A DNA stretch of 64,000 bases from Octopus sinensis (taxonomy: Eukaryota). The notes under the pieces were generated by a model. The model searched no databases and was not told the DNA's origin. It worked only from the letters and a program-made list of their open reading frames with translations. A program made the position numbers and the translations under genes. How positions within the stretch are numbered: position 1 is the first letter of the stretch; every line of letters begins with the position of its first letter. The stretch spans positions 27,218,001 through 27,282,000 of the forward strand of contig NC_043012.1 in assembly GCF_006345805.1 (NCBI RefSeq), given 5' to 3'. Of the stretch, positions 1 to 64,000 are shown piece after piece.

Positions 1-429
1 CTTTCAATGCACCATTTCAGAAAGTGAATTCTAAGTGTGGTGTTGTGCATCAATTTCAGAGACAGTTTACTATTTATCCTTAGTATTGTGTTTAAAAGAA
101 ATGCTTAATATTTCATTTATAAGTGGGTAACAAACAAGGAATAATGAACCAGAAAATCTTCTTAAAAAAAGTTATGTACTGAAACTTAAATGGGCTGGTG
201 TTATATTGGATCATCAATATTGGCAAGATTGTCTTAATAGAGTCAGAGCCCCTTCTGTTCCAAGCAAGTTTAGCTATATTTTCAAGTGGTTACACTCATG
301 GATAACCAGCCTTCATGTATCACTGTAGAGGCCATATTACTAAAATTAATAATCTCTGTTGTTTTACTAGAGAGGAAATGATGAAGAGCAAAAGAACAGA
401 AAAGAGCAGGAAAATGAACTAAAAAAAAA

Positions 430-860
430 AAGTATTACAACTCTCTTTCTGTCATGACTCACTCAGAATTCTTCAACACCCTCATCTATTACATTTACTG
501 TCTATTTGCCCTCATACTTCCATCCACACATAATGAAGGACAGTCCTTTAATCCCTACACAATCCACCTTATCACCTTTCTACACTATCCTCTCATTTTT
601 TTAATAACCTCTGATACTAATCTCTTCCTTTTCCTTTGTTCCCTGTCATTCTCCCTATCCCAGTTAGTGCCTATTCTGCTACTCTCTCCACAAGTGCTGG
701 TGCCTTGCAAAAGGTAACCATGACACTCTGTAAAGTGGTTGGCATTAAGGACATCTAGTTGTAGAAACCATGTCAAAACAGTGGGGCATGTCACTTATCA
801 GATCCTGTCGAACCGTCAAATCCATACTAGCATGGTAGATGTTCAATATATGATGGTGAT
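430..860 (+). mobile_element. RTE-type LINE/SINE 3' UTR remnant (pyrimidine-rich body, conserved tail)
   Basis: Ends in the tail shared by many copies here (gtggttggcattaagga-catctagttgtagaaacc ... gatgatggtgatgat); boundaries approximate. Confidence 0.55.
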
Positions 861-1559
861 GATAATGTTTTTACTTGTGAAGAGATTGTAAAAATTGGTA
901 GATTTGTAGAAAAGATTTAATGTAAGTAGTCATTTGTGATGAAAATGTTATGAATGCATGGTTGTTAATTAATTGCATAGCAATAACTAGAAAACAGATA
1001 CACTCAAAACATGATAATGGAAAAGATGTTGGTAATAAATTGAATGCAATTAGTGACATGGACATACAAACATAACAAAGAAACTGTTTTGCAATTTTTT
1101 CATTATGAAATTTCAAGTAAGCTGAATTAATCTCATCAGAAATCAGTGTATCCAGGATAGACTAATTTCATCAACACATGTAGGAACAAAGTTAACTGCT
1201 CCCTTTCTTCCACATACAAATTAGCTTGCTGAGCAATTACAACTCAATGGAAAAAGTTGAAAAAACATTCAACAGGTTTCATGTCAAAACCTAAAGATAT
1301 TTTTGGTCCAAGCCACTTGATAAAAAATCAAACAAATCAAAGTCAGGTAGTTTGTATGTGCATAGAAGGAATACATAAATTGCTCTGGTTATCATCTCCA
1401 AAACCTTATCTGCTATTAATTCATTGATTAAATCATCAAACATATTGTCACTCAAAGAATGATTGGTGACTCATTTTTTGAAGAAACTATTTGAAACAAA
1501 ATTCCCAAAACAAGAGGCCATAAACATTACTAATGTAAATAATAAGTTACAAGAGGTAA

Positions 1560-2395
1560 ATATATATGAGAGAAGAGATCAAAGTTTTCTTTAGTCCCAC
1601 ATACCATGTAGTACAGCTATTTATATATAAGCATTACACAACCTGCCATTCACTGAGAGAGAGACCTTTTGTTAAGAGAATAGTTGTATGAAATTTCTCC
1701 ATCCTGTTCTTAGTTTAACAACTATACTTTCAGAACATCCTCTTCCACTGCTAATTAGGCCATGATAAGAGAAATTATCTACTACCTCCAAAGACCCTCC
1801 GGGGCATTTGAGAAAATCTATTTCTCATGTATTATTAGTTTTTACTGCTCCTGCACACCTATCACACAGAATCTACTTTCTCCATTAATCTTCCTGTGAT
1901 TCCATTGCATGCTTTGTATGCATCCCCAGTTTCTACCTTCATCTTTTCTAAATAGAGAGCAGGGTCATTTTCCTGAAAGGAGTAGAGTCCTGTCTGTTTT
2001 TCTGCTTAATAGAACTGTGTTTTTCTGCTTTAAGTCACCAGCATATAGCAGTTCCCATGGACAACCAATCTTAAACATCTCTGTTATGGCCTGATGCATT
2101 ATGATGACTAGGAGAATACTTAGAACTGAACCCTGGTGAACACTAAATTAGTTACTATACTTATCACTAACTCTTACCTTACTGACAGCACCCCTACATA
2201 GCTTGCATGGCTCTCATCAGCAACCCCCTGACCACAGAACAAGGAACTCGTCAAAAGCCTTGTCTAGGTCAAGAAGTGCCAAATATAATGGGTTACTTTT
2301 AGCTAAATTCTTCTCATGTATTTGCCTTAATAGTAAGATGGCATCAGTAGTACTTCTTGATGGCACAAAACCAAACTGCATCATCATTATCATTT
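1560..2395 (-). mobile_element. Degenerate RTE LINE reverse-transcriptase fragment
   Basis: Minus-strand remnants of RT motifs (FGFVPSRSTTDAI, LAFIDLDKAFDEF, KIEVVDNFSY) with stops and frameshifts. Confidence 0.7.
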
Positions 2396-4828
2396 AACAT
2401 CCGTGGTCCGTGCTGGCATGGGTTGGACAGTTTGACTGGACTGATACGCTAGAAGGCTGCGCCAGGATCCAGTCTGAGTTGGTATGGTTTTCTATGGCTG
2501 GATGCCCTTCCTAACGCTAACCACTCCTAGAGTGTAATGGGTGCTTTTATGTGCGACCAGCACAGGTGCCATTTGCGTGACACTGGTATCTGCCACAACC
2601 ATGATTTTGCTTGGCTTGATAGATCTTCTCTCAAGCACGACATAATGCTAAAGGTTTTGGTCATTGCCTCCATGAGGTCCAACACTTGAAAGGAGTCAGC
2701 CACCTCACCTCCATGAGGCCCAAAACTCAAAGGGAACTCAGCCACTTTGCCTCCATGAGGTCCAACACTCGAAAGGAACTCAGTCACTTTGCCTCCATCA
2801 GACCCAATGCTCAAAAGGTATTCAGCCATTTTGCCTCCATGAAGCCCGACATTCAAAGGTTGATTTGCATTTTACGTGCCACCAGCACATGTGCACTTGG
2901 CATGACAGGTCCACTTAAGCAGAGCACATCGCCAAAGGTCTCGGTCACTAGGCATTGCCTCTGTGAGGTTCAAAGTTCGAAGGTCATGCTTCACTGCCTC
3001 ATCCAATGTCTTCTTGGGTCTACCACTATTACAGATCCCCTCCGCAGTTAGAGATTGGCACTTCTTTACACAACTGTCCTTGTCCATATGCATCACATGA
3101 CTATACCAGTGCAGTAATCTCTCTTCCACACCACATCTGATTCTTCTTATGCCAAACTTTTCTCTCAAGATGCTTACACTCTGTCAAACATGCACACTGC
3201 CATTGCACATCCAGTGAAGCATACTGGCTTCATTTCTCTCAAGCCTACATATGTCCTCGGGATCTGTGATTTGTCTGCCTTCCTACTTACTATGACTTCA
3301 GTTTTTGCTAGGTTAACTCTAAGGCCGTTTGATTCTAGACCTTGTTTCCATACCTGGAACTTCTCTAACTATAAGAGCAAGGTCATCAACATAGAGGAGC
3401 TCCTAGGGGCAGCCTGTCTTGAATTCCTCAGTTATTCCCAGGTGGACTATGATAAAAAAGAGGGGACTGAGCATCGATCCTTGGTGAACCCCTACTTGTA
3501 ACCTGAATTCTTCGCTGTACTTGTTGCCAACCCTCACCTTACAGGTAGTAGCTTGTACAACTCTCATCAACCACTCGTCTATCCTAGTTTCCTCATTGAC
3601 CACCAGATAACAGATTGAGGTCTCTCAAAAGCTTCCTCCAAGTCATCAAAAGCTAAGTACAGAGGTTTATCTTTGGCTAGGTATTTCTCCTGAAGTTGCC
3701 TTACCAGAAATATAGCATCAGTGGTGCTTCTCCTTGGCACAAAACCAAACTGCATCTCATCTAGACTAATTCTCCCACTAATTGGTTGGGCTATGACTCT
3801 CTCCATAACCCACATCACCTGACCCAACAATTTGATACCTCTGTAATTATTTCTATCTAAGGTATCACCTTTACCTTTGCAGCAGCTGACTATGGTGGTA
3901 CTACACCAGTCATTGGGTATGACTCCTTCACGACCCACCTGATTTACAATATGGGTGACAAGACAACCTACACTGCCAGATATTTTAAGCAACTCAGCAA
4001 TGATTCCTGATGGGCCAGGGGCTTTCCCTGCCTTCATATCCTTAATTGCTTTATCTACCAAGGCACTGTCAAGTCAGATAGCTGATCCCTCAGTTGGGTC
4101 AACATTTGGCAGACTCTCCTCCTCCCATTCATTCTCCACATTCAGCAGTCTTTCATAATGGCATCTCCAAGCCTCTTTCTTTGCAGATTCATTAAAAGCA
4201 AGTGCACCATCATCCATGCAGACACATTTCTCTCCTATGACATCACAATTTTCTCTCATACACTATCTTGCAATCTGAATAGAGGCAAACTTCTTTTGTG
4301 TTTCTCCCTTGGCCCTGAATATAAGCAAACATCGTTTCTGCTTCTCCCTTGGCTAGATATACTTGTCCCCTAGCTTCCCTTCTGGCTATCTGATTCAGTT
4401 CCCTGCTGCTCCGACTCTTCCAGGCCTGTTTCTTTGTTCTAATGGTCCTATCTACGGTATTGTTCCACCACCACATTACCCTGGGTCTGGAAGGGACTTT
4501 GCACCAGTCACTTATTTGGTCTGTGGTACTCAGCAAGCTGTCTCACAGGAATTACCAGTTGCCCTCTGTGTCACAAGTTTGTAGTTCTTCCTCCTTCTCA
4601 TCAAATTTCTCAATTAGAATGTCTCTAAATCTCTAACCATATGAAGGGTTCTTAAGCTTTCAGATCCTTCTTTTCCAGATTGGTTTGCTTCTTGGCATTG
4701 TTCTGGCCTGAAGTCTAAAGTCATTAACAACTAGTCTATGTTATGGGGTACATTCTTCACCAGGGAGAGTCTTTGCATTTAAGAGCAACCATGCATCCTG
4801 CTATCTGGTGAGAATGAAATCTATCTGG

Positions 4829-4952
4829 AGTAAAGATTGTTTGCCAACATAGCATGACAGTCCTGGTTTAGGACCGCCATGTTATGTTGACAAACAATCT
4901 TTACTCCAAAGTACTGTTGCTGAATATCTCTCATTGTGAGATTTTAAAATAG
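4829..4952. other. 124-bp hairpin-containing insertion flanked by a 14-bp direct duplication
   Basis: tgaaatctatctgg at 4815-4828 and 4953-4966; inverted arms about 4826-4856 and 4878-4908. Confidence 0.8.
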
Positions 4953-5438
4953 TGAAATCTATCTGGCTAGCAGAGTTACGTGATTGATAGGTTATCAGGT
5001 GACTGGCTGGCTTGCTTTCTGACATTGGCATTTCAGATAAAAAGGTTATTCGCATCACAGAACTCCAGTAGCCTTGTTCTCACTTTTTTTCAGGCACCAA
5101 TTCCATGGCCCCTATGAACACCATGGTAGATACTGGGTTGCTGTCTGACATGCCCATTGAAATCCCCCAGCAACAAAGATGAGATCACTATCACTACTCT
5201 TGGCGGTAGCCTGTAGAAGAATATCATAAAAGTGGTCCTTCTGTCCATTTTGTAGGCCAGCCTGTGGGGTGTAGGCAGATATATTTGCAGCTATACTATT
5301 CTGCAAGACTAGCCTGAACTTAAGTACCTTATTGCATACTCTAACTACCTCTATGACCTTGTCCACTCATTTCTCAGCTAGGAGTATGCCCACAGCACCT
5401 ACTCCATCACTGTTACCTTTCCAGAAGATTTTATACCT

Positions 5439-5668
5439 ATTTCTTTATTACCCACAAGGGGCTAAACATAGAGGGGGCAAACAAGGACAGACATAGGTAT
5501 TAAGTCGATTACATCGACCCCAGTGCTTAACTGGTACTTAATTTATCGACCCCGAAAGGATGAAAGGCAAAGTCGACCTCGGCGGAATTTGAACTCACAA
5601 CGTAGCAGCAGACGAAATACCGCAAAGCATTTCGCCCGGCGTGCTAACGTTTGTGACAGCTCACCGCC
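5439..5668 (-). mobile_element. tRNA-derived SINE (Nin-domain-like family) inserted in the RTE
   Basis: Family core gtcgactttgcctttcatcctttcggggtcgataaattaagtacc on minus; 20-bp TSD ttccagaagattttatacct at 5419-5438 and 5669-5688. Confidence 0.9.
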
Positions 5669-5894
5669 TTCCAGAAGATTTTATACCTTGCCTGTGAAGA
5701 ACCTGGCTGAAGCTCCTCTCCACCTAACCTCTTGGATGCAACATACATCAACATGCCTCCTTTCAAGCATCTCAACAATCTCGTTAGATCTACATTTCAG
5801 TGTGCCTACTCTGAAAACTGGGAGGGAACACGGGAAGGAGAGATGTTATTCAGCACCTGAAAAGAAAGTTCTAATATTTTAATGTTAAATAAGG

Positions 5895-6110
5895 TAGCTA
5901 ATTGGCAGAATCATTAGCATACTGTACAAAATGCTTAGCAGTATTTCATCTGTCTTTATGTTCTGAGTTCAAATTCTACTGAGGTTGACTATGCCTTTCA
6001 TCCTTTTGGTGTTGATAAATTAAGTATCAGTTGGACACCGAGGTCAATGTAATCAATTTAACCCCTCCCCTGAAATTGCTGGCCTTGTACTAAAATTTGA
6101 AGCCAATATT
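5895..6110 (+). mobile_element. Older copy of the same SINE family
   Basis: ggcagaatcattagca ... ctgagttcaaattc ... tgcctttcatccttttggtgttgataaattaagt. Confidence 0.75.
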
Positions 6111-7220
6111 TTAAAGTTAAATAGAATGCTTAATATGCCAGTGTATGATTTGTGTTTAACTCTTTAAGTTCAATACCATAGATATCTGCATTTGGCACCA
6201 AATTTTAAACTGTACAAAACCACAGTTCAAATAGTGTTGTTGTTTAGGGATCAAAAACTGGAACTAAGCACTTTTCTGTGTGAAAAACAAAGTTTAGCTT
6301 CATTTTAGAGAACCTTCCAGTCAAAAGACTTCCAGTTTGCACCACATGCATTTATTTGTTTTATCAAGTAGATTTCTCTGAATTTGCTTTTCCTTTAATT
6401 TTCATGTGTAATGGCAGTGAGTTTGAAATTGGTAATATTATTTATTATGATCTATTTCTTCATTATCTCATTAGAAAAATGGAACCCAGGAATTAATATC
6501 TTTGCAAAATATATATGGAAACACTTCTGTGAAATCAACTTTACTGTATTCAATCTACCTTGGTAAGTGAAAAGACATGATACAACAGATAAAACAATAT
6601 TCACATGGTAAATCAGTAATCATTATATTGTATCAGAAAATTTCATCCAAACTCATGCAATGGTTATATCTTTGTTACTTTTAGAGCAAGCCAACTTCAT
6701 TTCATCAAAGTCTCTAGTTTCTAACAGGATTGAGAAACTTTTATAGCGAAAGCACCATAAGAGATTGAAAACTAATAGAGCAAGCATATATTTTGTAAAA
6801 TAGTCCTAAGCTGTGGACAGAGTTGATTATTAAAATGTTTAAATGGAACAACAGTGGTACCTACCAAAGTAAGACATATTTCAGATATAATCTTTTGATT
6901 CATGTATATTTAATAAAATATGAAAAATTTAGCAGGAGAAACAAAGATATAGAAATGTTTAGCAAAGCATTAAAAGTGCTAACATACCAGTTATGTTTAG
7001 TAGAACAGAGTTTCAGTGAAAATATAAAGGAAAAGAGAAAAAATGTGATAAAATCATATGATGCAAAATTTCTAAGTTTGAGGTACATACTCACATTAAG
7101 ATTGGTATCATTATTGGAGAAATCAACATATGATTTAAAACCCTGTAAACAACAGCAAGAAAATACATATATAAAAAAATAAATAAATACTTCAGAACAG
7201 GATTCACTTTAATGTTGTTA

Positions 7221-7239
<19 letters not shown>

Positions 7240-7260
<21 letters not shown>

Positions 7261-8165
7261 GAAGGTGGTGAGCTAACAGAATCGTTAGCATTCTGGACAA
7301 AATGCTTAGTGGTATTTTGCCCGTCACTACGTTCTGAATTCAAATTCTGCCAAGGTTGACCTTGTCTTTCTTCCTTTTGGGATTGATAAAATAAGTACCA
7401 GTGAAACACTGAGGTTGATGTAATCGACTAGTCCCCTCTCCCTAATTTCAGGCCTAGTGCCTATAGTAGAAAGGATTATTATTATTATGGCTAAGGTAGC
7501 AAGCTGGCAGAATCATTAGCGCACTGGGTGAAATGCTTAGCTGTATTTCGCCCATTGCTATGTTCTGAGTTCAAATTCCGCTGAGGTCAACTTTGCCTTT
7601 CATCCTTTCAGGATCAATTAAATAAGTACCAGTTACACACTGGAGTTGATGAAATCGACTTAATCCCCCTAACCTCAAGCTGCCCTTGAGGCAAAAATTT
7701 AAAATCATCATTATTATTATGGCTAAGGTGATGAGCTGGCAGAATCATTAGCATGCCAGACAAAATACTTAGCTTGGCAGAACTGATAGCACACCGGGCG
7801 AAATGCTCAGCGGTATTTCGTCTCTTGTTACATTCTGAGTTCAAATTCCGCCGAGGTCGACTTTGCCTTTCATCCTTTCGGGGTCGATTAAATAAGTACC
7901 AGTTATGCACTGGGGTCGATATAATCGACTTAATCCGTTTGTCTGTCCTTGTTTGTCCCCTTGTGGGTAATAAAGAAATAAGTATTTCATCTGTCTTTAG
8001 ATTTTGAGTTCAAATTCTGCTGAGTTCGACTTTTCCTTTCATCCTTTCGGGGTTGATGTTATAGGCACCAGCTGAGAACTGGGATTGAAATAATTGATGA
8101 GATCCCTCCCCTAAAAAATTTCAGGTCTTGTGCCTATAACAGAAAGAATTATTAAAATGGCTCTT
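7240..8165 (+). mobile_element. Tandem and nested cluster of 5-6 copies of the Nin-like SINE
   Basis: Repeated head gctggcagaatc(g/a)ttagc near 7271, 7502 and 7736; young nested copy about 7772-7980; (ATT)n tails between copies. Confidence 0.85.
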
Positions 8166-8265
8166 NNNNNNNNNNNNNNNNNNNNNNNNNNNNNNNNNNN
8201 NNNNNNNNNNNNNNNNNNNNNNNNNNNNNNNNNNNNNNNNNNNNNNNNNNNNNNNNNNNNNNNNN
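8166..8265. other. Assembly gap (100 N)
   Basis: Run of N. Confidence 1.
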
Positions 8266-9509
8266 ATATACATATATATATACATATATATATACATATA
8301 TATATACATATATATATAAATATATATACATACATATACATACATATACATACATATATATACATATATATAACAGTACATTATATATACTATATATATA
8401 TACATATATTATTACAGTATCTATATATAATATATATATATACATATGATTTATACATATATATATATACATATCTATATAGACATATATATAATACATA
8501 TATATATATACATATATATATATACATTATATATTATACATATATATATATACATATATTATATATACATAATATATACATTATATTATATTTATACATA
8601 TATATATATACATATATATCTATACATATATATATTACATATATATATATACATATATATATATACCATATAATATAATATATATATAATAACCATATAG
8701 ATTATATATATATATACATATATATATATACATATATATATACATATATATATATACATATATATATATACAATATATATATACAGATATATATATCTAC
8801 ATATATATATATAACATATATATAGATTATACATATATATAGATATACAATATATATTACATATATACATATACAATATAATATCCATATATATATATAC
8901 ATATATACATAAACATATATACATATACATATATACATATATATATATACATATATATATACTACATATATATATACACATATATATACACATATATATC
9001 ACATATATATATACACATATATATATACACAATATATATATACAACATATATATATACAATATATATATACATAATATATTATACATAATATATATACAT
9101 ATATATATAACATATTATATATATATATACAACATACATATATACATACATATATACATCATTACATATATATATATACATATATATATATACATATATA
9201 TATATACATATATATATATAACATATATATATATACAATATATATATAGACTATATAATAACATATAATTATAATAATATATACATATATATATTCTATA
9301 TATTACATACATATAATACATACATATATATAAATATATACATAATATAAATAATATTACATATATATAAATATATACATATATATAAATATATACATAT
9401 ATACATATATACATATATATAAATATATACATATATACATATATATACATATATACACATATATACATATATATACATATATATATATACATATATATAC
9501 ATACATATA
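8266..9509. repeat. Degenerate (TA)n/(TACATA)n low-complexity tract
   Basis: Almost only TA, CA and TACA units for about 1.25 kb; the I/Y/H-rich ORFs here are artefacts. Confidence 0.97.
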
Positions 9510-9522
9510 CAGTTAAATGATC

Positions 9523-9753
9523 TCAGAACATTTCTTTGTGATTCAAAGGTTTTTGGAGGGGGAGTGATCGAGTTGTTGAAGTTAAAGCTTGTGATATAAC
9601 AACTAACTGTTGGTTTAAACATTCGCTGCGTTCAAATGCAATCTCTTCGTTACCATGTGTGTTGTTTACCCCATCACGCACACTTTTTAAAAGAAATTTC
9701 TTCCAGTTCCTGTTTTTCAACAGAGCTTGCGATCTTGTCATCCTGTCTCCCGC
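9523..9753 (-). CDS. Candidate second coding exon of an unrecognised gene ([28 protein letters not shown]...)
   Basis: Strong acceptor (long T run + AG at 9755-9754); open in phase 0, matching the donor at 11370; runs to a stop at 9523 but may end earlier at internal GT donors; no homology recognised. Confidence 0.35.
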
Positions 9754-12600
9754 CTAAAAAAAAAAAAAAGCCAGCTGTTCAAATTTTTCATTTTTCTCCT
9801 TCATTGCTTATAATTTTCCACTTTAATTTTGAGGTCATAAACCGAAAACAAATGAGGCAATCTGCTTGAAATGCTCAAATGAAAATAGGTGGTATCGTTT
9901 AAAAATCGGTTTTTACAATCAGTTTAATTGACTTCGTAGAAATCCATTCAAAACAAGCATTAAAAACAATTCAGTCGAGTTAACGCCTCTATGTAGTCGC
10001 TCAACTTTCTAAAAATAACTTCCAAACTACACCCTATTTTACTGTCTTTGAAAAATGGTGAAAATTTGAGTAAACTATTCCTGAAGAAAAGACTGATGTC
10101 CAAAGCTGAAATGGCTCTGATCATATCGGTGAACTACAACAATACGCGGTAACATCAGCTGTTTTTGTCTTTATTGCATGATTATAAAAGTAGTTTGGAT
10201 ATGGCGATTCATATTACGGCCATAAACTCAAAAGAAAACAAACAAAACCAGAATAGCAAAATACAAACACGAGTATCATTAAATTTTCTAAAGAAACAAC
10301 AAAGTGTCAAATGTATATATTTAATAATGTTTTATAAGTATAAAATATATATTTAACGGGAAAGAGTTGTTTCATACAATACCATTTTCTTGAATAAGCA
10401 GCGTAACATCCTGCATGTCGATCACAAAAAGAATCTGGTGGAGTATATTGTATCAAACAATATTATCCTTGTTAAATATCTACTTCATTTTTGAAAAAGT
10501 TAACGCATTCGAAGTACTATAGTTTGTTCATTTAGTAAATTTAATGACGTTTATGTTAATCTGGTTTGTATTATTTTGTGTTTACGGTTTTAATATGAAG
10601 AATCGTCTTGGCTATTAATAACATAATTTGAAAATTGGGATAAAAGAATAGTTTTAATGCTTTCCAGATTATTCAATTGTTATGCTTCAGATTTAAGACG
10701 AAAAGAAAAGGAAAATACTTATTTTAAACTGGGCAAATAATTCAACACCATTATAAATTAAGGACAGAAGGCTGTACTTTTTGGTATGTTACTGATTAAT
10801 CAGAGAAGTAAAGAAACTACAGTAAGATACAAGGAAACAAAACCCGAAGTATGCCCTCACAATAATATGTGAAAAGTAAACAGAAACCTGACGAGAACAT
10901 TCTAATACTTTCAGGTGGTTTTATATAATAACTACAGAAGTATAAGGTCAAAATTCCAACATTTCCAAAACTAGTTTGTGTACGGAAACGTAAAGCTGAG
11001 GGTGGGATGATGAGTAATAAACTCATAAATAATAATAAGGTACAAAGACCAACTTGTTTAAAACCATTTGACAAACCTGTAATTGTGATGGTTGGTAATT
11101 GACTTAAAATAAAAGATATTCATTATCATATGAACATTTCAACAATTTACAAAAAAACTTTTCTTAATGAGGCGCCACTTCATTATCTGTGTAATAAATA
11201 CGCTAGCGGGGAAGAAGTGAGGACGCGAAAATAAAATAATCTGGCAAAAAAAAGAAAAATCTCTCAATTATGGTGAGTTTAACCTAAATTGATGTTATAA
11301 GTACAACTTTTTAACATTGACAAAAGTCATAAACACATGAGACAATGGTTATAAATGTGGTTTAACTTACGTTCGGAGGTTTATCATTGCCATTAATAAA
11401 GCTCGTAAATGAACTTTTCGGGTGAAAGTTGCCCAGAAACGGGGTCTGCTTCGCCATGTCCCGACGCCTTTAACAAGTGTAATGACATCCAGAATAGGAG
11501 AGGTTCAGACAAGGGAGGTAATTCCCGTTGACCTATACGTTATTTTCAGTGCAAACCTTAGCGAGATGTTAACCACGTCTATGGAAGCAAATGCATATTG
11601 AACGAGGATTTTTCTAGAGAGTGATTATTAGAAGTTGGCAGAATTAGTAGAATGCTTCATCTAGTTATATTTCTTTAAGGTCTGTTTTCAAATTCTATCT
11701 CGGGAACGGTGTATTGGCAGAACTGTTAAAGCGTCGGACAAAGTAGTCATGTTATCAATTGCATTCTGAGTTCAAACTCTGCTAAAGTTAACTTTGCTTT
11801 GTAGTAACCAAGTGAAACTTTAGTTGCACTGTTTCCCATCAGTTTATTGGAAGAATGAGAGAGCAATAATATTTCGCTTTCGCCAACAATTGGTTTTCTT
11901 TGTTACAGCAAAATTTCCGTTCACACTACCACTCGTGACCCAAAATAACTTATTTCAAGAAAATATGCATTGCAACTTCTACAGCATGTGAAATAGAAAC
12001 TTATGAATGTCATAATTGAAAATAGCTACTGTACCATTCGAACCTCTGTTTTACAAATTTCTGGAAGTAAACGCGCTGTTTTCTCACTATTATTGTATCG
12101 TATCGGCTGATAGAGGTGTGAATACTGATGGAACGTAGGAAATAAAAGAGAACTGTGTATAATTTATTATTTCTGTCTCTGGCGTCCTCTTTTCTACAAC
12201 TTTCCTCTTTCCAAGTTCTGGAGTCGATAAATTAAAGTATTCAGATAGATTTAAATTCGTATAATGTATCTTATATCAGATTGATTTACGATTTTATCTA
12301 TTTTCTCCCTCTCTCACAATATATGATTTTGTTTGGATTTCCATTCTTAAAAACTCATTTCTTTCTAGTTGCATATTTTCTCCGTTTTCTTTCTCCCTGT
12401 CAAATGCTACAGAAACATTTATTTGCTGCTGGACTGTGACATAAAAACGATCATCTATCATTGATTTATATACAATTACTTAGGAATTTACCTCGAATCG
12501 CAATATTTCAGATGTAAAAATAACTGGAAACACATAAACAGGATTTTCTGAGGGGTTGCTGACGTCATCTAGCAGCTAACCATTCGAGTCTTTAGTAGAT
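9600..12600. promoter_or_regulatory. CpG-retaining, repeat-poor zone, possible promoter/5' end of the minus-strand gene
   Basis: CpG visibly more frequent than in neighbouring unique DNA (qualitative, not counted); contains the candidate first exon. Confidence 0.35.
11371..11457 (-). CDS. Candidate first coding exon of an unrecognised gene (MAKQTPFLGNFHPKSSFTSFINGNDKPPN)
   Basis: ATG in gacATGG context, 29 open codons, consensus GTAAGT donor at 11370-11365; lies in non-repetitive, CpG-containing sequence. Confidence 0.55.
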
Positions 12601-12689
12601 ATTGGGTCATCCCATAAATAATACGGTTTTTTTATACTTTTATTTTTCATAATCAGGGTAAACAATGTACTTTCCTTCATTTTCTACAT

Positions 12690-12968
12690 CTTGACCGTGA
12701 CGAAAAATTATCCCAGTACTGTTCTGACCTTGTCTACAAAATTCATATTTTTGCTGTTCAAATGATTTTGAAGACTGCAGAATAAATGATAATCAGATGG
12801 AGCAATGTATGGTGATTATGGTGGGTGAGGCATCGTTTCCCATTCAAACTACTGTGGCCAAGCATTATCCTGATGGAAGAACAACTTTCATCTTGGAAGC
12901 AAAGACGGTCATTTTTCTTCCAGTACTGCTAACAGTAGATCTCCTTTGTTATCGTTTGGGTTTAAAAG
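12690..12968 (-). mobile_element. Mariner transposase fragment interrupted by the LTR element
   Basis: Colinear with the mariner at 59740-59990 up to tttgggtttaaaag, where the LTR begins. Confidence 0.7.
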
Positions 12969-13238
12969 TGTAGTGTGAAGAAGACACCAGAAAAAGAAGC
13001 AAACGGGAGAAAGAAATACAAAGACCTTACCTCTTGACCTAGGCGGAATGAGCGATCACTGTCAAGAAATAAACACATCCTTGCACGCTGCCGTCTCTGC
13101 TCAAATTGCCCACACGTGCTTCCTGCCCACGCATGCACCGTGGCTGTTCCATCGGCCCCTGCAGTCTTCACTTCCATCTACCTCATCTGCAATCTCTCCA
13201 CCAACACCACATAGCTCATCATAGTCCATAACACCACA
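12969..13238 (-). repeat. 3' LTR (270 bp, TG...CA)
   Basis: Minus strand begins TGTGGTG and ends CTACA; aligns to 16837-17064. Confidence 0.88.
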
Positions 13239-13252
13239 CGCCCCCCCCCCCC
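13239..13252 (-). other. Polypurine tract
   Basis: G12-CG on minus immediately 5' of the 3' LTR. Confidence 0.85.
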
Positions 13253-13356
13253 GATCTACAGATCATTCAACCCGCTTCCCACTCACTCCTCGCTCCCGAA
13301 CTCACACCTTAACTGGTTTCATAATCGGCCAACCAGGGAGGAGGGTGCCACTCCCT

Positions 13357-14265
13357 CTAGTCGCTGTGCAATCCCGGGACTGGCATGCTGCTGCTGGCTT
13401 CATCATCTTTCCTACTGTTGCTGTCTTCATCTTCTTGCTCACTGCTGCTGATTTTATCCTCTGAGGCATTGACAATCTTCTGCACATCCAAAACGTGGCA
13501 TGGCATACCTTCGACATAGACATCGTTCTTCGAATTGATGAAGGTTATTGTTCCCTTTCCCCATCGTGATGTACACCGTGCATTTGGGGGTTTTACCCAA
13601 ACTTCTACCCCAACCTGCATGAAGGCATGCTCTTCCTCTACCCCAGGTTGCATTGATGCAGTACACGGATGCCTCCACTCATACCTGAATATTGCCGTGT
13701 GGCACCGACTCTTCAGCCTGTCCTGACCTGGGTGACATATTGTACCAAAATATAGTCTCGATTGGTGAAATGTGGCCCCTCTCTGCCATGGTCTTGATGG
13801 TACTATGATGCCTTTCCACCACCCCATTTCCACTTGGCCAGTATGCCGCCCTGAAGAAACAGTTGACCTGCCACCCATCAAGCATTTCTTTCAGCACCTC
13901 TGAGTGAAATGCAGTGCCATTATCCAGAAACAGTTCATCCACGGGGCTTCGTTCCAGGAATATCTCATTCAATACTTTCACTATTTCCACTGCGGTCCCC
14001 GTCTTCAACTCCCTCCATATGGCCAACAGCCCTGGTCCGCAGTCATTGAGAGGTATGTTCCCTGCCGGTAGTGTGTTATGTCCACTGCCACTTGTTTCCA
14101 ATCGTGGTCCACTGGAATACTTCCCGCCTCATGTACACTCGGAGCAGGGTCGATGGACTGGCACCTGTCACAGCTGCTAACCACTCTCTGCACACTCCAT
14201 CTTGTTACATCAGTGTCAACTTTTCTGGCTAGGAACAACATCCTGTCCACCCCCATGTGATGCAT
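13357..14265 (-). pseudogene. Gypsy integrase remnant (frameshifted)
   Basis: HHMG...CDRC zinc finger; VDITHY; LFLDNGTAF; SGNGVVERHHSTIK (DDE core). Confidence 0.88.
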
Positions 14266-16188
14266 GAATATGCAATCTTCTCAACTCCAAGTCACTCAAA
14301 CAGCATACTGCAGCTGCATCCTGCTCCGCATCCTCTGGCACCTGCAACCAGGCTCGCTTTACCCTGGTCAGGACGTCTGCCCTGTTATTCTTGGAAGGCA
14401 CAAAGATCATGCTCAGCTTCAGATCGAATTCAGCGGTTAGTTCATGCAGTATCCCCAATCAACGCTTTACCAACATCTCTACGGCCCCTTTGGTTCACAC
14501 CCTCTGCTCATTGGTGATGACTGCTGTCACCCAACCAAGTACAGTGGCTGAATCGGTTCTGATTTCTATGGTGCACAGTCCCCACTTCAATGCTAGGTTC
14601 ACTCCCTTCAACACGGCATCCAACTCCGCTACATTGATATGATTGCAGTCATCCATTTTCCTGAGCCAGGCTGCATCTTACACCACGACGCCTCCAACTT
14701 TCAAGACAACTCCTATTGCGATGCTACTGGCATCACACCATACAATCCTGCTCTTTGATTTGGGAACATACCAACTGCCCCTCACTGAATCCTCTGCTCT
14801 CACTCTGATCAAGACTTCCTGTATCATGCCGGTCGTCTTCTCCCCCACTCAATCGTTCCACTTTGGTTCATCTCTTGATGAAGTTACATGCTGTCTGGAG
14901 CCATCCTGCAATTGGGTAGTGTCCCACCAGCTTCCCACACACCGAGAAAAGTTCCCATCTACTTGTGTTGCTGCCCAGTTCGGGGATCTCGTTCCCTCAC
15001 CAGAACACCAATGCGCCGGCCTTGTCTCTCCATAGCTTGAGGCCCAGTTCAGCGCCTCCCTCCATTGCCTCTGGTGGCTTGGCGATCAGTCCCAAACTCT
15101 TCAGGTGGCCTATGATCTCTGTTGCTGGAATTACGATTTCATCCACCAGAATGTCATCAATGTACGAATTGGTGGCCCTTTTTACTCTGTCCACCTTTCC
15201 CAGGATGGCCTTGAGAATTGTTGCCATAATCTTTGGCGCTGAATTTAGCCTGAACCCCAACCTGGTCAGACAGTATGTCCAGCTCTTATACCTGACAAGC
15301 TGATACGTCCAATCTCTCAGCCACATGCACCTGCAGGTATGCTGACTTCAAATTGACGATCATGGAGGCCCCTTTCATCTGCCTCCACTCTTGCAAGGTG
15401 TCCCCACAGACATCTGTGGCCTCGCTACCCGTATGACAATATACGTGGTCATTCAGCTCTCGGAAGTCAAGCACTGGCCTGACCTTATGCTTTGTGGGCT
15501 GTACCAGTGCCATCAATGGCAGGACTCCGCTCTCTACTTCTCCTTCCCAAGGGATCAATATACCCTCCTTAATCCACTGCTCCACCTCCTCCTCGAACTT
15601 ACTTCTGGCATCTCCTTTTAGAATATGCTGATAGCAGCCCACTTTATTTTCTAACATCGGGGGCTCTCCCTTCCAGTGCCACTCCACTGTCCACATCTGG
15701 CCATCGAAGTCCTGGTCTTCAATGGCGTGTGCAGTATACTTTTCACGGTTCTCACCAATGCACAGTCTCACCATACACGGTTTCCCCGCAAACCCGAATG
15801 TTACACCGGCCTCGTTGACAGTGATACCTCCTAAATGGGTGATTGCATCCATCCCCATCACCACATCAATCTCGTCCACCAAGTGGCCAACTACTGTTGC
15901 TCGCAGCGTCAGCTTTGTTCCCTGCACCACAATCTGCGCATCTGTAATGCCTTCACAGTGTACCTCTCTTCCGTCGACTGCTCTTACACTGCTTTCTCCA
16001 CTCCACATCTCTACCACTTCTGTACATCGTGACATCTTCCCCATCACCAGAATGTCGACTACAGGTAATGATGATAAACGCGCCTCTATTGATTCAAAGG
16101 GATAACTACCGGCGCAGTAGTCTCTCTTAGACTGTTTCCCTGCGGACGTTCGCTGGCTATATGCCCTGTTTCTTGACACTGGTAGCAA
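14216..16188 (-). pseudogene. Gypsy protease-RT-RNase H remnant (frameshifted)
   Basis: RPVLDFRELN, LKSAYLQV, RLGFRLNSAP, YIDDIL, NNRADVLTR. Confidence 0.88.
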
Positions 16189-16800
16189 ATGACCTCAGGC
16201 TTGGGTGACTTGGGTACCATGTGCGGGCCCTGACACCGGAAACACTGTCCCTTGAATGGTTGCACACGTTCCTTGTTTGACCCCTCTCTGCTACTCCTTG
16301 CTTGGCCACTTTTCGTTGTTGCAGTCACTGCTACCAGCATCGTCCTAGCATGCAAGCCTGAGATACAATGTCTGCCATCGCCATAGAGTTAATGTTTGGT
16401 AGCTTTTGCAACTCGACCGACATGTGGTCAGGAAGGCCAGTCACAAACGCTAACTTAACCATTCAGTCTAGTGATTCTCCCTCATATCCCGCCAGTTTAG
16501 CCAATCTTCTGAGATTGTTCGCAAATACATCAACCTGTTCGCCAGTCCACTTTGCTTTCCCTCTGCAAAGGTCTCCATCAAACGGATTTCTATTTTTTCT
16601 GCACTAAGTTGGTCCCTCTCTTCCATTTCTAGCTACAGCGCCAACGCCGAACCATCTAGGTACAGCGGTATAAAGCTCGCTAAGTCGCTTATACCGTGGA
16701 GCGTCGCAACCAACTTCATCTTCTTCAACCAAGCGACTACATCAGTGTCACCACAAAATGGTTTGACCATATTGTTCGAAATACGGACTACACTCATCAT
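16086..16800 (-). pseudogene. Gypsy gag remnant with two zinc knuckles
   Basis: ATG at 16800 (MMSVVRISNNMVKPFCGDTDVVAWLKK...); CFRCQGPH and CYQCQETGH motifs; internal stops. Confidence 0.85.
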
Positions 16801-16824
16801 TGGTTTTTTTTGTTGTTGTTATGG

Positions 16825-16836
16825 GCCGAAATAGCT
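16825..16836 (-). other. Putative atypical primer-binding site complementary to tRNA-Phe nt 1-12
   Basis: Element strand reads LTR-CA|AGCTATTTCGGC; its complement GCCGAAATAGCT equals the 5' end of metazoan tRNA-Phe(GAA) as recalled. Confidence 0.65.
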
Positions 16837-17064
16837 TGTAGTGTGATGGAGGAAGAAGGCAACAGAAAAAGAAGTAAAAGTGAGAAAGAAATACAAAGAC
16901 CTTACCTCTTGACCTAGGCGGAATGAGCGATCACTGTCAAGAAATAACCACGTCCTTGCATGCTGCCGTCTCTGCTCGAACTGCCCGCATGTGCTTCCTG
17001 CCCATGCATGCCCCATGGCTGTTCCACCAGACCCTGCAGTCTTCACTTCCATCTACCTCATCTG
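16837..17064 (-). repeat. 5' LTR, outer part missing (about 40 bp)
   Basis: Homology to the 3' LTR stops at ctacctcatctg, then mariner sequence follows. Confidence 0.85.
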
Positions 17065-17556
17065 TATGAAAATGATGTGCAAAAAACATCCTGGAGCTTG
17101 TGTAAGGATCCCCCAAAACAGCAATTAAAGACAAATATCCATGCTAAAAAAGCTATGCTTTGTGTTTGGTGAGATCATAAAGGCATTATTTACTATGAGC
17201 TTCTTCCACAAAACCAGACCATTAATTCTGATGTGCACTGTTTTCAGCTGGCTAATTTGAACCAAAAATCAAAGAATTGAGGCCAGAGATTGCCAAAAGA
17301 AAGGAGTTTTGTTCCAACTAGACAATGCCTGTTTGATTACCTGAACAAAGTTTCATGAACTTGGCTGGGATCTCTTACCCGATCCACCATATTCTTCTGA
17401 TATTGCACCAGCTGACTACCTCTTGTTTTTGTCTCTACAGAACTCATTGCAAAGAAAAACATTTAACAATTTAGATGGAGTCAAAATGCATCTAGATAAC
17501 TTTATTTATATCCCATTTTGCATATTAATGCTCAGAACTATCCGGACAACCTAATA
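17065..17556 (+). mobile_element. Mariner 3' half with right TIR
   Basis: KKAMLCVW, YYELLP, PPYSSDIAPADYLLF remnants; TIR gaactatccggacaacctaata next to (TA)n. Confidence 0.85.
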
Positions 17557-17560
17557 TATA

Positions 17561-17626
<66 letters not shown>

Positions 17627-17639
17627 GTATATAACACAC

Positions 17640-17940
17640 ATCATCATCATCATCATCATCATTTAACGTCCGCTTTCCATGCTAGCATGGGTTGGACGGT
17701 TCAACTGGGGTCTGGCAAGCCCGAAGGCTGCACCAGGCCAGTCAGATCTGGCAGTGTTTCTACAGCTGGATGCCCTTCCTAACGCCAACCACTCCGAGAG
17801 TGTAGTGGGTGATTTTATGTGCCACCGACACAGGTGCCAGACGAGGCTGGCGAACGGCCACGCTCGGATGGTGTTTTTTATGTGCCACCGACACTGGTAC
17901 CACAAAGATACAAATTCCATTGATGTTCATCTATTTTGAT
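17640..17940 (-). mobile_element. Young RTE 3'-UTR tail copy
   Basis: (cat)n tail; near identity to 60743-61230. Confidence 0.85.
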
Positions 17941-17998
17941 ATAAAGTAAAAAGTAAAAGAGTCAAAAGGAAGATTAAGTTCAGTTAGGCATCTTTTTA

Positions 17999-18120
17999 AT
18001 CGCTACAAATATTTCGATACATACAGATCCTCGCATATACAGGATTTAAAGTTAAGATTAAATTAAATTATGTAATGATTTACCTGTATAAGAAGATCTA
18101 TATGTATCTCCTCAGGCGAT
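17999..18120 (-). ncRNA. Type I hammerhead ribozyme fold (Penelope-associated type)
   Basis: Stem I AUCGC/GCGAU; core CUGAGGA (18115-18109); stem II about 15 bp with two G-U; GAAA (18015-18012); weak stem III; GUA site. Confidence 0.7.
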
Positions 18121-19074
18121 ACTCAGTTGCTGTCTTCATAAGTAAATCTAGATTTCCATGCTGCAACATCCATGGCTTCTTCTTTGAAACTAACAAACAC
18201 TCGGTATGAGTGTGTTATCACATTTGACATGAGCTGCAACGTTGTCTGTTTATTTATTCAGTTTCAGCATGTTATTCTGCACATGCCAAACTCTTCCATT
18301 ATGCAAAATACATTCATCCATTAGCTCATACTTATACAATCACTTACACACTGATATACCATACACCACTGAGTGTTTCCATAAATACACAGACATACAC
18401 ACACACACACATACACTCACATACATGCATATATATATATAAAATATATGTTCATATATTCAGATGCATATTCACCTACATATCAATAAACCCATTCACT
18501 TCTATACATAGATGCTTATACAATTATCTACTCATTTCCATGTACATAGTTATATCGTTGAATGCGCCATCATAAATACACACTCTTATACATAAGTGAA
18601 GGCAGTAAAAAATGGGTTTAGCTAGATAGAATGATAATAATTATAATTTATACATTGTTCCATCTGGAAAATGCATATTTGGCACAGTGGTTACATCTTG
18701 GAATTTTCTCATCATGTTTATTCCCTAGATTTTCATTACTCAGTAGAATACTCAGTGCTTCCTCAAGGCAAAGGTCATTTTTGACTCTTCTACTTTTTAA
18801 TTTTATTTTCACACACAGGAGAATATCTTAGACTAGAATTGGTAGCATACCATAAGAATACTACCGGCTATTTGGGAATTCTAAGGATGAATGAGCTCTA
18901 TTTATACTCTTATACATTCTTAACAAAGCACACCTCAACTATATATATATATATATATATACACACACATATATATATATATATAACATCTGTTTGTTGT
19001 TTACCCACCTGTCTTTGTCTTTTGTTTTTTTGTAAATTCTCACTACACACACACATAATTTTTAGAAAAACATA

Positions 19075-19700
19075 AATCTGGAGAAGCACACTCTAAGAAG
19101 TAGCGCAGTCTATATTTTTTCCTGGTGAAGGCCACTTTATGAGGTTACCCTGGGTTTCCTGTCCATAAAGGGTTTAACTTTATGGCGTATCGTCAAAGCC
19201 CAAGGTTTGTTGGCCTATGACCTCTTTAAAATATGGAGGGGAAACGTCTGGATTATCTCCCTTTGCCAATGGCTGTACTGCCATTGTTCAACTGTGAGAG
19301 TAAACAATCGGGGATTATCTCCCTCTCCCATTAGCTATCAGTTTCCAGCAGTTCCCAAAAGGCCAGCAGAAATCTCCTAAAGTGCAAACATGGCCCCAAA
19401 ATCTCCATTCTGGAGTTAATTATAGACTTGGCTCAATTGAGTCCCTTAGGATTTTTGCATGTTCGGCTATGCATAGCTTGCAGCATTTCATCCTGTTGAT
19501 GTAGGGGCCTGGGTTTCTGAGGATTTTCCATGAGATCAATTGTGGAATTCTGTGATCTTTTAGTTGCTAAATGTGGTTAACCAGCGATGTAACATATCTC
19601 CTTTCTGGGACTCTGAAGGAGGATCAATGGTTGGGAAATCATTTCTTGAATGAATTTCCAGTACAACCAATATATTTTTGTGGATGTGTGATGTCAGTGC
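19075..19700 (-). mobile_element. Penelope-like GIY-YIG endonuclease remnant
   Basis: KYIGCTGNSFKK..NH..SFR...SLVNHI...ISWKIL...CKLCIAE. Confidence 0.75.
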
Positions 19701-19799
19701 TGTACCTATTATTGTTGTTGCCACTGTTGCTGCTGCTGTCAATGTAGTTGTAGCTGCTGATGCTGTTGATTTGTTGTTGTAGCTGCCTCTGTTGATGTT

Positions 19800-20060
19800 G
19801 TTGCATCATCATCATCATCATCATCATCGTTTAACATCCGTTTTCCATGCTAGCATGGGTTGGACAGTTTGACTGGGATCTGGGAAGCCATAAGGCTGCA
19901 CCAGGCTCCAGTCTGATCTGGCAGTGTTTCTACAGCTGGATGCCCTCCCTAACAGCAACCACTCCGTGAGTGTAGTGGGTGCTTTTTTCGTGCCACTGGC
20001 ACAGGTGCCAGGCGAGGCTGGCAACGGCCATGATCGGATTGGTGCTTTTTACATGCCACC
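19800..20060 (-). mobile_element. RTE 3'-UTR tail copy
   Basis: (cat)n tail and conserved ggttgctgttagggagggcatccagctgtagaaac. Confidence 0.8.
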
Positions 20061-20081
20061 ATATATATATATTTATATATA

Positions 20082-20520
20082 TTGGGTTGTCAGGAAAGTT
20101 CGCATCGAGTTTTAGAGGAAAGAAAAAGGTCAATAAATACTTGCCATTACATTTTTAATCAACCAGATATAAACCACTTTGTTGCACAATGTGTCTCCAT
20201 CTTTCCTTTAACTTGAAAATACCCTCTTCCCAGAATTGAGGTGGTTTCATGGCAAAGAATTCATCAAGGTATCTTTTTACGTGATCCAAGGAATTGAAAT
20301 TTTTACTATTAAGACTATTCTGCAGAGATGTGAATAAGTTGAAATCTGAAGGAACAATATTTGGTGAATATGGAGGGTGGGGTAACACATCCCAGCCGTG
20401 CTGCAGCAATTTTTGTCTGGTTCCCAAAGAAACGTGCGGTCTTGCATTATCATGTTGGAAAACAATACCCTTCCTGTTGGCCAATTCTGGATGTTTCTCT
20501 TGAATTGCTAAATCCTTTGT
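20082..20520 (-). mobile_element. Mariner 3' fragment with TIR
   Basis: QHDNARPH, HPPYSPNIVPSDFNLF; TIR ttgggttgtcaggaaagttc next to (TA)n; resembles 17065-17556. Confidence 0.88.
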
Positions 20521-20989
20521 GGATGGGAAGCCCAGGTAACCCCATAAAATGGCCTTCATCAGGAAAAAAAAATATATATATATATATATATATGCAGAAT
20601 ATGTATATATATAAATATATATATATATATGTGTGTGTATATATATATGTATGTATGATTATTATAATTATTTGTTTGCCTCGTTTGTTTTCGTCATTGT
20701 CCTGTACATTCATTAGCTATTCCCAGTGGATTTTTGCAACTGGTGTCTCCAAGAGAGAATGGTTTTAACAACAACGGCATGAAACTATCATGATCTCTAG
20801 GATGTTGATTGACAAGGAATTAGCTACAAATTTTTCATGTGTTATGGTTTTGTTAAATTTTACATTTATGTTTTTATTAAATCCTTGAAATATTATTTAT
20901 GTAATGCAATGCACTCCTTATATTTTTTACCAATATATATGTGTCACAATCACATGTAACAACAAATTTTTCACTCATCTCACCCCAAG

Positions 20990-21945
20990 AAACATCTCTT
21001 TTAAACTGTGTCTTTCTCTTCTTCACATTTCCTCTACACAAACTATGATTGTCTCTCACACCCCCTCCCTGTCCTCACTGCCTTGCTCACTGTATCACTG
21101 CTTTCCCCCACCCCATTTTTATACCCAGGATTTTGCCAGTCACTGCAATCCCCACTCCTTTCTTGCGCCTTCTTAGCAATGCCTGACCACATATATTATG
21201 ACCTCCATACTTCTCCCTTCCTTACTATACCATCACATCTATGCTCTGATCCTTGTTACTTGTGAGTATACCATGGTACTTCACCATCTATCTACTGCTC
21301 TCTCTGCACTTTTACTATTTCCCACTCTCTCTCTCTTTCCTTTGCTCTTCCTGCTGGGTGAGTAGCCATGTAGCTCCTCTACTGAGGCATACTTGTTTCT
21401 GCCCTCATTCTTGATCATTCTCTCTCTCTTTTTCTTGCTTTTCTCTCTGACTAGGTAACCAAGTATCTCCTTTACATCAGCACATCTATTTCTGTCCTCT
21501 TTCTTGTACCTCTCTCTCTCTCTGGGCAACCATGTACCTACTATATAGCAAGATACCTGTTTCTGTCTCTCTGTCACACTAACCTTTCATCATCTGACAC
21601 AAATGCCCCTCCCCCTCCCAAAATTCCTTGTCTTGTGAGTTACTTGATGACCCTGCTAGTGCTGGTGCCATGTAAAAAGCATCCAGTCCACACTGTAAAG
21701 TGGTGGCCATTTGGAAGGGCATCCAGCTGTAAAAATCATGTCAAAACCAACCTCGCCTGTGCTAGTGCCATGTAAAAAGCATTGAGCCCACTCTGCAGAG
21801 TGGTTGGTTTTAGGAAGGGCATCCAACTGTAAAATCCCTGCCAAAACAGACACAGTAGCCTGGGGTAGTCTTCTACCTGGCTGGCTCCTGTTAACTGTTC
21901 TAACTATGCATGCATGGAAGACAGACGTTAACTGATGATGATGAT
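20990..21945 (+). mobile_element. RTE-type 3' UTR with pyrimidine-rich body
   Basis: Conserved tail ggaagggcatcca.ctgtaaaa present twice, ending in (gat)n. Confidence 0.65.
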
Positions 21946-21961
21946 ATATAAATATATATTA

Positions 21962-22235
21962 AGTAATATTTGTAGCCACTTTAACATGGCTGTCCATTTG
22001 AGTAGACTCTACTACAATTTTTTAACCCTAAGAGGACATCTCCTCTAGCTGGTTAACAATACACAACTGCATCTGATAAAATTGTGAGCAGGAGAGTGAA
22101 GCCCTACTAGCAATGGAACCAGCATACCAGTCCTAGTTTTGGGCTGTTTCTGCCACTCCTTAGTACTGGACACCTTGTCTGCTAAAGATTTACTCTTTAT
22201 TATGATAATAAATATCGGATATAGAGGACATTACA
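21962..22235 (+). repeat. Solo-LTR-like repeat (GTAAT...ATTACA, 274 bp)
   Basis: Short inverted termini; AATAAA at 22207-22212; second partial copy at 26626-26783 starts TGTAAT; no TSD seen. Confidence 0.4.
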
Positions 22236-22660
22236 AACAAAATGTGTTCATAAATGAGTTTTAAAAATATGATGACATATTAAAATATAATTAAACAATA
22301 TAATTAAAAATGTTTAAACCTTGGCTGGGAGGTCCACCAGCTACACTGTACTGCTTTACTATGGTTGATCTAGTGACTTAAGGTCATCAAAGAGACAAGT
22401 TTGTTTCCAGTTTGACCCTAGGTCACGTGCATTTATACACCCTAACTTAGTACTTACAATTTTAGTTTGGGGAGGAGCTGCACAAATTCAGCTTCCTCCC
22501 CATCCTTTTTCTTCTGTGATGTAGCCACTGGATTAACCATAAAACTTTGGCCACTCATTTCTTTGCTAAAGTGAGGTGGCATGTCTTTCATAGTTTAATA
22601 CACTTCAGCATTATAGTGAGTTTGCATTACTGTGGCAAGCACAAAGAAGTAAATATATGG

Positions 22661-23168
22661 TACAACGAAGTACCGATATTTACTGGAAATAGCGAACGTA
22701 ATAATACAACGCTAATGTATAGCTTCACCGCGTATGTACTAGCAAAAATGCGTGTGTGCAACAAACTAGAAAAAATTGTCTTACCTCCAGGGAGAATATC
22801 TAGTATTGCATTACTAATTTATTGAAACTTCTTCACCGTTCTCGTGCTGTTAGTGTTTCGGCGTTTCAGTCGAGTGTAATGGCATTAATGTGGTAACATC
22901 TGAAAGGTTGTCGTGGTATATGTTTAGCTGATGAAGATAGATCAAGTTTATGGGTGGCAGACATATCTTGAAAAATCTGAAACCTGCGCAGGTCCCACAT
23001 TATTCTTTTCCAGGTATTTCATCTTTCAGATGTTCTCCCTGGAGGTAAGACAATTTTTTCTAGTTTGTTGCACACACGCATTTTTGCTAGTACATACGCG
23101 GTGAAGCTATACATTAGCGTCGTATTATTACGTTCGCTATTTCCAGTAAATATTGGTACTTCGTTATA
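22661..23168. repeat. 141-bp inverted repeat pair with a 226-bp spacer
   Basis: Arms 22661-22801 and 23028-23168, only a few mismatches; TA at both outer ends. Confidence 0.92.
22920..23002 (+). ncRNA. Type I hammerhead ribozyme fold in the inverted-repeat spacer
   Basis: CUGAUGA 22928-22934; stem II AGAU/AUCU then UCAAG/CUUGA; GAAA 22979-22982; stem III ACCU-gcgc-AGGU; GUC at 22992-22994; stem I imperfect. Confidence 0.6.
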
Positions 23169-23203
23169 TAAATTAACTATGACTTAACCATCCTCTCACA
23201 CCA

Positions 23204-23253
23204 TCTCTGATGAAGGGATATAATTGATAAATATCCTGGAAACAGCTGTAAGA
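23204..23253 (+). ncRNA. Degenerate minimal type I hammerhead fold
   Basis: CUGAUGA 23207-23213; stem II GGAUAU/AUAUCC with extra A and G at its base; GAAA 23239-23242; palindromic ACAGCUGU; GUA site; only 3-bp stem I. Confidence 0.45.
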
Positions 23254-23399
23254 CCTTCTATCTATAAATGTTCTAAAATCTACTCAGCCTTGGGTTTTTT
23301 TATCACATTACGAAAATAATTATATACACACACACACACACATAATATAGGAGAGTATTGCAGTTCATCTGAAGCATTGTGTATTGTTTATAAAATATA

Positions 23400-23561
23400 A
23401 TGTGTCTTGAATGGCACAACAATGTACTATAATAACAACAATGAACTATAGTAAATGTTATAATTTAATTATCCATAATCTGATATAATAATTATTGTCA
23501 GACTATGGATAATTAAATTATAACATTGTTGTTATTATAGTGCATTGTTGTGCCATTCAAG

Positions 23562-23567
<6 letters not shown>
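23400..23567. repeat. 168-bp near-perfect hairpin/foldback
   Basis: About 70-bp arms, 14-nt loop, 14-bp insertion in the left arm. Confidence 0.88.
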
Positions 23568-23606
<39 letters not shown>

Positions 23607-23607
<1 letters not shown>

Positions 23608-24880
23608 GAGGGACGTTCAATAAGTAATGCCTCTGACCAACATGCAGTTGTTTGATCTAGCTGAAATTTTGCATGTGCAATTATTTATATCTCTATAGAT
23701 TAAGTGGCAAATTACAGCTCTGAACTAATTGTGGTTTCTGATTTACAGGTGTTTGAACTGAGTCAAATGTGAAATGGAGCCTGTTGAGTGTCGAGCAGTG
23801 ATCCGGTTTTTGTATTTGAAAGGACGCACACCACAGGAGACTTTTGATGAAATGAAAGTAACTTATGGTGATGATGCCCCATCATATGACCTTGTAAAAC
23901 GCTGGCATCATGAATTCAAACATGGTCGGAACTCTGTGGAAACAGCTCCCAGATCTGGTCGCCCCCTTCTGCCATTCATGAGGCATTTGTCCGTTAAGTT
24001 GAGGTTGCCATTTTGGAAGATCGACGCATAACTATTCGCCAAATAGCCCATTAGGTCAAGATTAGTACCAGGTCATGACCATTTGCATATGCAAAAGGTG
24101 TCTGCCAGATGGATTCCCAGGTTGCTCACACCTTTCCAGAAGCAAGAACGCGTCGAGTGCTCGAGGATGAATTTGGAGATGTGCCAAGAAGATGAGTCAA
24201 AATTTTTCAAAAGACTGATTACACAGGATGAAACCTGGGTCCATCACTATGATCCAGAGATCAAACCCCAGTCAATGCAGTGGAAGCACCATGACTCACC
24301 TCCTCCAAAGAAGGCAAGGGTTCAGCCCTTCGCTGGCAAGGTCATGCTCACAGTCTTCTGGGACCAGGACGGAGTAGTGATGACAGATTTCCTGGCAAAG
24401 GGTACCACAATTACAGGAGCCTATTATGCTTCACTTTTGAGGCAATTAAGAGAAGCTATCAAAATCAAGAGGCGGGGCTAGATCAGCAAAGGCATCCTCC
24501 TCCTGCAGTACAACACTCCAGTCTACAACTCACGTGTCGCCAGATCAGAAGCACAGGCGTGCGACTATGAACTCCTCCCCCATCCCCCTACTCTCCTGAC
24601 CTTGCACCCTCTGATTTTCACCTCTTCCCATCCATGAAGTTGTTTTTGAAAGGAAAGTGTTTCCCAGATGATGCAGCCTTGATTTCTGAAGTCACGTCGT
24701 GGTTGGAGGACTAAGCTGGGGTCTTCTACAAAAACGGTCTCCAGAGCTGCATCAAACGAGGGGAGAAATGTGTAACTCTGGGTGGTTCCTATGTAGAAAA
24801 AGACTAATAACTGTGCCAAGTTTCGTTGCTCTACTACTATGGGAAGTGGGTCAGGGGCATTACTTATTGAACGCCCCTCG
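23607..24880 (+). mobile_element. Near full-length mariner transposon (1274 bp), inactivated
   Basis: 32-bp TIRs (cgaggg(a/g)cgttcaataagtaatgcc(t/c)ctgacc); TA on both sides; transposase from 23774 with WIPRLL, TQDETW and PYSPDLAPSDF; stops and frameshifts. Confidence 0.95.
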
Positions 24881-24999
24881 TATATATACACACACACATA
24901 CACATAATGTATATATATATATATATACATACATACACACACATAATGTATATATATATATACACATACATACACACACATGATGTATATATATATATA

Positions 25000-25933
25000 C
25001 TAGCAGCTAAGCCCGGTTTCACCTGGTCAGTTTGGATGATGTGGCTGTAAAACCTGCTCTGTGTAAGCATTCAACTTCTTTGGCCACGCTTACATTAAAA
25101 AGAAAGCTGACCAGAAGAGAATTAATGCATTCGAGCTTTGGTGTTGGAGAAGACTTTTACGGATTGCATGGACAGCGAGGCTCACCAATGGAGAAGTTCT
25201 TAAGCAGATAAGGCCGAAAATGTCGCTAGAAGCTAGGATCACCAAGCATAGAGTGGCATATTTTGGTCATATTATGCGGAGAAAATCCCTGGAGAAGGAC
25301 ATCATGCTCGGAATGGTCAGTGGCAAGAGAGGAAGAGGCTGACCAAGAACCCGCTGGCTTGACACCATCAAGAGTGATACCGGAATGGGCATAGCGGCCC
25401 AGGATAGAACTGACTGGAGGACACTGATCCAACGAGTGACCGAGAGTTGACTTCGACTGAGCGGATAGAGAGAGAGACATTAAAAATCAATTTTAGAATT
25501 ACTTTTTCTGTCAAAGCACTAAAAATAACTGACCAACAAAAAAAAAAAGCAACCAGGATTCAACCAAATCAAAAAATAAACCCAAATACTAAGTGAACAA
25601 AGATGAACCATCCCACTTCTATTGCTTGCTCACACATACACACACAAACACACACACAAATACCTCCCTTTTACATACACACACATATATTTACAGAGTT
25701 GAAATGGTGTTTTATTTATTTTATTTTTTATCCCTTCCCTTTCTCATTCATAAACCCAAGTGTATTATTATAGTAGATTATCTCGGTAACCATAGGGCCT
25801 ATGAAAAAAACTCAAAGCCCAGCATCACCACCGGATCATTCTACACGTGTAATTTTTCATGCAATTCCACCTAGCCATTTGACTGAATCCCATGACAAGA
25901 AAGAATCGCCCACATCAAATTTATATGTATAGA
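25000..25933 (-). mobile_element. Non-autonomous Helitron
   Basis: Minus strand starts TC (25933), ends CTAG (25000) after an imperfect hairpin (ccagg-tgaaa-ccggg); sits between A and T. Confidence 0.6.
25050..25478 (+). mobile_element. BovB-like RTE 3' end nested in the Helitron
   Basis: RINAFELWCWRRLLRI...YFGHIMRR..SLEKDIMLG...RWLDTI. Confidence 0.8.
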
Positions 25934-26625
25934 TAATTCTGTTTCCTTTCATACTGTACATTTTGTGTAGTATAGTATTTGCTGCAATATTGAGGAGAGA
26001 CTAATTTTGTATCACAACCTGTTTTTTAAAAAGTTCTGCCATGGTAATTTCCATTGTTATCATGTTGCTGCTTACCATGGCCGAAAAACTTTGCTTTTCG
26101 TTTTGCATTTGCATTAAATTTTCATTATTTTTATCCTTTTCCATCTCTGGGAAATCTTCGTTCAACAATAAATTGTACTCCATAAGGTGAAAATTTTCAC
26201 AGTAAACAAATTCTTTTAAAAAGGAATAAAATTAGAGGAAAAATAATTTTCGGCAAAAATAACTTTTGACAAAAAATAATTTTTACCCTGCAAAGGGTAA
26301 AAATCGCAATTCTAGTCAGTTGTTGCTTTCACAGTATTTCAAAATTTAAATCTTTTCTGCCCAGAAGGGTGAAAATAACAGTTAACAAATAAATAACAGC
26401 TCAATTCCAACAAGTGCAACAATAATGGTAAAACATTAATTATATAACAAATTCGAACTCACGAACACAAATAAGCAACAACCAAAAAAGCCTGACACAA
26501 GTCTACTGGAGATGATAGCAGCTTACTTCTGCTCATAATATATTTCAAGTGAACACACAGTTGCTAATCTTGCAACAAGCAAAAATGCTAGTTTAAAAAT
26601 CTCTCTAAGAGATAATTGCAGTTGT

Positions 26626-26783
26626 TGTAATATTTGTAGCCACTTTAACATGGCTGTCCATTCGAGTGGACTCCTCCAGCTGGTTAATGATGCATCCAAT
26701 AAAATTGCAGGCAGGGGAGCAAACCCTTACCATCATACCAGTCCTGCATTCATTTCTTAGGTTTTAGAACTAGCACCTTTGCT
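26626..26783 (+). repeat. Partial second copy of the 21962 repeat
   Basis: Shared gtaatatttgtagccactttaacatggctgtccatt. Confidence 0.65.
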
Positions 26784-27140
26784 TATATATATATATATAT
26801 ATATGGTATTCTGTATATCTTACTTAATGCCATTAGTAGTGAATTTTTACCCAACTTGTTGGCTATTTACAACACTAGTGGTCTGCTAATCACTATTTTT
26901 TTTTTCTGTATAAGTAGAGGCTAAATTTGTCTACAGATGTAACTGCTCAAAGAAGCAGAAATCTAGATTTAGCAATTCCACCACAACTGATGGATGCTTC
27001 TTGTCTGCTACTGATATACTTATGTGCTTTTGGGCACTATACATTTATACAAGACACAGATTTCTGGGTTTTTTACAGTATACTTATAAGATATACAGAC
27101 AGCTATTTTGAACTAATGCTTATGCTGCTTCTGTCACTAG

Positions 27141-27181
<41 letters not shown>

Positions 27182-27184
27182 CAC

Positions 27185-27880
27185 ACACTATCATCATCAT
27201 TTAACAAGTGTTCCATACTGGCATGGCATGGGTTGGACGATTTGATAGTAGCTAGCTGGCAAGCTGGGGAACTGCAACAGGTTCCAATTGTCTGTTTTGG
27301 CATAGTTTCTACGGCTCGATGCCCTTCCTAATGTCAACCACTTTACAGAGTGTATTGAGTGCTTTTTATGTGGCACTAGCAAGATTGCATAGTAACTTAC
27401 AAGACAGTTACCTCTTAGCTGAAAGAAGGTGTGAAACCAAGGAAAGTGTCTATGTGCCAAGCAAGAGGTTAGAGTATGATGGACAGAGACAGTTGTCATA
27501 CTATAGAGGAGATAAATTTGCTGTCCCCAAAGAAGGGAAAGGAAGGTGGGAGAGAGTTAGGGAAAAAGATAGAGAAACAGTAAGAAAGAGAGAGAAATTG
27601 ATGATGTTGGAAATGCATTGGGGCCTGGCTGCAGAGTGAATGGGTATAAGTACTACAGAGGGGATAGAGGTGGTGGTTCATAAGAGTGTGAGGGAAACTG
27701 GGAGGGGGTAAGGAAGATATGTGAGGACATGCAGAATGTGTAGGTAGGTAGATGAATGAGAGTGGAGGGGCATGCAACAGGTGTTGGGGAGATCGGAGAG
27801 TTTTGACAAAGGTTAGATATTTGCATGTCAGGGGGTGGGGGGCATGGCTGTAAATAACATATGGGTGTATGGCCATGATT
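27185..27880 (-). mobile_element. RTE-type 3' UTR copy
   Basis: (cat)n tail at about 27190; purine-rich body on the plus strand. Confidence 0.65.
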
Positions 27881-27894
27881 ATCTTTGACTTGTT

Positions 27895-28230
27895 TTAGTC
27901 ATTTGTAGCTATGCTGGGACACCACCTTGAAGAATTTCTAATTGAATGGATTGACTCCAGTCCTTATTTCTTTTTAAAGCCTGGTGCTTATTCTATTGGT
28001 CTCTTATGCCAAACTGCTACGTTATGGGGATGTAAACACACCAACACCAGTTGTCAAACACAGACATAAAGACATGCATACATGTGACGGTTTTCTTTCA
28101 GTTTCTGTCTACCAAATCCACTCACAAGGCTTTGATAGGCCCAAGACTATAGCTCAAGGTGCCACACAGTGGGACTGAATCCAGAACCATGTGGTCAGGA
28201 AGCAAGCTTCATACCACAGAGCTACACTTA
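27895..28230 (-). mobile_element. tRNA-derived SINE, second family
   Basis: Reverse complement of the 52205-52535 family (ggttc.gg.ttcagtcccactg.gtggcaccttg...). Confidence 0.8.
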
Positions 28231-28899
28231 TGTCTAGATATATTTTATTAAAACTGAAAAAAACTCAAAAACAACTATTCATCAGACTGATACAGAATAA
28301 TGAAATTTTATAAATCCTGAGTATATATAATATTTTGCTGATACCAGTTCAATGTATAAGCATTTAAATCTGATTGGGTAACTAATTTGTAAAATAATGG
28401 TGCATTAATGGCAGCAAATTACAATAGACTGTAGCAGAAAAATAAGTATAAACAATAGTTGAATTGAAAAATTTTGTGTAAGAAAGAGTAAAAAGATGCA
28501 GAATGTAATAGACTATGTCAAGAAATAAATATTGCAAATGATTAAAAGAAATATAATAGAAGTTAGAAAAAGGTAGGGGATTAAATTGAAATCAAAATTA
28601 AAATTAAAGATTAAAAGCGAAAGTTGAGATTAAAATAAATAAATAAAAATATAATAATAAAGGAAAAGTAAAAAAAAACAACCCAAATCCCTGATATGGA
28701 GTTTTTAAGTAATATCTAAAGAAAAGATATTTGTAGTTAGTATGCAAAACCTTTAAACTGAATCAACCAGACCTTATCTGAGCAACTTGTTAACCATCTG
28801 TTTTCTATTATTGAATAATTTATAATTTTATACTTTTAATTTCATTATATTATTAATTTTTCTACATTGTTATATTTATGTGTATACATAAGTGTACAT

Positions 28900-30985
28900 G
28901 TATCTGCACATATATGAGTGTATATGTTCAACTCCTGTTGCAGATGTGTTCTGTATCCTCTGTATAGCTAGTACGGGTGGCTATCTGAGCAGCTGAGGGC
29001 ATATCTGAGATGGCCATTATGATTATCAGTCATCCTAAGACAGTGTCATGTGGGACACCACTCACTATTTGTGTTTCCATGGATATAGCTCCATTGGCCA
29101 CCACAGCCTGGCTTCTATCTTACAAAAAGTCATGTAGCCACTCCAAGTATTCCAGTTACACCAAGATCACACTGCTTGTGACATACACCATGATCAACTT
29201 TATCACAAGCTACATCTGATTCCACTTATGCCTAATTTTCTGTCATCACTTTTGCACTTTGCCATACATGTACACTGATGTTGCACATCCATTGGATCAT
29301 GCTAGCTTCATTTCTCTTTGGTCTTCATATGTCCTTTGCATTCAGAGTCCATGTCTCATTACCGTGGAGCATAGCCGTCTGTACACAAGGATCATACAAT
29401 TTGCCTTTCCCTCTGAGAGAGAAGCTTTTCATTGCCAACAGATGTAATAACTCTCTGAACTTTCTCCATCCTATACTTATTCTAGCAACTACACTTTCAG
29501 AACATCCACTGCTACTGTTAATTTGGTCACCTAAGTAACAGAACTATCTACAACTTCTAAGGAGCCTCCTGGGCATTTGAGAAAATTTAATTCCTGTGTG
29601 CCTTTAGTAGAGTTTATTGCATTGCATTTGCCACATAGTCTCCTTTCTCTGTTGAGCTATTTGTGATGCCATTATGCCCCTTATGTGGCCAAAGCTTGCA
29701 CTAGGTGCATTGAATGGAATTCCTTCCAACACCTTACCTACACATTCAATAAAGCCATTTACCTGACAGAAAGAGTGTCTTATTTGCTTTCTACAACTTT
29801 GGTCTTTCTTAAGTTAACTTTAAGGTCCTTTGATTCCAGGTTTTACATCCATACATGGAATTTCTTTTCCAATTCTGCTATAGATTCTACTATAAGAGCA
29901 TGATTATCAGTATATAGTAGTTCCCACAGGCAGCCAGTCACGAATTTCTGAGGGAACTGAAGGCAGAGCCCTGGTGAACTTTTTCAAGTACACTCCATTC
30001 ATGGCTGACTGCCAATCTACTGAAAGACCCCTATACATGGTTTGTATGGCTGTAAGAAACCAGTCATCAAATCCTAATTTCCTTAAAGATCACAAAATAA
30101 TAGAGTGAAGGACTCTATTGAAAGCTTTCTCTGGGTACAATGGTTTACTTTTGGCTAGATACTTCTGTAGTTGTAGCACTCTACTATGGCACAAACTGCA
30201 TCTCATCTAGTCTACTCTTTTCCTAATCAATTCTCACTGCAATTTTTGTGACCTAGTCTCGCAGTTTGATACCACTCTGTTTCTAAGGTATTTCTTTCAC
30301 ACTTGTAGCAGTTGATTATAATACTCTACACCAGTCATTGAGTATGACACTTTTCTGCATTACCTGATTAACTATACCAGTGACAAGGCTATATCCTACA
30401 TCACCACATATTTAAGCATCTCAGTCCTTAATTAGCCCATATCCTTAATTGCTTTAGCTACCAGGGTACTGCTGTCAACTCTGATGACTGGTCCCTCAGT
30501 TGGGTCTATATTCAAATGACTGTCCTTCTATGCATTCTCCACATTCAGTAACCTTTCATAGTGGGACTTCCATGCCTCTTTCTTAGAATCATTAAGTGCA
30601 AGAATACTATTAGCCATTTGCACACATTTTCCATCTATAACGTCTCTATTCTCTCTGATACACTGATTGCAATCCAGAACACCTCATATCTCTGATCCTT
30701 ATGCAGTAGAACATTGGCAAATCTATTTGCTGCCTCTCCCTTTGCTATGTAAATCTCTTACTTCTGCTTCCACCATTTTCCCAGTCATTCCAAGCCTGTC
30801 ACTTTGCTTTTATAGCACTGTCTACCTCCTTGTTCCACCACCATGGGTCTTTGCATCAACCACAGCCTTGGTCTGTAGCCCTCAGGAAGTTGCTCCACAA
30901 AACCTTCCAGTTGTGTTCTATCCTTCTCATCAGATGTTTTGAATTGCAGCTGGTTTGCTGGGTCTTTGAGTTTTCCTAACATCCT
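28900..30985 (-). mobile_element. Old degenerate RTE LINE
   Basis: Colinear with the RTE copies at 2.4-5.9 kb and 54.8-57.2 kb. Confidence 0.8.
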
Positions 30986-33900
30986 TTTTGAGACAGGTGT
31001 TCCTCTGTGTCTTTCTGAAGTTATTAACTACAAACCTATGTTGAGTTGTTCATTCTTAATACTGATAAAGTTATTATGTTAAGAGGTAATATTTAACTTA
31101 ATGAATTGAAGTTACTATATTAGAAGCTAAGTTAAGTGTTGTGGAATGCAATAGTCTAATAGTTGACTTTATTCTAATATTCTTTTACTTGCTTCAGTCA
31201 TTTGACTGCGTCCATGCTGATGTACTACCTTTTATTAAAGATTTGGTAACATTATGATGGGGTTGAAAATTTTCAAGAATTTTAAAGAATATCTGCAGAA
31301 TTTTTGTTTTAACATTTATTGATAAGGAAAATCATATCAAGTAATATTTTGATTTCTGATTATTTTTTTTTAGCAATAAGCATTGGTTGATTATTATTAG
31401 TCAGAATATGTATAAGAATTTTCATTTACTTTAGAAAATGAATTTATATTAAAGACAAAATTAGCAATCATAGACTGAGAGCTGAATATGAGCTGATTAT
31501 CAGTAAGTATATAAGTGATAATGTTTTTATTATACCCACTGAAACAACTGTAGAAAACAATTGAATTATGAAACATTTTTGAAATTTATGCTTTACTGCC
31601 TTTTCTTTATTACATATGTGTGTGTGTGTGTATACACCTACATATAATGGAACTTTGTTCAGTTTCTATCCACTGTATTCCCTCATTAGGAATTGTCAGT
31701 CCAGGGCTGTAGCAGTAAACAAAAACAATTAACAAAACAAGCAAAATGTATTCTTAGTTATTGTCTCCTTTTCTTTCCATGTTTCCACTTGTATTTTGAC
31801 TTCCCTCAGAATAAAATCAACTATCTGACTGAGAAGTAATGTAGCAGGTCTTTGCCTCAGATTGAACCTGAAACTCATATTTTCCAGTTTCTTGTCAACA
31901 ACAACCAGACAATGCTATAAAGAAATGAACCAATCATGTTCTTTGGCCAGACTGACTGCCATCAGCAAAATAACTGACCATTAAAAATTGCAAAATACTT
32001 GATGTCATCAGGAGACAATCTAGTTACAGTTGCTAAGGTCTCCCCAAAATAGGCAAAAACAATGAGTGACCAGTCAACAAGAATTTGAATGCAGACAGCA
32101 GCACATCAGCAACCTTTCAGTAATTAGCAACTAGATCTGGCAAATACAAAAAACTGTGATAAACACTACCATGAAAATAATTGTTTTCCATTTTCTGTTA
32201 TTGTAGGCAGTTGTGATTGGTAATTCTTCTTGTAATGAATGCTGTATGAAGAAATGAAACCAGGACTTCCTTGTATTTTCACTTCATATAACTGTTTCAC
32301 TTGGCTCCACTCTAATGAATACTGTCTTCTCGTATTAGCTAGTATTTTTATATATTGTCAGTAGAATGACTCACTATATTAAAATTTCATTAATCTGCTT
32401 TTGTCTTGAAAGTGGCAGGGCTTAAAAGTAGAAAACAATATCTTTAGAAGTATCCACTTTGTTGTAAACATTGAATCAGGCACTCAAGAAAAAGAGAACA
32501 CTCATTCTCTTGATGTTCACAGATGTATTTTCCTTTTTACTTAATCAAAATTTGAAGTAAATTACAAAAATAATTGTAATTTAGTGTTTCACAGGTAGAA
32601 TTTTCTTTTTCTTTCATAAAATGCTTAAATATATGTAAAACTGTGATAAATAGAGTCTGCAATGTCATGTTTCAAGCTCTATAAATTTTTACACTCTGAA
32701 AATACTTTGCTGCTTAATTCACCTACAAAATCTTATAATTTTACAGATAATATTTTTTCTTTACTTTCAAGTTGCTTTCTTCTTCCAATAATATCTGAAA
32801 AATTGTCTAAATTTCAAATAAAAAAGAAAAATATTTAAATATAAATTAGAACCTGAACTTCTAACTCTGTAAAAGATACATTCTAAATTTGGTTAACTTG
32901 GAGGAAAATAGAAAGTGCTTCTGAAGGCAAATGTTGATATTGTGTCCCCAGGAAAAAACACTGTAACACTTCAAGCAAAATTAACAAATGATCATTATCA
33001 TTAGAGAATTTAGAAGATATGCTACCAGTTTTTGGTGAACTAACTCAATGACTGAATTTTAATAACTAACTGAAACTGTTTGTTTCACTTACTTTTCTAA
33101 TGCCCTTGTAAAAACATAAATAACTTCCTACTTTCTTTCTTCTAAATATAAACACATTTTAACATAAAAAGTCTTTAACAAATATATTTCTAAAGAAAAC
33201 ACATTTTAAACAATGCTTTTATGTGTTTGTGTGTGCATGTGTTATTGATACAAAAGTTTTCTAGGCAGGTATCTTTGTCTTTTCTGATTTTGATTAAAAC
33301 AACATTTTGAGCAGTTTGGTGTCCATTTGTCAAATATATTTATTTCTTGTGATTTACATTTATGTAATTAACTATTCAATGTACAAACTTTGAACAAAAA
33401 CAATAAATTTCAACAAGATTTACTAAGTTAAATAACTTTTCTTCCATTCACTTTCATCATATTAGGGATTTTTATCCTAAGATAGGAAATATTCTTAACA
33501 AAAAGAGTGAAAGAAAATATAAATAGCATCAAATATCATTGATGTTTTGGAATAAATATTTTACTGAATTAGAATTAATCCCTCCTCATAGCACACATAT
33601 TTTATTCAATTTTGCAAACTTTATAAAACTGTTTTGCATGTATAGATAATCGTCAGTTTCCTTAAATTCTTAATATACTTTCTTTAGAATTAAGAAGTTT
33701 ATGAAAATAAGACTAGAGAATGAAAGAGTAGAAAAGAAGGGAAAAAGAGAAAATACGATAAATTTAAGTGTTTCAAAATATTTTACATTTGAAATAAAAT
33801 AAGAAATGAAAATACTAATAAAATTAAAAGATCATTGGAAAATAATCTCTTCATAACATAAATAAAAGTGTAGCAAAATCTGATGAATTAACAATGTTAA

Positions 33901-35897
33901 TAAAGTAAGAAAATGAACATAAATTTTTCTTATTCTCTCATTTAATTTAAACAGATTTACTGTAATTGCAACTGTTATTTATTTTAGTTTTTTTCAAATT
34001 ATTAAGACAAAAAAAAAAAAAACAGAAAAAGAAAAAAAAGCATTATAAAAATTAATGCTAAAAACGTGTTCTATATATATTTTTAAAAATGCATATATTT
34101 TTCTTACTAAACATACAATTTTTTATTTCATAAAATAAATCTCATTTTTGTTTGTGGAAATTTTTAATATTTGGTTAGCAGCTGTAATCACTAAAAAAAA
34201 AAAATAAATAAATAAAAAACAGAAGGTAATGTTAATTTTACTATTTCTTGTTTTGTTCTCTCATTTCTTAGTATTTAACATACTTTTCTGTAGACACTTA
34301 ACTCGCACTGAACTTTGCCTATTTACAAGTGAGATTTCAGTGCTGCATCAGCATAATTGAATAACAATTATAAAAGGTAATAATATCAACAAAATTAATA
34401 TTTCAGAAATGATTTATTAATTGAAGTGAATTCAGTAGATTTTTTTAAAATCTTTATCAATGAAAAATGTTTTCCCTTATTCCCTGATAAAAAGTCAGAC
34501 TCAGAACTGATACCTGTGAGTAAATCCTGGTTGAAGTATTGCTTGAGATGCTAACATTATTTCTTGCTAGGATTTGTTCTTTTTAATAAAATTCATAAAA
34601 TTCAGGTGGTGTGGTGAAATTGTAACCATTTAAAATTGATTCAAATGTTAGCAAAGCCTAAATTTGACAAATATTTGGTTCCTTAAATAAATTAGCACAT
34701 TTTTGATATGTGCAAAGGGATTAACATTATTTCTGAAGTGATCTTGGAAGTATAGAGCAAATAGAGTCAATCAAATAAATATAAAGCAAGAGTCAATGAA
34801 AGGGAGGCATGTTTTCATGTCATATTAAAACAAGAGGGTTCATGTTCTTTGTTAATAGACATTTCCTTGAAAGTTTTTATTTTCTTAAAAAAATATGAAC
34901 AAATGAAATATGAATAAGTGACTAAAATAAAAATTAAATAATATAAACTTTTATGAAAATAAAATATTATAAAATAATTACTGAAGAATAGGAATGATTT
35001 ATACAAAAAAAAAAAAAGCTAAAGAAACAAAATGTTCTGTTGTGAAAATTACTAAAAAAAAAAACTGTTTGATTCAATTGAATTAATATTAGTACATACT
35101 AAATTATAGTATGTTATTTTTAAAAATGCACAAGGACAATATCATAAATCAATTTCTGTGATTTGGGCAAGTTCATACAAAATTTGAATACAGAAAGAGC
35201 TGTGGGGAAAAATGAATAAATATAAAAAAAAAATATCAGCAGGGATGAGGTGATATAACAGAAATTAGTGCCAGCAGCAAAAGCCTTTTTTATTATTATG
35301 ATATATATATTTATCAGCAGATTAAAAAAAAATGAAATTATCTATTTCCAAGACACATAGCTTTCAATTATCCATTTGTGAATCCTTATACTTTCTGTAG
35401 TTACACTGATTCATTAGACATTAATTTATTCTTTAAAATTATTATGAAGCTGAAGTATAGGAAGGACAGGCAAAAATAGCCCAATATAGCTGTCTAGTAC
35501 TAGGGAAAAACTGTAAACTGTTTGCAATTGAAAGGCCTGGTTGATTTTAACTGGGCACTATTAGAGAGACAGATAGAGAAAAATTCTACTTAAAAATAAT
35601 AGTGGTAATTGAATTAATCATCTAAAGAGATCTAACATTAGCCAGTAGATTCATAAACTGTTGTGTAAAAAAACTTGAGAAACTGAAACTGTATATTTAG
35701 AAAGAAAGATTGGAGAGGCAGATACATCACAAAGATGACTGACTATTTAATGAAGCAAACTGGTATTGGTATATCTAAGAGAACAACAATAACAGCAGTA
35801 TTGGCAGCCCAGCAAAATTAGTAGCATCACTTGAACAGCAATAGTAAGAACAGTGATGGAATATAAAAGGTAATATAGTCTTCTATTTTTCTTATTC

Positions 35898-35936
35898 TCA
35901 CATCTGACAATAGTAAGGACCACGCAGCTTCAGGAA
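35898..35936 (-). CDS. SHOC2: SHOC2 terminal coding exon (FLKLRGPYYCQM*)
   Basis: ttccAG acceptor; phase 0 after a 124-bp intron; resembles the SHOC2 C-terminus (FLKMQGPYRAMV in human, recalled). Confidence 0.9.
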   Translation of the reverse strand, partial: FLKLRGPYYCQM

Positions 35937-36060
35937 CTGGAAAAATAAATAAAAAACTGAATTATCAAAACATTTGATAAATAGAATATTCACAAAAAGT
36001 GACAAATTCAGATTTAAGTGAAGAAAATATAAAATAATAAAATGTCAACAATGTAATAAC

Positions 36061-36230
36061 CTGAATAACAAGAGATGGTCCTTTGTTTACAATTTCTCCA
36101 GGAATTTGACTCAGAGGGCAATTTTCTATGCTCATAATCTGTAAGTTTCCACATAAAGCCAATTCATATGGGAGACTGTGAAGTTCAGGGTTGTCATTTA
36201 TATATAAAGACTCCAAATTTTCAAGACAAC
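36061..36230 (-). CDS. SHOC2: SHOC2 penultimate coding exon (last LRR and cap: [39 protein letters not shown]...)
   Basis: ttttAG acceptor, GT donor; close match to SHOC2 [25 protein letters not shown]...IMSIENCPL. Confidence 0.95.
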
Positions 36231-36379
36231 CTAAAAAGAACAAAATCAACATTATTGCTTATTAAAATGTTTTAAACTTCATGTTTTATATATTTTTTAT
36301 CATTTACTCATTTCAGTCATCAGACTGTGGCCATACTCTGGCATCACCTTGAATTTATATATATATATATATATATATA

Positions 36380-36545
36380 CGATAGGCTTCTTCCAGTTTT
36401 CACCTACTAAATCCATACACAAGGTTTTGGTTGGCTTGAGGCTATTGTAGAAGACACTTGCCCAAGGTGCCATGCAGTGGAACTGAACCCAGAACCATGT
36501 GGTTGGGAAGCTAGCTGCTTACCACACAGCTATGCCTGCACCTAT
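36380..36545 (-). mobile_element. SINE, second family
   Basis: Same family as 27895-28230. Confidence 0.8.
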
Positions 36546-36606
36546 ATCATTTTTTATAGAATAAATACTGCTAGATAAAATAATGTAGTTATTTATTAGT
36601 TTATGG

Positions 36607-36920
36607 TGAAGGTACATAGCTCAGTGGTTAGAGTATTGGGCTCACAATCATGAGGTAGTGAGTTTGATTCCTGGACTGGGCTATGTGTTGTGTTCTTGAG
36701 CAAGACACTTCATTTCATGTTGCTCCAGCTCACTCAGCTGTAGAAATGAGTTGCAACGTCACTAGTGCCAATCTGTATCAGCCTTTGCCTTACCCTTGGA
36801 TAACATCAGTGGCATAGAGAGAGGAGGCTGGTATGCATGGATGATTACTGGTCTTCCATAAACAACCTTGTCCAGACTTGTGCCTCGGAGGGGAATTTTT
36901 TGGTGCAATCCCATGGAGAG
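36607..36920 (+). mobile_element. tRNA-derived SINE, third family
   Basis: A-box-like tagctcagtggttagag, B-box-like gagtttgattcc, then ttgagcaagacactt. Confidence 0.7.
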
Positions 36921-37939
36921 TGAGATTCATTTACAAAAACATGAATGATATACAATTACCAGCTGGGACAACATTAAATGTTTTATCACTGAACCAGTCA
37001 CAACTCAAAGTAAACAAGTCTAGATTTTGGGGAGGATACAAAAATATAAATACCAATTTAATCATTTTCTTTCAATAAAAATACTTTTTCCTTGGTTGCT
37101 ACACAGTTTGAATATAAGGTCATTAACTTCAGGATCTTTGAATCATCCATTCTAAAGACCTTTTGGCGGGGAAGACTACCAAAAGTTACAAGTGAAAAAT
37201 TCTGTATCATAAGTAGGCTGATTGTTGATGTCTGTTCATTGAAAATAGTGCTTCAGCCTACATATGAAGCATGGAGTAACTTTTCCTCAACTGTGTGTTC
37301 CTATATGTACATATACATGCACATAAATACAATCATAGGAAAATATTAAACTTTCCACATAGTGTTTTTTATGTTATTCTACAGTTATCTTCAAACTTTG
37401 TTTTTATACCAATTAAAAAATTACAGTGCACATACAAGCACAAATATAAATGCATATAAAAACCAGTCATCATCCATAAATGAATAAAGCTTGGTAACAT
37501 GTATCATGCAATTAGTTAATTGTTTTTGATGACTATATAGTTGTGAGCAGACACTGACATCCACTCAACTATCTCACTCATTGAACCGGCCTATCTGGAA
37601 GCAGAGAAAGATGCACTAGCATTCAGCTGGTACTTGTTTTTATTCTGAGTATACAGGAATAACATGAAATGAAATGACATGCTCAAGACCATAATGAGCA
37701 GCCTGATTCAGGAATTATACTTGATGCAAGGCTGGCTTTTGCTGACGATCTTATTGTAACAGTGAAGTCATGTGATACAGTAGTGCCAGCCACTAGTACA
37801 GATGATCATTTCATTAACCAATGTAGTTGGTGCGAGATGGTAACTCGAGAAGTATACAGCAGTTTAAGGTGTCCTACACAACACATTCAATTAAAATTGA
37901 ATGTGCTAATTATCATATATATAAGTATGGATTGTGGCC

Positions 37940-38280
37940 ATACTAGGGCACTGTCTTGAAGGGTTTAGCCACACAAATTGACCCAGAACTTTTTTTATAA
38001 GCTTGGTACTTATTTTATTGATCTCTTTTGCTGAACTGCTAGGCAACTTGGATGTGAACAAACCAATACCAATTATCAAGAGGAGGTGGAGGACAAACAT
38101 GCACACACAAATGATGAGCTTGCAATTTACATCTACCAAATCCATTCACAAGGCTTTGGTAGAACAAGGGCTATAGCAGAAAACACTTGCCTGAGGTGCC
38201 ATACATAGTTGTGTGAATGGAAGTTTGCTTCCCTTCCGCATGTTGCTGAACCTAGAAACATGTGGTTGGGAAACCAAATA
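37940..38280 (-). mobile_element. Old SINE copy, second family
   Basis: accaaatccattcacaaggctttggt ... acacttgcctgaggtgcc. Confidence 0.7.
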
Positions 38281-38599
38281 GGTCAAAGAAAGGCTTTAAC
38301 ACATTTTTAATGATCAGTTACAACTGTTTCATATCAACTCTGCTCTCTTTGCCAGTTAATGCAAAAGTTCCGAGTAAAAATTTACATATTTGCAGTTTTA
38401 AACATTAGACCTGAATCAAATATGCAATCTACTGACTTGGCAGTGTTGTATTTATTACAGCAAATTAAGTCTGTCTTTCCTGATACAGGAGGTGGACTTA
38501 TAGAGGGATGATGCCCTGTTCACGTTCTGTAAATATAGTAAAGTAGACCTAAAATGAAAAAGCAAAAGAATTAGTTTTTTTTTTTCCAGTATCTGAGAA

Positions 38600-38935
38600 C
38601 TAGCTGTTACCATAGATAGGAACACTTGAGTGACAAACTTCTTAGATGTAACATTGCACCTAAACATAGTTTTGTGTAGTGCTTGTCACAAACCCCATGA
38701 AAATCTGCAGTATGTGAATAGAAACCCTCATTACCCTAGAGTGGTCATCAAATTGATAGTAAATAGTATCTCCACTAGAATACTGAGACTGTCTGCTAAC
38801 AGTGACATCATCATGCAGAATGCCAAATACTATAATGAAGCATTGGCCAGGGCTAAGAACAGAGAAAATATTATATATGCCTCAGGGAGGCGTACTTGCT
38901 CTCTCTACAAATCACCTCTAGATGTCATTTAAATT
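38600..38935 (+). mobile_element. Penelope-like RT C-terminal remnant
   Basis: NFLDVTLHL...KPHENLQYVNRNPHYP...NSISTRILRLS. Confidence 0.7.
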
Positions 38936-41099
38936 AGAGGGCACTAGGTTTAGCCATGCATCAAATAACATTAAAATAGACCACCATGGCGGTAGGTTAC
39001 AAAACCTGTATTCTGCAACGAAGATCCTAAATAAAATAGACCTTAAGCAACACCTTATGGTACCCCATCCTAGGGGGAAAGAGCATATCTAGCCTCAGTT
39101 AACACAGTCAACAGATGTGTTTAGATCTGCCACCTAGGAAGCATAGTAACAAATTACACAAGAGGAATATAATTTGGTTTACCCCCACCACCACCACCAC
39201 CACCCTATACTGAACATTGCTACTGATTAATCTGGCATCTTTGTCAGGGCTCTTGATAAGTGTTTTCTCCCTACACTTAGATATCATAGAATATTCAAAC
39301 AACACAATGTCAAGCTATCCTACTCAGCCACACCGAACTTGGTGCCAAATTTAGCTGCCCTAAATAACAGAAAGCTGAACCCTAAGATATATAAGGACCC
39401 AGCATAGCTCTTCTGGTTGAACCTGTTAACCCTAGTTCAGCCCAACACAATAATGGCTCTCAAAGGCAGCATGCAATGGACCATAGGGTACCTATTCACA
39501 GAAAGAAATTCAGTTGAACTGGGGACTTAAAATGAAACTCCATTCATTTGAACTTCTCCAGGGTTATGTAATTTTTGAATCCCTTCCAACTGTCCATTAG
39601 ATAACCAATGGCTTAGGAAGAATATGGATTACAGGGACACTGTCACTACTTATAGTAATACTTTCCACTACATCGAAGCCACATCTTCCCAATTTTAACA
39701 TAGATTCTATAATCACATCCACTCTTTTAAGAACTTTAGTAAGCATAAGTCTACATCTTTGGCTGAGCTGATCATAGGACATAAAACTGAAGAAAGTGCT
39801 ATATGAAATCTGGTCAATGGTGAGAACTGTACTCCCATATGTGGGAGGAGGGGGTGAGTGCAACCTGTACTAAGTCAAAGCACTAGAAATATTATTAACA
39901 AATGTAACAAAGTTCTGATACTATGCCTGCATAAATACCACAAGATCATTGCTGAATTTTCATAGCTTTCTTCTTCTCTGGCTTCTTTTATTTCCCTTAT
40001 CGTCCATAGATCTTAAATCCACATCCAAAACATTTATAACTGTACTGGTATTTCACTCAGTAAACCCAATCACTAATCCGTAGCTTTCTGTTAGGTGCCC
40101 GACACTTTGTTTGTCATTCTCCTGAGCTTAATATGTAGACCTGTCACCTAGTCTAATAACTGGTACACACTTTCTGTTACCTCACCACTGCTTGAGGACA
40201 TCCTTCATATGGGCCTAACTCTGTCCTAGGTATGGTACTTACTATTTCTGCACCTTACAACATCCAACTCCACTACAGGCAACCCTTCTTGTGTCACACA
40301 TGGTGATGATATCTCCACACATATATTTGTTTCTTTTACACGTATATTCCGGGATTTTTTCTTTTCACATAGGTATAATCATATGCTTTGTATCCATATA
40401 TATTACTTTCTTATACAATCCTGCCATCCATTCTTCTAATCTGTCAATTAAAAAAATTTTATTTCTACTTATTTATGTTATATTTATTATTTTTTCTTCC
40501 ACTGTTCCTTTTTCTATTATATTTGCTGTATCTCTTTTTCACTAAATACACAACAGAATTGCTACGATTTTTACATTTATACCTCATACTATATGTAGTT
40601 TATTACATAGACCTGTTAATATTACACAATTCAGTCAGTTACTGTACTATTATCTTTAATGGTAGGGCCATACTTCTACATTGGTACTTGCTCATATCAC
40701 TCTAATATTACTATTTATTCCATTTCTCTTTAATCATATCTTATTGTTACCCTCTTTTATTTCATTATATTTTTCATTTTGTTTTATCACTCTGCCTTTT
40801 CATGCCTTACCATATATATGACATTCCTGATAACTTAAAGCTCAAATATATATGCATCCACAAAGTATGAAACCAGAACGTGGGGCTGGTGAAATTGTAG
40901 AAATTCTCCAACAACCACTTCTGACTCTTTCAGGAGACATGGCATAGAGCTGAATCCTGCTGCTACATATATGGCCTTCCATCCAGAGATTGACAGTAGT
41001 TCTCTCCAGCCAGGGATTGGCCATAGTCTCCAGCAGCTTCACATAGCCATTAAATTGAGCTTAAGGCCCTATTCAAAGATGAGGGGTAACATAATGTTA

Positions 41100-41930
41100 C
41101 CTTCACTGGAGACACATTAAAAAAACATCACAGTTTGGGGATCTTGGTTATCATATTACATGGGACATCACATGGATTGTAAACAAAGCCCCTGTTGTTC
41201 TGTGTCATGAAGCTGGTCCTGGCAGAAGTTCTTTTCATCAGGTCAACAGGATGACTCAAATTGTTCGGGGGCCTCGCCTGTCAGAATTTGTCCCTTGCAC
41301 CTCTTGTAGGAGTGGTATCATAGGTCCTCATTCAGTACTAGCTTCATGGTGGTGATTCCAACACCCATCTCTCTTGCCAAAGCCTGATTCCCTTGCTTAG
41401 ATTTTCCATCACCTTGTACTGCAAGTGTTGAATGAATTCCAGTGAGTGGACATCATCAAAATTCCTCTGTGTAAGTCCACCAAGGAGCTCATGATGACCC
41501 CCTTTTTTGATCATCTACCTCTATTTGGTTCCCTCTGGCCAGATGGTCAACAAAGAGTACTTTGTGGAGGTTTTGAAGAAGTTCAGGAAGAGATTTTGTT
41601 GCAAAAGGCCAGAGCACTTGCACCAATCCATAATTCCATCCTGATAATCAACTACTTGACAGAGATGGGCATCAAGACTATCTCTCACCCTATATACACT
41701 CCAGACCTTGCTCTCTGTGACTTCTAGTTGTTCCCCATGCTGGAGGAGATGAAGGAGGCTGTAACAAGGGTCCTGGACACCTTCATTTCAAAGGACTTCC
41801 ATGAGGCCTTCATGAAGTGGCTAGAGTGCTACAAGTGCAAAAGATCCTACTTTGAAGGAGATTAGAGTTTTTGTATTTCTTTGAAATTAAAAAATGTCTC
41901 TTCTGTAAAACTCCGAAAACTTCTGGAATG
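41100..41930. mobile_element. Rearranged mariner remnants (minus and plus pieces)
   Basis: HPIYTPDLALCDF on plus (41446-41727); upstream minus-strand mariner-like sequence. Confidence 0.6.
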
Positions 41931-42011
41931 ACCGACCGACCGACACACACCTATGTATGCACACTCCTTGGCTTATCTTTACAAATGAAGATTTATGAAG
42001 AGGGATGTGCT

Positions 42012-43939
42012 CAAAATTTTGTAACATTGTGTTATCAAAATCCATCAGAGTGTATCTATATCTGACCTAGATAAATCAGAATTATGCTTGCTGATGCTCT
42101 ATGAGTCCAGTTTGAGACAAAAACAGGCATAACCACAGAAACTGAATAGGAAGGTGGACTAATCAGGCTTGGTGATGGTGTCTTTATTTTTCCTCCACCT
42201 CTGCAAGGATTCTCCAGATGCCTTCCAAAAAGGCTGTTGCCTAAAGAACATTGAGATTAGGTCTCATGCTCATGGATAAGAACAGACCACTGATGGTGAT
42301 CAATGTGACAGATGCTGAAGGATTTCTTTATGGAGCCTTTCATTGGTGATCCTCTATCTCAGTAACCAGAGGAGAGTTCACCATACTGCATGATCTCAGG
42401 AAGTCAAGGGATTATGTGGAGATGCTCTAGGATTTGCTGTAGACCTTTTCTGCTTACAACGGCAAATGCTTTGTTGAGGTCAACAAATATGAAAGCCTCT
42501 GTTTTGCTCTCTGAGAAAAGCATGCATACTTTTACTATCCCACTTACAGACTGTATTTGTAACATGCAAATTAGCTGTTAATTTCTTTTTCTGAAAATCC
42601 TAGCTTATCCAGATTGTCACTTAGGCATTTATTCACAAAACCAAGTGCACCAATTATAATTAGTATAAATGTGAATTTATAATCTTCATAAAGAAGCTGG
42701 AGTTTTCAAAGCAGTTGTCCATAGTTATCCTGTTTCTCTTTGAATTTTGAAGAGATATTGATATCATCAGGGTAGCTGACCTCAATGATGGCACATATTT
42801 TTTCTTGTCCATCCCAAACAACAAATATTTGGTCTCGAGAGTGTTCTGCCAATATTTCTTGTGTTGATATTTGTGTATGTATAACAGGGGGATTCTCTCA
42901 ATTTATTTCAGGACAGTTTTTCAAATGGCATTGTACAATGTCATGTTGTATATGGTGGTAGTACCATGATAACATTTTTGGGCAGCTACTAATCCTGTGT
43001 GATGTATTCCACAGAAATATGACATAATCAACATTTTTGGTTGCAACTTGGGGTTCCAAGGGCTTAACTGTCTCTTTTGTTCATTTTTGTTGATTGATAG
43101 CCATAGAAACCATGCTAAAACAGACAATTCAAGAGTGGTGCAGCTGACCAATTCCTGTCAAACAAATGAACCCATGTCAACATAGAAAATAGATGATAAA
43201 CAATGATGATGATATTACATATAATTATACACACACACATATGCTATGCAAAAGTTGTCCACAGTTATTGGCTACCTGATGTCATCATACAATGGAAATG
43301 CTCTTGCTACGGGATATACATCAAGAATTCCATAGTATTCATAGAGTGTATATAAAGAGGTTACAATTTTTATACCTGTAGTACTTTGGTGAGATGTTGT
43401 GTAATCATTATCATCTATCCAAGGTGTAAAATGCACCTCCTCAAGTGATTGTTTAAATAAGTCTTTCATTAGATCCTACCATCATTTCACTCAGTATGAG
43501 AATGCATACTCAAAGTGATGTGTCATTTTCAGCAGTTTATAGATAAAGCTAAATCCTAAGATATAGTGATAGACAAAATATGATTATAATGAAAATGCAA
43601 AATACAGAAATAAAGAAATAGACAAAAAATCCTACCTATATCTAAGTTGGATATAGATAGCATTAGTAAAAATATTATTGATAGAATACTACTGAATCTT
43701 AGACCTACGATTAAACTCTTACTAGAGGTTATTGGATGTTCAAAAGATTAGCAAATTTATACAACTGGATATATCGAATTATTATTCTATTATTAACCCT
43801 ATACTACTTAAGGCTCAAATTTTTGCATTCTTTTATTCAGCCACAAGGCTGCAGTCATGCTGTGCATAATTCTGATTTATCTAGGTCAGATATAGATACA
43901 CTCTGATAGATTCTGATAACACAATGTTACAAAATTTTG
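42012..43939. repeat. 76-bp inverted repeat pair enclosing about 1.8 kb
   Basis: Arms 42012-42087 and 43864-43939, 2 mismatches. Confidence 0.85.
42580..42930 (-). mobile_element. RLE-type (R2/R4/NeSL-like) LINE endonuclease remnant
   Basis: IVVWDGQEKICAIIEVSYPDDINI..K.KEKQDNY..L...IIGALG. Confidence 0.7.
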
Positions 43940-43949
43940 CATAAGCATT

Positions 43950-45798
43950 GTTTATCCTAATTTTTTAAGTGTTTATTATGCAACTTTTTGTGTTGATTCT
44001 GAAAATGATTTTACTTTTTCTCTACTACTGACTGTTGCTGAGATATATCAAATGAGGCTAATTATTAACAGATGTATTGTTTAGGGGAAGGATCATTTGC
44101 TCATTTGTACTAAAAATTTGAGCTAGCTAGGGAAAATTGTGTTTTTGACTCAATGTAAACTGCTAATGAATGACCAGTGATAAGCTTTTCATGGTACTCA
44201 GCAGGAATGCCAATTTCATTTCAGTCTGAGAAAATTGAGGAATTCCTTTCTTGTGTAGTAGAGGGATTGTCCATTAAGGTGTATATTGATATTTTTTTCT
44301 ATTTCAGCCCTTTATTCTGAACATTACTCTAAATTTTCTGTTATATGTGCAGATGCTATGTTGGAACAAAACATGTATCACATACAATTGTGAAAGGTGC
44401 CAAATACTGGACTGCTTAGTCTCTACTTTGTTGGCTGGCCAAGATAAGCTTTGCCCCACTGCCATGTAATATGTGGGAGTTGTCAATCAAATTTAGAAGA
44501 ATGGTTAAGAGGTGCAAGATGCAAGAAGAGCCATGCCTTTTGCTATTCCAAGAGTATAGCAAGAGCCAAAAGGCCATCATTGCTATTTTTGCATGACTGA
44601 CGTAATGAAGTACAGAAGAGTTAAAGAAAGACAAGCCCATGATGACAAGTTACTGGTACCACAACCACCAGAAGATGTAAGAAAATCTCATCATAATGTT
44701 TAAATCTAATCGAAATTTCATATGCTTGCTAAAATAATCAAAATGTAAAGGTTAAAAACCGTTTAGCAGAGTTTTCTTTTAATAAAACTCATACTATAGT
44801 TCAAGTTGTTATAAATGGCTTGTTTGCAGCTATTGGAATTGATAATGACCAAAAAGAATGGCAACTTTACACAGACAGCTCAGCAAGAATCCTCAAAGCA
44901 GTTTTACTGCCTAGTGAAAATCAGTATCCATCTCTGCTTACCGCATATTCTGTGCAGATAGAAGAAGAATACGAAAATGTCAAAAAGCTTCTTCAATGTG
45001 GACTGTAAGTGGAATGTTTGTGATGATTTTAAGCTGAATGCATTTTTGCTTGGATTGCAGGGTGAATACACAAAATATTTGTGTTTTCTTTACTGATGGA
45101 ACAGCAAAAGTGATCATGAACACTACTGGAATGTTAAGTGACTCCATGAAATGACATGCAGCTGGGAAAGCAAAGTGTTATCAGACAACCTCTTACAATC
45201 AATGTTGAAGCCAGAGAAACTTGAAAAGGCAATGAGTCATGTTGAAAGAGAGGCATGGTGTACATATTGTGATACAGTTCATGCTTTCCTAGGTAACAGA
45301 CAAAGATCCCAACTACAAGCAGCTGGTGATAAAGCTTATTGAGAGTTTTAAGAACTTAGGCTGTCAAATGTCCTTCATATTTAAACTCTTTCCTGAAAAC
45401 TTAGGTGAGGATCTTATTGAGAGATTTCATCATGACTCTGCTGCAATGGAGAAGAGATACCAAGGAAGACCGGGATACTGTCATGATGGGAGACTATGGT
45501 CACTTGCCCATAAATGATCTCACAGTAGGAAAACACAGTCTTCAATGCATTTCTAGTGTAATCTCATCATATAAAACTTACATTTTCCTTTTTGCTTAAA
45601 GTGAAATGCAAAAAATGATTATAAAAATATTACTTGATTGATATTGTCACATAATGTAAATAAGGTCATTAAAGCACTTTTTCTTTCAATCTTTTAATAT
45701 ATTGAGGGTAAGTAAAATCTAAGGATATTTTTGAAATCAGAAGTAAAAAACCACAAAACATTGAAAAGATTTAGAAAAAATAAATTGTATTACAGTGT
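43950..45798 (+). mobile_element. Chapaev3-like (CMC) DNA transposon remnant
   Basis: EWQLYTDSSARILKAVLL, LGLQGEYTKY, FPENLGE...ERFHHD...MEKRYQG; right terminus aattgtattacagtg; family name from recall. Confidence 0.65.
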
Positions 45799-45989
45799 AA
45801 TAAACTATGGATGAGATCTGATAGGGTTGACTGTTTCAGTATAATAATAGTAATGGGATCAAGCAACTCAGCACAAGTCACTGATCTCCTCAGAATATAT
45901 TTCCTATTCCAGAAAGAGACCTGGTTTTCTAAGCAGGGAAGTGATGGTGGCAGGGGAATCTATATAGGGAAAATCCTCTCATCATATTA

Positions 45990-46760
45990 GATGGGTGTAA
46001 ATTAGAAATGGAGAGATGATTATTTAAGTTCTGCAAAAATTTTGGACTATCTGTTTATAAAATAATTACTGTAGGGTAAACTTTCTTGATGAAACATTTA
46101 GTCTGGATACTAAATTATACCATAAACTAAACAAAAATCTAGGGTATGTCAATAAAAAATTCAATCACCCACCCTCTATCATAAAGGGAATTGTAAACAA
46201 TATATCCAATCGAATATCTAGATTTTCAGCAAATGTAGCATTAGCTGGGGTTGGATATACTGAGAAAGTTAAATACATACCTGATAATAATTTTATTAAT
46301 GTATACTTCTTTAGTAGAAGAAATTACGAACACAAAATAGATGAAGGTGGTTGTCTTAACCCAAGAAAGACAAAAATGGCACAATGAATAACACTAAAGG
46401 GGAAAATAGGGTTAATCTAAATATTAATTATAAGTCTAACAAGAATTTTTGAGATAGCAACCCTCCCACAGATTATACTAGTCATAACAGATTGAACATC
46501 AAATATAGAAAATGCGATGTTTTATGGTATAATTCCTTTTTTGGATTACACGCATTATCTAAGATTGCTAGGGACTGCTTTACTGCATTGGATAGGCACT
46601 TTTCTTAATTTAATAAATACCACAAGACTTTTAACAGATATAAGGTGAAACTGTTATATGCAACATCTAATTACTTAGAATACTACATTCTTAAGCTCAA
46701 TAATAGCAAGATAATCCAGGAGGTCACTAACACCATTAAAGAGGGTAAAGACAGAAATAA
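45990..46760 (+). mobile_element. Penelope-like element remnant
   Basis: NHPPSIIKGIVNNISNRISRFS; RKCYVLWYNSFF...DRHF...KTFNRYKVKLLY. Confidence 0.75.
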
Positions 46761-47399
46761 TCCTTTGAATAATGATTGCAATACTAATCAAGCTTGTCCA
46801 AAAAATTCTGATAAAAATAGTAATATAGACAATGGCAAAAATAATATGAGTAATAATTGAAATACTAAAAATCTCAATAGTAGTAGTACTGGAAATGATA
46901 AAAAAGGATAGTGTTGAAGGGTATATTGAGAGCACTAATAATAACCATAGAAACAAATTATAAAAAATAGAGTTAAAACAGGTTGAACAGTGTATATAAG
47001 AAGTACATATGTCCACATATATATATATATATATATATATCTGTGAAAGAGAGAAACCCAGAAAGACATGGGATTAAGTGGTGAGGACTGATCTCATGAT
47101 GTTGGAGCTCATGGAGGAAATGACAATGGACCGAAATGTCTGGCGATATGAGTCTTAGAGAAGACCTGCTCACATCAGCAAAATTGAGTTCTAGAAGTGT
47201 TGTTCCATCCCCATGTAACAACAACATTTTTACACACCCTACCCCAAGAACCCAAACTACATCTCTTCTCTTCCTCACATTTCCTCTTCATACACTCTGG
47301 TTTTCTCCCACTTCCCAATCCTGTAGCAGATGCACATGAACAATAGATAATATTGACACAAGAATTAGATTTTCTCAAATGCAAACAAGTTTCCTTGAG

Positions 47400-48370
47400 G
47401 TTGTAGATAGCTTCTGTTATAAAGTGACTAAATTGGCAGTGGAGGAGGATGTTCTGAAAGTATAGTTGCTGGAATGAAAATAGGATGGAGACAGTTCAAC
47501 GATATTATCTCTGATGGCAACAGAAAATTTCTCTGTCAGAGTAAAAGGCAAATTGTATGATGCTTATGTACAAACATCTATGCTCCATGATAGTGAAATG
47601 TGCACCCTGAATACAGAGGACATGCTAAGACTAGAGAGGAATGAAGCTGGTTGTCCCAATGGCTGTACAATAAAGTGCTGTGTAAAGAAGTACCAATCAC
47701 TTGAAACAGCGAAGTGCTGTGTATTAGGTGTTCTCCATCCACAAATTACATTCATTCTCTTTCCAATGAACCAATCATCTCATTTTGCACTACAATCCCT
47801 CTTACTTCCCTGCTCCCCAGTGCCACTTTGTCATCTCTCTCTCACCCATCCTCTCCCTGCCAACTGAATCATTGCTCTATGTTCACCACTAACTTCATCC
47901 CCTTCTCCCCCTTGTCCTTCCTTCTCTTCCACTCTTATGAACTCCCTGTTGACTCACCTTGTCTAGTCCTGTGTACCACTTCACTTACATTCACCTCCTT
48001 GTATCTTGAGAGTACACCTTGGCACACCTTCACTACCATTTTCTTTCTCTCTCTCTGACTGGAACAGCCACATATTTCCTCCACAGGTTTAACCTCTCAT
48101 CACCTGGCACAATACTCCTCCCATTTCCAGTGGACGGATCTTTTGTCTTGCAAGTTACTTGGTGATTTTGCTGGTGCCATGTAAAACACACCCAATGCAC
48201 TCTGTAAAGGAGTGGTGTTAAGATGGGCATCTACCAGTAGAAATCATGCCAAAGTAGACAGTAGCACTTAGCATAGCCTTTTATCTAACCAGCACCTATC
48301 AAACTGTCCAACCTATGCCAGCATGAAAAATGCTGTTAAATGATGATGATGATGATGATGATAATGATGA
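47400..48370 (+). mobile_element. Old RTE 3' fragment with pyrimidine-rich UTR and (GAT)n tail
   Basis: SVRVKGKLYDAYVQTSMLHDSE...RLERNEA; conserved tail. Confidence 0.75.
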
Positions 48371-48856
48371 CAATATATGTACATATGTGTGTGTGTACAT
48401 ATATACATATAAATTTTAAAATAGGATAAAATCTTTATAAAAATTTATCAAGTAGTTAGCGTGAGAAACCTCATAAGAGAAAGAACCGACAATTTTTCTC
48501 TTAAATATATTTATTTATATTATATAGAGGGCATTACTATACATAAATAGATGTATAAAAGTTGAACATTTCTATATGCTATGCTGGATACATTGGGTGT
48601 TCATCTGGTATGTTGATTTTTGTGCATTCTTTATAATCTTGAATTATGCTTGCATTGACGATAAAAAAGTGCATTTCTGCACTAATTATGAAATCATGTG
48701 ATTTGCAGCTGAATTCTGTTTTTAAAAGGCTCACTTCGAGAGTTGCATTCCCTCGCATTTGATACAATGTGTTTATTTCTTTTGGTAGTTTTAATTTTAA
48801 GAGTCCCTCCTAGCGTGTAGCATTTCTGTATAGTAATGCCCTCTATATAATATACA

Positions 48857-48890
<34 letters not shown>

Positions 48891-49108
48891 CACACACACA
48901 CTTTATTAACAAAATTGCAAAGACATAACATAAAACTGTTACTCAGAATTTCACATTCCTGTTCTTTAAGAATGGGATCATGAAACAGGCTTTGTGATAT
49001 ATTTGCAGCTTTATTTATAAAGCATATTACTCTACCTCTAGAGTACTTTTTTTCCCACTTTGTTTCACATTTAAGGTCTTACTCTGGTATATATATGCGT
49101 GTGTGTGT

Positions 49109-49175
<67 letters not shown>

Positions 49176-49201
49176 TTATATATATATATAATATATGTAT
49201 G

Positions 49202-49237
<36 letters not shown>

Positions 49238-49240
<3 letters not shown>

Positions 49241-50783
49241 CCTTGCTCAAATTGCTGAATCACTATTAGAACTCGAGGTGAAGTTTCAGGCGTGGAAGCA
49301 AGGATTAGAATCGAAGGGCCTTAGAGTCAATCTAGCTAAAACCAAAGTCCTAATAAGTAGGAAGGTAGACAAATCTCGAATACCTTCAGGTAGATGGCCC
49401 TGCTCGATCTGTAGAAAAGGCGTAGGTAGGAACTCTATAAGATGCACCAAGTGTAAGCTATGGACACATAAGAGGTGCAGCAATGTCAAAGGAAGGATAA
49501 CTAGGAAGATAGTTTTTGTATGTGGCAGATGCTCTGGTTCAATAAAGACTGAAAATGCGCAGAGACCATCTTCCGCCACATTCCAGGGAGAAAAACTTGA
49601 AATAGTTGATAGTTTCCGTTACCTAGGTGACCGAGTCAGTATAAAGCAGGTGGGTGTACCGAAAGTGTAACTGCTAGAGTAAGAATAGCCTGGGCAAAGT
49701 TCAGAGAGCTCTTACCTCTGCTGGTGACAAAAGGCCTCTCGCTCAGAGTAAAAGGCAGACTGTATGACGCATGTGTGCGAACAGCCATGCTACATGGCAG
49801 TGAAACATGGGCCGTGACTGCTGAGGATATGCGTAAGCTCGCAAGAAATGAAGCCAGTATGCTCCATTGGATGTGTAATGTCAGTGTTCATACCCGACAG
49901 TGTGTAAGTGCCTTGAGAGAAAAGTTGAACCTAAGAAGCATCATATGTGGTGTGCAAGAGAGGCGTCTACGCTGGTATGGAGACGTAGTAAGAATGGATG
50001 AAGATAGTTGTGTGAAAAAGTGCCACACCCTAGCGGTTGAGGGAACCTGTAGAAGAGGTAGACCCAGGAAAACCTGGGATGAGGTGGTGAAGAACGACCT
50101 TCGTGCTTTAGGTCTCACCGAGGAAATGACCAGAGACCGAGACCTTTGGAAGTATGCTGTGCACGAGAAGACCCGGCAGGACACGTGAGGCCATAACCCA
50201 TGGCCCCTACCTGGGACGTAGTCAGTCCATCTGTGCATACCTTCCTTCTTGGGACACATAACTCTACTTGTGAAGTCCTGTTGAGGCAAGTGAAAATCAA
50301 ATCAAATCAAAATCGATGAACATCAATGGAATTTGTATTTTCGTGGTACCAGTGCCGGTGGCACGTAAGAAAACCATCCGAATGTGGCTGTAGCCAGTAC
50401 CGCATCGACTGGCCTCCGTGCTGTGGGCACGTAACAAACACCATCCGATCGTGGCCGTGCCAGCCTCGCCTGGCCTCTGTGCCAGTGGCACGTAAAAAAC
50501 ACCATCCGAGCGTGGCCGTTCGGCAGCTTCGTCTGGCACCTGTGTCGGTGGCACAAAATAACAACATCCGAGCGTGGCCGTTCGCCAGCCTCATCTGGCA
50601 CCTGTGTCGGTGGCACATAAAAAGCACCCACTACGCTCACGGAGTGGTTGGCGTTAGGAAGGGCATCCAGCTGTAGAAACTCTGCCGACTGGCCTGGTGT
50701 AGCCTTTGGGCTTGCCAGACCCCAGTTGAACCGTCCAACCCATGCTAGCATGGAAAGCGGACGTTAAACGATGATGATGATGA
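49238..50783 (+). mobile_element. Young 5'-truncated RTE LINE in a (TA)n tract
   Basis: Nearly intact ORF end (49238-50188, disrupted near 49650-49720) with a Cys-rich finger; 3' UTR with (aaatc)n and about 63-bp repeats; (GAT)n tail. Confidence 0.95.
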
Positions 50784-50922
50784 TATATATATAATTTAAA
50801 TTAGAGATAAAACCACTATAACAATGAAAAACATAAACCAAAACATAAAAATTATATATATAATAATAAATATATATATGAATAAAAAAATGGAGTTAAC
50901 GCAGGTGTAATCAAATATTTTT

Positions 50923-51008
50923 ACTTTCGACACATGTTTCGAAAATTCCACTGATACTATTCAAAAGAATAAATGGTATAAACAATGCAATCTTCTCCTC
51001 AGGAAAGT
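50923..51008 (-). ncRNA. Type I hammerhead ribozyme fold, sense to the SHOC2 intron
   Basis: Stem I ACUUUC/GAAAGU (6 bp); CUGAGGA 51002-50996; stem II 7 bp plus 5 bp closed by G-C; GAAA 50940-50937; stem III AC-augu-GU; GUC site. Confidence 0.75.
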
Positions 51009-51127
51009 GAAAAAAACGAAACTCGTCAATAAGACATTTTAGCAAAAAATGATGGATTTGTATAGCAATAGACAGAACGCTATTAATATTGTTAACAAGG
51101 TAAAAATACACTTATCTATTAATAAAT

Positions 51128-51540
51128 ATATATATCAATGGAATTTGTATCTTTGTGGTACCAGTGCCAGTGGCATACAAGAAAACCATCCGAACGTGGC
51201 CGTAGCCAGTACCGCATCGACTGGCCTCCGTGCTGTGGGCACGTAACAAACACCATCCGATCATGGCCGTTCGCCAGCCTCATCTGGCACCTGTGTCGGT
51301 GGCACATAAAAACACCATCCGAGCGTGGCCGTCTGCCAGCCTCGTCTGGCACTGTGTCGGTGGCACATAAAATCACCCACTACACTCTCGGAGTGGTTGG
51401 CGTTAGGAAGGGCATCCAGCTGTAGAAACACTGCCAGATCTGACTGGCCTGGTGCAGCCTTCGGGCTCCTCAGACCCCATTGGAACCGTCCAACCCATGC
51501 TAGCATGGAAAGCGGACGTTAAATGATGATGATGATGATG
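51128..51540 (+). mobile_element. Young RTE 3'-UTR tail copy
   Basis: Near identity to 50320-50783 and 60743-61230. Confidence 0.88.
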
Positions 51541-51602
51541 ATATATATATATATACATACATATATGTATGTGTATATATATATATGAGTGTATATATAC
51601 AT

Positions 51603-53576
51603 CAGTGGCGTGCGGTGACTTCCGTGCTGGGCATGCAATGAATTTCTTCCACCCCCACCCCCGGGCAATTTTTCAGTAAAAAAAATTTTCGAATTCCTGC
51701 GATTTACATATGGGAGATTCTGAATATGCAATCAACCCCGTATGACCTAGAATAAAAAAAAAACGTTGCCCTGGTACTATTTAAGAAGAGTGGTCCCGTT
51801 GCGCGCGCTCGCGCATCCGCGCTGGCTAGTCGATCCTACGACTATCTAGCAAAGTAAATAAATTTTTTAAACAAAATATATAAAACACAAAAACACAAAG
51901 TAAATAATGTTTTAAACAAAATAAATAAAACACAAAGTAAGGATCGACTAGTCACGACTAGCTGGTGTGGATGCACCGGGACCACTCTTCTTAAATAGTA
52001 CCCATGATTTTTAAATTGTTTGCAATACTCATCAAATTTGTTGAAATTCGAAAGTTCCATGAATTTAAACTCTTCTAAGGATGAATATCGTGCTGTAATT
52101 TGGTCAACTATTGTACTGATAATTTTGTTATAAAGCATTTTATAATGTCGTTGGGGCTCAATAGATATATTCTTGGATCTCTGAATTCTGATTCCTACAT
52201 CGACTCCATATTTTTCCCCCGGGTTCAGTTCCACTGCGTGACACCTTGGGCAAGGGTCTTCTACTATAGTCTCGGGCCGACCAAAGCCTTGTGAGTGGAT
52301 TTGGTAGACGGAAACTGAAAGAAGCCCGTGGTATATATGTATATATATGAGTGTGTGTTTGTGCGTCTGTGTTTGTCCCCCTAGCATTGCTTGGCAACCG
52401 ATGCTGGTGTGTTTATGTCCCCGTTACTTAGCGGTTCGGCATAATAGACCGTTAGAATAAGTCCCGGGGTCGAGTTGCTCGATTAAAGGCGGTGCTCGAG
52501 CATGGCCGCAGTCAAATGACTGAAACAAGTAAAAGAGATTGAAAAATTATCAAGTTTGTTTTCGAGTACAGTTCTAGTTTTATCTATTTGATCTTTACAA
52601 TACACTATGTCATGACTTTTACTCTGGAGGATGTTAAATATGAAAAAAGAAAAAATCTCACTGAATACTTCTAACAAAAATAAGAAATCAGGACTTTTAA
52701 AGTTTGTAAGAATCCAATTGCTGAATTTATGGTGGTATCATCCCATGCTTCAGGATTTTCAATGATGTGCTCAAAAAGGCTGATTATGAAATGATAATTT
52801 TCCTTTGTGGTAATAATAAGCCGTGAGGCTGTTTCCTTCGGAAATCTTTTTTTTAACAATGTTATCTAATGCATTAGCCCTTTTCGGTGTTGGTCTCCCA
52901 CCGATATAATTAATTATTTTCCATCGAATTCTCCTTTCGAAAAACTATTTCTCAAAATATCGTTTATAACACACATTTCACTCATTTCGTAAAAGGCTGT
53001 TCTTATATACGGAACACACGTGGAAGCGCCAGCGTAAATTGTAAGTCAATTTCAACAAAACAGAAAGATACAGAAAGTGGGTATCAGCTCATAGCATGAC
53101 ATGCCACTGAGAGAAAGAGGAAGGGGGTACAAAATATTATGAACGACCTTTCCTCCTAGCATCTGTTTTATCAATTCACTAAGAGAGAGAGAGGAAGGAG
53201 GGACAAACTAAGAGACAGAGAGGGAGGTCATGCGGGTCTTCCCACAGCATAGCCACTAAGAGAAAGAGGAAGGGGGTAAAAATATTTCAAATGCCCTATC
53301 CCCTTAGCATGTCTTTTAAACAAGTCGCTAAGAGTGAGAGAGAGAGGAAGGAAGGACAAACTGAGACAGAGAGGGAGTGTCTGACATGCTGGTCTTGTTA
53401 ATGCATGACTTCTAAAAGCAGAAGTAGAGTCACTGAGAGAGAAGGGGAGAAAAATACAACTGGACGGATTTTCTTTGAAACAAAGTAACTATTTTATTTA
53501 ATTTTCCGATCATATGGATAAAAAAATCACAGGGCATGCAACGCATACCTTGCATACCTGAGAGTGCACGCCCCTG
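51603..53576 (-). mobile_element. hAT transposon deletion derivative
   Basis: TIRs cagtggcgtgc / gcacgcccctg; 8-bp TSD ATATACAT (51595-51602, 53577-53584); transposase-like remnants at 52483-52859. Confidence 0.88.
52205..52535 (+). mobile_element. Young SINE (second family) nested in the hAT element
   Basis: gggttcagttccactgcgtgacaccttgggcaag ... aaatgactgaaacaagtaaaagag. Confidence 0.85.
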
Positions 53577-53590
53577 ATATACATATATAC

Positions 53591-53621
<31 letters not shown>

Positions 53622-53788
53622 CATGTGCACATACATAAAGTCTACTATGTTAGCCAGCTTAAACTTTGAAGTCACAGTCAATATTATTATTGTCAAAAAA
53701 CAAATTCATACTCTACCACATGTATTGGGTAATCCTTAATTTTAATGTAAAATTGTTTTTATTATACCATAAAAACAAACATTAATAT

Positions 53789-53834
<46 letters not shown>

Positions 53835-54774
53835 CATACACACACAGAGAAATGATGATGGCTGTCCACTTGTAACTGAGGAAGACCATGACTAACTACT
53901 GCCCAAGCACGAGGTTATTACAGATACAGACATCAGGTGCAGTCTTCTGCCTGTCAAACCATCCAATCCATGCCAGCATGGAAGGCGGACATTAAATGAT
54001 GATGATGATATATATATTCAATTATGATTAAAGGATAAAATAGTTTAAAATTTCATCAGTGGCCAGCATATAAAATAGACCTATTTAGGTAAATTCATAT
54101 ATAGAGATTTATAATAGTATAAAATACAATTATAATTAAAGGTACAGAGGGGACTATGCCTATACACTGAAAATAGATGCTAAATTGTCCAACCACTCCA
54201 AATTATCACCTTATAATACACACATGTTGAAAGCGAAGATGTAGACTGACAGAAATTCATAAAATAATTCAGATAGTTTTGGATTGATCAATGCCCAAGG
54301 TGCAATGCAGTGGGACTGAACCTCGAACTATGTGGTTGAAAGGCAATCTTCTTATCACACAGTCATGCCTGTACCTATATGTATATTAATTACTGGTAGG
54401 GACATCGTATTTGGCTTTCCCCACCCTAATACACTACCAAGCATATTAAAGGTTTATAAGTCAATACTGTTCTACTTTTGTGTTAGTAATGTGATTCAAT
54501 GACTTTTAAGTTATCTTCTAGATAACTTTTAGATCCAAACTTGAAAGTTACAATGTTTTGTATACAAATATATCCATGTAAACAATGCAACTGAAGATAG
54601 AAAAATAGATAATGGATGTATATAACTCCTATTCATCATAGTCCTCCAGGCAATAACAGAGTAATTCAAGATAAGCTGCCCCTGGGAGCTCCTCTATGCT
54701 GATGACCTTGCTTTAATAGTTATTGCTCCTTCTTCAGCACCACATCCAACCCAGTAACTATCCAGCAATCATCA

Positions 54775-57150
54775 TCATCCTCCTCCTCCACATCATCGTT
54801 TAATGTATGTTTTCCATGCTGGCATGGGTTGGACAGTTTGACTGAGGACTGGCAAGCCAGGAGGCTGCGCAAGGCTCCAATCTGATCTGGCATTAATTAT
54901 ACAGCTGGATGCCCTTCCAAATGCCAAACACTCTGAGAATGTAGTGGGTACTTTTTACATGCCACCGGCATGGGAGCCAGTCAGGTAGCACTGGCATTGA
55001 CCATGTTCAGATGGCGTTTTTTACATGTCGCTGGCACAGGAGCCAGTCAAGCAGCACTGGCATTGACCCATGCTTGAATGGTGCTTATCATAGGTGTCAG
55101 TCAGGTGGCATTGGCCACAACTACAATTTCCAATTTAATTTTCGACTTTACTTGACTCAATAGGTCTTCTCAAACACAGCATATCGCCTAACGATTCAAG
55201 GGTACTTTTAAATGGGCTGTTTATGCAACACTGGTATCAGCTATGGCTGTGATCTCACTTTACTTGCCAGGGCCTCTCAAGCACAGTATATCTCTAAAGG
55301 TCTCAATCTCTTGTCATTGCCTCTGTGAGGCCCAATGTTTGAAGGTTGTGCATCACCACCTCATTCCATGTCTTCCTGGGTCTACCTCTTCCACAGGTTC
55401 CTTCCACTGTTAGGGTGTGGCACTTCTTCAGACAGCTCTCCTCTTCCATACGCAGCACATGACCATAACAGTGCAGTCATCTCTCTTGCACATCACATCT
55501 GATGTTTCTTATGTCTTATGAGGGCGTTTACACTCTGCTGTGTATGCACACTAACATTATACAATCAGTGATTCATACTAGCTTCACTTCTTTCAAGCCT
55601 ACATATGTCCTCAACAGACATGGCCCATGGTATCACTGCCATGTAGCATGCCTGTTCACACATATGCGTCAGTCTACCTTTCACTCTGAGCGAGAGGCCC
55701 CTTGTTACCAGCAGAGGTAGAGTTTTCTGAACTTTGCCCAGGCTATTCTTATTCTAGTGGCTATGCTCCCAGAGCATCTACTCCCACTACAGACTTGGTC
55801 ACCTAGGTAGCAGAAGCTATCAACTACTTGTAGTTCCCTACCCCCTGGCATATGATGGAATCTGTTTTCTGTACATCTTTGGTATTTATTGCCCCTGTGC
55901 ATCTACCACACACAAAAACTATCTTCCCGGTTAACCTTCCTTTGATATTGCTGCACCTCTTATGCAACCATAGTTTACACCGGGTACAACTTACGGAGTT
56001 TCTACTTACCCCTTTGTACAGATCAAGCAGGGCCATCTACCTGAAGAAGTTTGTAATTTGTCTGCCTTCCTACTTACTAGGGTTTTGGTTTTTGTTAGAT
56101 TGACTCTAAGGCCCTTTGATTCTAGACCTTGCTTTCACACTTGAAACTTCATCTCTAGTTCTGGTAGTTACTCAACTATTAGAGCAAGGTCATCAGCATA
56201 GAGGAGCTCCCAAGGGCAGCCAGTCTTGAATTTCTCTGTTATTGCCTGGAGGACTATGATGAATAAGAGGAGGCTGAGGACTGATTGTTGATGAACCCCT
56301 GGAATTTTTCACTATACTCATTGCCAGCCCTCACCTTACTGACAGCATCTTTGTACAGAGCTTGTACAGCTCTTACCAACCACTTGACTATCCCTGGTTT
56401 CACTTGACCACCAGGTAAGGGATTGGGGGACCCTGTCAAAGGCTTTCTCCAAGTCAACAAAAGCCAAGTACAAAGGTTTATCTTTGGCTAGATATTTCTC
56501 CTGCAGTTGCCTTACCAGAACTATATCATCAGTGGTGTGTCTACCTGGTACAATACCAAACTGCATCTCATATAGGCTAATTCTCTCCCTAATTAATTGG
56601 GCTATGAACATCTCCATGACCATCACCTGATTCAGCAAGTAGTTATTTCTATCTAAAGAATCACCCTTTACCTTTGTAACAGTTGACTACAGTGCTGCTA
56701 TACTAGTCATTGGGGTATGACTCCTTTGTGAACTAACTGATTTACAATACAGATATTTTAAGCATCTCAGCAGTGATTTCTGATGGGCTGGGGGCTTTCC
56801 CTGTCTTTGTATCCTTAATTGCTTTATCTACCAGGGTACTGTTGATTCGGGTAGCTGGTCCCTCAGTTGGGTCAACATTTGGCAGACGCTCCTCCTCCTA
56901 TTCATTCTCCATATTCAGCAGTCTTTCATAATGGCATTTCCGAGCCTTTGTCTTTGCAGAATCATTAAATGCAAGGGCACCATCATCCATGTGGACACAT
57001 TTGTCTATGACATCATGAGTTTCTCTCACACACAGTCTTGGAATCCAAAATACTTCAGTTCTTTGGTCCTTACGTCGCTGAACATTGGCAAACTTCTTCT
57101 TTTCTGTTTAGATGCATTAGGCTGGCCATGTAGTGCATATGGAAGATAAG
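54775..57150 (-). mobile_element. Degenerate RTE LINE
   Basis: ORF pieces 56336-56638 (RQLQEKYLAKDKPLYLAFVDLEKAFDRVP), 55824-56036, 55705-55902; (cat)n tail. Confidence 0.9.
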
Positions 57151-57864
57151 ATACCAAAGCATCTGTTCTGTAGTGAGCTGTGCACTGGTATGCATCTTCA
57201 GCACAAACCTCAAAAATGACTACATTCATATACATAAATACAGCCATACATAAGTGTGTGTGTGTGTGCATGTAACTGTGTGTGTTACTGTGTCATTGTT
57301 TTGATGTCATATGATGGCTGCAAATGAATAATACTGTCATACAATTGATGTCTTTTGTTTTAAATCTTTGGTGAAAAGATGTCTGACAGTATGGAAATAT
57401 TCCAAATGAAGTTGGTGACAGGAAGGGCATCCAACATGAGAAAGTCATTTTCAACAAATTCAGTAAGTATGGACAAGTGGACATTAAAACGATGATTATA
57501 TGTGTGTGTGGACACATGATGATTACAAGTAGATTTCAATTAATGCAATCACTTGAGTTGTTTTAAACATAACAAGCACAAATGTGGCTTTTCAGTCCTG
57601 CTAGGGATTTACATATGTAGAAATTATGAGTGCCTTTTTAGTGGGTGCTTTGATGAAGATTCTTATGACATTCCAGTCATGTGTCTCTTGACACATTCTT
57701 TTTCATATTCCCTGCAAATAGAGATACCATATGATGCATATGCAAATATGCAAATTCACTGCATGTCTAACTTCTCTGAGGTCATAAACTACCTACTTCG
57801 TTTCTCTAAATGCATCACTGGTTTTCTTGATTCAGAGGGCGATTTCTTTTATATATATATCTTA

Positions 57865-58070
57865 TTTCTTTACAGCCCACAAGGGGCTATACAAAGCGGA
57901 TTAAATTGATTATATCAACCCTAGTGCGTAACTGGTACTTATTTAATCAATCCCAAAAGGATGACAGGCAAAGTTGACTTTGGCAGAATTTGAACTCAGA
58001 ACATAGCGGCAGACAAAATACCACTAAGCATTTCGCCCGATGTGCTAACGTTTTTGCCAACTCACCGCCT
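57865..58070 (-). mobile_element. Nin-like SINE copy
   Basis: Same family as 5439-5668. Confidence 0.85.
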
Positions 58071-58337
58071 TAAATATATAGCTCACTATAGAACAGATGC
58101 TTTGGTATCTTATCTTCTATATGCACTACATGGCCAGATATATATATATATAGGCCCTTTCTCATCTTGTATGAGAAATACCAAATGTCTTCATTTACTA
58201 CCTGGCTGATGAGTAATTCAGACACTCCCATGTACCTGGCGATGGACCTGATTGATGGGTAAATTGTCACCATTTTATATTTTTCTTTTTGTGCATGTGC
58301 ATTGTTTGTTTTTGATTTTGTCAACTACACAGTATAG

Positions 58338-59361
58338 CAGGGTCAGTTGGGCACCACGTGCGAGAAAAACAGTACCATGACACAATTCACTCTGCCAGAA
58401 ATTTGCAAATGACCATGCTGTACTGCTTGGCATTCATGCTGGAAGCTCCAATATGAACATTTCAGAGTGTTTGGGTGTCAATCTGAGGACAGTGCAGAGG
58501 ATTCGAAAAGAGTTGGATGAGTCTGATGGTGATTACAAGGTATGGCAGCTCAGAAAACTCACTCTGATCATTCTGATAAGAAAAGAACTTCTGAATTTGT
58601 TGGTGAGATCCAGGCCATGACTGACAATGATCCCTCCAAGTCAATCAGGTCCATTGCTAGGGTCATGGGAGAGTCTGAATTACTCATCAGGCAGGTAGTG
58701 TTTGAAGACATTTGGTATTCCTCATACAAGATGAGAAAGGGCCAATTTTTATCCAAAGCCATCAAGGACAAGAGGAAAGATCACACTACAAAGCTTTTGA
58801 ACAAAACCAAGTGTCCCCTCCAACAGAACATGCTTTGGTTTTTCTCAGACGAGAAAAATTTCTGCCTCAGACTCAACACGGAGGCTTACATCAAGTGCCT
58901 GGAGGAGGTAGTGCTACCCTGGGTTAAGATGGTGGCTGCTGGAAGACCCTATGTCAGGCAAACACATGCAGGAGAATCCAGTCATGGATACCAGACAATT
59001 TCTGTGACCACATCACCCCTAACATAAGGCCACCTAACTCCCCAGACTGTAACCCCCTGATTATTATGCATGGGGCACAGTTGAACAAGAGACCAAGAAA
59101 AACCTTTGTAACACTAAAGATGAACTGAAGGCAAGGATTATGGCTGAATTCGCCAACTTAAACAAGGAGACTGTTCAGAACAGTTGCAGGAGATTCTGAA
59201 GTCGTCTAGAGGCCAAGGTTGAAGCCATTGGCAATTTTATTGAATACTCTTTAATAACTCATGATATTTTAACATAATTTTGATAAATAATTCTGTAAAA
59301 ATGAGATATCAGTGTTAGTTTCATTTTTGCATAATTTAGACAACAATGCATTTACTGCACC
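58338..59361 (+). mobile_element. maT/DD37D-like Tc1-mariner remnant
   Basis: PSKSIRSIAR, WFFSDEKNF, PPNSPDCNPLDYYAWG; degenerate termini cagggt(g)cagt. Confidence 0.75.
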
Positions 59362-59401
59362 CTGTATATATATATATTTATAGGAGAATATATATATATA
59401 C

Positions 59402-59448
<47 letters not shown>

Positions 59449-59494
59449 GGAGAGTATATTTTTAATTAAAAAAGGACTTTATATATATATATAT

Positions 59495-60640
59495 ATTGGG
59501 TCATCTCTTTAATAATGCAGTTATTTTATACTTTTATTTTTCAAAATTAAGATAAAGTCCTTTTTTTTTATTTAAAATATACTCGCCTTCATTTTCTACA
59601 ATGCTCTTCCATCTATCCAGTAGACTTGCAAGGCCCCTCTTCCACAATTCACTTGTCCGTGATGTGATGAAAAATACTCCTTCCGTACTATTCTGTCTCA
59701 TCTACAGAATTCATATTTTTTCCATCTAAACGATTTTGAAGACTGAGGAATAAATGATAATCAGATGGGGCAATGTCTGGCAAATATGGAGGGTTGGGGC
59801 ATTGTTTCCCATTCAAACTTTTCCAGCCTTTGGAATGTCATCCTTGCTGTATGTGGCCAAGCATTATCCTGATGGAAGAACACTTTTCGTCTTGAAACCA
59901 AAGATGGTCATTTTTCCTTCTACCACTGATTTAAACCACTCAAGCTGCTCACAGTAGATCTTTCTTATCATTTGGTTTGGGTTTAAAAGTTCGAAGTGGA
60001 CTAAACCTTTCAAATCCCACCAAACAGATAACAACACCATACGTGGGGGAAGACCTTCTTTAGCCTGGGGTGCCGGTCTTTCTCCTTTCCCTACTCACAG
60101 TCTTTGGTGCTTGATATCTTTATAGAGAACCCATTTCTCGTCACCAGTCACTATTCGGTCCAAAAAAAGTTCATTCATGAGACATGACTGCAAAGAAGAG
60201 CACATATTCACTCTCTGTGTGCAATTAGACTTGGAAAGTTTGTGACAAACCTATTGACCCAATTTTCTAACTTTTACAATAGCATGCAGCTATTGATGAA
60301 TGGTTGAACGATCAGATCCAAGCTTCTTTGCTAGTTCCTCAATGGTTACGATGGGATTTTGTTCCACCAGAGTTTGCAGCATGTCCTCGTTGAGTTCGAC
60401 AGATCTTCCAGGACAAGGCTCGTCTTCTAGGCTGTAGTTTACAACTTGAAATTTCTAGAAGCACAACTGGCTTACACTTATTGTCCAATCTTCATTTACT
60501 GCATTAGTATTCCTCACACTTTCTGTTGCTTTTATTGAACTCATAAAGCAAAATATGCCTTTGTCACTTCCATTATAGCTTTGAAAAAATAACTGTTAAA
60601 ATAGAACTGTACTCTTCAAAACTTGCACTAAGAATAAGTA
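59495..60640 (-). mobile_element. Degenerate mariner element
   Basis: TIR-like ttgggtcatctcttta next to (TA)n; minus-strand transposase remnants; colinear with 12690-12968. Confidence 0.7.
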
Positions 60641-60742
60641 CAAGGTAAAATTATACCTGCTTTTATAGCAAGTTGATGCAGGCAGTTTATTCCATCCCCC
60701 CTCAACTGCAATTGAAAAAACTGCATTATTTATGGGATGACT

Positions 60743-61466
60743 CATCATCATCATCATCATCGTTTAACGTCCGCTTTCCATGCTAGCATGGGTTGGACGG
60801 TTCAACTGGGGTCTGGCAAGCCCGAAGGCTGCACCAGGCCAGTCAGATCTGGCAGTGTTTCTACAGCTGGATGCCCTTCCTAACGCCAACCACTCCGAGA
60901 GTGTAGTGGGTGATTTTATGTGCCACCGACACAGGTGCCAGACGAGGCTGGCAGACGGCCACGCTCGGATGGTGTTTTTTATGTGCCACCGACACAGGTG
61001 CCAGACGAGGCTGGCTGACGGCCATGCTCGGATGGTGTTTTCTTATGTGTCACCGACACAGGTGCCAGACGAGGCTGGCGGACGGCCACACTCAGATGGT
61101 GTTTGTTACGTGCCCTCAGCACGGAGGCCAGTCGTTGCGGTACTGGCTACGGTCACGTTCGGATGGTTTTCTTATGTGCCACCGGCACTGGTACCACAAG
61201 GATACAAATTCCATTGATGTTCATCTATTTTGATTTGGTTCGATTTGATTTGATTTGATTCGATTCGATTCTCACTTGCCTCAACAGGTCTTCACAAGTG
61301 TCACAAGAAGGAAGGTATGCACAGGTGGACTGACTACGTCCCAGGTAGGGGCCACGGATTATGGCTTCACTAGTCTTGCCGGGTCTTCTCACGCACAGCA
61401 TACTTCCATAGGTCTCGGTCTCTAGTCATTTCCATGGTGAGACCTAACGTCCGAAGGTCGTGCTTA
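60743..61466 (-). mobile_element. Young RTE 3' end (last codons and 3' UTR)
   Basis: Reverse-complement match to 50095-50783; (cat)n tail. Confidence 0.92.
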
Positions 61467-61763
61467 TATATATATAAAGGTAGAGAGACAAGGAAAGAGA
61501 GATACAACTACATATATACATACAAATGTATATATAGAAATGCACACACACACTATATATTATTTGGAGGCACAATGCTAGATAGTTAGAAGGAAAATAA
61601 CTACTTTGCTTGATATTTGTTATTTTGGCACAATTCTTGGGTTTTGTGGAGTCAGATGGCATCAACTGAAAAAAAAACAATGCTGGCATTTGGACTTAGA
61701 TCATCAGATGCTTACTTTTAATACTATGGTATTTGCTACAAATAATAATATTGAAAACTTTAC

Positions 61764-61831
61764 CTATTTCTTGTGGTAATGTACTTAGATTGTTTTCACC
61801 TGCACCTAGGTATGTCAGATCAGTGAGAGAG
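61764..61831 (-). CDS. SHOC2: SHOC2 internal LRR exon (SLTDLTYLGAGENNLSTLPQEI-G)
   Basis: Long pyrimidine tract + AG acceptor; GTAAAG donor; phase 1 joins 36230 to give [11 protein letters not shown], colinear with SHOC2 EEIG-TLENLEE. Confidence 0.9.
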
Positions 61832-62079
61832 CTATATAAAAAAAAGAAGAAAATTATGAAGTTTATTAAAATACAATTCAACTAGTGAACATATACATAG
61901 TTGACACAAAACAGGACATTGCTGAAATAAACTAAAAAAACTCTCATATACACACACATACTTCACAGAAAAGACAGATTGAAGGTAACTGGCTAAAAAA
62001 GAAACATCAATGTTGCCTGATGGCTATAAAATAGAATTATTGCAAGGACACTGATAAACAAACTACATTGATATAACTA

Positions 62080-62128
<49 letters not shown>

Positions 62129-62199
62129 AGAGTGAGTGAATGTGTGTATGTATTCTTTCTCTCTTGTTAATTTTGAGCAGCCACTTGCTTGGCAACAAG

Positions 62200-63070
62200 G
62201 TTCTGAAGGCAACAATCCTGTTGCCTTTATCCTTAAAATCTTAAGGCCTGTAGATTTTTATTGTCCCTGATATTATGATCATTTGTAGCATAAGAATTAA
62301 GGAGTCACAATCTCTCTCAAAGACCCCAAATTCAGCCAAAATCCGCTCCAGGTAAACTGGTATGTATACTGTTGTTCCAATAACAAGTATGAAACAAAAA
62401 TCTATCTTGGGTACTGGATTTGCAAACTCCTCATTAATGGTCTTTAGATGTTTTCTTTCTATGGTATTTTTCAGGTCACAACTGATTTTCAAAACAAAAC
62501 AAATTTTCTCTTGTGGTCTCACAGAACAATATCTGGCTGATTGTGTTTTGACTCAGTGGTTGTTTTTTCTTAAAGGTCCATCAATATTCTTTTGGCCCAT
62601 TGGTTTCAAGTCAACTTTGTCAGCTGGTATTTTCTTTATACTTATTCTATTTCAGACTGCTTTGGACACTGCATCATGGGAAGATAGTATCTAAAAGCCT
62701 TCTCTTGCAGTTGGAGAAATGTGGTTGATGTCTTCAGATTTAGATTCACAGAGCATACAATTCTTGCCCATCAATGTTGTGTCTTTTATGCTGGAAATAA
62801 ATGGTGAAGATCTCTTGTTCTTGAAATGCATGAAGGTGACATTCAAGGTAGGATGCCATAAACTTGCTGGTATTCCATGATAAGCTTTTGATATGATTTA
62901 CTCTCTCTACAGCAGCATCTTTCAAGCCAAATACTCTTATGTTGTCAAAAATGCTGACAGTTTTATTAATGACAGAAAATGGCACATCAACGCGATGAGA
63001 GAAACCAATGATAAATGCTAGCAATCTCGTAAATAAATGTACATTCACAGAAGTGAAGGACTTGAAGAAT
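62200..63070 (-). mobile_element. RLE-type LINE remnant (CCHC finger region)
   Basis: CMLCESKSEDINHI...HDAVSKAV; resembles the type seen at 42580-42930. Confidence 0.55.
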
Positions 63071-63325
63071 CAGATACAGTTGTACCATTTTGAGTGACAA
63101 TATTGTCCACATACTGTGTGTGTGTACAAATACATACATACATACATACATATATATATACATATATATATTTATATATATCTATATCTATCTATCTATC
63201 TATCTATATACACACACACACATATATATATATATATACATACACACATACATACATATACATAAATATAGGCATATATACATATACACACACACACACA
63301 CACATATATATAGTAGTAGTTCCTT

Positions 63326-64000
63326 CCCTCCTGGTACCTCTAAACTTCTCTTCATTCTTGATATCAAGAGTCTATACACAGTGATCCCACACAACAAAGG
63401 ACTTCTTGCACTTCCTAGACCTTCAACCCAACCCCCAGCCTAACACCTCCACACTTCTTTGTCTGGCTGAACTTGTTCTCTCCCTCAACTGCTTCTTGTT
63501 CGAGGGAGATTTTTACCAACAGGTCTAGAGAGTGGCCATGGGAATGAGAATGGGCTCTAACTATGCAAACCTGTTTGCTAGCTACATTGAGGCCCAAATA
63601 TTCTCATAATTCACTGCTCCCACTCCAAAACTATACAGTTGTTATATTGATGACTGTATCAGTGCGACCTCACTCTTCCGTGAACAACTAGACTCCTTCC
63701 ACTCTTTTGTCTAATCCTTCCATCCTGCCCTCGAATTATCCTGCACTATTTCCAACACTTCCATCACATTTCTCGACATTTCAGTCAACATACACCACTG
63801 CGCTCTCACTACCTCCATCCACTACAAACACACTGACTCACACTAATACCTTAACTTCTCCTCCCACCCTACCCACACCAAGCTTTCCATCCCCTACTCC
63901 CAATTCCTCCATCTGCACAGGCTCTGCAGTGACAACCATGACTGAGACTCAGTCTCAACTCATGGCTCGCCACTTCATCCTTCGTCGATATCCCCTCACC
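63326..64000 (+). mobile_element. Penelope-like reverse-transcriptase remnant, runs off the window
   Basis: LDIKSLYTVIPH, AMGMRMGSNYANLF, YIDDC, ITFLDI, YKHTDSH.YL. Confidence 0.85.

Follow-up and report, generated by a model that had tools for sequence, protein, structure and literature searches.

A 12-nt complement of a tRNA 5' end lies flush with U5 in a family of compact LTR retrotransposons and is the likely minus-strand primer-binding site

In the window, by which we mean the whole 64,000-nt stretch of DNA analysed here, the region 17125-12969 on the minus strand is one decayed LTR retrotransposon of ~4.16 kb. Its two LTRs are ~92% identical over 213 nt and were found, as repeat family D7, without reference to the 12-mer discussed below. 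The LTR-pair alignment places the 5' LTR at 16837..17125 (minus strand, start approximate), with clean alignment across 17066-16837, divergence from the 3' LTR in the first ~55 nt, and a terminus ...CACACTACA at 16837. The 3' LTR, TGTGG...CACACTACA, is placed at 12969..13238 (minus strand) by the same alignment and by the hairpin and polypurine tract (PPT) of the family. Both LTRs are longer than the 213-230 bp that align cleanly, their outer limits having been judged by that hairpin and PPT; shifting the 5' start of the LTR outward leaves the junction of LTR and 12-mer unmoved. Next to the 5' LTR, at 16825..16836 (minus strand), comes the 12-nt sequence AGCTATTTCGGC, a putative minus-strand primer-binding site (PBS), and 24 nt downstream of it the ATG (16800) of a gag remnant (16086..16800, minus strand) that is interrupted by stops. 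The N-terminus of this gag has the family motif ...KPFCGDTDVVAWLKKMKLVA, with an equivalent N-terminal motif in the relatives, and its piece 16355-16086 contains a CCHC zinc knuckle (zf-CCHC, E=1.5e-5). Protease and reverse transcriptase (RT) remnants follow at 14997..16188 (minus strand; ORF pieces 16188-15286 and 15326-14997, frameshifted), with homologues up to 9e-70 that carry Asp_protease, RVT_1 and DUF7047, and then an RNase H remnant at 14495..14848 (minus strand; pieces 14848-14678 and 14656-14495; RVT_3 4e-7, RNase_H 6e-4). The integrase remnant at 13357..14458 (minus strand) is split by frameshifts into pieces 14458-14216, 14265-14005, 14101-13679 and 13881-13357, whose translations align with an intact pol from Argonauta in which the rve domain scores 8e-11. 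Directly 5' of the 3' LTR lie the hairpin and the G-run PPT, TGATCTGTAGATC-G12-CG, at 13239..13265 (minus strand), and a probable target-site duplication (12964..12968, minus strand) pairs CTTTT with CTTTA at 17130-17126, a 4/5 match. With its open reading frames broken by stops and frameshifts, the window copy is a dead, inactive fossil; no second copy or solo LTR was found elsewhere in the window.

The junction between 5' LTR and internal region reads, on the minus strand, ...TCCATCACACTACA and then AGCTATTTCGGCCCATAAC; the last LTR base is the A at 16837, and the 12-mer (16836-16825) abuts it with a spacer of 0. Both LTRs end CACACTACA, and downstream of the 3' LTR there is an unrelated flank, CTTTTAAACC; the 12-mer is therefore outside the LTR and flush with it. 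No TGG-type PBS follows the 5' LTR of the window. The site reads GCCGAAATAGCT on the plus strand (16825-16836) and is the sole window match at <=1 mismatch, with 0.19 expected by chance. We found no self-complement of the Tf1 type in the LTRs of the window copy or of three relatives (L002, L004, L005), where the best pairing to the 12-mer was 7/12 by Watson-Crick rules and 9-10/12 when G-U pairs were allowed.

The plus-strand sequence is that of the 5' end of tRNA-Phe in human and Drosophila. Two papers print the first 22-25 nt of cytoplasmic tRNA-Phe(GAA), as a human forward primer, GCCGAAATAGCTCAGTTGGGAG (PMC10505166), and as a Drosophila 5' probe, GCTCTCCCAACTGAGCTATTTCGGC (PMC7038984), and the window 12-mer is a perfect complement (12/12) of nt 1-12 in both documented sequences. 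These 12 nucleotides comprise the 5' strand of the acceptor stem, U8, A9 and the first three bases of the D-stem, and in an antiparallel duplex tRNA nt 12 adjoins the last base of U5. The sequence-only reading had claimed that the 12-mer follows the 5' LTR of the element strand without spacer and without a TGG PBS, that its complement matches tRNA-Phe(GAA) nt 1-12 at 12/12, that tRNA nt 12 lies next to U5 and that no self-priming complement was found in the 3' LTR; each of these claims held. The tRNA sequence itself is supported only by two other bilaterians and not by the host: that tRNA-Phe of the window host and of other molluscs is the same at its 5' end is inferred from the identity between human and fly, and no host gene was read. 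ARAGORN found no tRNA gene in the window, where no Rfam family was found either, and across the window and all fetched loci it reported only one tRNA-Val, near an Oratosquilla element; widening that locus to 22 kb gave no further tRNA. As a proxy only, the tRNA genes starting GCCTAGATAGCTCAG in IMG/VR, which are phage tRNAs, were tRNA-Phe(GAA) in 11/11 cases.

As to the type of element, the features expected of an LTR retrotransposon (Ortervirales) are met, namely direct LTRs of the form TG..CA, a target-site duplication, gag and pol (protease, RT, RNase H and integrase), and, in the window and in relatives, a PPT directly 5' of the 3' LTR. The domain order of pol, PR-RT-RH-IN, is that of Ty3/gypsy (Metaviridae). 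RVT_1 matches the RT only weakly, the RNase H is recognised by RVT_3/RNase_H without any gypsy-type RT_RNaseH hit, and Integrase_H2C2 stays below its cutoff; by sequence, the best PDB matches of the integrase are retroviral integrases (MMTV, HIV), and an AlphaFold model (pLDDT 67) has HIV-1 p66 and foamy virus PR-RT as its best fold matches. The name gypsy, which the sequence-only reading had given to the element, thus held only in part: it rests on domain order, no tree with reference clades was made, and we use it loosely, with placement in Ty3/gypsy unproven. The family-specific DUF7047 spans the thumb; a reading of this domain as a dual RNase H/tether was dropped, as the model shows thumb helices and then one RNase H fold. 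The Odin retrotransposons, which with the lokiretroviruses (PMC9040795) share with the present family the lack of env, a gag-pol LTR organisation, marine invertebrate hosts and retrovirus-like features, were considered as its identity and are not supported: sea anemones are their only reported hosts, and their RNase H is dual (a tether and an RNase H), unlike the single RNase H fold that follows the thumb in our model. The Odin paper makes no mention of PBS or tRNA.

The element has many relatives. Homologues 45-60% identical to the window protease-RT piece occur in Argonauta, Palaemon, Plakobranchus and many other assemblies, and the intact Argonauta pol as query retrieved >790 proteins at E below 1e-10, including proteins from Aplysia, Petrolisthes and Oratosquilla. 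Genomic loci of these relatives were fetched, and one unbiased pol-alignment scan of JGI metagenome contigs yielded 74 loci. The members of the family are compact gag-pol elements of 4.1-4.9 kb with LTR ends TGT(A/G)G...ACA and 5-bp target-site duplications, and a hairpin TGATC..GATCA with a G-rich PPT precedes the 3' LTR in the window and in at least 14 relatives. Two of them, L081 from Petrolisthes and L083 from Argonauta, have intact gag (236-238 aa) and intact pol (966-999 aa), the latter in the -1 frame; the family is thus active now or was so recently, the window copy being excepted.

In Argonauta, Aplysia, Plakobranchus, Palaemon, Petrolisthes, Oratosquilla and ~30 metagenome contigs, a block lies flush at the LTR end and reads, in common, ACA as the last LTR bases and then AGCTAT-NNN-CGGC, despite unrelated LTRs. 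In seven relatives the junction was fixed by the LTR pair alone, without use of the 12-mer sequence, and six of the seven have a matching 5-bp target-site duplication. AGCTATTTCGGC follows the LTR in Argonauta elements L004 (LTRs 100% identical, duplication CTAGT) and L083 (100%, TCAGT), in Aplysia element L080 (99%, GATCA) and in contig L021 (96%; duplication not clear, flanks GCTGGG and GTGGGC), while AGCTATCTAGGC follows it in Petrolisthes element L081 (100%, TAAAC), in Oratosquilla elements L082 (97%, CAGAA) and L085 (99%, TTTAT). Beside these seven, an LTR pair also locates the junction in Palaemon element L005 (98%, duplication not clear), again with AGCTATCTAGGC. The 12-mer of L002 is CpG-decayed, AGCTATTTTAGC, and intact in the sister copy L001; that of L084 from Plakobranchus is a one-base variant. 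Two relatives of L032, namely L036 and L049, have a recognisable LTR end without the 12-mer and look like degraded copies. A chance match, or a quirk of the window copy, is ruled out by conservation in >40 loci, and a misplaced LTR boundary by the target-site duplications of young copies, whose LTRs are 97-100% identical. As a separate observation, a splice-donor-like GGTAAG in U5 had seemed conserved and was present in only 12/41 junctions.

The shape of this conservation is informative. The information content of 33 distinct junctions reaches, or nearly reaches, 2 bits in the terminal ACA and at block positions 1-6 and 10-12, is lower at positions 7-9, and drops to background (no more than ~0.2 bit) both upstream of -3 and at position 13. 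The regular expression used to gather this set prescribes CA+AGCTA, which leaves positions 6-12 and the flanks as its only free observations; the junctions located by LTR pair escape this collection bias. LTR sequences are unrelated across the 33 junctions, also between elements with an identical 12-mer, and the comparison shows that conservation breaks off right after base 12, the place expected for a tRNA 5' end. Among metagenome loci with enough sequence upstream of pol, 14 of 16 have the block, ~950-1340 nt before the first matched pol residue, and in the fifteenth, L065, the block comes after an LTR ending TA. The distance from block to gag ATG has a median of 10.5 nt in the relatives, with 0-20 nt in most and 0-1 nt in 7 elements, and every gag, the window copy included, opens with the motif ...KPF-G-GDV--WL-K--LVA. 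The 12-mer is, as this comparison shows, essentially the whole leader between LTR and gag and the only conserved sequence there. With the gag ATG so close, there is no room for another PBS, and no TGG-type PBS was seen in any relative examined. No LTR tested has a self-primer complement, and the 12-mer, lying next to the LTR with no spare leader, is the only candidate PBS. Two findings that would have told against the sequence-only reading, a normal TGG PBS in the relatives and an LTR boundary lying elsewhere, were thus not made, and the conservation it had called for, of a 12-mer flush with the LTR, was found in spite of unrelated LTRs and pol proteins only 45-60% identical.

The 12-mer is not invariant, and the places where it varies bear on its function. 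Variation is limited to the complement of tRNA positions 4-7, where we find GAAA, TAGA, GTGA, GCGA, GGGA, CGGA and one GTGT; GCC at tRNA positions 1-3 and TAGCT at positions 8-12 are fixed. Positions 4-7 are where acceptor stems differ between lineages. The covariation proposed earlier for sister elements is thus found, as other acceptor-stem complements around a fixed complement of tRNA nt 8-12. One variant can be given a tentative partner: L038 carries the complement of GCCCGGATAGCT, which we take to be the 5' end of animal tRNA-Lys(UUU). The GAAA form (GCCGAAA) is found in the window and in all three named mollusc genera (Argonauta twice, Aplysia, Plakobranchus); it matches the documented tRNA-Phe 5' end at 12/12, and a tRNA starting GCCGAAAUAGCU is expected in molluscs. 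The TAGA form (GCCTAGA), GCCTAGATAGCT, is found in all three malacostracan genera (Palaemon, Petrolisthes, Oratosquilla twice) and predicts a host tRNA beginning GCCUAGAUAGCU; this is an inference, no crustacean tRNA-Phe having been obtained. For the crustacean and metagenome variants, then, the identity of the partner tRNA is without evidence from host tRNAs, and the mollusc match rests on conservation between human and fly.

These states do not follow the phylogeny of the elements. The pol tree unites the Aplysia element with those of the decapods (SH-aLRT support 95) and leaves the Oratosquilla elements outside that clade, and at least 10 changes of PBS state are required among 35 elements. 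Monophyly of the TAGA elements is rejected at a cost of 24 log-likelihood units (AU p=0.021; this test is post hoc, framed after the tree had been seen), and that of the GCGA elements at a cost of 153 log-likelihood units (AU p=7e-5). The PBS state follows the host and not the pol tree and therefore tracks something in the host, as would be expected if the site were matched to, or copied from, a host RNA.

Taken together, comparison shows, with host tRNAs unread, that the family carries a 12-nt complement of host tRNA nt 1-12 directly 3' of U5, the tRNA being tRNA-Phe(GAA) for the molluscs and the window. Our main reading goes one step further and is likely, at a probability of roughly 0.7: the 12-mer is the minus-strand PBS, it pairs with nt 1-12 of a host tRNA, and the 3'-OH of the primer comes from a cut after U12. 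This is inferred by comparison, and there is no biochemical evidence of priming. We envisage that the gag nucleocapsid, with its CCHC knuckles, would help the genomic RNA to invade the acceptor stem of the tRNA. The PBS bases UUUCGGC are the same as the tRNA's own 3' acceptor strand, which the genomic RNA would replace, and five extra pairs to tRNA nt 8-12 would stabilise the duplex; its predicted energy is -18.7 kcal/mol for the 12-mer vs. -8.8 for the 7-bp stem part alone. Since priming needs a 3'-OH at tRNA nt 12, cleavage of the tRNA would have to fall between U12 and C13, where the RNA-RNA duplex ends. The likeliest cutter, by analogy with Tf1 and its 11-bp self-primer duplex, may be the RT/RNase H of the element itself, unless the primer is a host 5' fragment formed beforehand. 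The PBS of Tf1/Tj1 anneals to the initial 11 nt of the mRNA, from which the primer is set free when the RNase H domain cleaves the RNA duplex (PMC4600332). The 3'-OH of U12 would then prime minus-strand strong-stop DNA beginning TGT..., and plus-strand strong-stop synthesis would copy the primer and run off at tRNA nt 1. Such a run-off would explain both the exact 12-nt PBS and its rewriting to each host's tRNA; retroviruses likewise inherit a tRNA copy, and their PBS tracks the tRNA (PMC7472051). What tells against this reading is that, to our knowledge, no cleavage of a tRNA at nt 12, within the D-stem, has been described.

This geometry may be set against the priming systems already known, for which the textbook primers are the tRNA 3' end, a tRNA half cut in the anticodon loop and the element's own 5' end. 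In classical 3'-end priming (retroviruses, Ty3, Drosophila gypsy) a host tRNA likewise anneals beside U5 and the PBS is re-copied from the primer (PMC7472051); there, however, the PBS is ~18 nt, starts TGG and pairs with the 3' acceptor/T-arm strand, and no cleavage is needed, whereas the present family has no TGG, a 12-nt PBS and the opposite end of the tRNA. With copia, Ty5 and other hemiviruses it shares the use of a 5'-derived tRNA piece instead of the 3' CCA end. The PBS of copia/Ty5 pairs with the anticodon-stem region of initiator tRNA-Met, which is cut in the anticodon loop to a fragment of ~39 nt; that of the present family, in contrast, pairs with nt 1-12 of tRNA-Phe and implies a cut in the D-stem. 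Moreover, the family is not Ty1/copia, its domain order being PR-RT-RH-IN, and the 12-mer has no complement in the anticodon arm of tRNA-iMet as generally known. The likeness is perhaps closest to Tf1/Tf2/Tj1, the Tf1/sushi group, as evidenced by: 1) a very short PBS (11 nt there, 12 here) flush with U5; 2) a primer, here an inferred one, from the extreme 5' end of an RNA, whose 3'-OH has to arise by endonucleolytic cleavage where an RNA-RNA duplex ends; and 3) a plus-strand strong-stop that would run off the 5' end of the primer. However, Tf1 is primed by the 5' end of its own mRNA, whereas the present family lacks such a complement in the LTR and has as partner the 5' end of a host tRNA; nor are the pol proteins of the two groups closely related.

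Among the alternatives to cutting of the bound tRNA, the one that survives best has the same PBS and the same tRNA and differs in its primer, which would be a preformed host 5' tRNA fragment ending at U12 and packaged as a short RNA. All sequence observations fit it equally well, and reviews record 5' tRNA fragments in many organisms. Indeed, the sequence-only reading had left the primer as either a tRF-5-like fragment or a tRNA trimmed while bound; our results are consistent with that statement, and sequence alone cannot separate the two. We nonetheless consider a preformed fragment unlikely. The tRF-5 species known measure at least 14 nt, and the classes described have their 3' ends in the D-loop or beyond; any longer fragment would carry an unpaired tail at its 3' end, since C13-A14 cannot pair with the LTR end ACA; and an RNA of only 12 nt would be difficult to pick out and package with specificity.

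A second alternative, which we regard as very unlikely, is that the 12-mer is a conserved cis element with some other role (packaging, dimerisation, translation start context or an integrase-related end), its complementarity to tRNA being incidental and priming being achieved otherwise. Nothing positively favours it. The function of the site being inferred only, a translational role is conceivable, since it lies beside the gag ATG in many elements. Against it, the conserved stretch starts right at the LTR end and is over after precisely 12 nt, there is neither an alternative PBS candidate nor space for one, variation is confined to positions at which acceptor stems differ and follows host and not pol, and the mollusc version matches a documented tRNA 5' end at 12/12. 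Self-priming as in Tf1, with the 5' end of the element's transcript folding back on the 12-mer, has in its favour the shortness of the PBS (12 nt vs. 11 in Tf1) and its contact with U5, also seen in Tf1/Tj1, but is all but excluded and was rejected for want of an LTR complement, since the best LTR segment reaches 7/12 Watson-Crick pairs (9-10 with G-U) in the four elements named above and elements with an identical 12-mer have unrelated LTRs.

Cutting of a bound host tRNA thus remains the reading that we prefer, and the comparative evidence for a new geometry of tRNA-dependent priming in an LTR element is strong, while biochemical proof is absent. As to novelty, the literature searched, which excluded most subscription journals, yielded no account of a PBS that pairs with the 5' end of a tRNA, and its silence is weak evidence; an earlier description, for example in older retrotransposon surveys or in Repbase notes, is possible. 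Of the papers retrieved, one on Arabidopsis tRF-Asp concerns ordinary 3'-end PBSs and one on Culex a tRNA-dimer insertion. A bolder reading would be that we are dealing with a widespread and still-active clade of compact retrovirus-like LTR retrotransposons, present in cephalopods, gastropods, decapods, stomatopods and many eukaryotes of environmental assemblies, in which the first 12 nt of host tRNA-Phe are cut off to serve as primer, a fourth priming mode, with the PBS rewritten for each host's acceptor stem. We put this forward tentatively, judging the odds to lie slightly against it as a whole.

Primer choice is a defining and taxonomically used trait of reverse-transcribing elements, and the main reading, if true, would bring in a new way of initiation, dependent on specific cleavage in the D-stem. 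It would also provide a mechanistic link between tRNA priming and self-priming of the Tf1 type, with a hint as to how one could evolve into the other, and would explain that standard PBS finders, which align to tRNA 3' ends, report no PBS for such abundant invertebrate elements. The acceptor-stem positions of the PBS would mark the host of last replication and be useful for following horizontal transfer among marine invertebrates; on the bolder reading, rewriting of the PBS in each host could record or limit such transfer. Finally, it would raise the question of whether these elements are restricted by 5' tRNA fragments or their antisense, mirroring the control of ERVs by 3' tRFs.

In the intact copies of the family from Petrolisthes (L081, 4001-7587) and Argonauta (L083, 2539-6155), pol (966-999 aa) lies in the -1 frame and overlaps gag (236-238 aa), from which we infer that retrovirus-like -1 frameshifting is implied; in addition, an N-terminal ...KPF-G-GDV--WL-K--LVA motif is common to all gags. 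The Argonauta hians element (L083, 2125-6531) is a young copy whose LTRs are 100% identical and whose TCAGT duplication matches. Its LTRs end in ...ATCAAG rather than ...CA, with the 12-mer still directly following; the terminal dinucleotide rule has apparently been relaxed in this copy.

A conserved short hairpin, TGATC(N2-4)GATCA, precedes a G-rich polypurine tract, and the two together directly abut the TGT(A/G)G with which the 3' LTR begins. The window copy carries this arrangement at 13239-13265 on the minus strand, with a G-run of 12 in the tract; L021 (a contig with an LTR pair) and the loci L004 (Argonauta), L080 (Aplysia), L081, L082 and L085 (both Oratosquilla), among others, have it at the same place, immediately before their 3' LTRs. 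The hairpin and G-rich tract may be a family-typical signal for plus-strand priming.

Many metagenome contigs of ~3.5-5 kb (L007, L009, L011, L016, L017, L019, L022 and L025) are circularly permuted, reading pol, single LTR, 12-mer and gag, and show an LTR length of only ~200-300 bp. These contigs could have arisen from LTRs collapsed in assembly, from tandem copies or from one-LTR circles, each of which is possible. In two relatives of the locus L032 from the same sample, L036 (1969-4404) and L049 (~3240-3470), the 12-mer is absent despite recognizable LTR ends; both are probably degraded or rearranged copies.

One Oratosquilla oratoria element (CM102924.1) has a tRNA-Val(CAC) gene ~195 bp away from its 5' LTR, on the strand opposite to the element (L082 2095-2167, corresponding to 8095-8167 in L111). 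Since no tRNA genes were seen near other copies, this proximity probably reflects chance and not pol III targeting. Other repeats in the window comprise four to five copies of a dispersed repeat (5868-8116), a long TA/TACA microsatellite field (8250-9530) and a SINE-like pair (17639-17816 and 19807-19986; 90-92% identical), each member with (CAT)n at its head; a 100-N assembly gap spans 8166-8265. Taken with the best protein hits, this repeat landscape points to a host that is a cephalopod or another mollusc.

A splice-donor-like (A/G)GT(A/G)AG was present in 12 of 41 junctions, 17-90 nt upstream of the LTR end and mostly in the animal subclade, with carriers including L004, L005 (Palaemon), L065, L082, L083, L085 and the window copy, where AGGTAAG lies in U5 at ~16905-16911 on the minus strand. 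If used, this motif would yield spliced transcripts lacking the PBS.

Follow-up and report, generated by a model that had tools for sequence, protein, structure and literature searches.

A candidate orphan type I hammerhead in a transposon-rich intron of octopus SHOC2

We examined a hammerhead-like motif in a 64-kb stretch of Octopus sinensis DNA (this whole analysed stretch is hereafter the window), and our leading, still tentative explanation, held with a little less than even confidence, is that it is an orphan minimal type I hammerhead, likely decayed and retroelement-derived, that sits as a passive passenger in a transposon-rich intron of SHOC2. It would descend from a Penelope-like element or from a hammerhead of the retrozyme or satellite kind, which are common in invertebrate genomes. 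As only one copy is present and tertiary contacts are lacking, with helix II oversized, helix III of 2 bp, and other hairpins in competition, the active fold would rarely be adopted, so that cleavage of the SHOC2 pre-mRNA would be slow or absent at cellular Mg2+. A regulatory role is not expected. The main rival to this orphan-retroelement reading is a chance match, in which boxes reading CUGANGA and GAAA, together with short complementary U-rich and A-rich runs, lie by accident around a stable AT-rich hairpin of the intron that has neither ribozyme ancestry nor activity; we regard this as distinctly possible.

Motif architecture

Read along the minus strand from 51008 to 50923, the motif is ACUUUC-CUGAGGA-(55-nt hairpin)-GAA-ACAUGUGU-C/GAAAGU, with the slash at the predicted scissile bond (Table 1). 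An earlier sequence-only reading of the window had described a complete core with a perfect 6-bp stem I, a 12-bp interrupted stem II closed by a G-C pair, a GUC site after 50929, and a 2-bp stem III with a palindromic ACAUGU, and each of these structural statements was borne out. By direct reading and in a descriptor search, all hammerhead core nucleotides are present (C3 U4 G5 A6 N7 G8 A9, G12 A13 A14, A15.1-U16.1, and H17), and the topology is that of a type I hammerhead, with open ends at helix I. Helix I consists of 6 perfect pairs, worth only -3.9 kcal/mol as a duplex by itself, and beyond it inspection finds only a C.A mismatch. The 12 pairs of helix II described earlier resolve into 7 bp, a G.G mismatch, and 5 bp from the closing G10.1-C11.1 pair, and are followed by a 3-nt bulge, 4 bp, a C.A mismatch, and 5 bp before a 6-nt loop, which adds 4 and 5 further pairs. 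Helix III has 2 bp that close the tetraloop AUGU, and when G.U pairs are allowed its 8-nt segment is wholly self-complementary, so that two copies of the motif could make an 8-bp intermolecular helix III. No bulged or unpaired nucleotide of the kind seen in some known hammerheads is present. The sequence position of the GUC triplet is as described earlier, and hammerhead numbering places the bond to be cut at 50929/50928. Were the motif to cleave, it would do so by the standard hammerhead mechanism, in which the 2'-OH of C17 attacks its own 3' phosphate; the upstream fragment would then end at 50929 with a 2',3'-cyclic phosphate, and the downstream fragment would start at 50928 with a 5'-OH.

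Table 1. Positions of motif elements, SHOC2 features, and SINE copies in the window
Feature	Positions	Strand	Basis or remark
Helix I 5' strand ACUUUC (2.6-2.1)	51003-51008	-	perfect pairing with GAAAGU 50928-50923
Core box CUGAGGA (C3-A9, N7=G)	50996-51002	-	exact CUGANGA match
Helix II, 55-nt imperfect hairpin, G10.1-C11.1 closing pair	50941-50995	-	RNAfold
Core G12 A13 A14	50938-50940	-	direct reading
Helix III region ACAUGUGU: A15.1-U16.1, C15.2-G16.2, AUGU loop	50930-50937	-	direct reading
C17 of GUC triplet; predicted scissile bond 50929/50928	50929	-	hammerhead numbering
Helix I 3' strand GAAAGU (1.1-1.6)	50923-50928	-	direct reading and descriptor
SHOC2 exons	61831-61764, 36230-36061, 35936-35898	-	tblastn, splice-site inspection
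SHOC2 host intron, 25,533 nt	36231-61763	-	flanking exons 100% identical to A0A0L8H9M8; GT/AG boundaries
SINE copy, low-coordinate border of motif block	50322-50784	+	direct repeats D3, D5, D6, D7
SINE copy, high-coordinate border of motif block	51134-51539	+	direct repeats, recurring SINE core
Other SINE copy	~53968-53996	+	recurring core
Other SINE copies	17662-17690, 19830-19858, 60763-60791	-	recurring core

The helix II hairpin folds at -14.6 kcal/mol (RNAfold), with z=-3.8 and p ~0.0015 against shuffles of the same 55-mer. A stability so unusual for its composition would also suit another reading, to which we give hardly any credence, namely that the 55-nt hairpin is an RNA or DNA element of another kind (an inverted repeat of a transposon, a C/D snoRNA, or the precursor of an intronic miRNA) whose likeness to a hammerhead is incidental. 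The C/D snoRNA family snR75 does give a sub-threshold Rfam match that overlaps the hairpin in the same orientation (20.2 bits, E=0.14), but 20.2 bits is half of what gathering requires, and at the scale of the whole window the match lacks significance. On inspection, no C box and D box stand at a spacing that would serve a C/D snoRNA. For a pre-miRNA, the folding energy is weak over 55 nt and no miRNA family in Rfam matched the hairpin, and for a transposon inverted repeat we found neither terminal inverted repeats nor other copies beyond the TA microsatellite.

Chance expectation and searches for relatives

The motif is the sole descriptor match on either strand of the window, loose settings included. 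Its chance expectation was estimated from dinucleotide shuffles, Markov sequence, and permuted cores (Table 2), and the permuted-core scan is the most realistic of these controls because it retains the real hairpin content.

Table 2. Chance matches to the hammerhead descriptor under three controls, by minimum length of helices I, II, and III
Control	Setting	Matches
300 dinucleotide shuffles	I ≥4, II ≥3, III ≥2	0.033 per window
300 dinucleotide shuffles	I ≥5, II ≥4	0.007 per window
300 dinucleotide shuffles	I ≥6, II ≥4	0 of 300 shuffles
40 Mb Markov sequence	I ≥4, II ≥3, III ≥2	0.054 per window
Markov, extrapolated	I ≥6, II ≥7	~2e-4 per window
719 permuted cores, real window	I ≥4, II ≥3, III ≥2	0.054 per core
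719 permuted cores, real window	I ≥6, II ≥4	0.007 per core
719 permuted cores, real window	I ≥6, II ≥7	0.0014 per core (single match)

By these estimates such a motif is unlikely to arise by chance in one 64-kb window (p ~0.001-0.007), which speaks against a chance match at the level of the window. However, at the decoy-core rates of 0.0014-0.007 comparable three-way junctions per core per window, tens of equally good chance motifs would be expected per genome at an octopus genome size assumed to be ~2.7 Gb, and chance becomes a serious rival if many windows were scanned. The composition of the motif points the same way. All of its helices are AT-rich and of low information (GAAGAUU/AAUUUUC in helix II, ACUUUC/GAAAGU in helix I), and a near-palindrome (TTTCGAAACATGTGTCGAAA, also delimited as UUUCGAAACAUGUGUCGAAA) feeds several of their pairings, providing helix III along with portions of helices I and II. 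Moreover, among low-GC 55-mers of the window, 3.7% reach the stability of the helix II hairpin, and a long helix II spacer is typical of what a permissive descriptor picks up.

Set against these points are three features that the search did not use and that nevertheless match real hammerheads, namely the G10.1-C11.1 pair, the self-complementary helix III segment, and the GUC triplet. From base composition we estimate that the first would occur in ~9% of random pairs and the second in ~15% of random segments, and GUC is the commonest natural hammerhead triplet; taken together, the three would lower the chance rate by an estimated ~100-fold, to ~one per genome. The controls also have a calibration value of their own, in that a letter-perfect core with good helices arises by chance at ~10^-3 per 64-kb window, so that conservation or cleavage data are needed before function is inferred from such a match.

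Searches for relatives were negative throughout the material covered. At the gathering score, Rfam 15 gave no hammerhead or other ribozyme in the whole window, and none of the models Hammerhead_1, Hammerhead_II, Hammerhead_3, HH9, and HH10 matched at E<=10 in the 1.2 kb around the motif (50400-51600). As a 55-nt helix II incurs a heavy insertion penalty, this miss counts against membership in a canonical family and not against the fold itself. A blastn search with 50770-51140 found no second copy in the 64-kb window, returning only TA low-complexity matches, and hammerhead and dimer-type minimal descriptors, widened to a bulged nucleotide and to a U3-A8 variant of the core, found no further match there. 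No tandem repeat was found near the motif, where the only repeats are two SINEs and a TA microsatellite, and in metagenome contigs 0 relatives came out of two pattern scans, which allowed for a long or a short helix II. Among 10 selected neighbouring ORFs, none carried a Penelope-like reverse transcriptase (RT) or GIY-YIG domain; these gave LINE-type RVT_1, PHD, or mariner matches, or nothing, although a heavily 5'-truncated Penelope-like copy might escape such a scan. The flanking (TA)n runs, considered as a Penelope target site, were given no weight, as 127 such runs occur in the window.

Predicted folding and comparison with known hammerheads

In the isolated 86-mer, the 6 bp of helix I and at least 7 bp of helix II are predicted to form, the hammerhead fold lies 1.3 kcal/mol above the MFE, and the pair probability of helix III is 0.03-0.04. 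With 50-200 nt of natural flanks, the probability of helix I drops to <=0.004 and the hammerhead fold is predicted at <=0.4%. In this context, the upstream U-tract is predicted to pair with GAGGAGAA, hiding most of CUGAGGA and the start of helix II in a competing hairpin over the core box (UUUUUUUCA/UGAGGAGAA), while the 3' strand of helix I is predicted to lie within a local downstream hairpin of its own. When folding was followed along the growing transcript, the hammerhead fold was never the MFE. Secondary-structure predictions for an intronic RNA in vivo are indicative only, and all of those made here agree in direction.

The proportions of helix II suggest a further handicap. In canonical metazoan hammerheads of type I, helix II has 4 bp and its loop docks on a loop in helix I, the contact to which they owe their speed at cellular Mg2+ (PMC4209133, PMC6155905). 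Inspection of the octopus motif finds 7 bp to the first internal loop and 21 bp to the terminal loop, against the canonical 4 bp; helix II is ~10x its usual length, and with a helix II of this size the canonical loop-loop contact cannot form in the known way. The alternative route of short-helix-III hammerheads, action as a dimer, needs a second copy, and the 64-kb window has none. The sequence-only reading had suspected that a monomer may be slow, a suspicion that the predicted helix III and flanked helix I probabilities reinforce, as does the single copy in the window; on these models the motif is probably weak or inactive as a monomer. A disfavoured fold in context, no Rfam match, and no second copy in the window are also what a chance match would give.

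What argues for ancestry is a set of hallmarks outside the descriptor, namely G10.1-C11.1, the palindromic 15.2-16.2 segment with loop 3, a 6-bp helix I, and a helix II of 7-8 bp as in Penelope-element hammerheads (criteria of PMC4209133). The minimal hammerheads of Penelope-like elements (Cervera & de la Pena 2014, PMC4209133) share with the octopus motif the type I topology, the lack of tertiary contacts, the conserved G10.1-C11.1 pair, a long helix II (7-8 bp in theirs), and a palindromic 15.2-16.2 segment that implies action as a dimer. They are mostly solitary and scattered in invertebrate genomes, as single copies from truncated elements, and their monomers have little or no activity in vitro, at levels described as low or undetectable (PMC4209133). 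The sequence-only reading was right that minimal hammerheads often act as dimers, as metazoan forms with a short helix III do (PMC4209133). Penelope-type hammerheads differ in that they form multi-copy consensus families and lie in pseudo-LTRs beside RT/GIY-YIG ORFs, whereas the octopus motif has a 6-bp helix I, a 55-nt helix II hairpin, no bulged nucleotide, and no Penelope-like ORF seen beside it.

A second comparison is with the type I hammerheads of retrozymes and satellites (newt, Schistosoma Sm-alpha, mussel, and coral; PMC7229834, PMC4209133), which likewise have an open 6-bp helix I, a GUC-type site, and a helix III of 1-2 bp whose small loop is palindromic, a 2-bp stem with a tetraloop being the invertebrate pattern. 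Unlike the octopus motif, they have a 4-bp helix II and a contact between loop 2 and helix I, are arrayed in tandem repeats of 170-400 bp in which dimers can form, and give circular RNAs; the octopus motif occurs once in the window, outside any tandem repeat, with no canonical loop-loop geometry and no Rfam Hammerhead_1 match. Some retrozyme hammerheads of molluscs do without the classic tertiary contacts (PMC7229834), and counts of type I hammerheads in invertebrate genomes run from hundreds to thousands, in Penelope-like elements and retrozymes. Hammerheads are also present in cephalopods, with 235 Rfam Hammerhead_1 matches in the giant squid genome (PMC6962438).

Several observations count against such an ancestry, among them the lack of an Rfam match, of a related copy in the window or the metagenome contigs, and of a Penelope-like ORF among those scanned. 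A 55-nt helix II is, moreover, very unusual for real metazoan hammerheads and resembles a chance match made through a permissive spacer. As to a retrozyme origin, the 352-nt block around the motif is not rod-like, its structure being unremarkable at z=-1.57. We nonetheless prefer the orphan-retroelement reading, and the motif is better viewed as one of the many orphan minimal hammerheads of invertebrate genomes than as a regulator of its host gene.

The SHOC2 intron and its neighbourhood

Three C-terminal exons of SHOC2 lie on the minus strand of the window, as located by tblastn and inspection of splice sites. Translation of an exon gives 57 residues with 100% identity to Octopus bimaculoides A0A0L8H9M8, and SHOC2 is the name given to related fragments. 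Homology searches towards a full-length cephalopod SHOC2 led to nematode proteins. The motif is on the same strand as these exons, as the sequence-only reading had stated in placing it on the pre-mRNA strand; the 5' splice site of the intron is 10.8 kb away from it and the 3' splice site 14.7 kb. Its immediate surroundings are a block at 50785-51133, set between two SINE copies of the same orientation and a TA microsatellite; the direct repeats D3, D5, D6, and D7 of the two SINE copies match at 84-94% identity. More widely, the neighbourhood is rich in SINE, LINE, mariner, and LTR-element debris, in keeping with the orphan-retroelement reading, and the intron itself holds LINE RT and PHD fragments and remnants of mariner transposase.

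This setting bears on whether the motif might be a domesticated intronic ribozyme, whose co-transcriptional cleavage would lower or modulate SHOC2 output, perhaps with the aid of proteins or of pairing between two transcripts, on the analogy of the conserved intronic hammerheads in amniotes. We judge this quite unlikely. In its favour are the sense orientation, the long intron, and an intact core with GUC, and ~14.7 kb would still have to be transcribed past the site. At the elongation rates of Pol II, that distance gives minutes, enough time even for a slow ribozyme. There is also precedent in introns of RECK, CTCL, and DTNB, the first two carrying the hammerheads known as HH9 and HH10 (PMC6155905), which share with the octopus motif the type I topology, the sense orientation, and a place in the intron of a protein-coding gene. 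The sequence-only reading had correctly stated that hammerheads occur in amniote introns, where conserved type I forms are described (PMC6155905). However, the amniote hammerheads are canonical, make tertiary contacts, are stable as monomers, have their own Rfam models, and are ultraconserved across birds, reptiles, and mammals, whereas the octopus motif fits no Rfam model, HH9 and HH10 included. Its contact geometry is missing, misfolding is predicted, and its site, between two SINE insertions, is repeat-rich DNA. In published experiments on intron ribozymes, moreover, the cutting of an intron reportedly need not block splicing, which we count against a regulatory effect. We also examined contigs with the orthologous exon from two distant species, of which one aligns in the exon only (77% nucleotide identity) and the other shows no alignment; the 10 kb preceding the exon contained no hammerhead in either, a weak test that also counts against domestication.

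Orientation and the intact core are thus the only points that speak positively for a regulator of SHOC2, and regulation is unsupported. Of the sequence-only reading as a whole, the structure, strand, host gene, and background stood, and the proposal that cleavage tunes SHOC2 output found no support, in view of the lack of an Rfam match and of contact geometry and an intron of ordinary SINE, LINE, and microsatellite content; nor was it refuted. A more specific form of domestication, which we consider very unlikely, is that a cephalopod independently domesticated a retroelement hammerhead with a long helix II, which would cleave nascent SHOC2 pre-mRNA, aided by proteins or by pairing between two transcripts, and modulate a Ras-MAPK scaffold. 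If this were so, no earlier conserved intronic ribozyme would be on record outside the amniotes. A motif that proved active and conserved would extend the range of conserved intronic hammerheads from amniotes to molluscs and offer a tractable example in which a signalling gene is acted on by a ribozyme.

Further observations concern the rest of the window. On the sense strand, a 66-aa ORF (50911-51111, minus strand) crosses the whole motif; we regard it as AT-rich noise, which automatic gene callers might annotate. The SINE family has at least 6 copies in the window, each with internal repeats of ~62 nt; CCATGCTAGCATGGAAAGCGGACGTTAAA is their conserved 3' core, and a (GAT)n run comes after it. 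Several miRNA families, among them mir-3149, mir-297, and mir-1277, give sub-threshold Rfam matches (~30 bits against gathering scores of 81-100) in the palindromic (TA)n/(TACA)n microsatellite at 51541-51600, and these are low-complexity artefacts and not miRNA genes. A 100-N assembly gap (8166-8265) falls within a ~1.4 kb microsatellite of TA/TG type (8100-9500), which gives long spurious 'YIYI' ORFs in several frames.

Among the remains of mobile elements, a transposase ORF of mariner/Tc1 type lies at 24083-24481 (plus strand; Pfam Transposase_1, E=8.6e-24), and similar mariner-like ORF parts were seen by eye at 23774-24031 (plus), 20155-20559 (minus), and 41446-41727 (plus). LINE fragments of one kind occur at 49095-50188 (plus), 55824-56638 (minus), and 2872-4061 (minus), with weak RVT_1 matches; the C-terminal part of this LINE carries a PHD-type zinc finger (PF00628, E=9e-6), and its C-terminal peptide is found three times in the window. 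Downstream of SHOC2, two direct repeats of 213 nt (12977-13189 and 16852-17064; 92% identical and 3,875 bp apart) enclose minus-strand ORFs that resemble retroviral pol, integrase-like and RT/protease-like by eye, with Pfam negative for both ORFs tested, and 12977-17064 is probably a decayed LTR retrotransposon.
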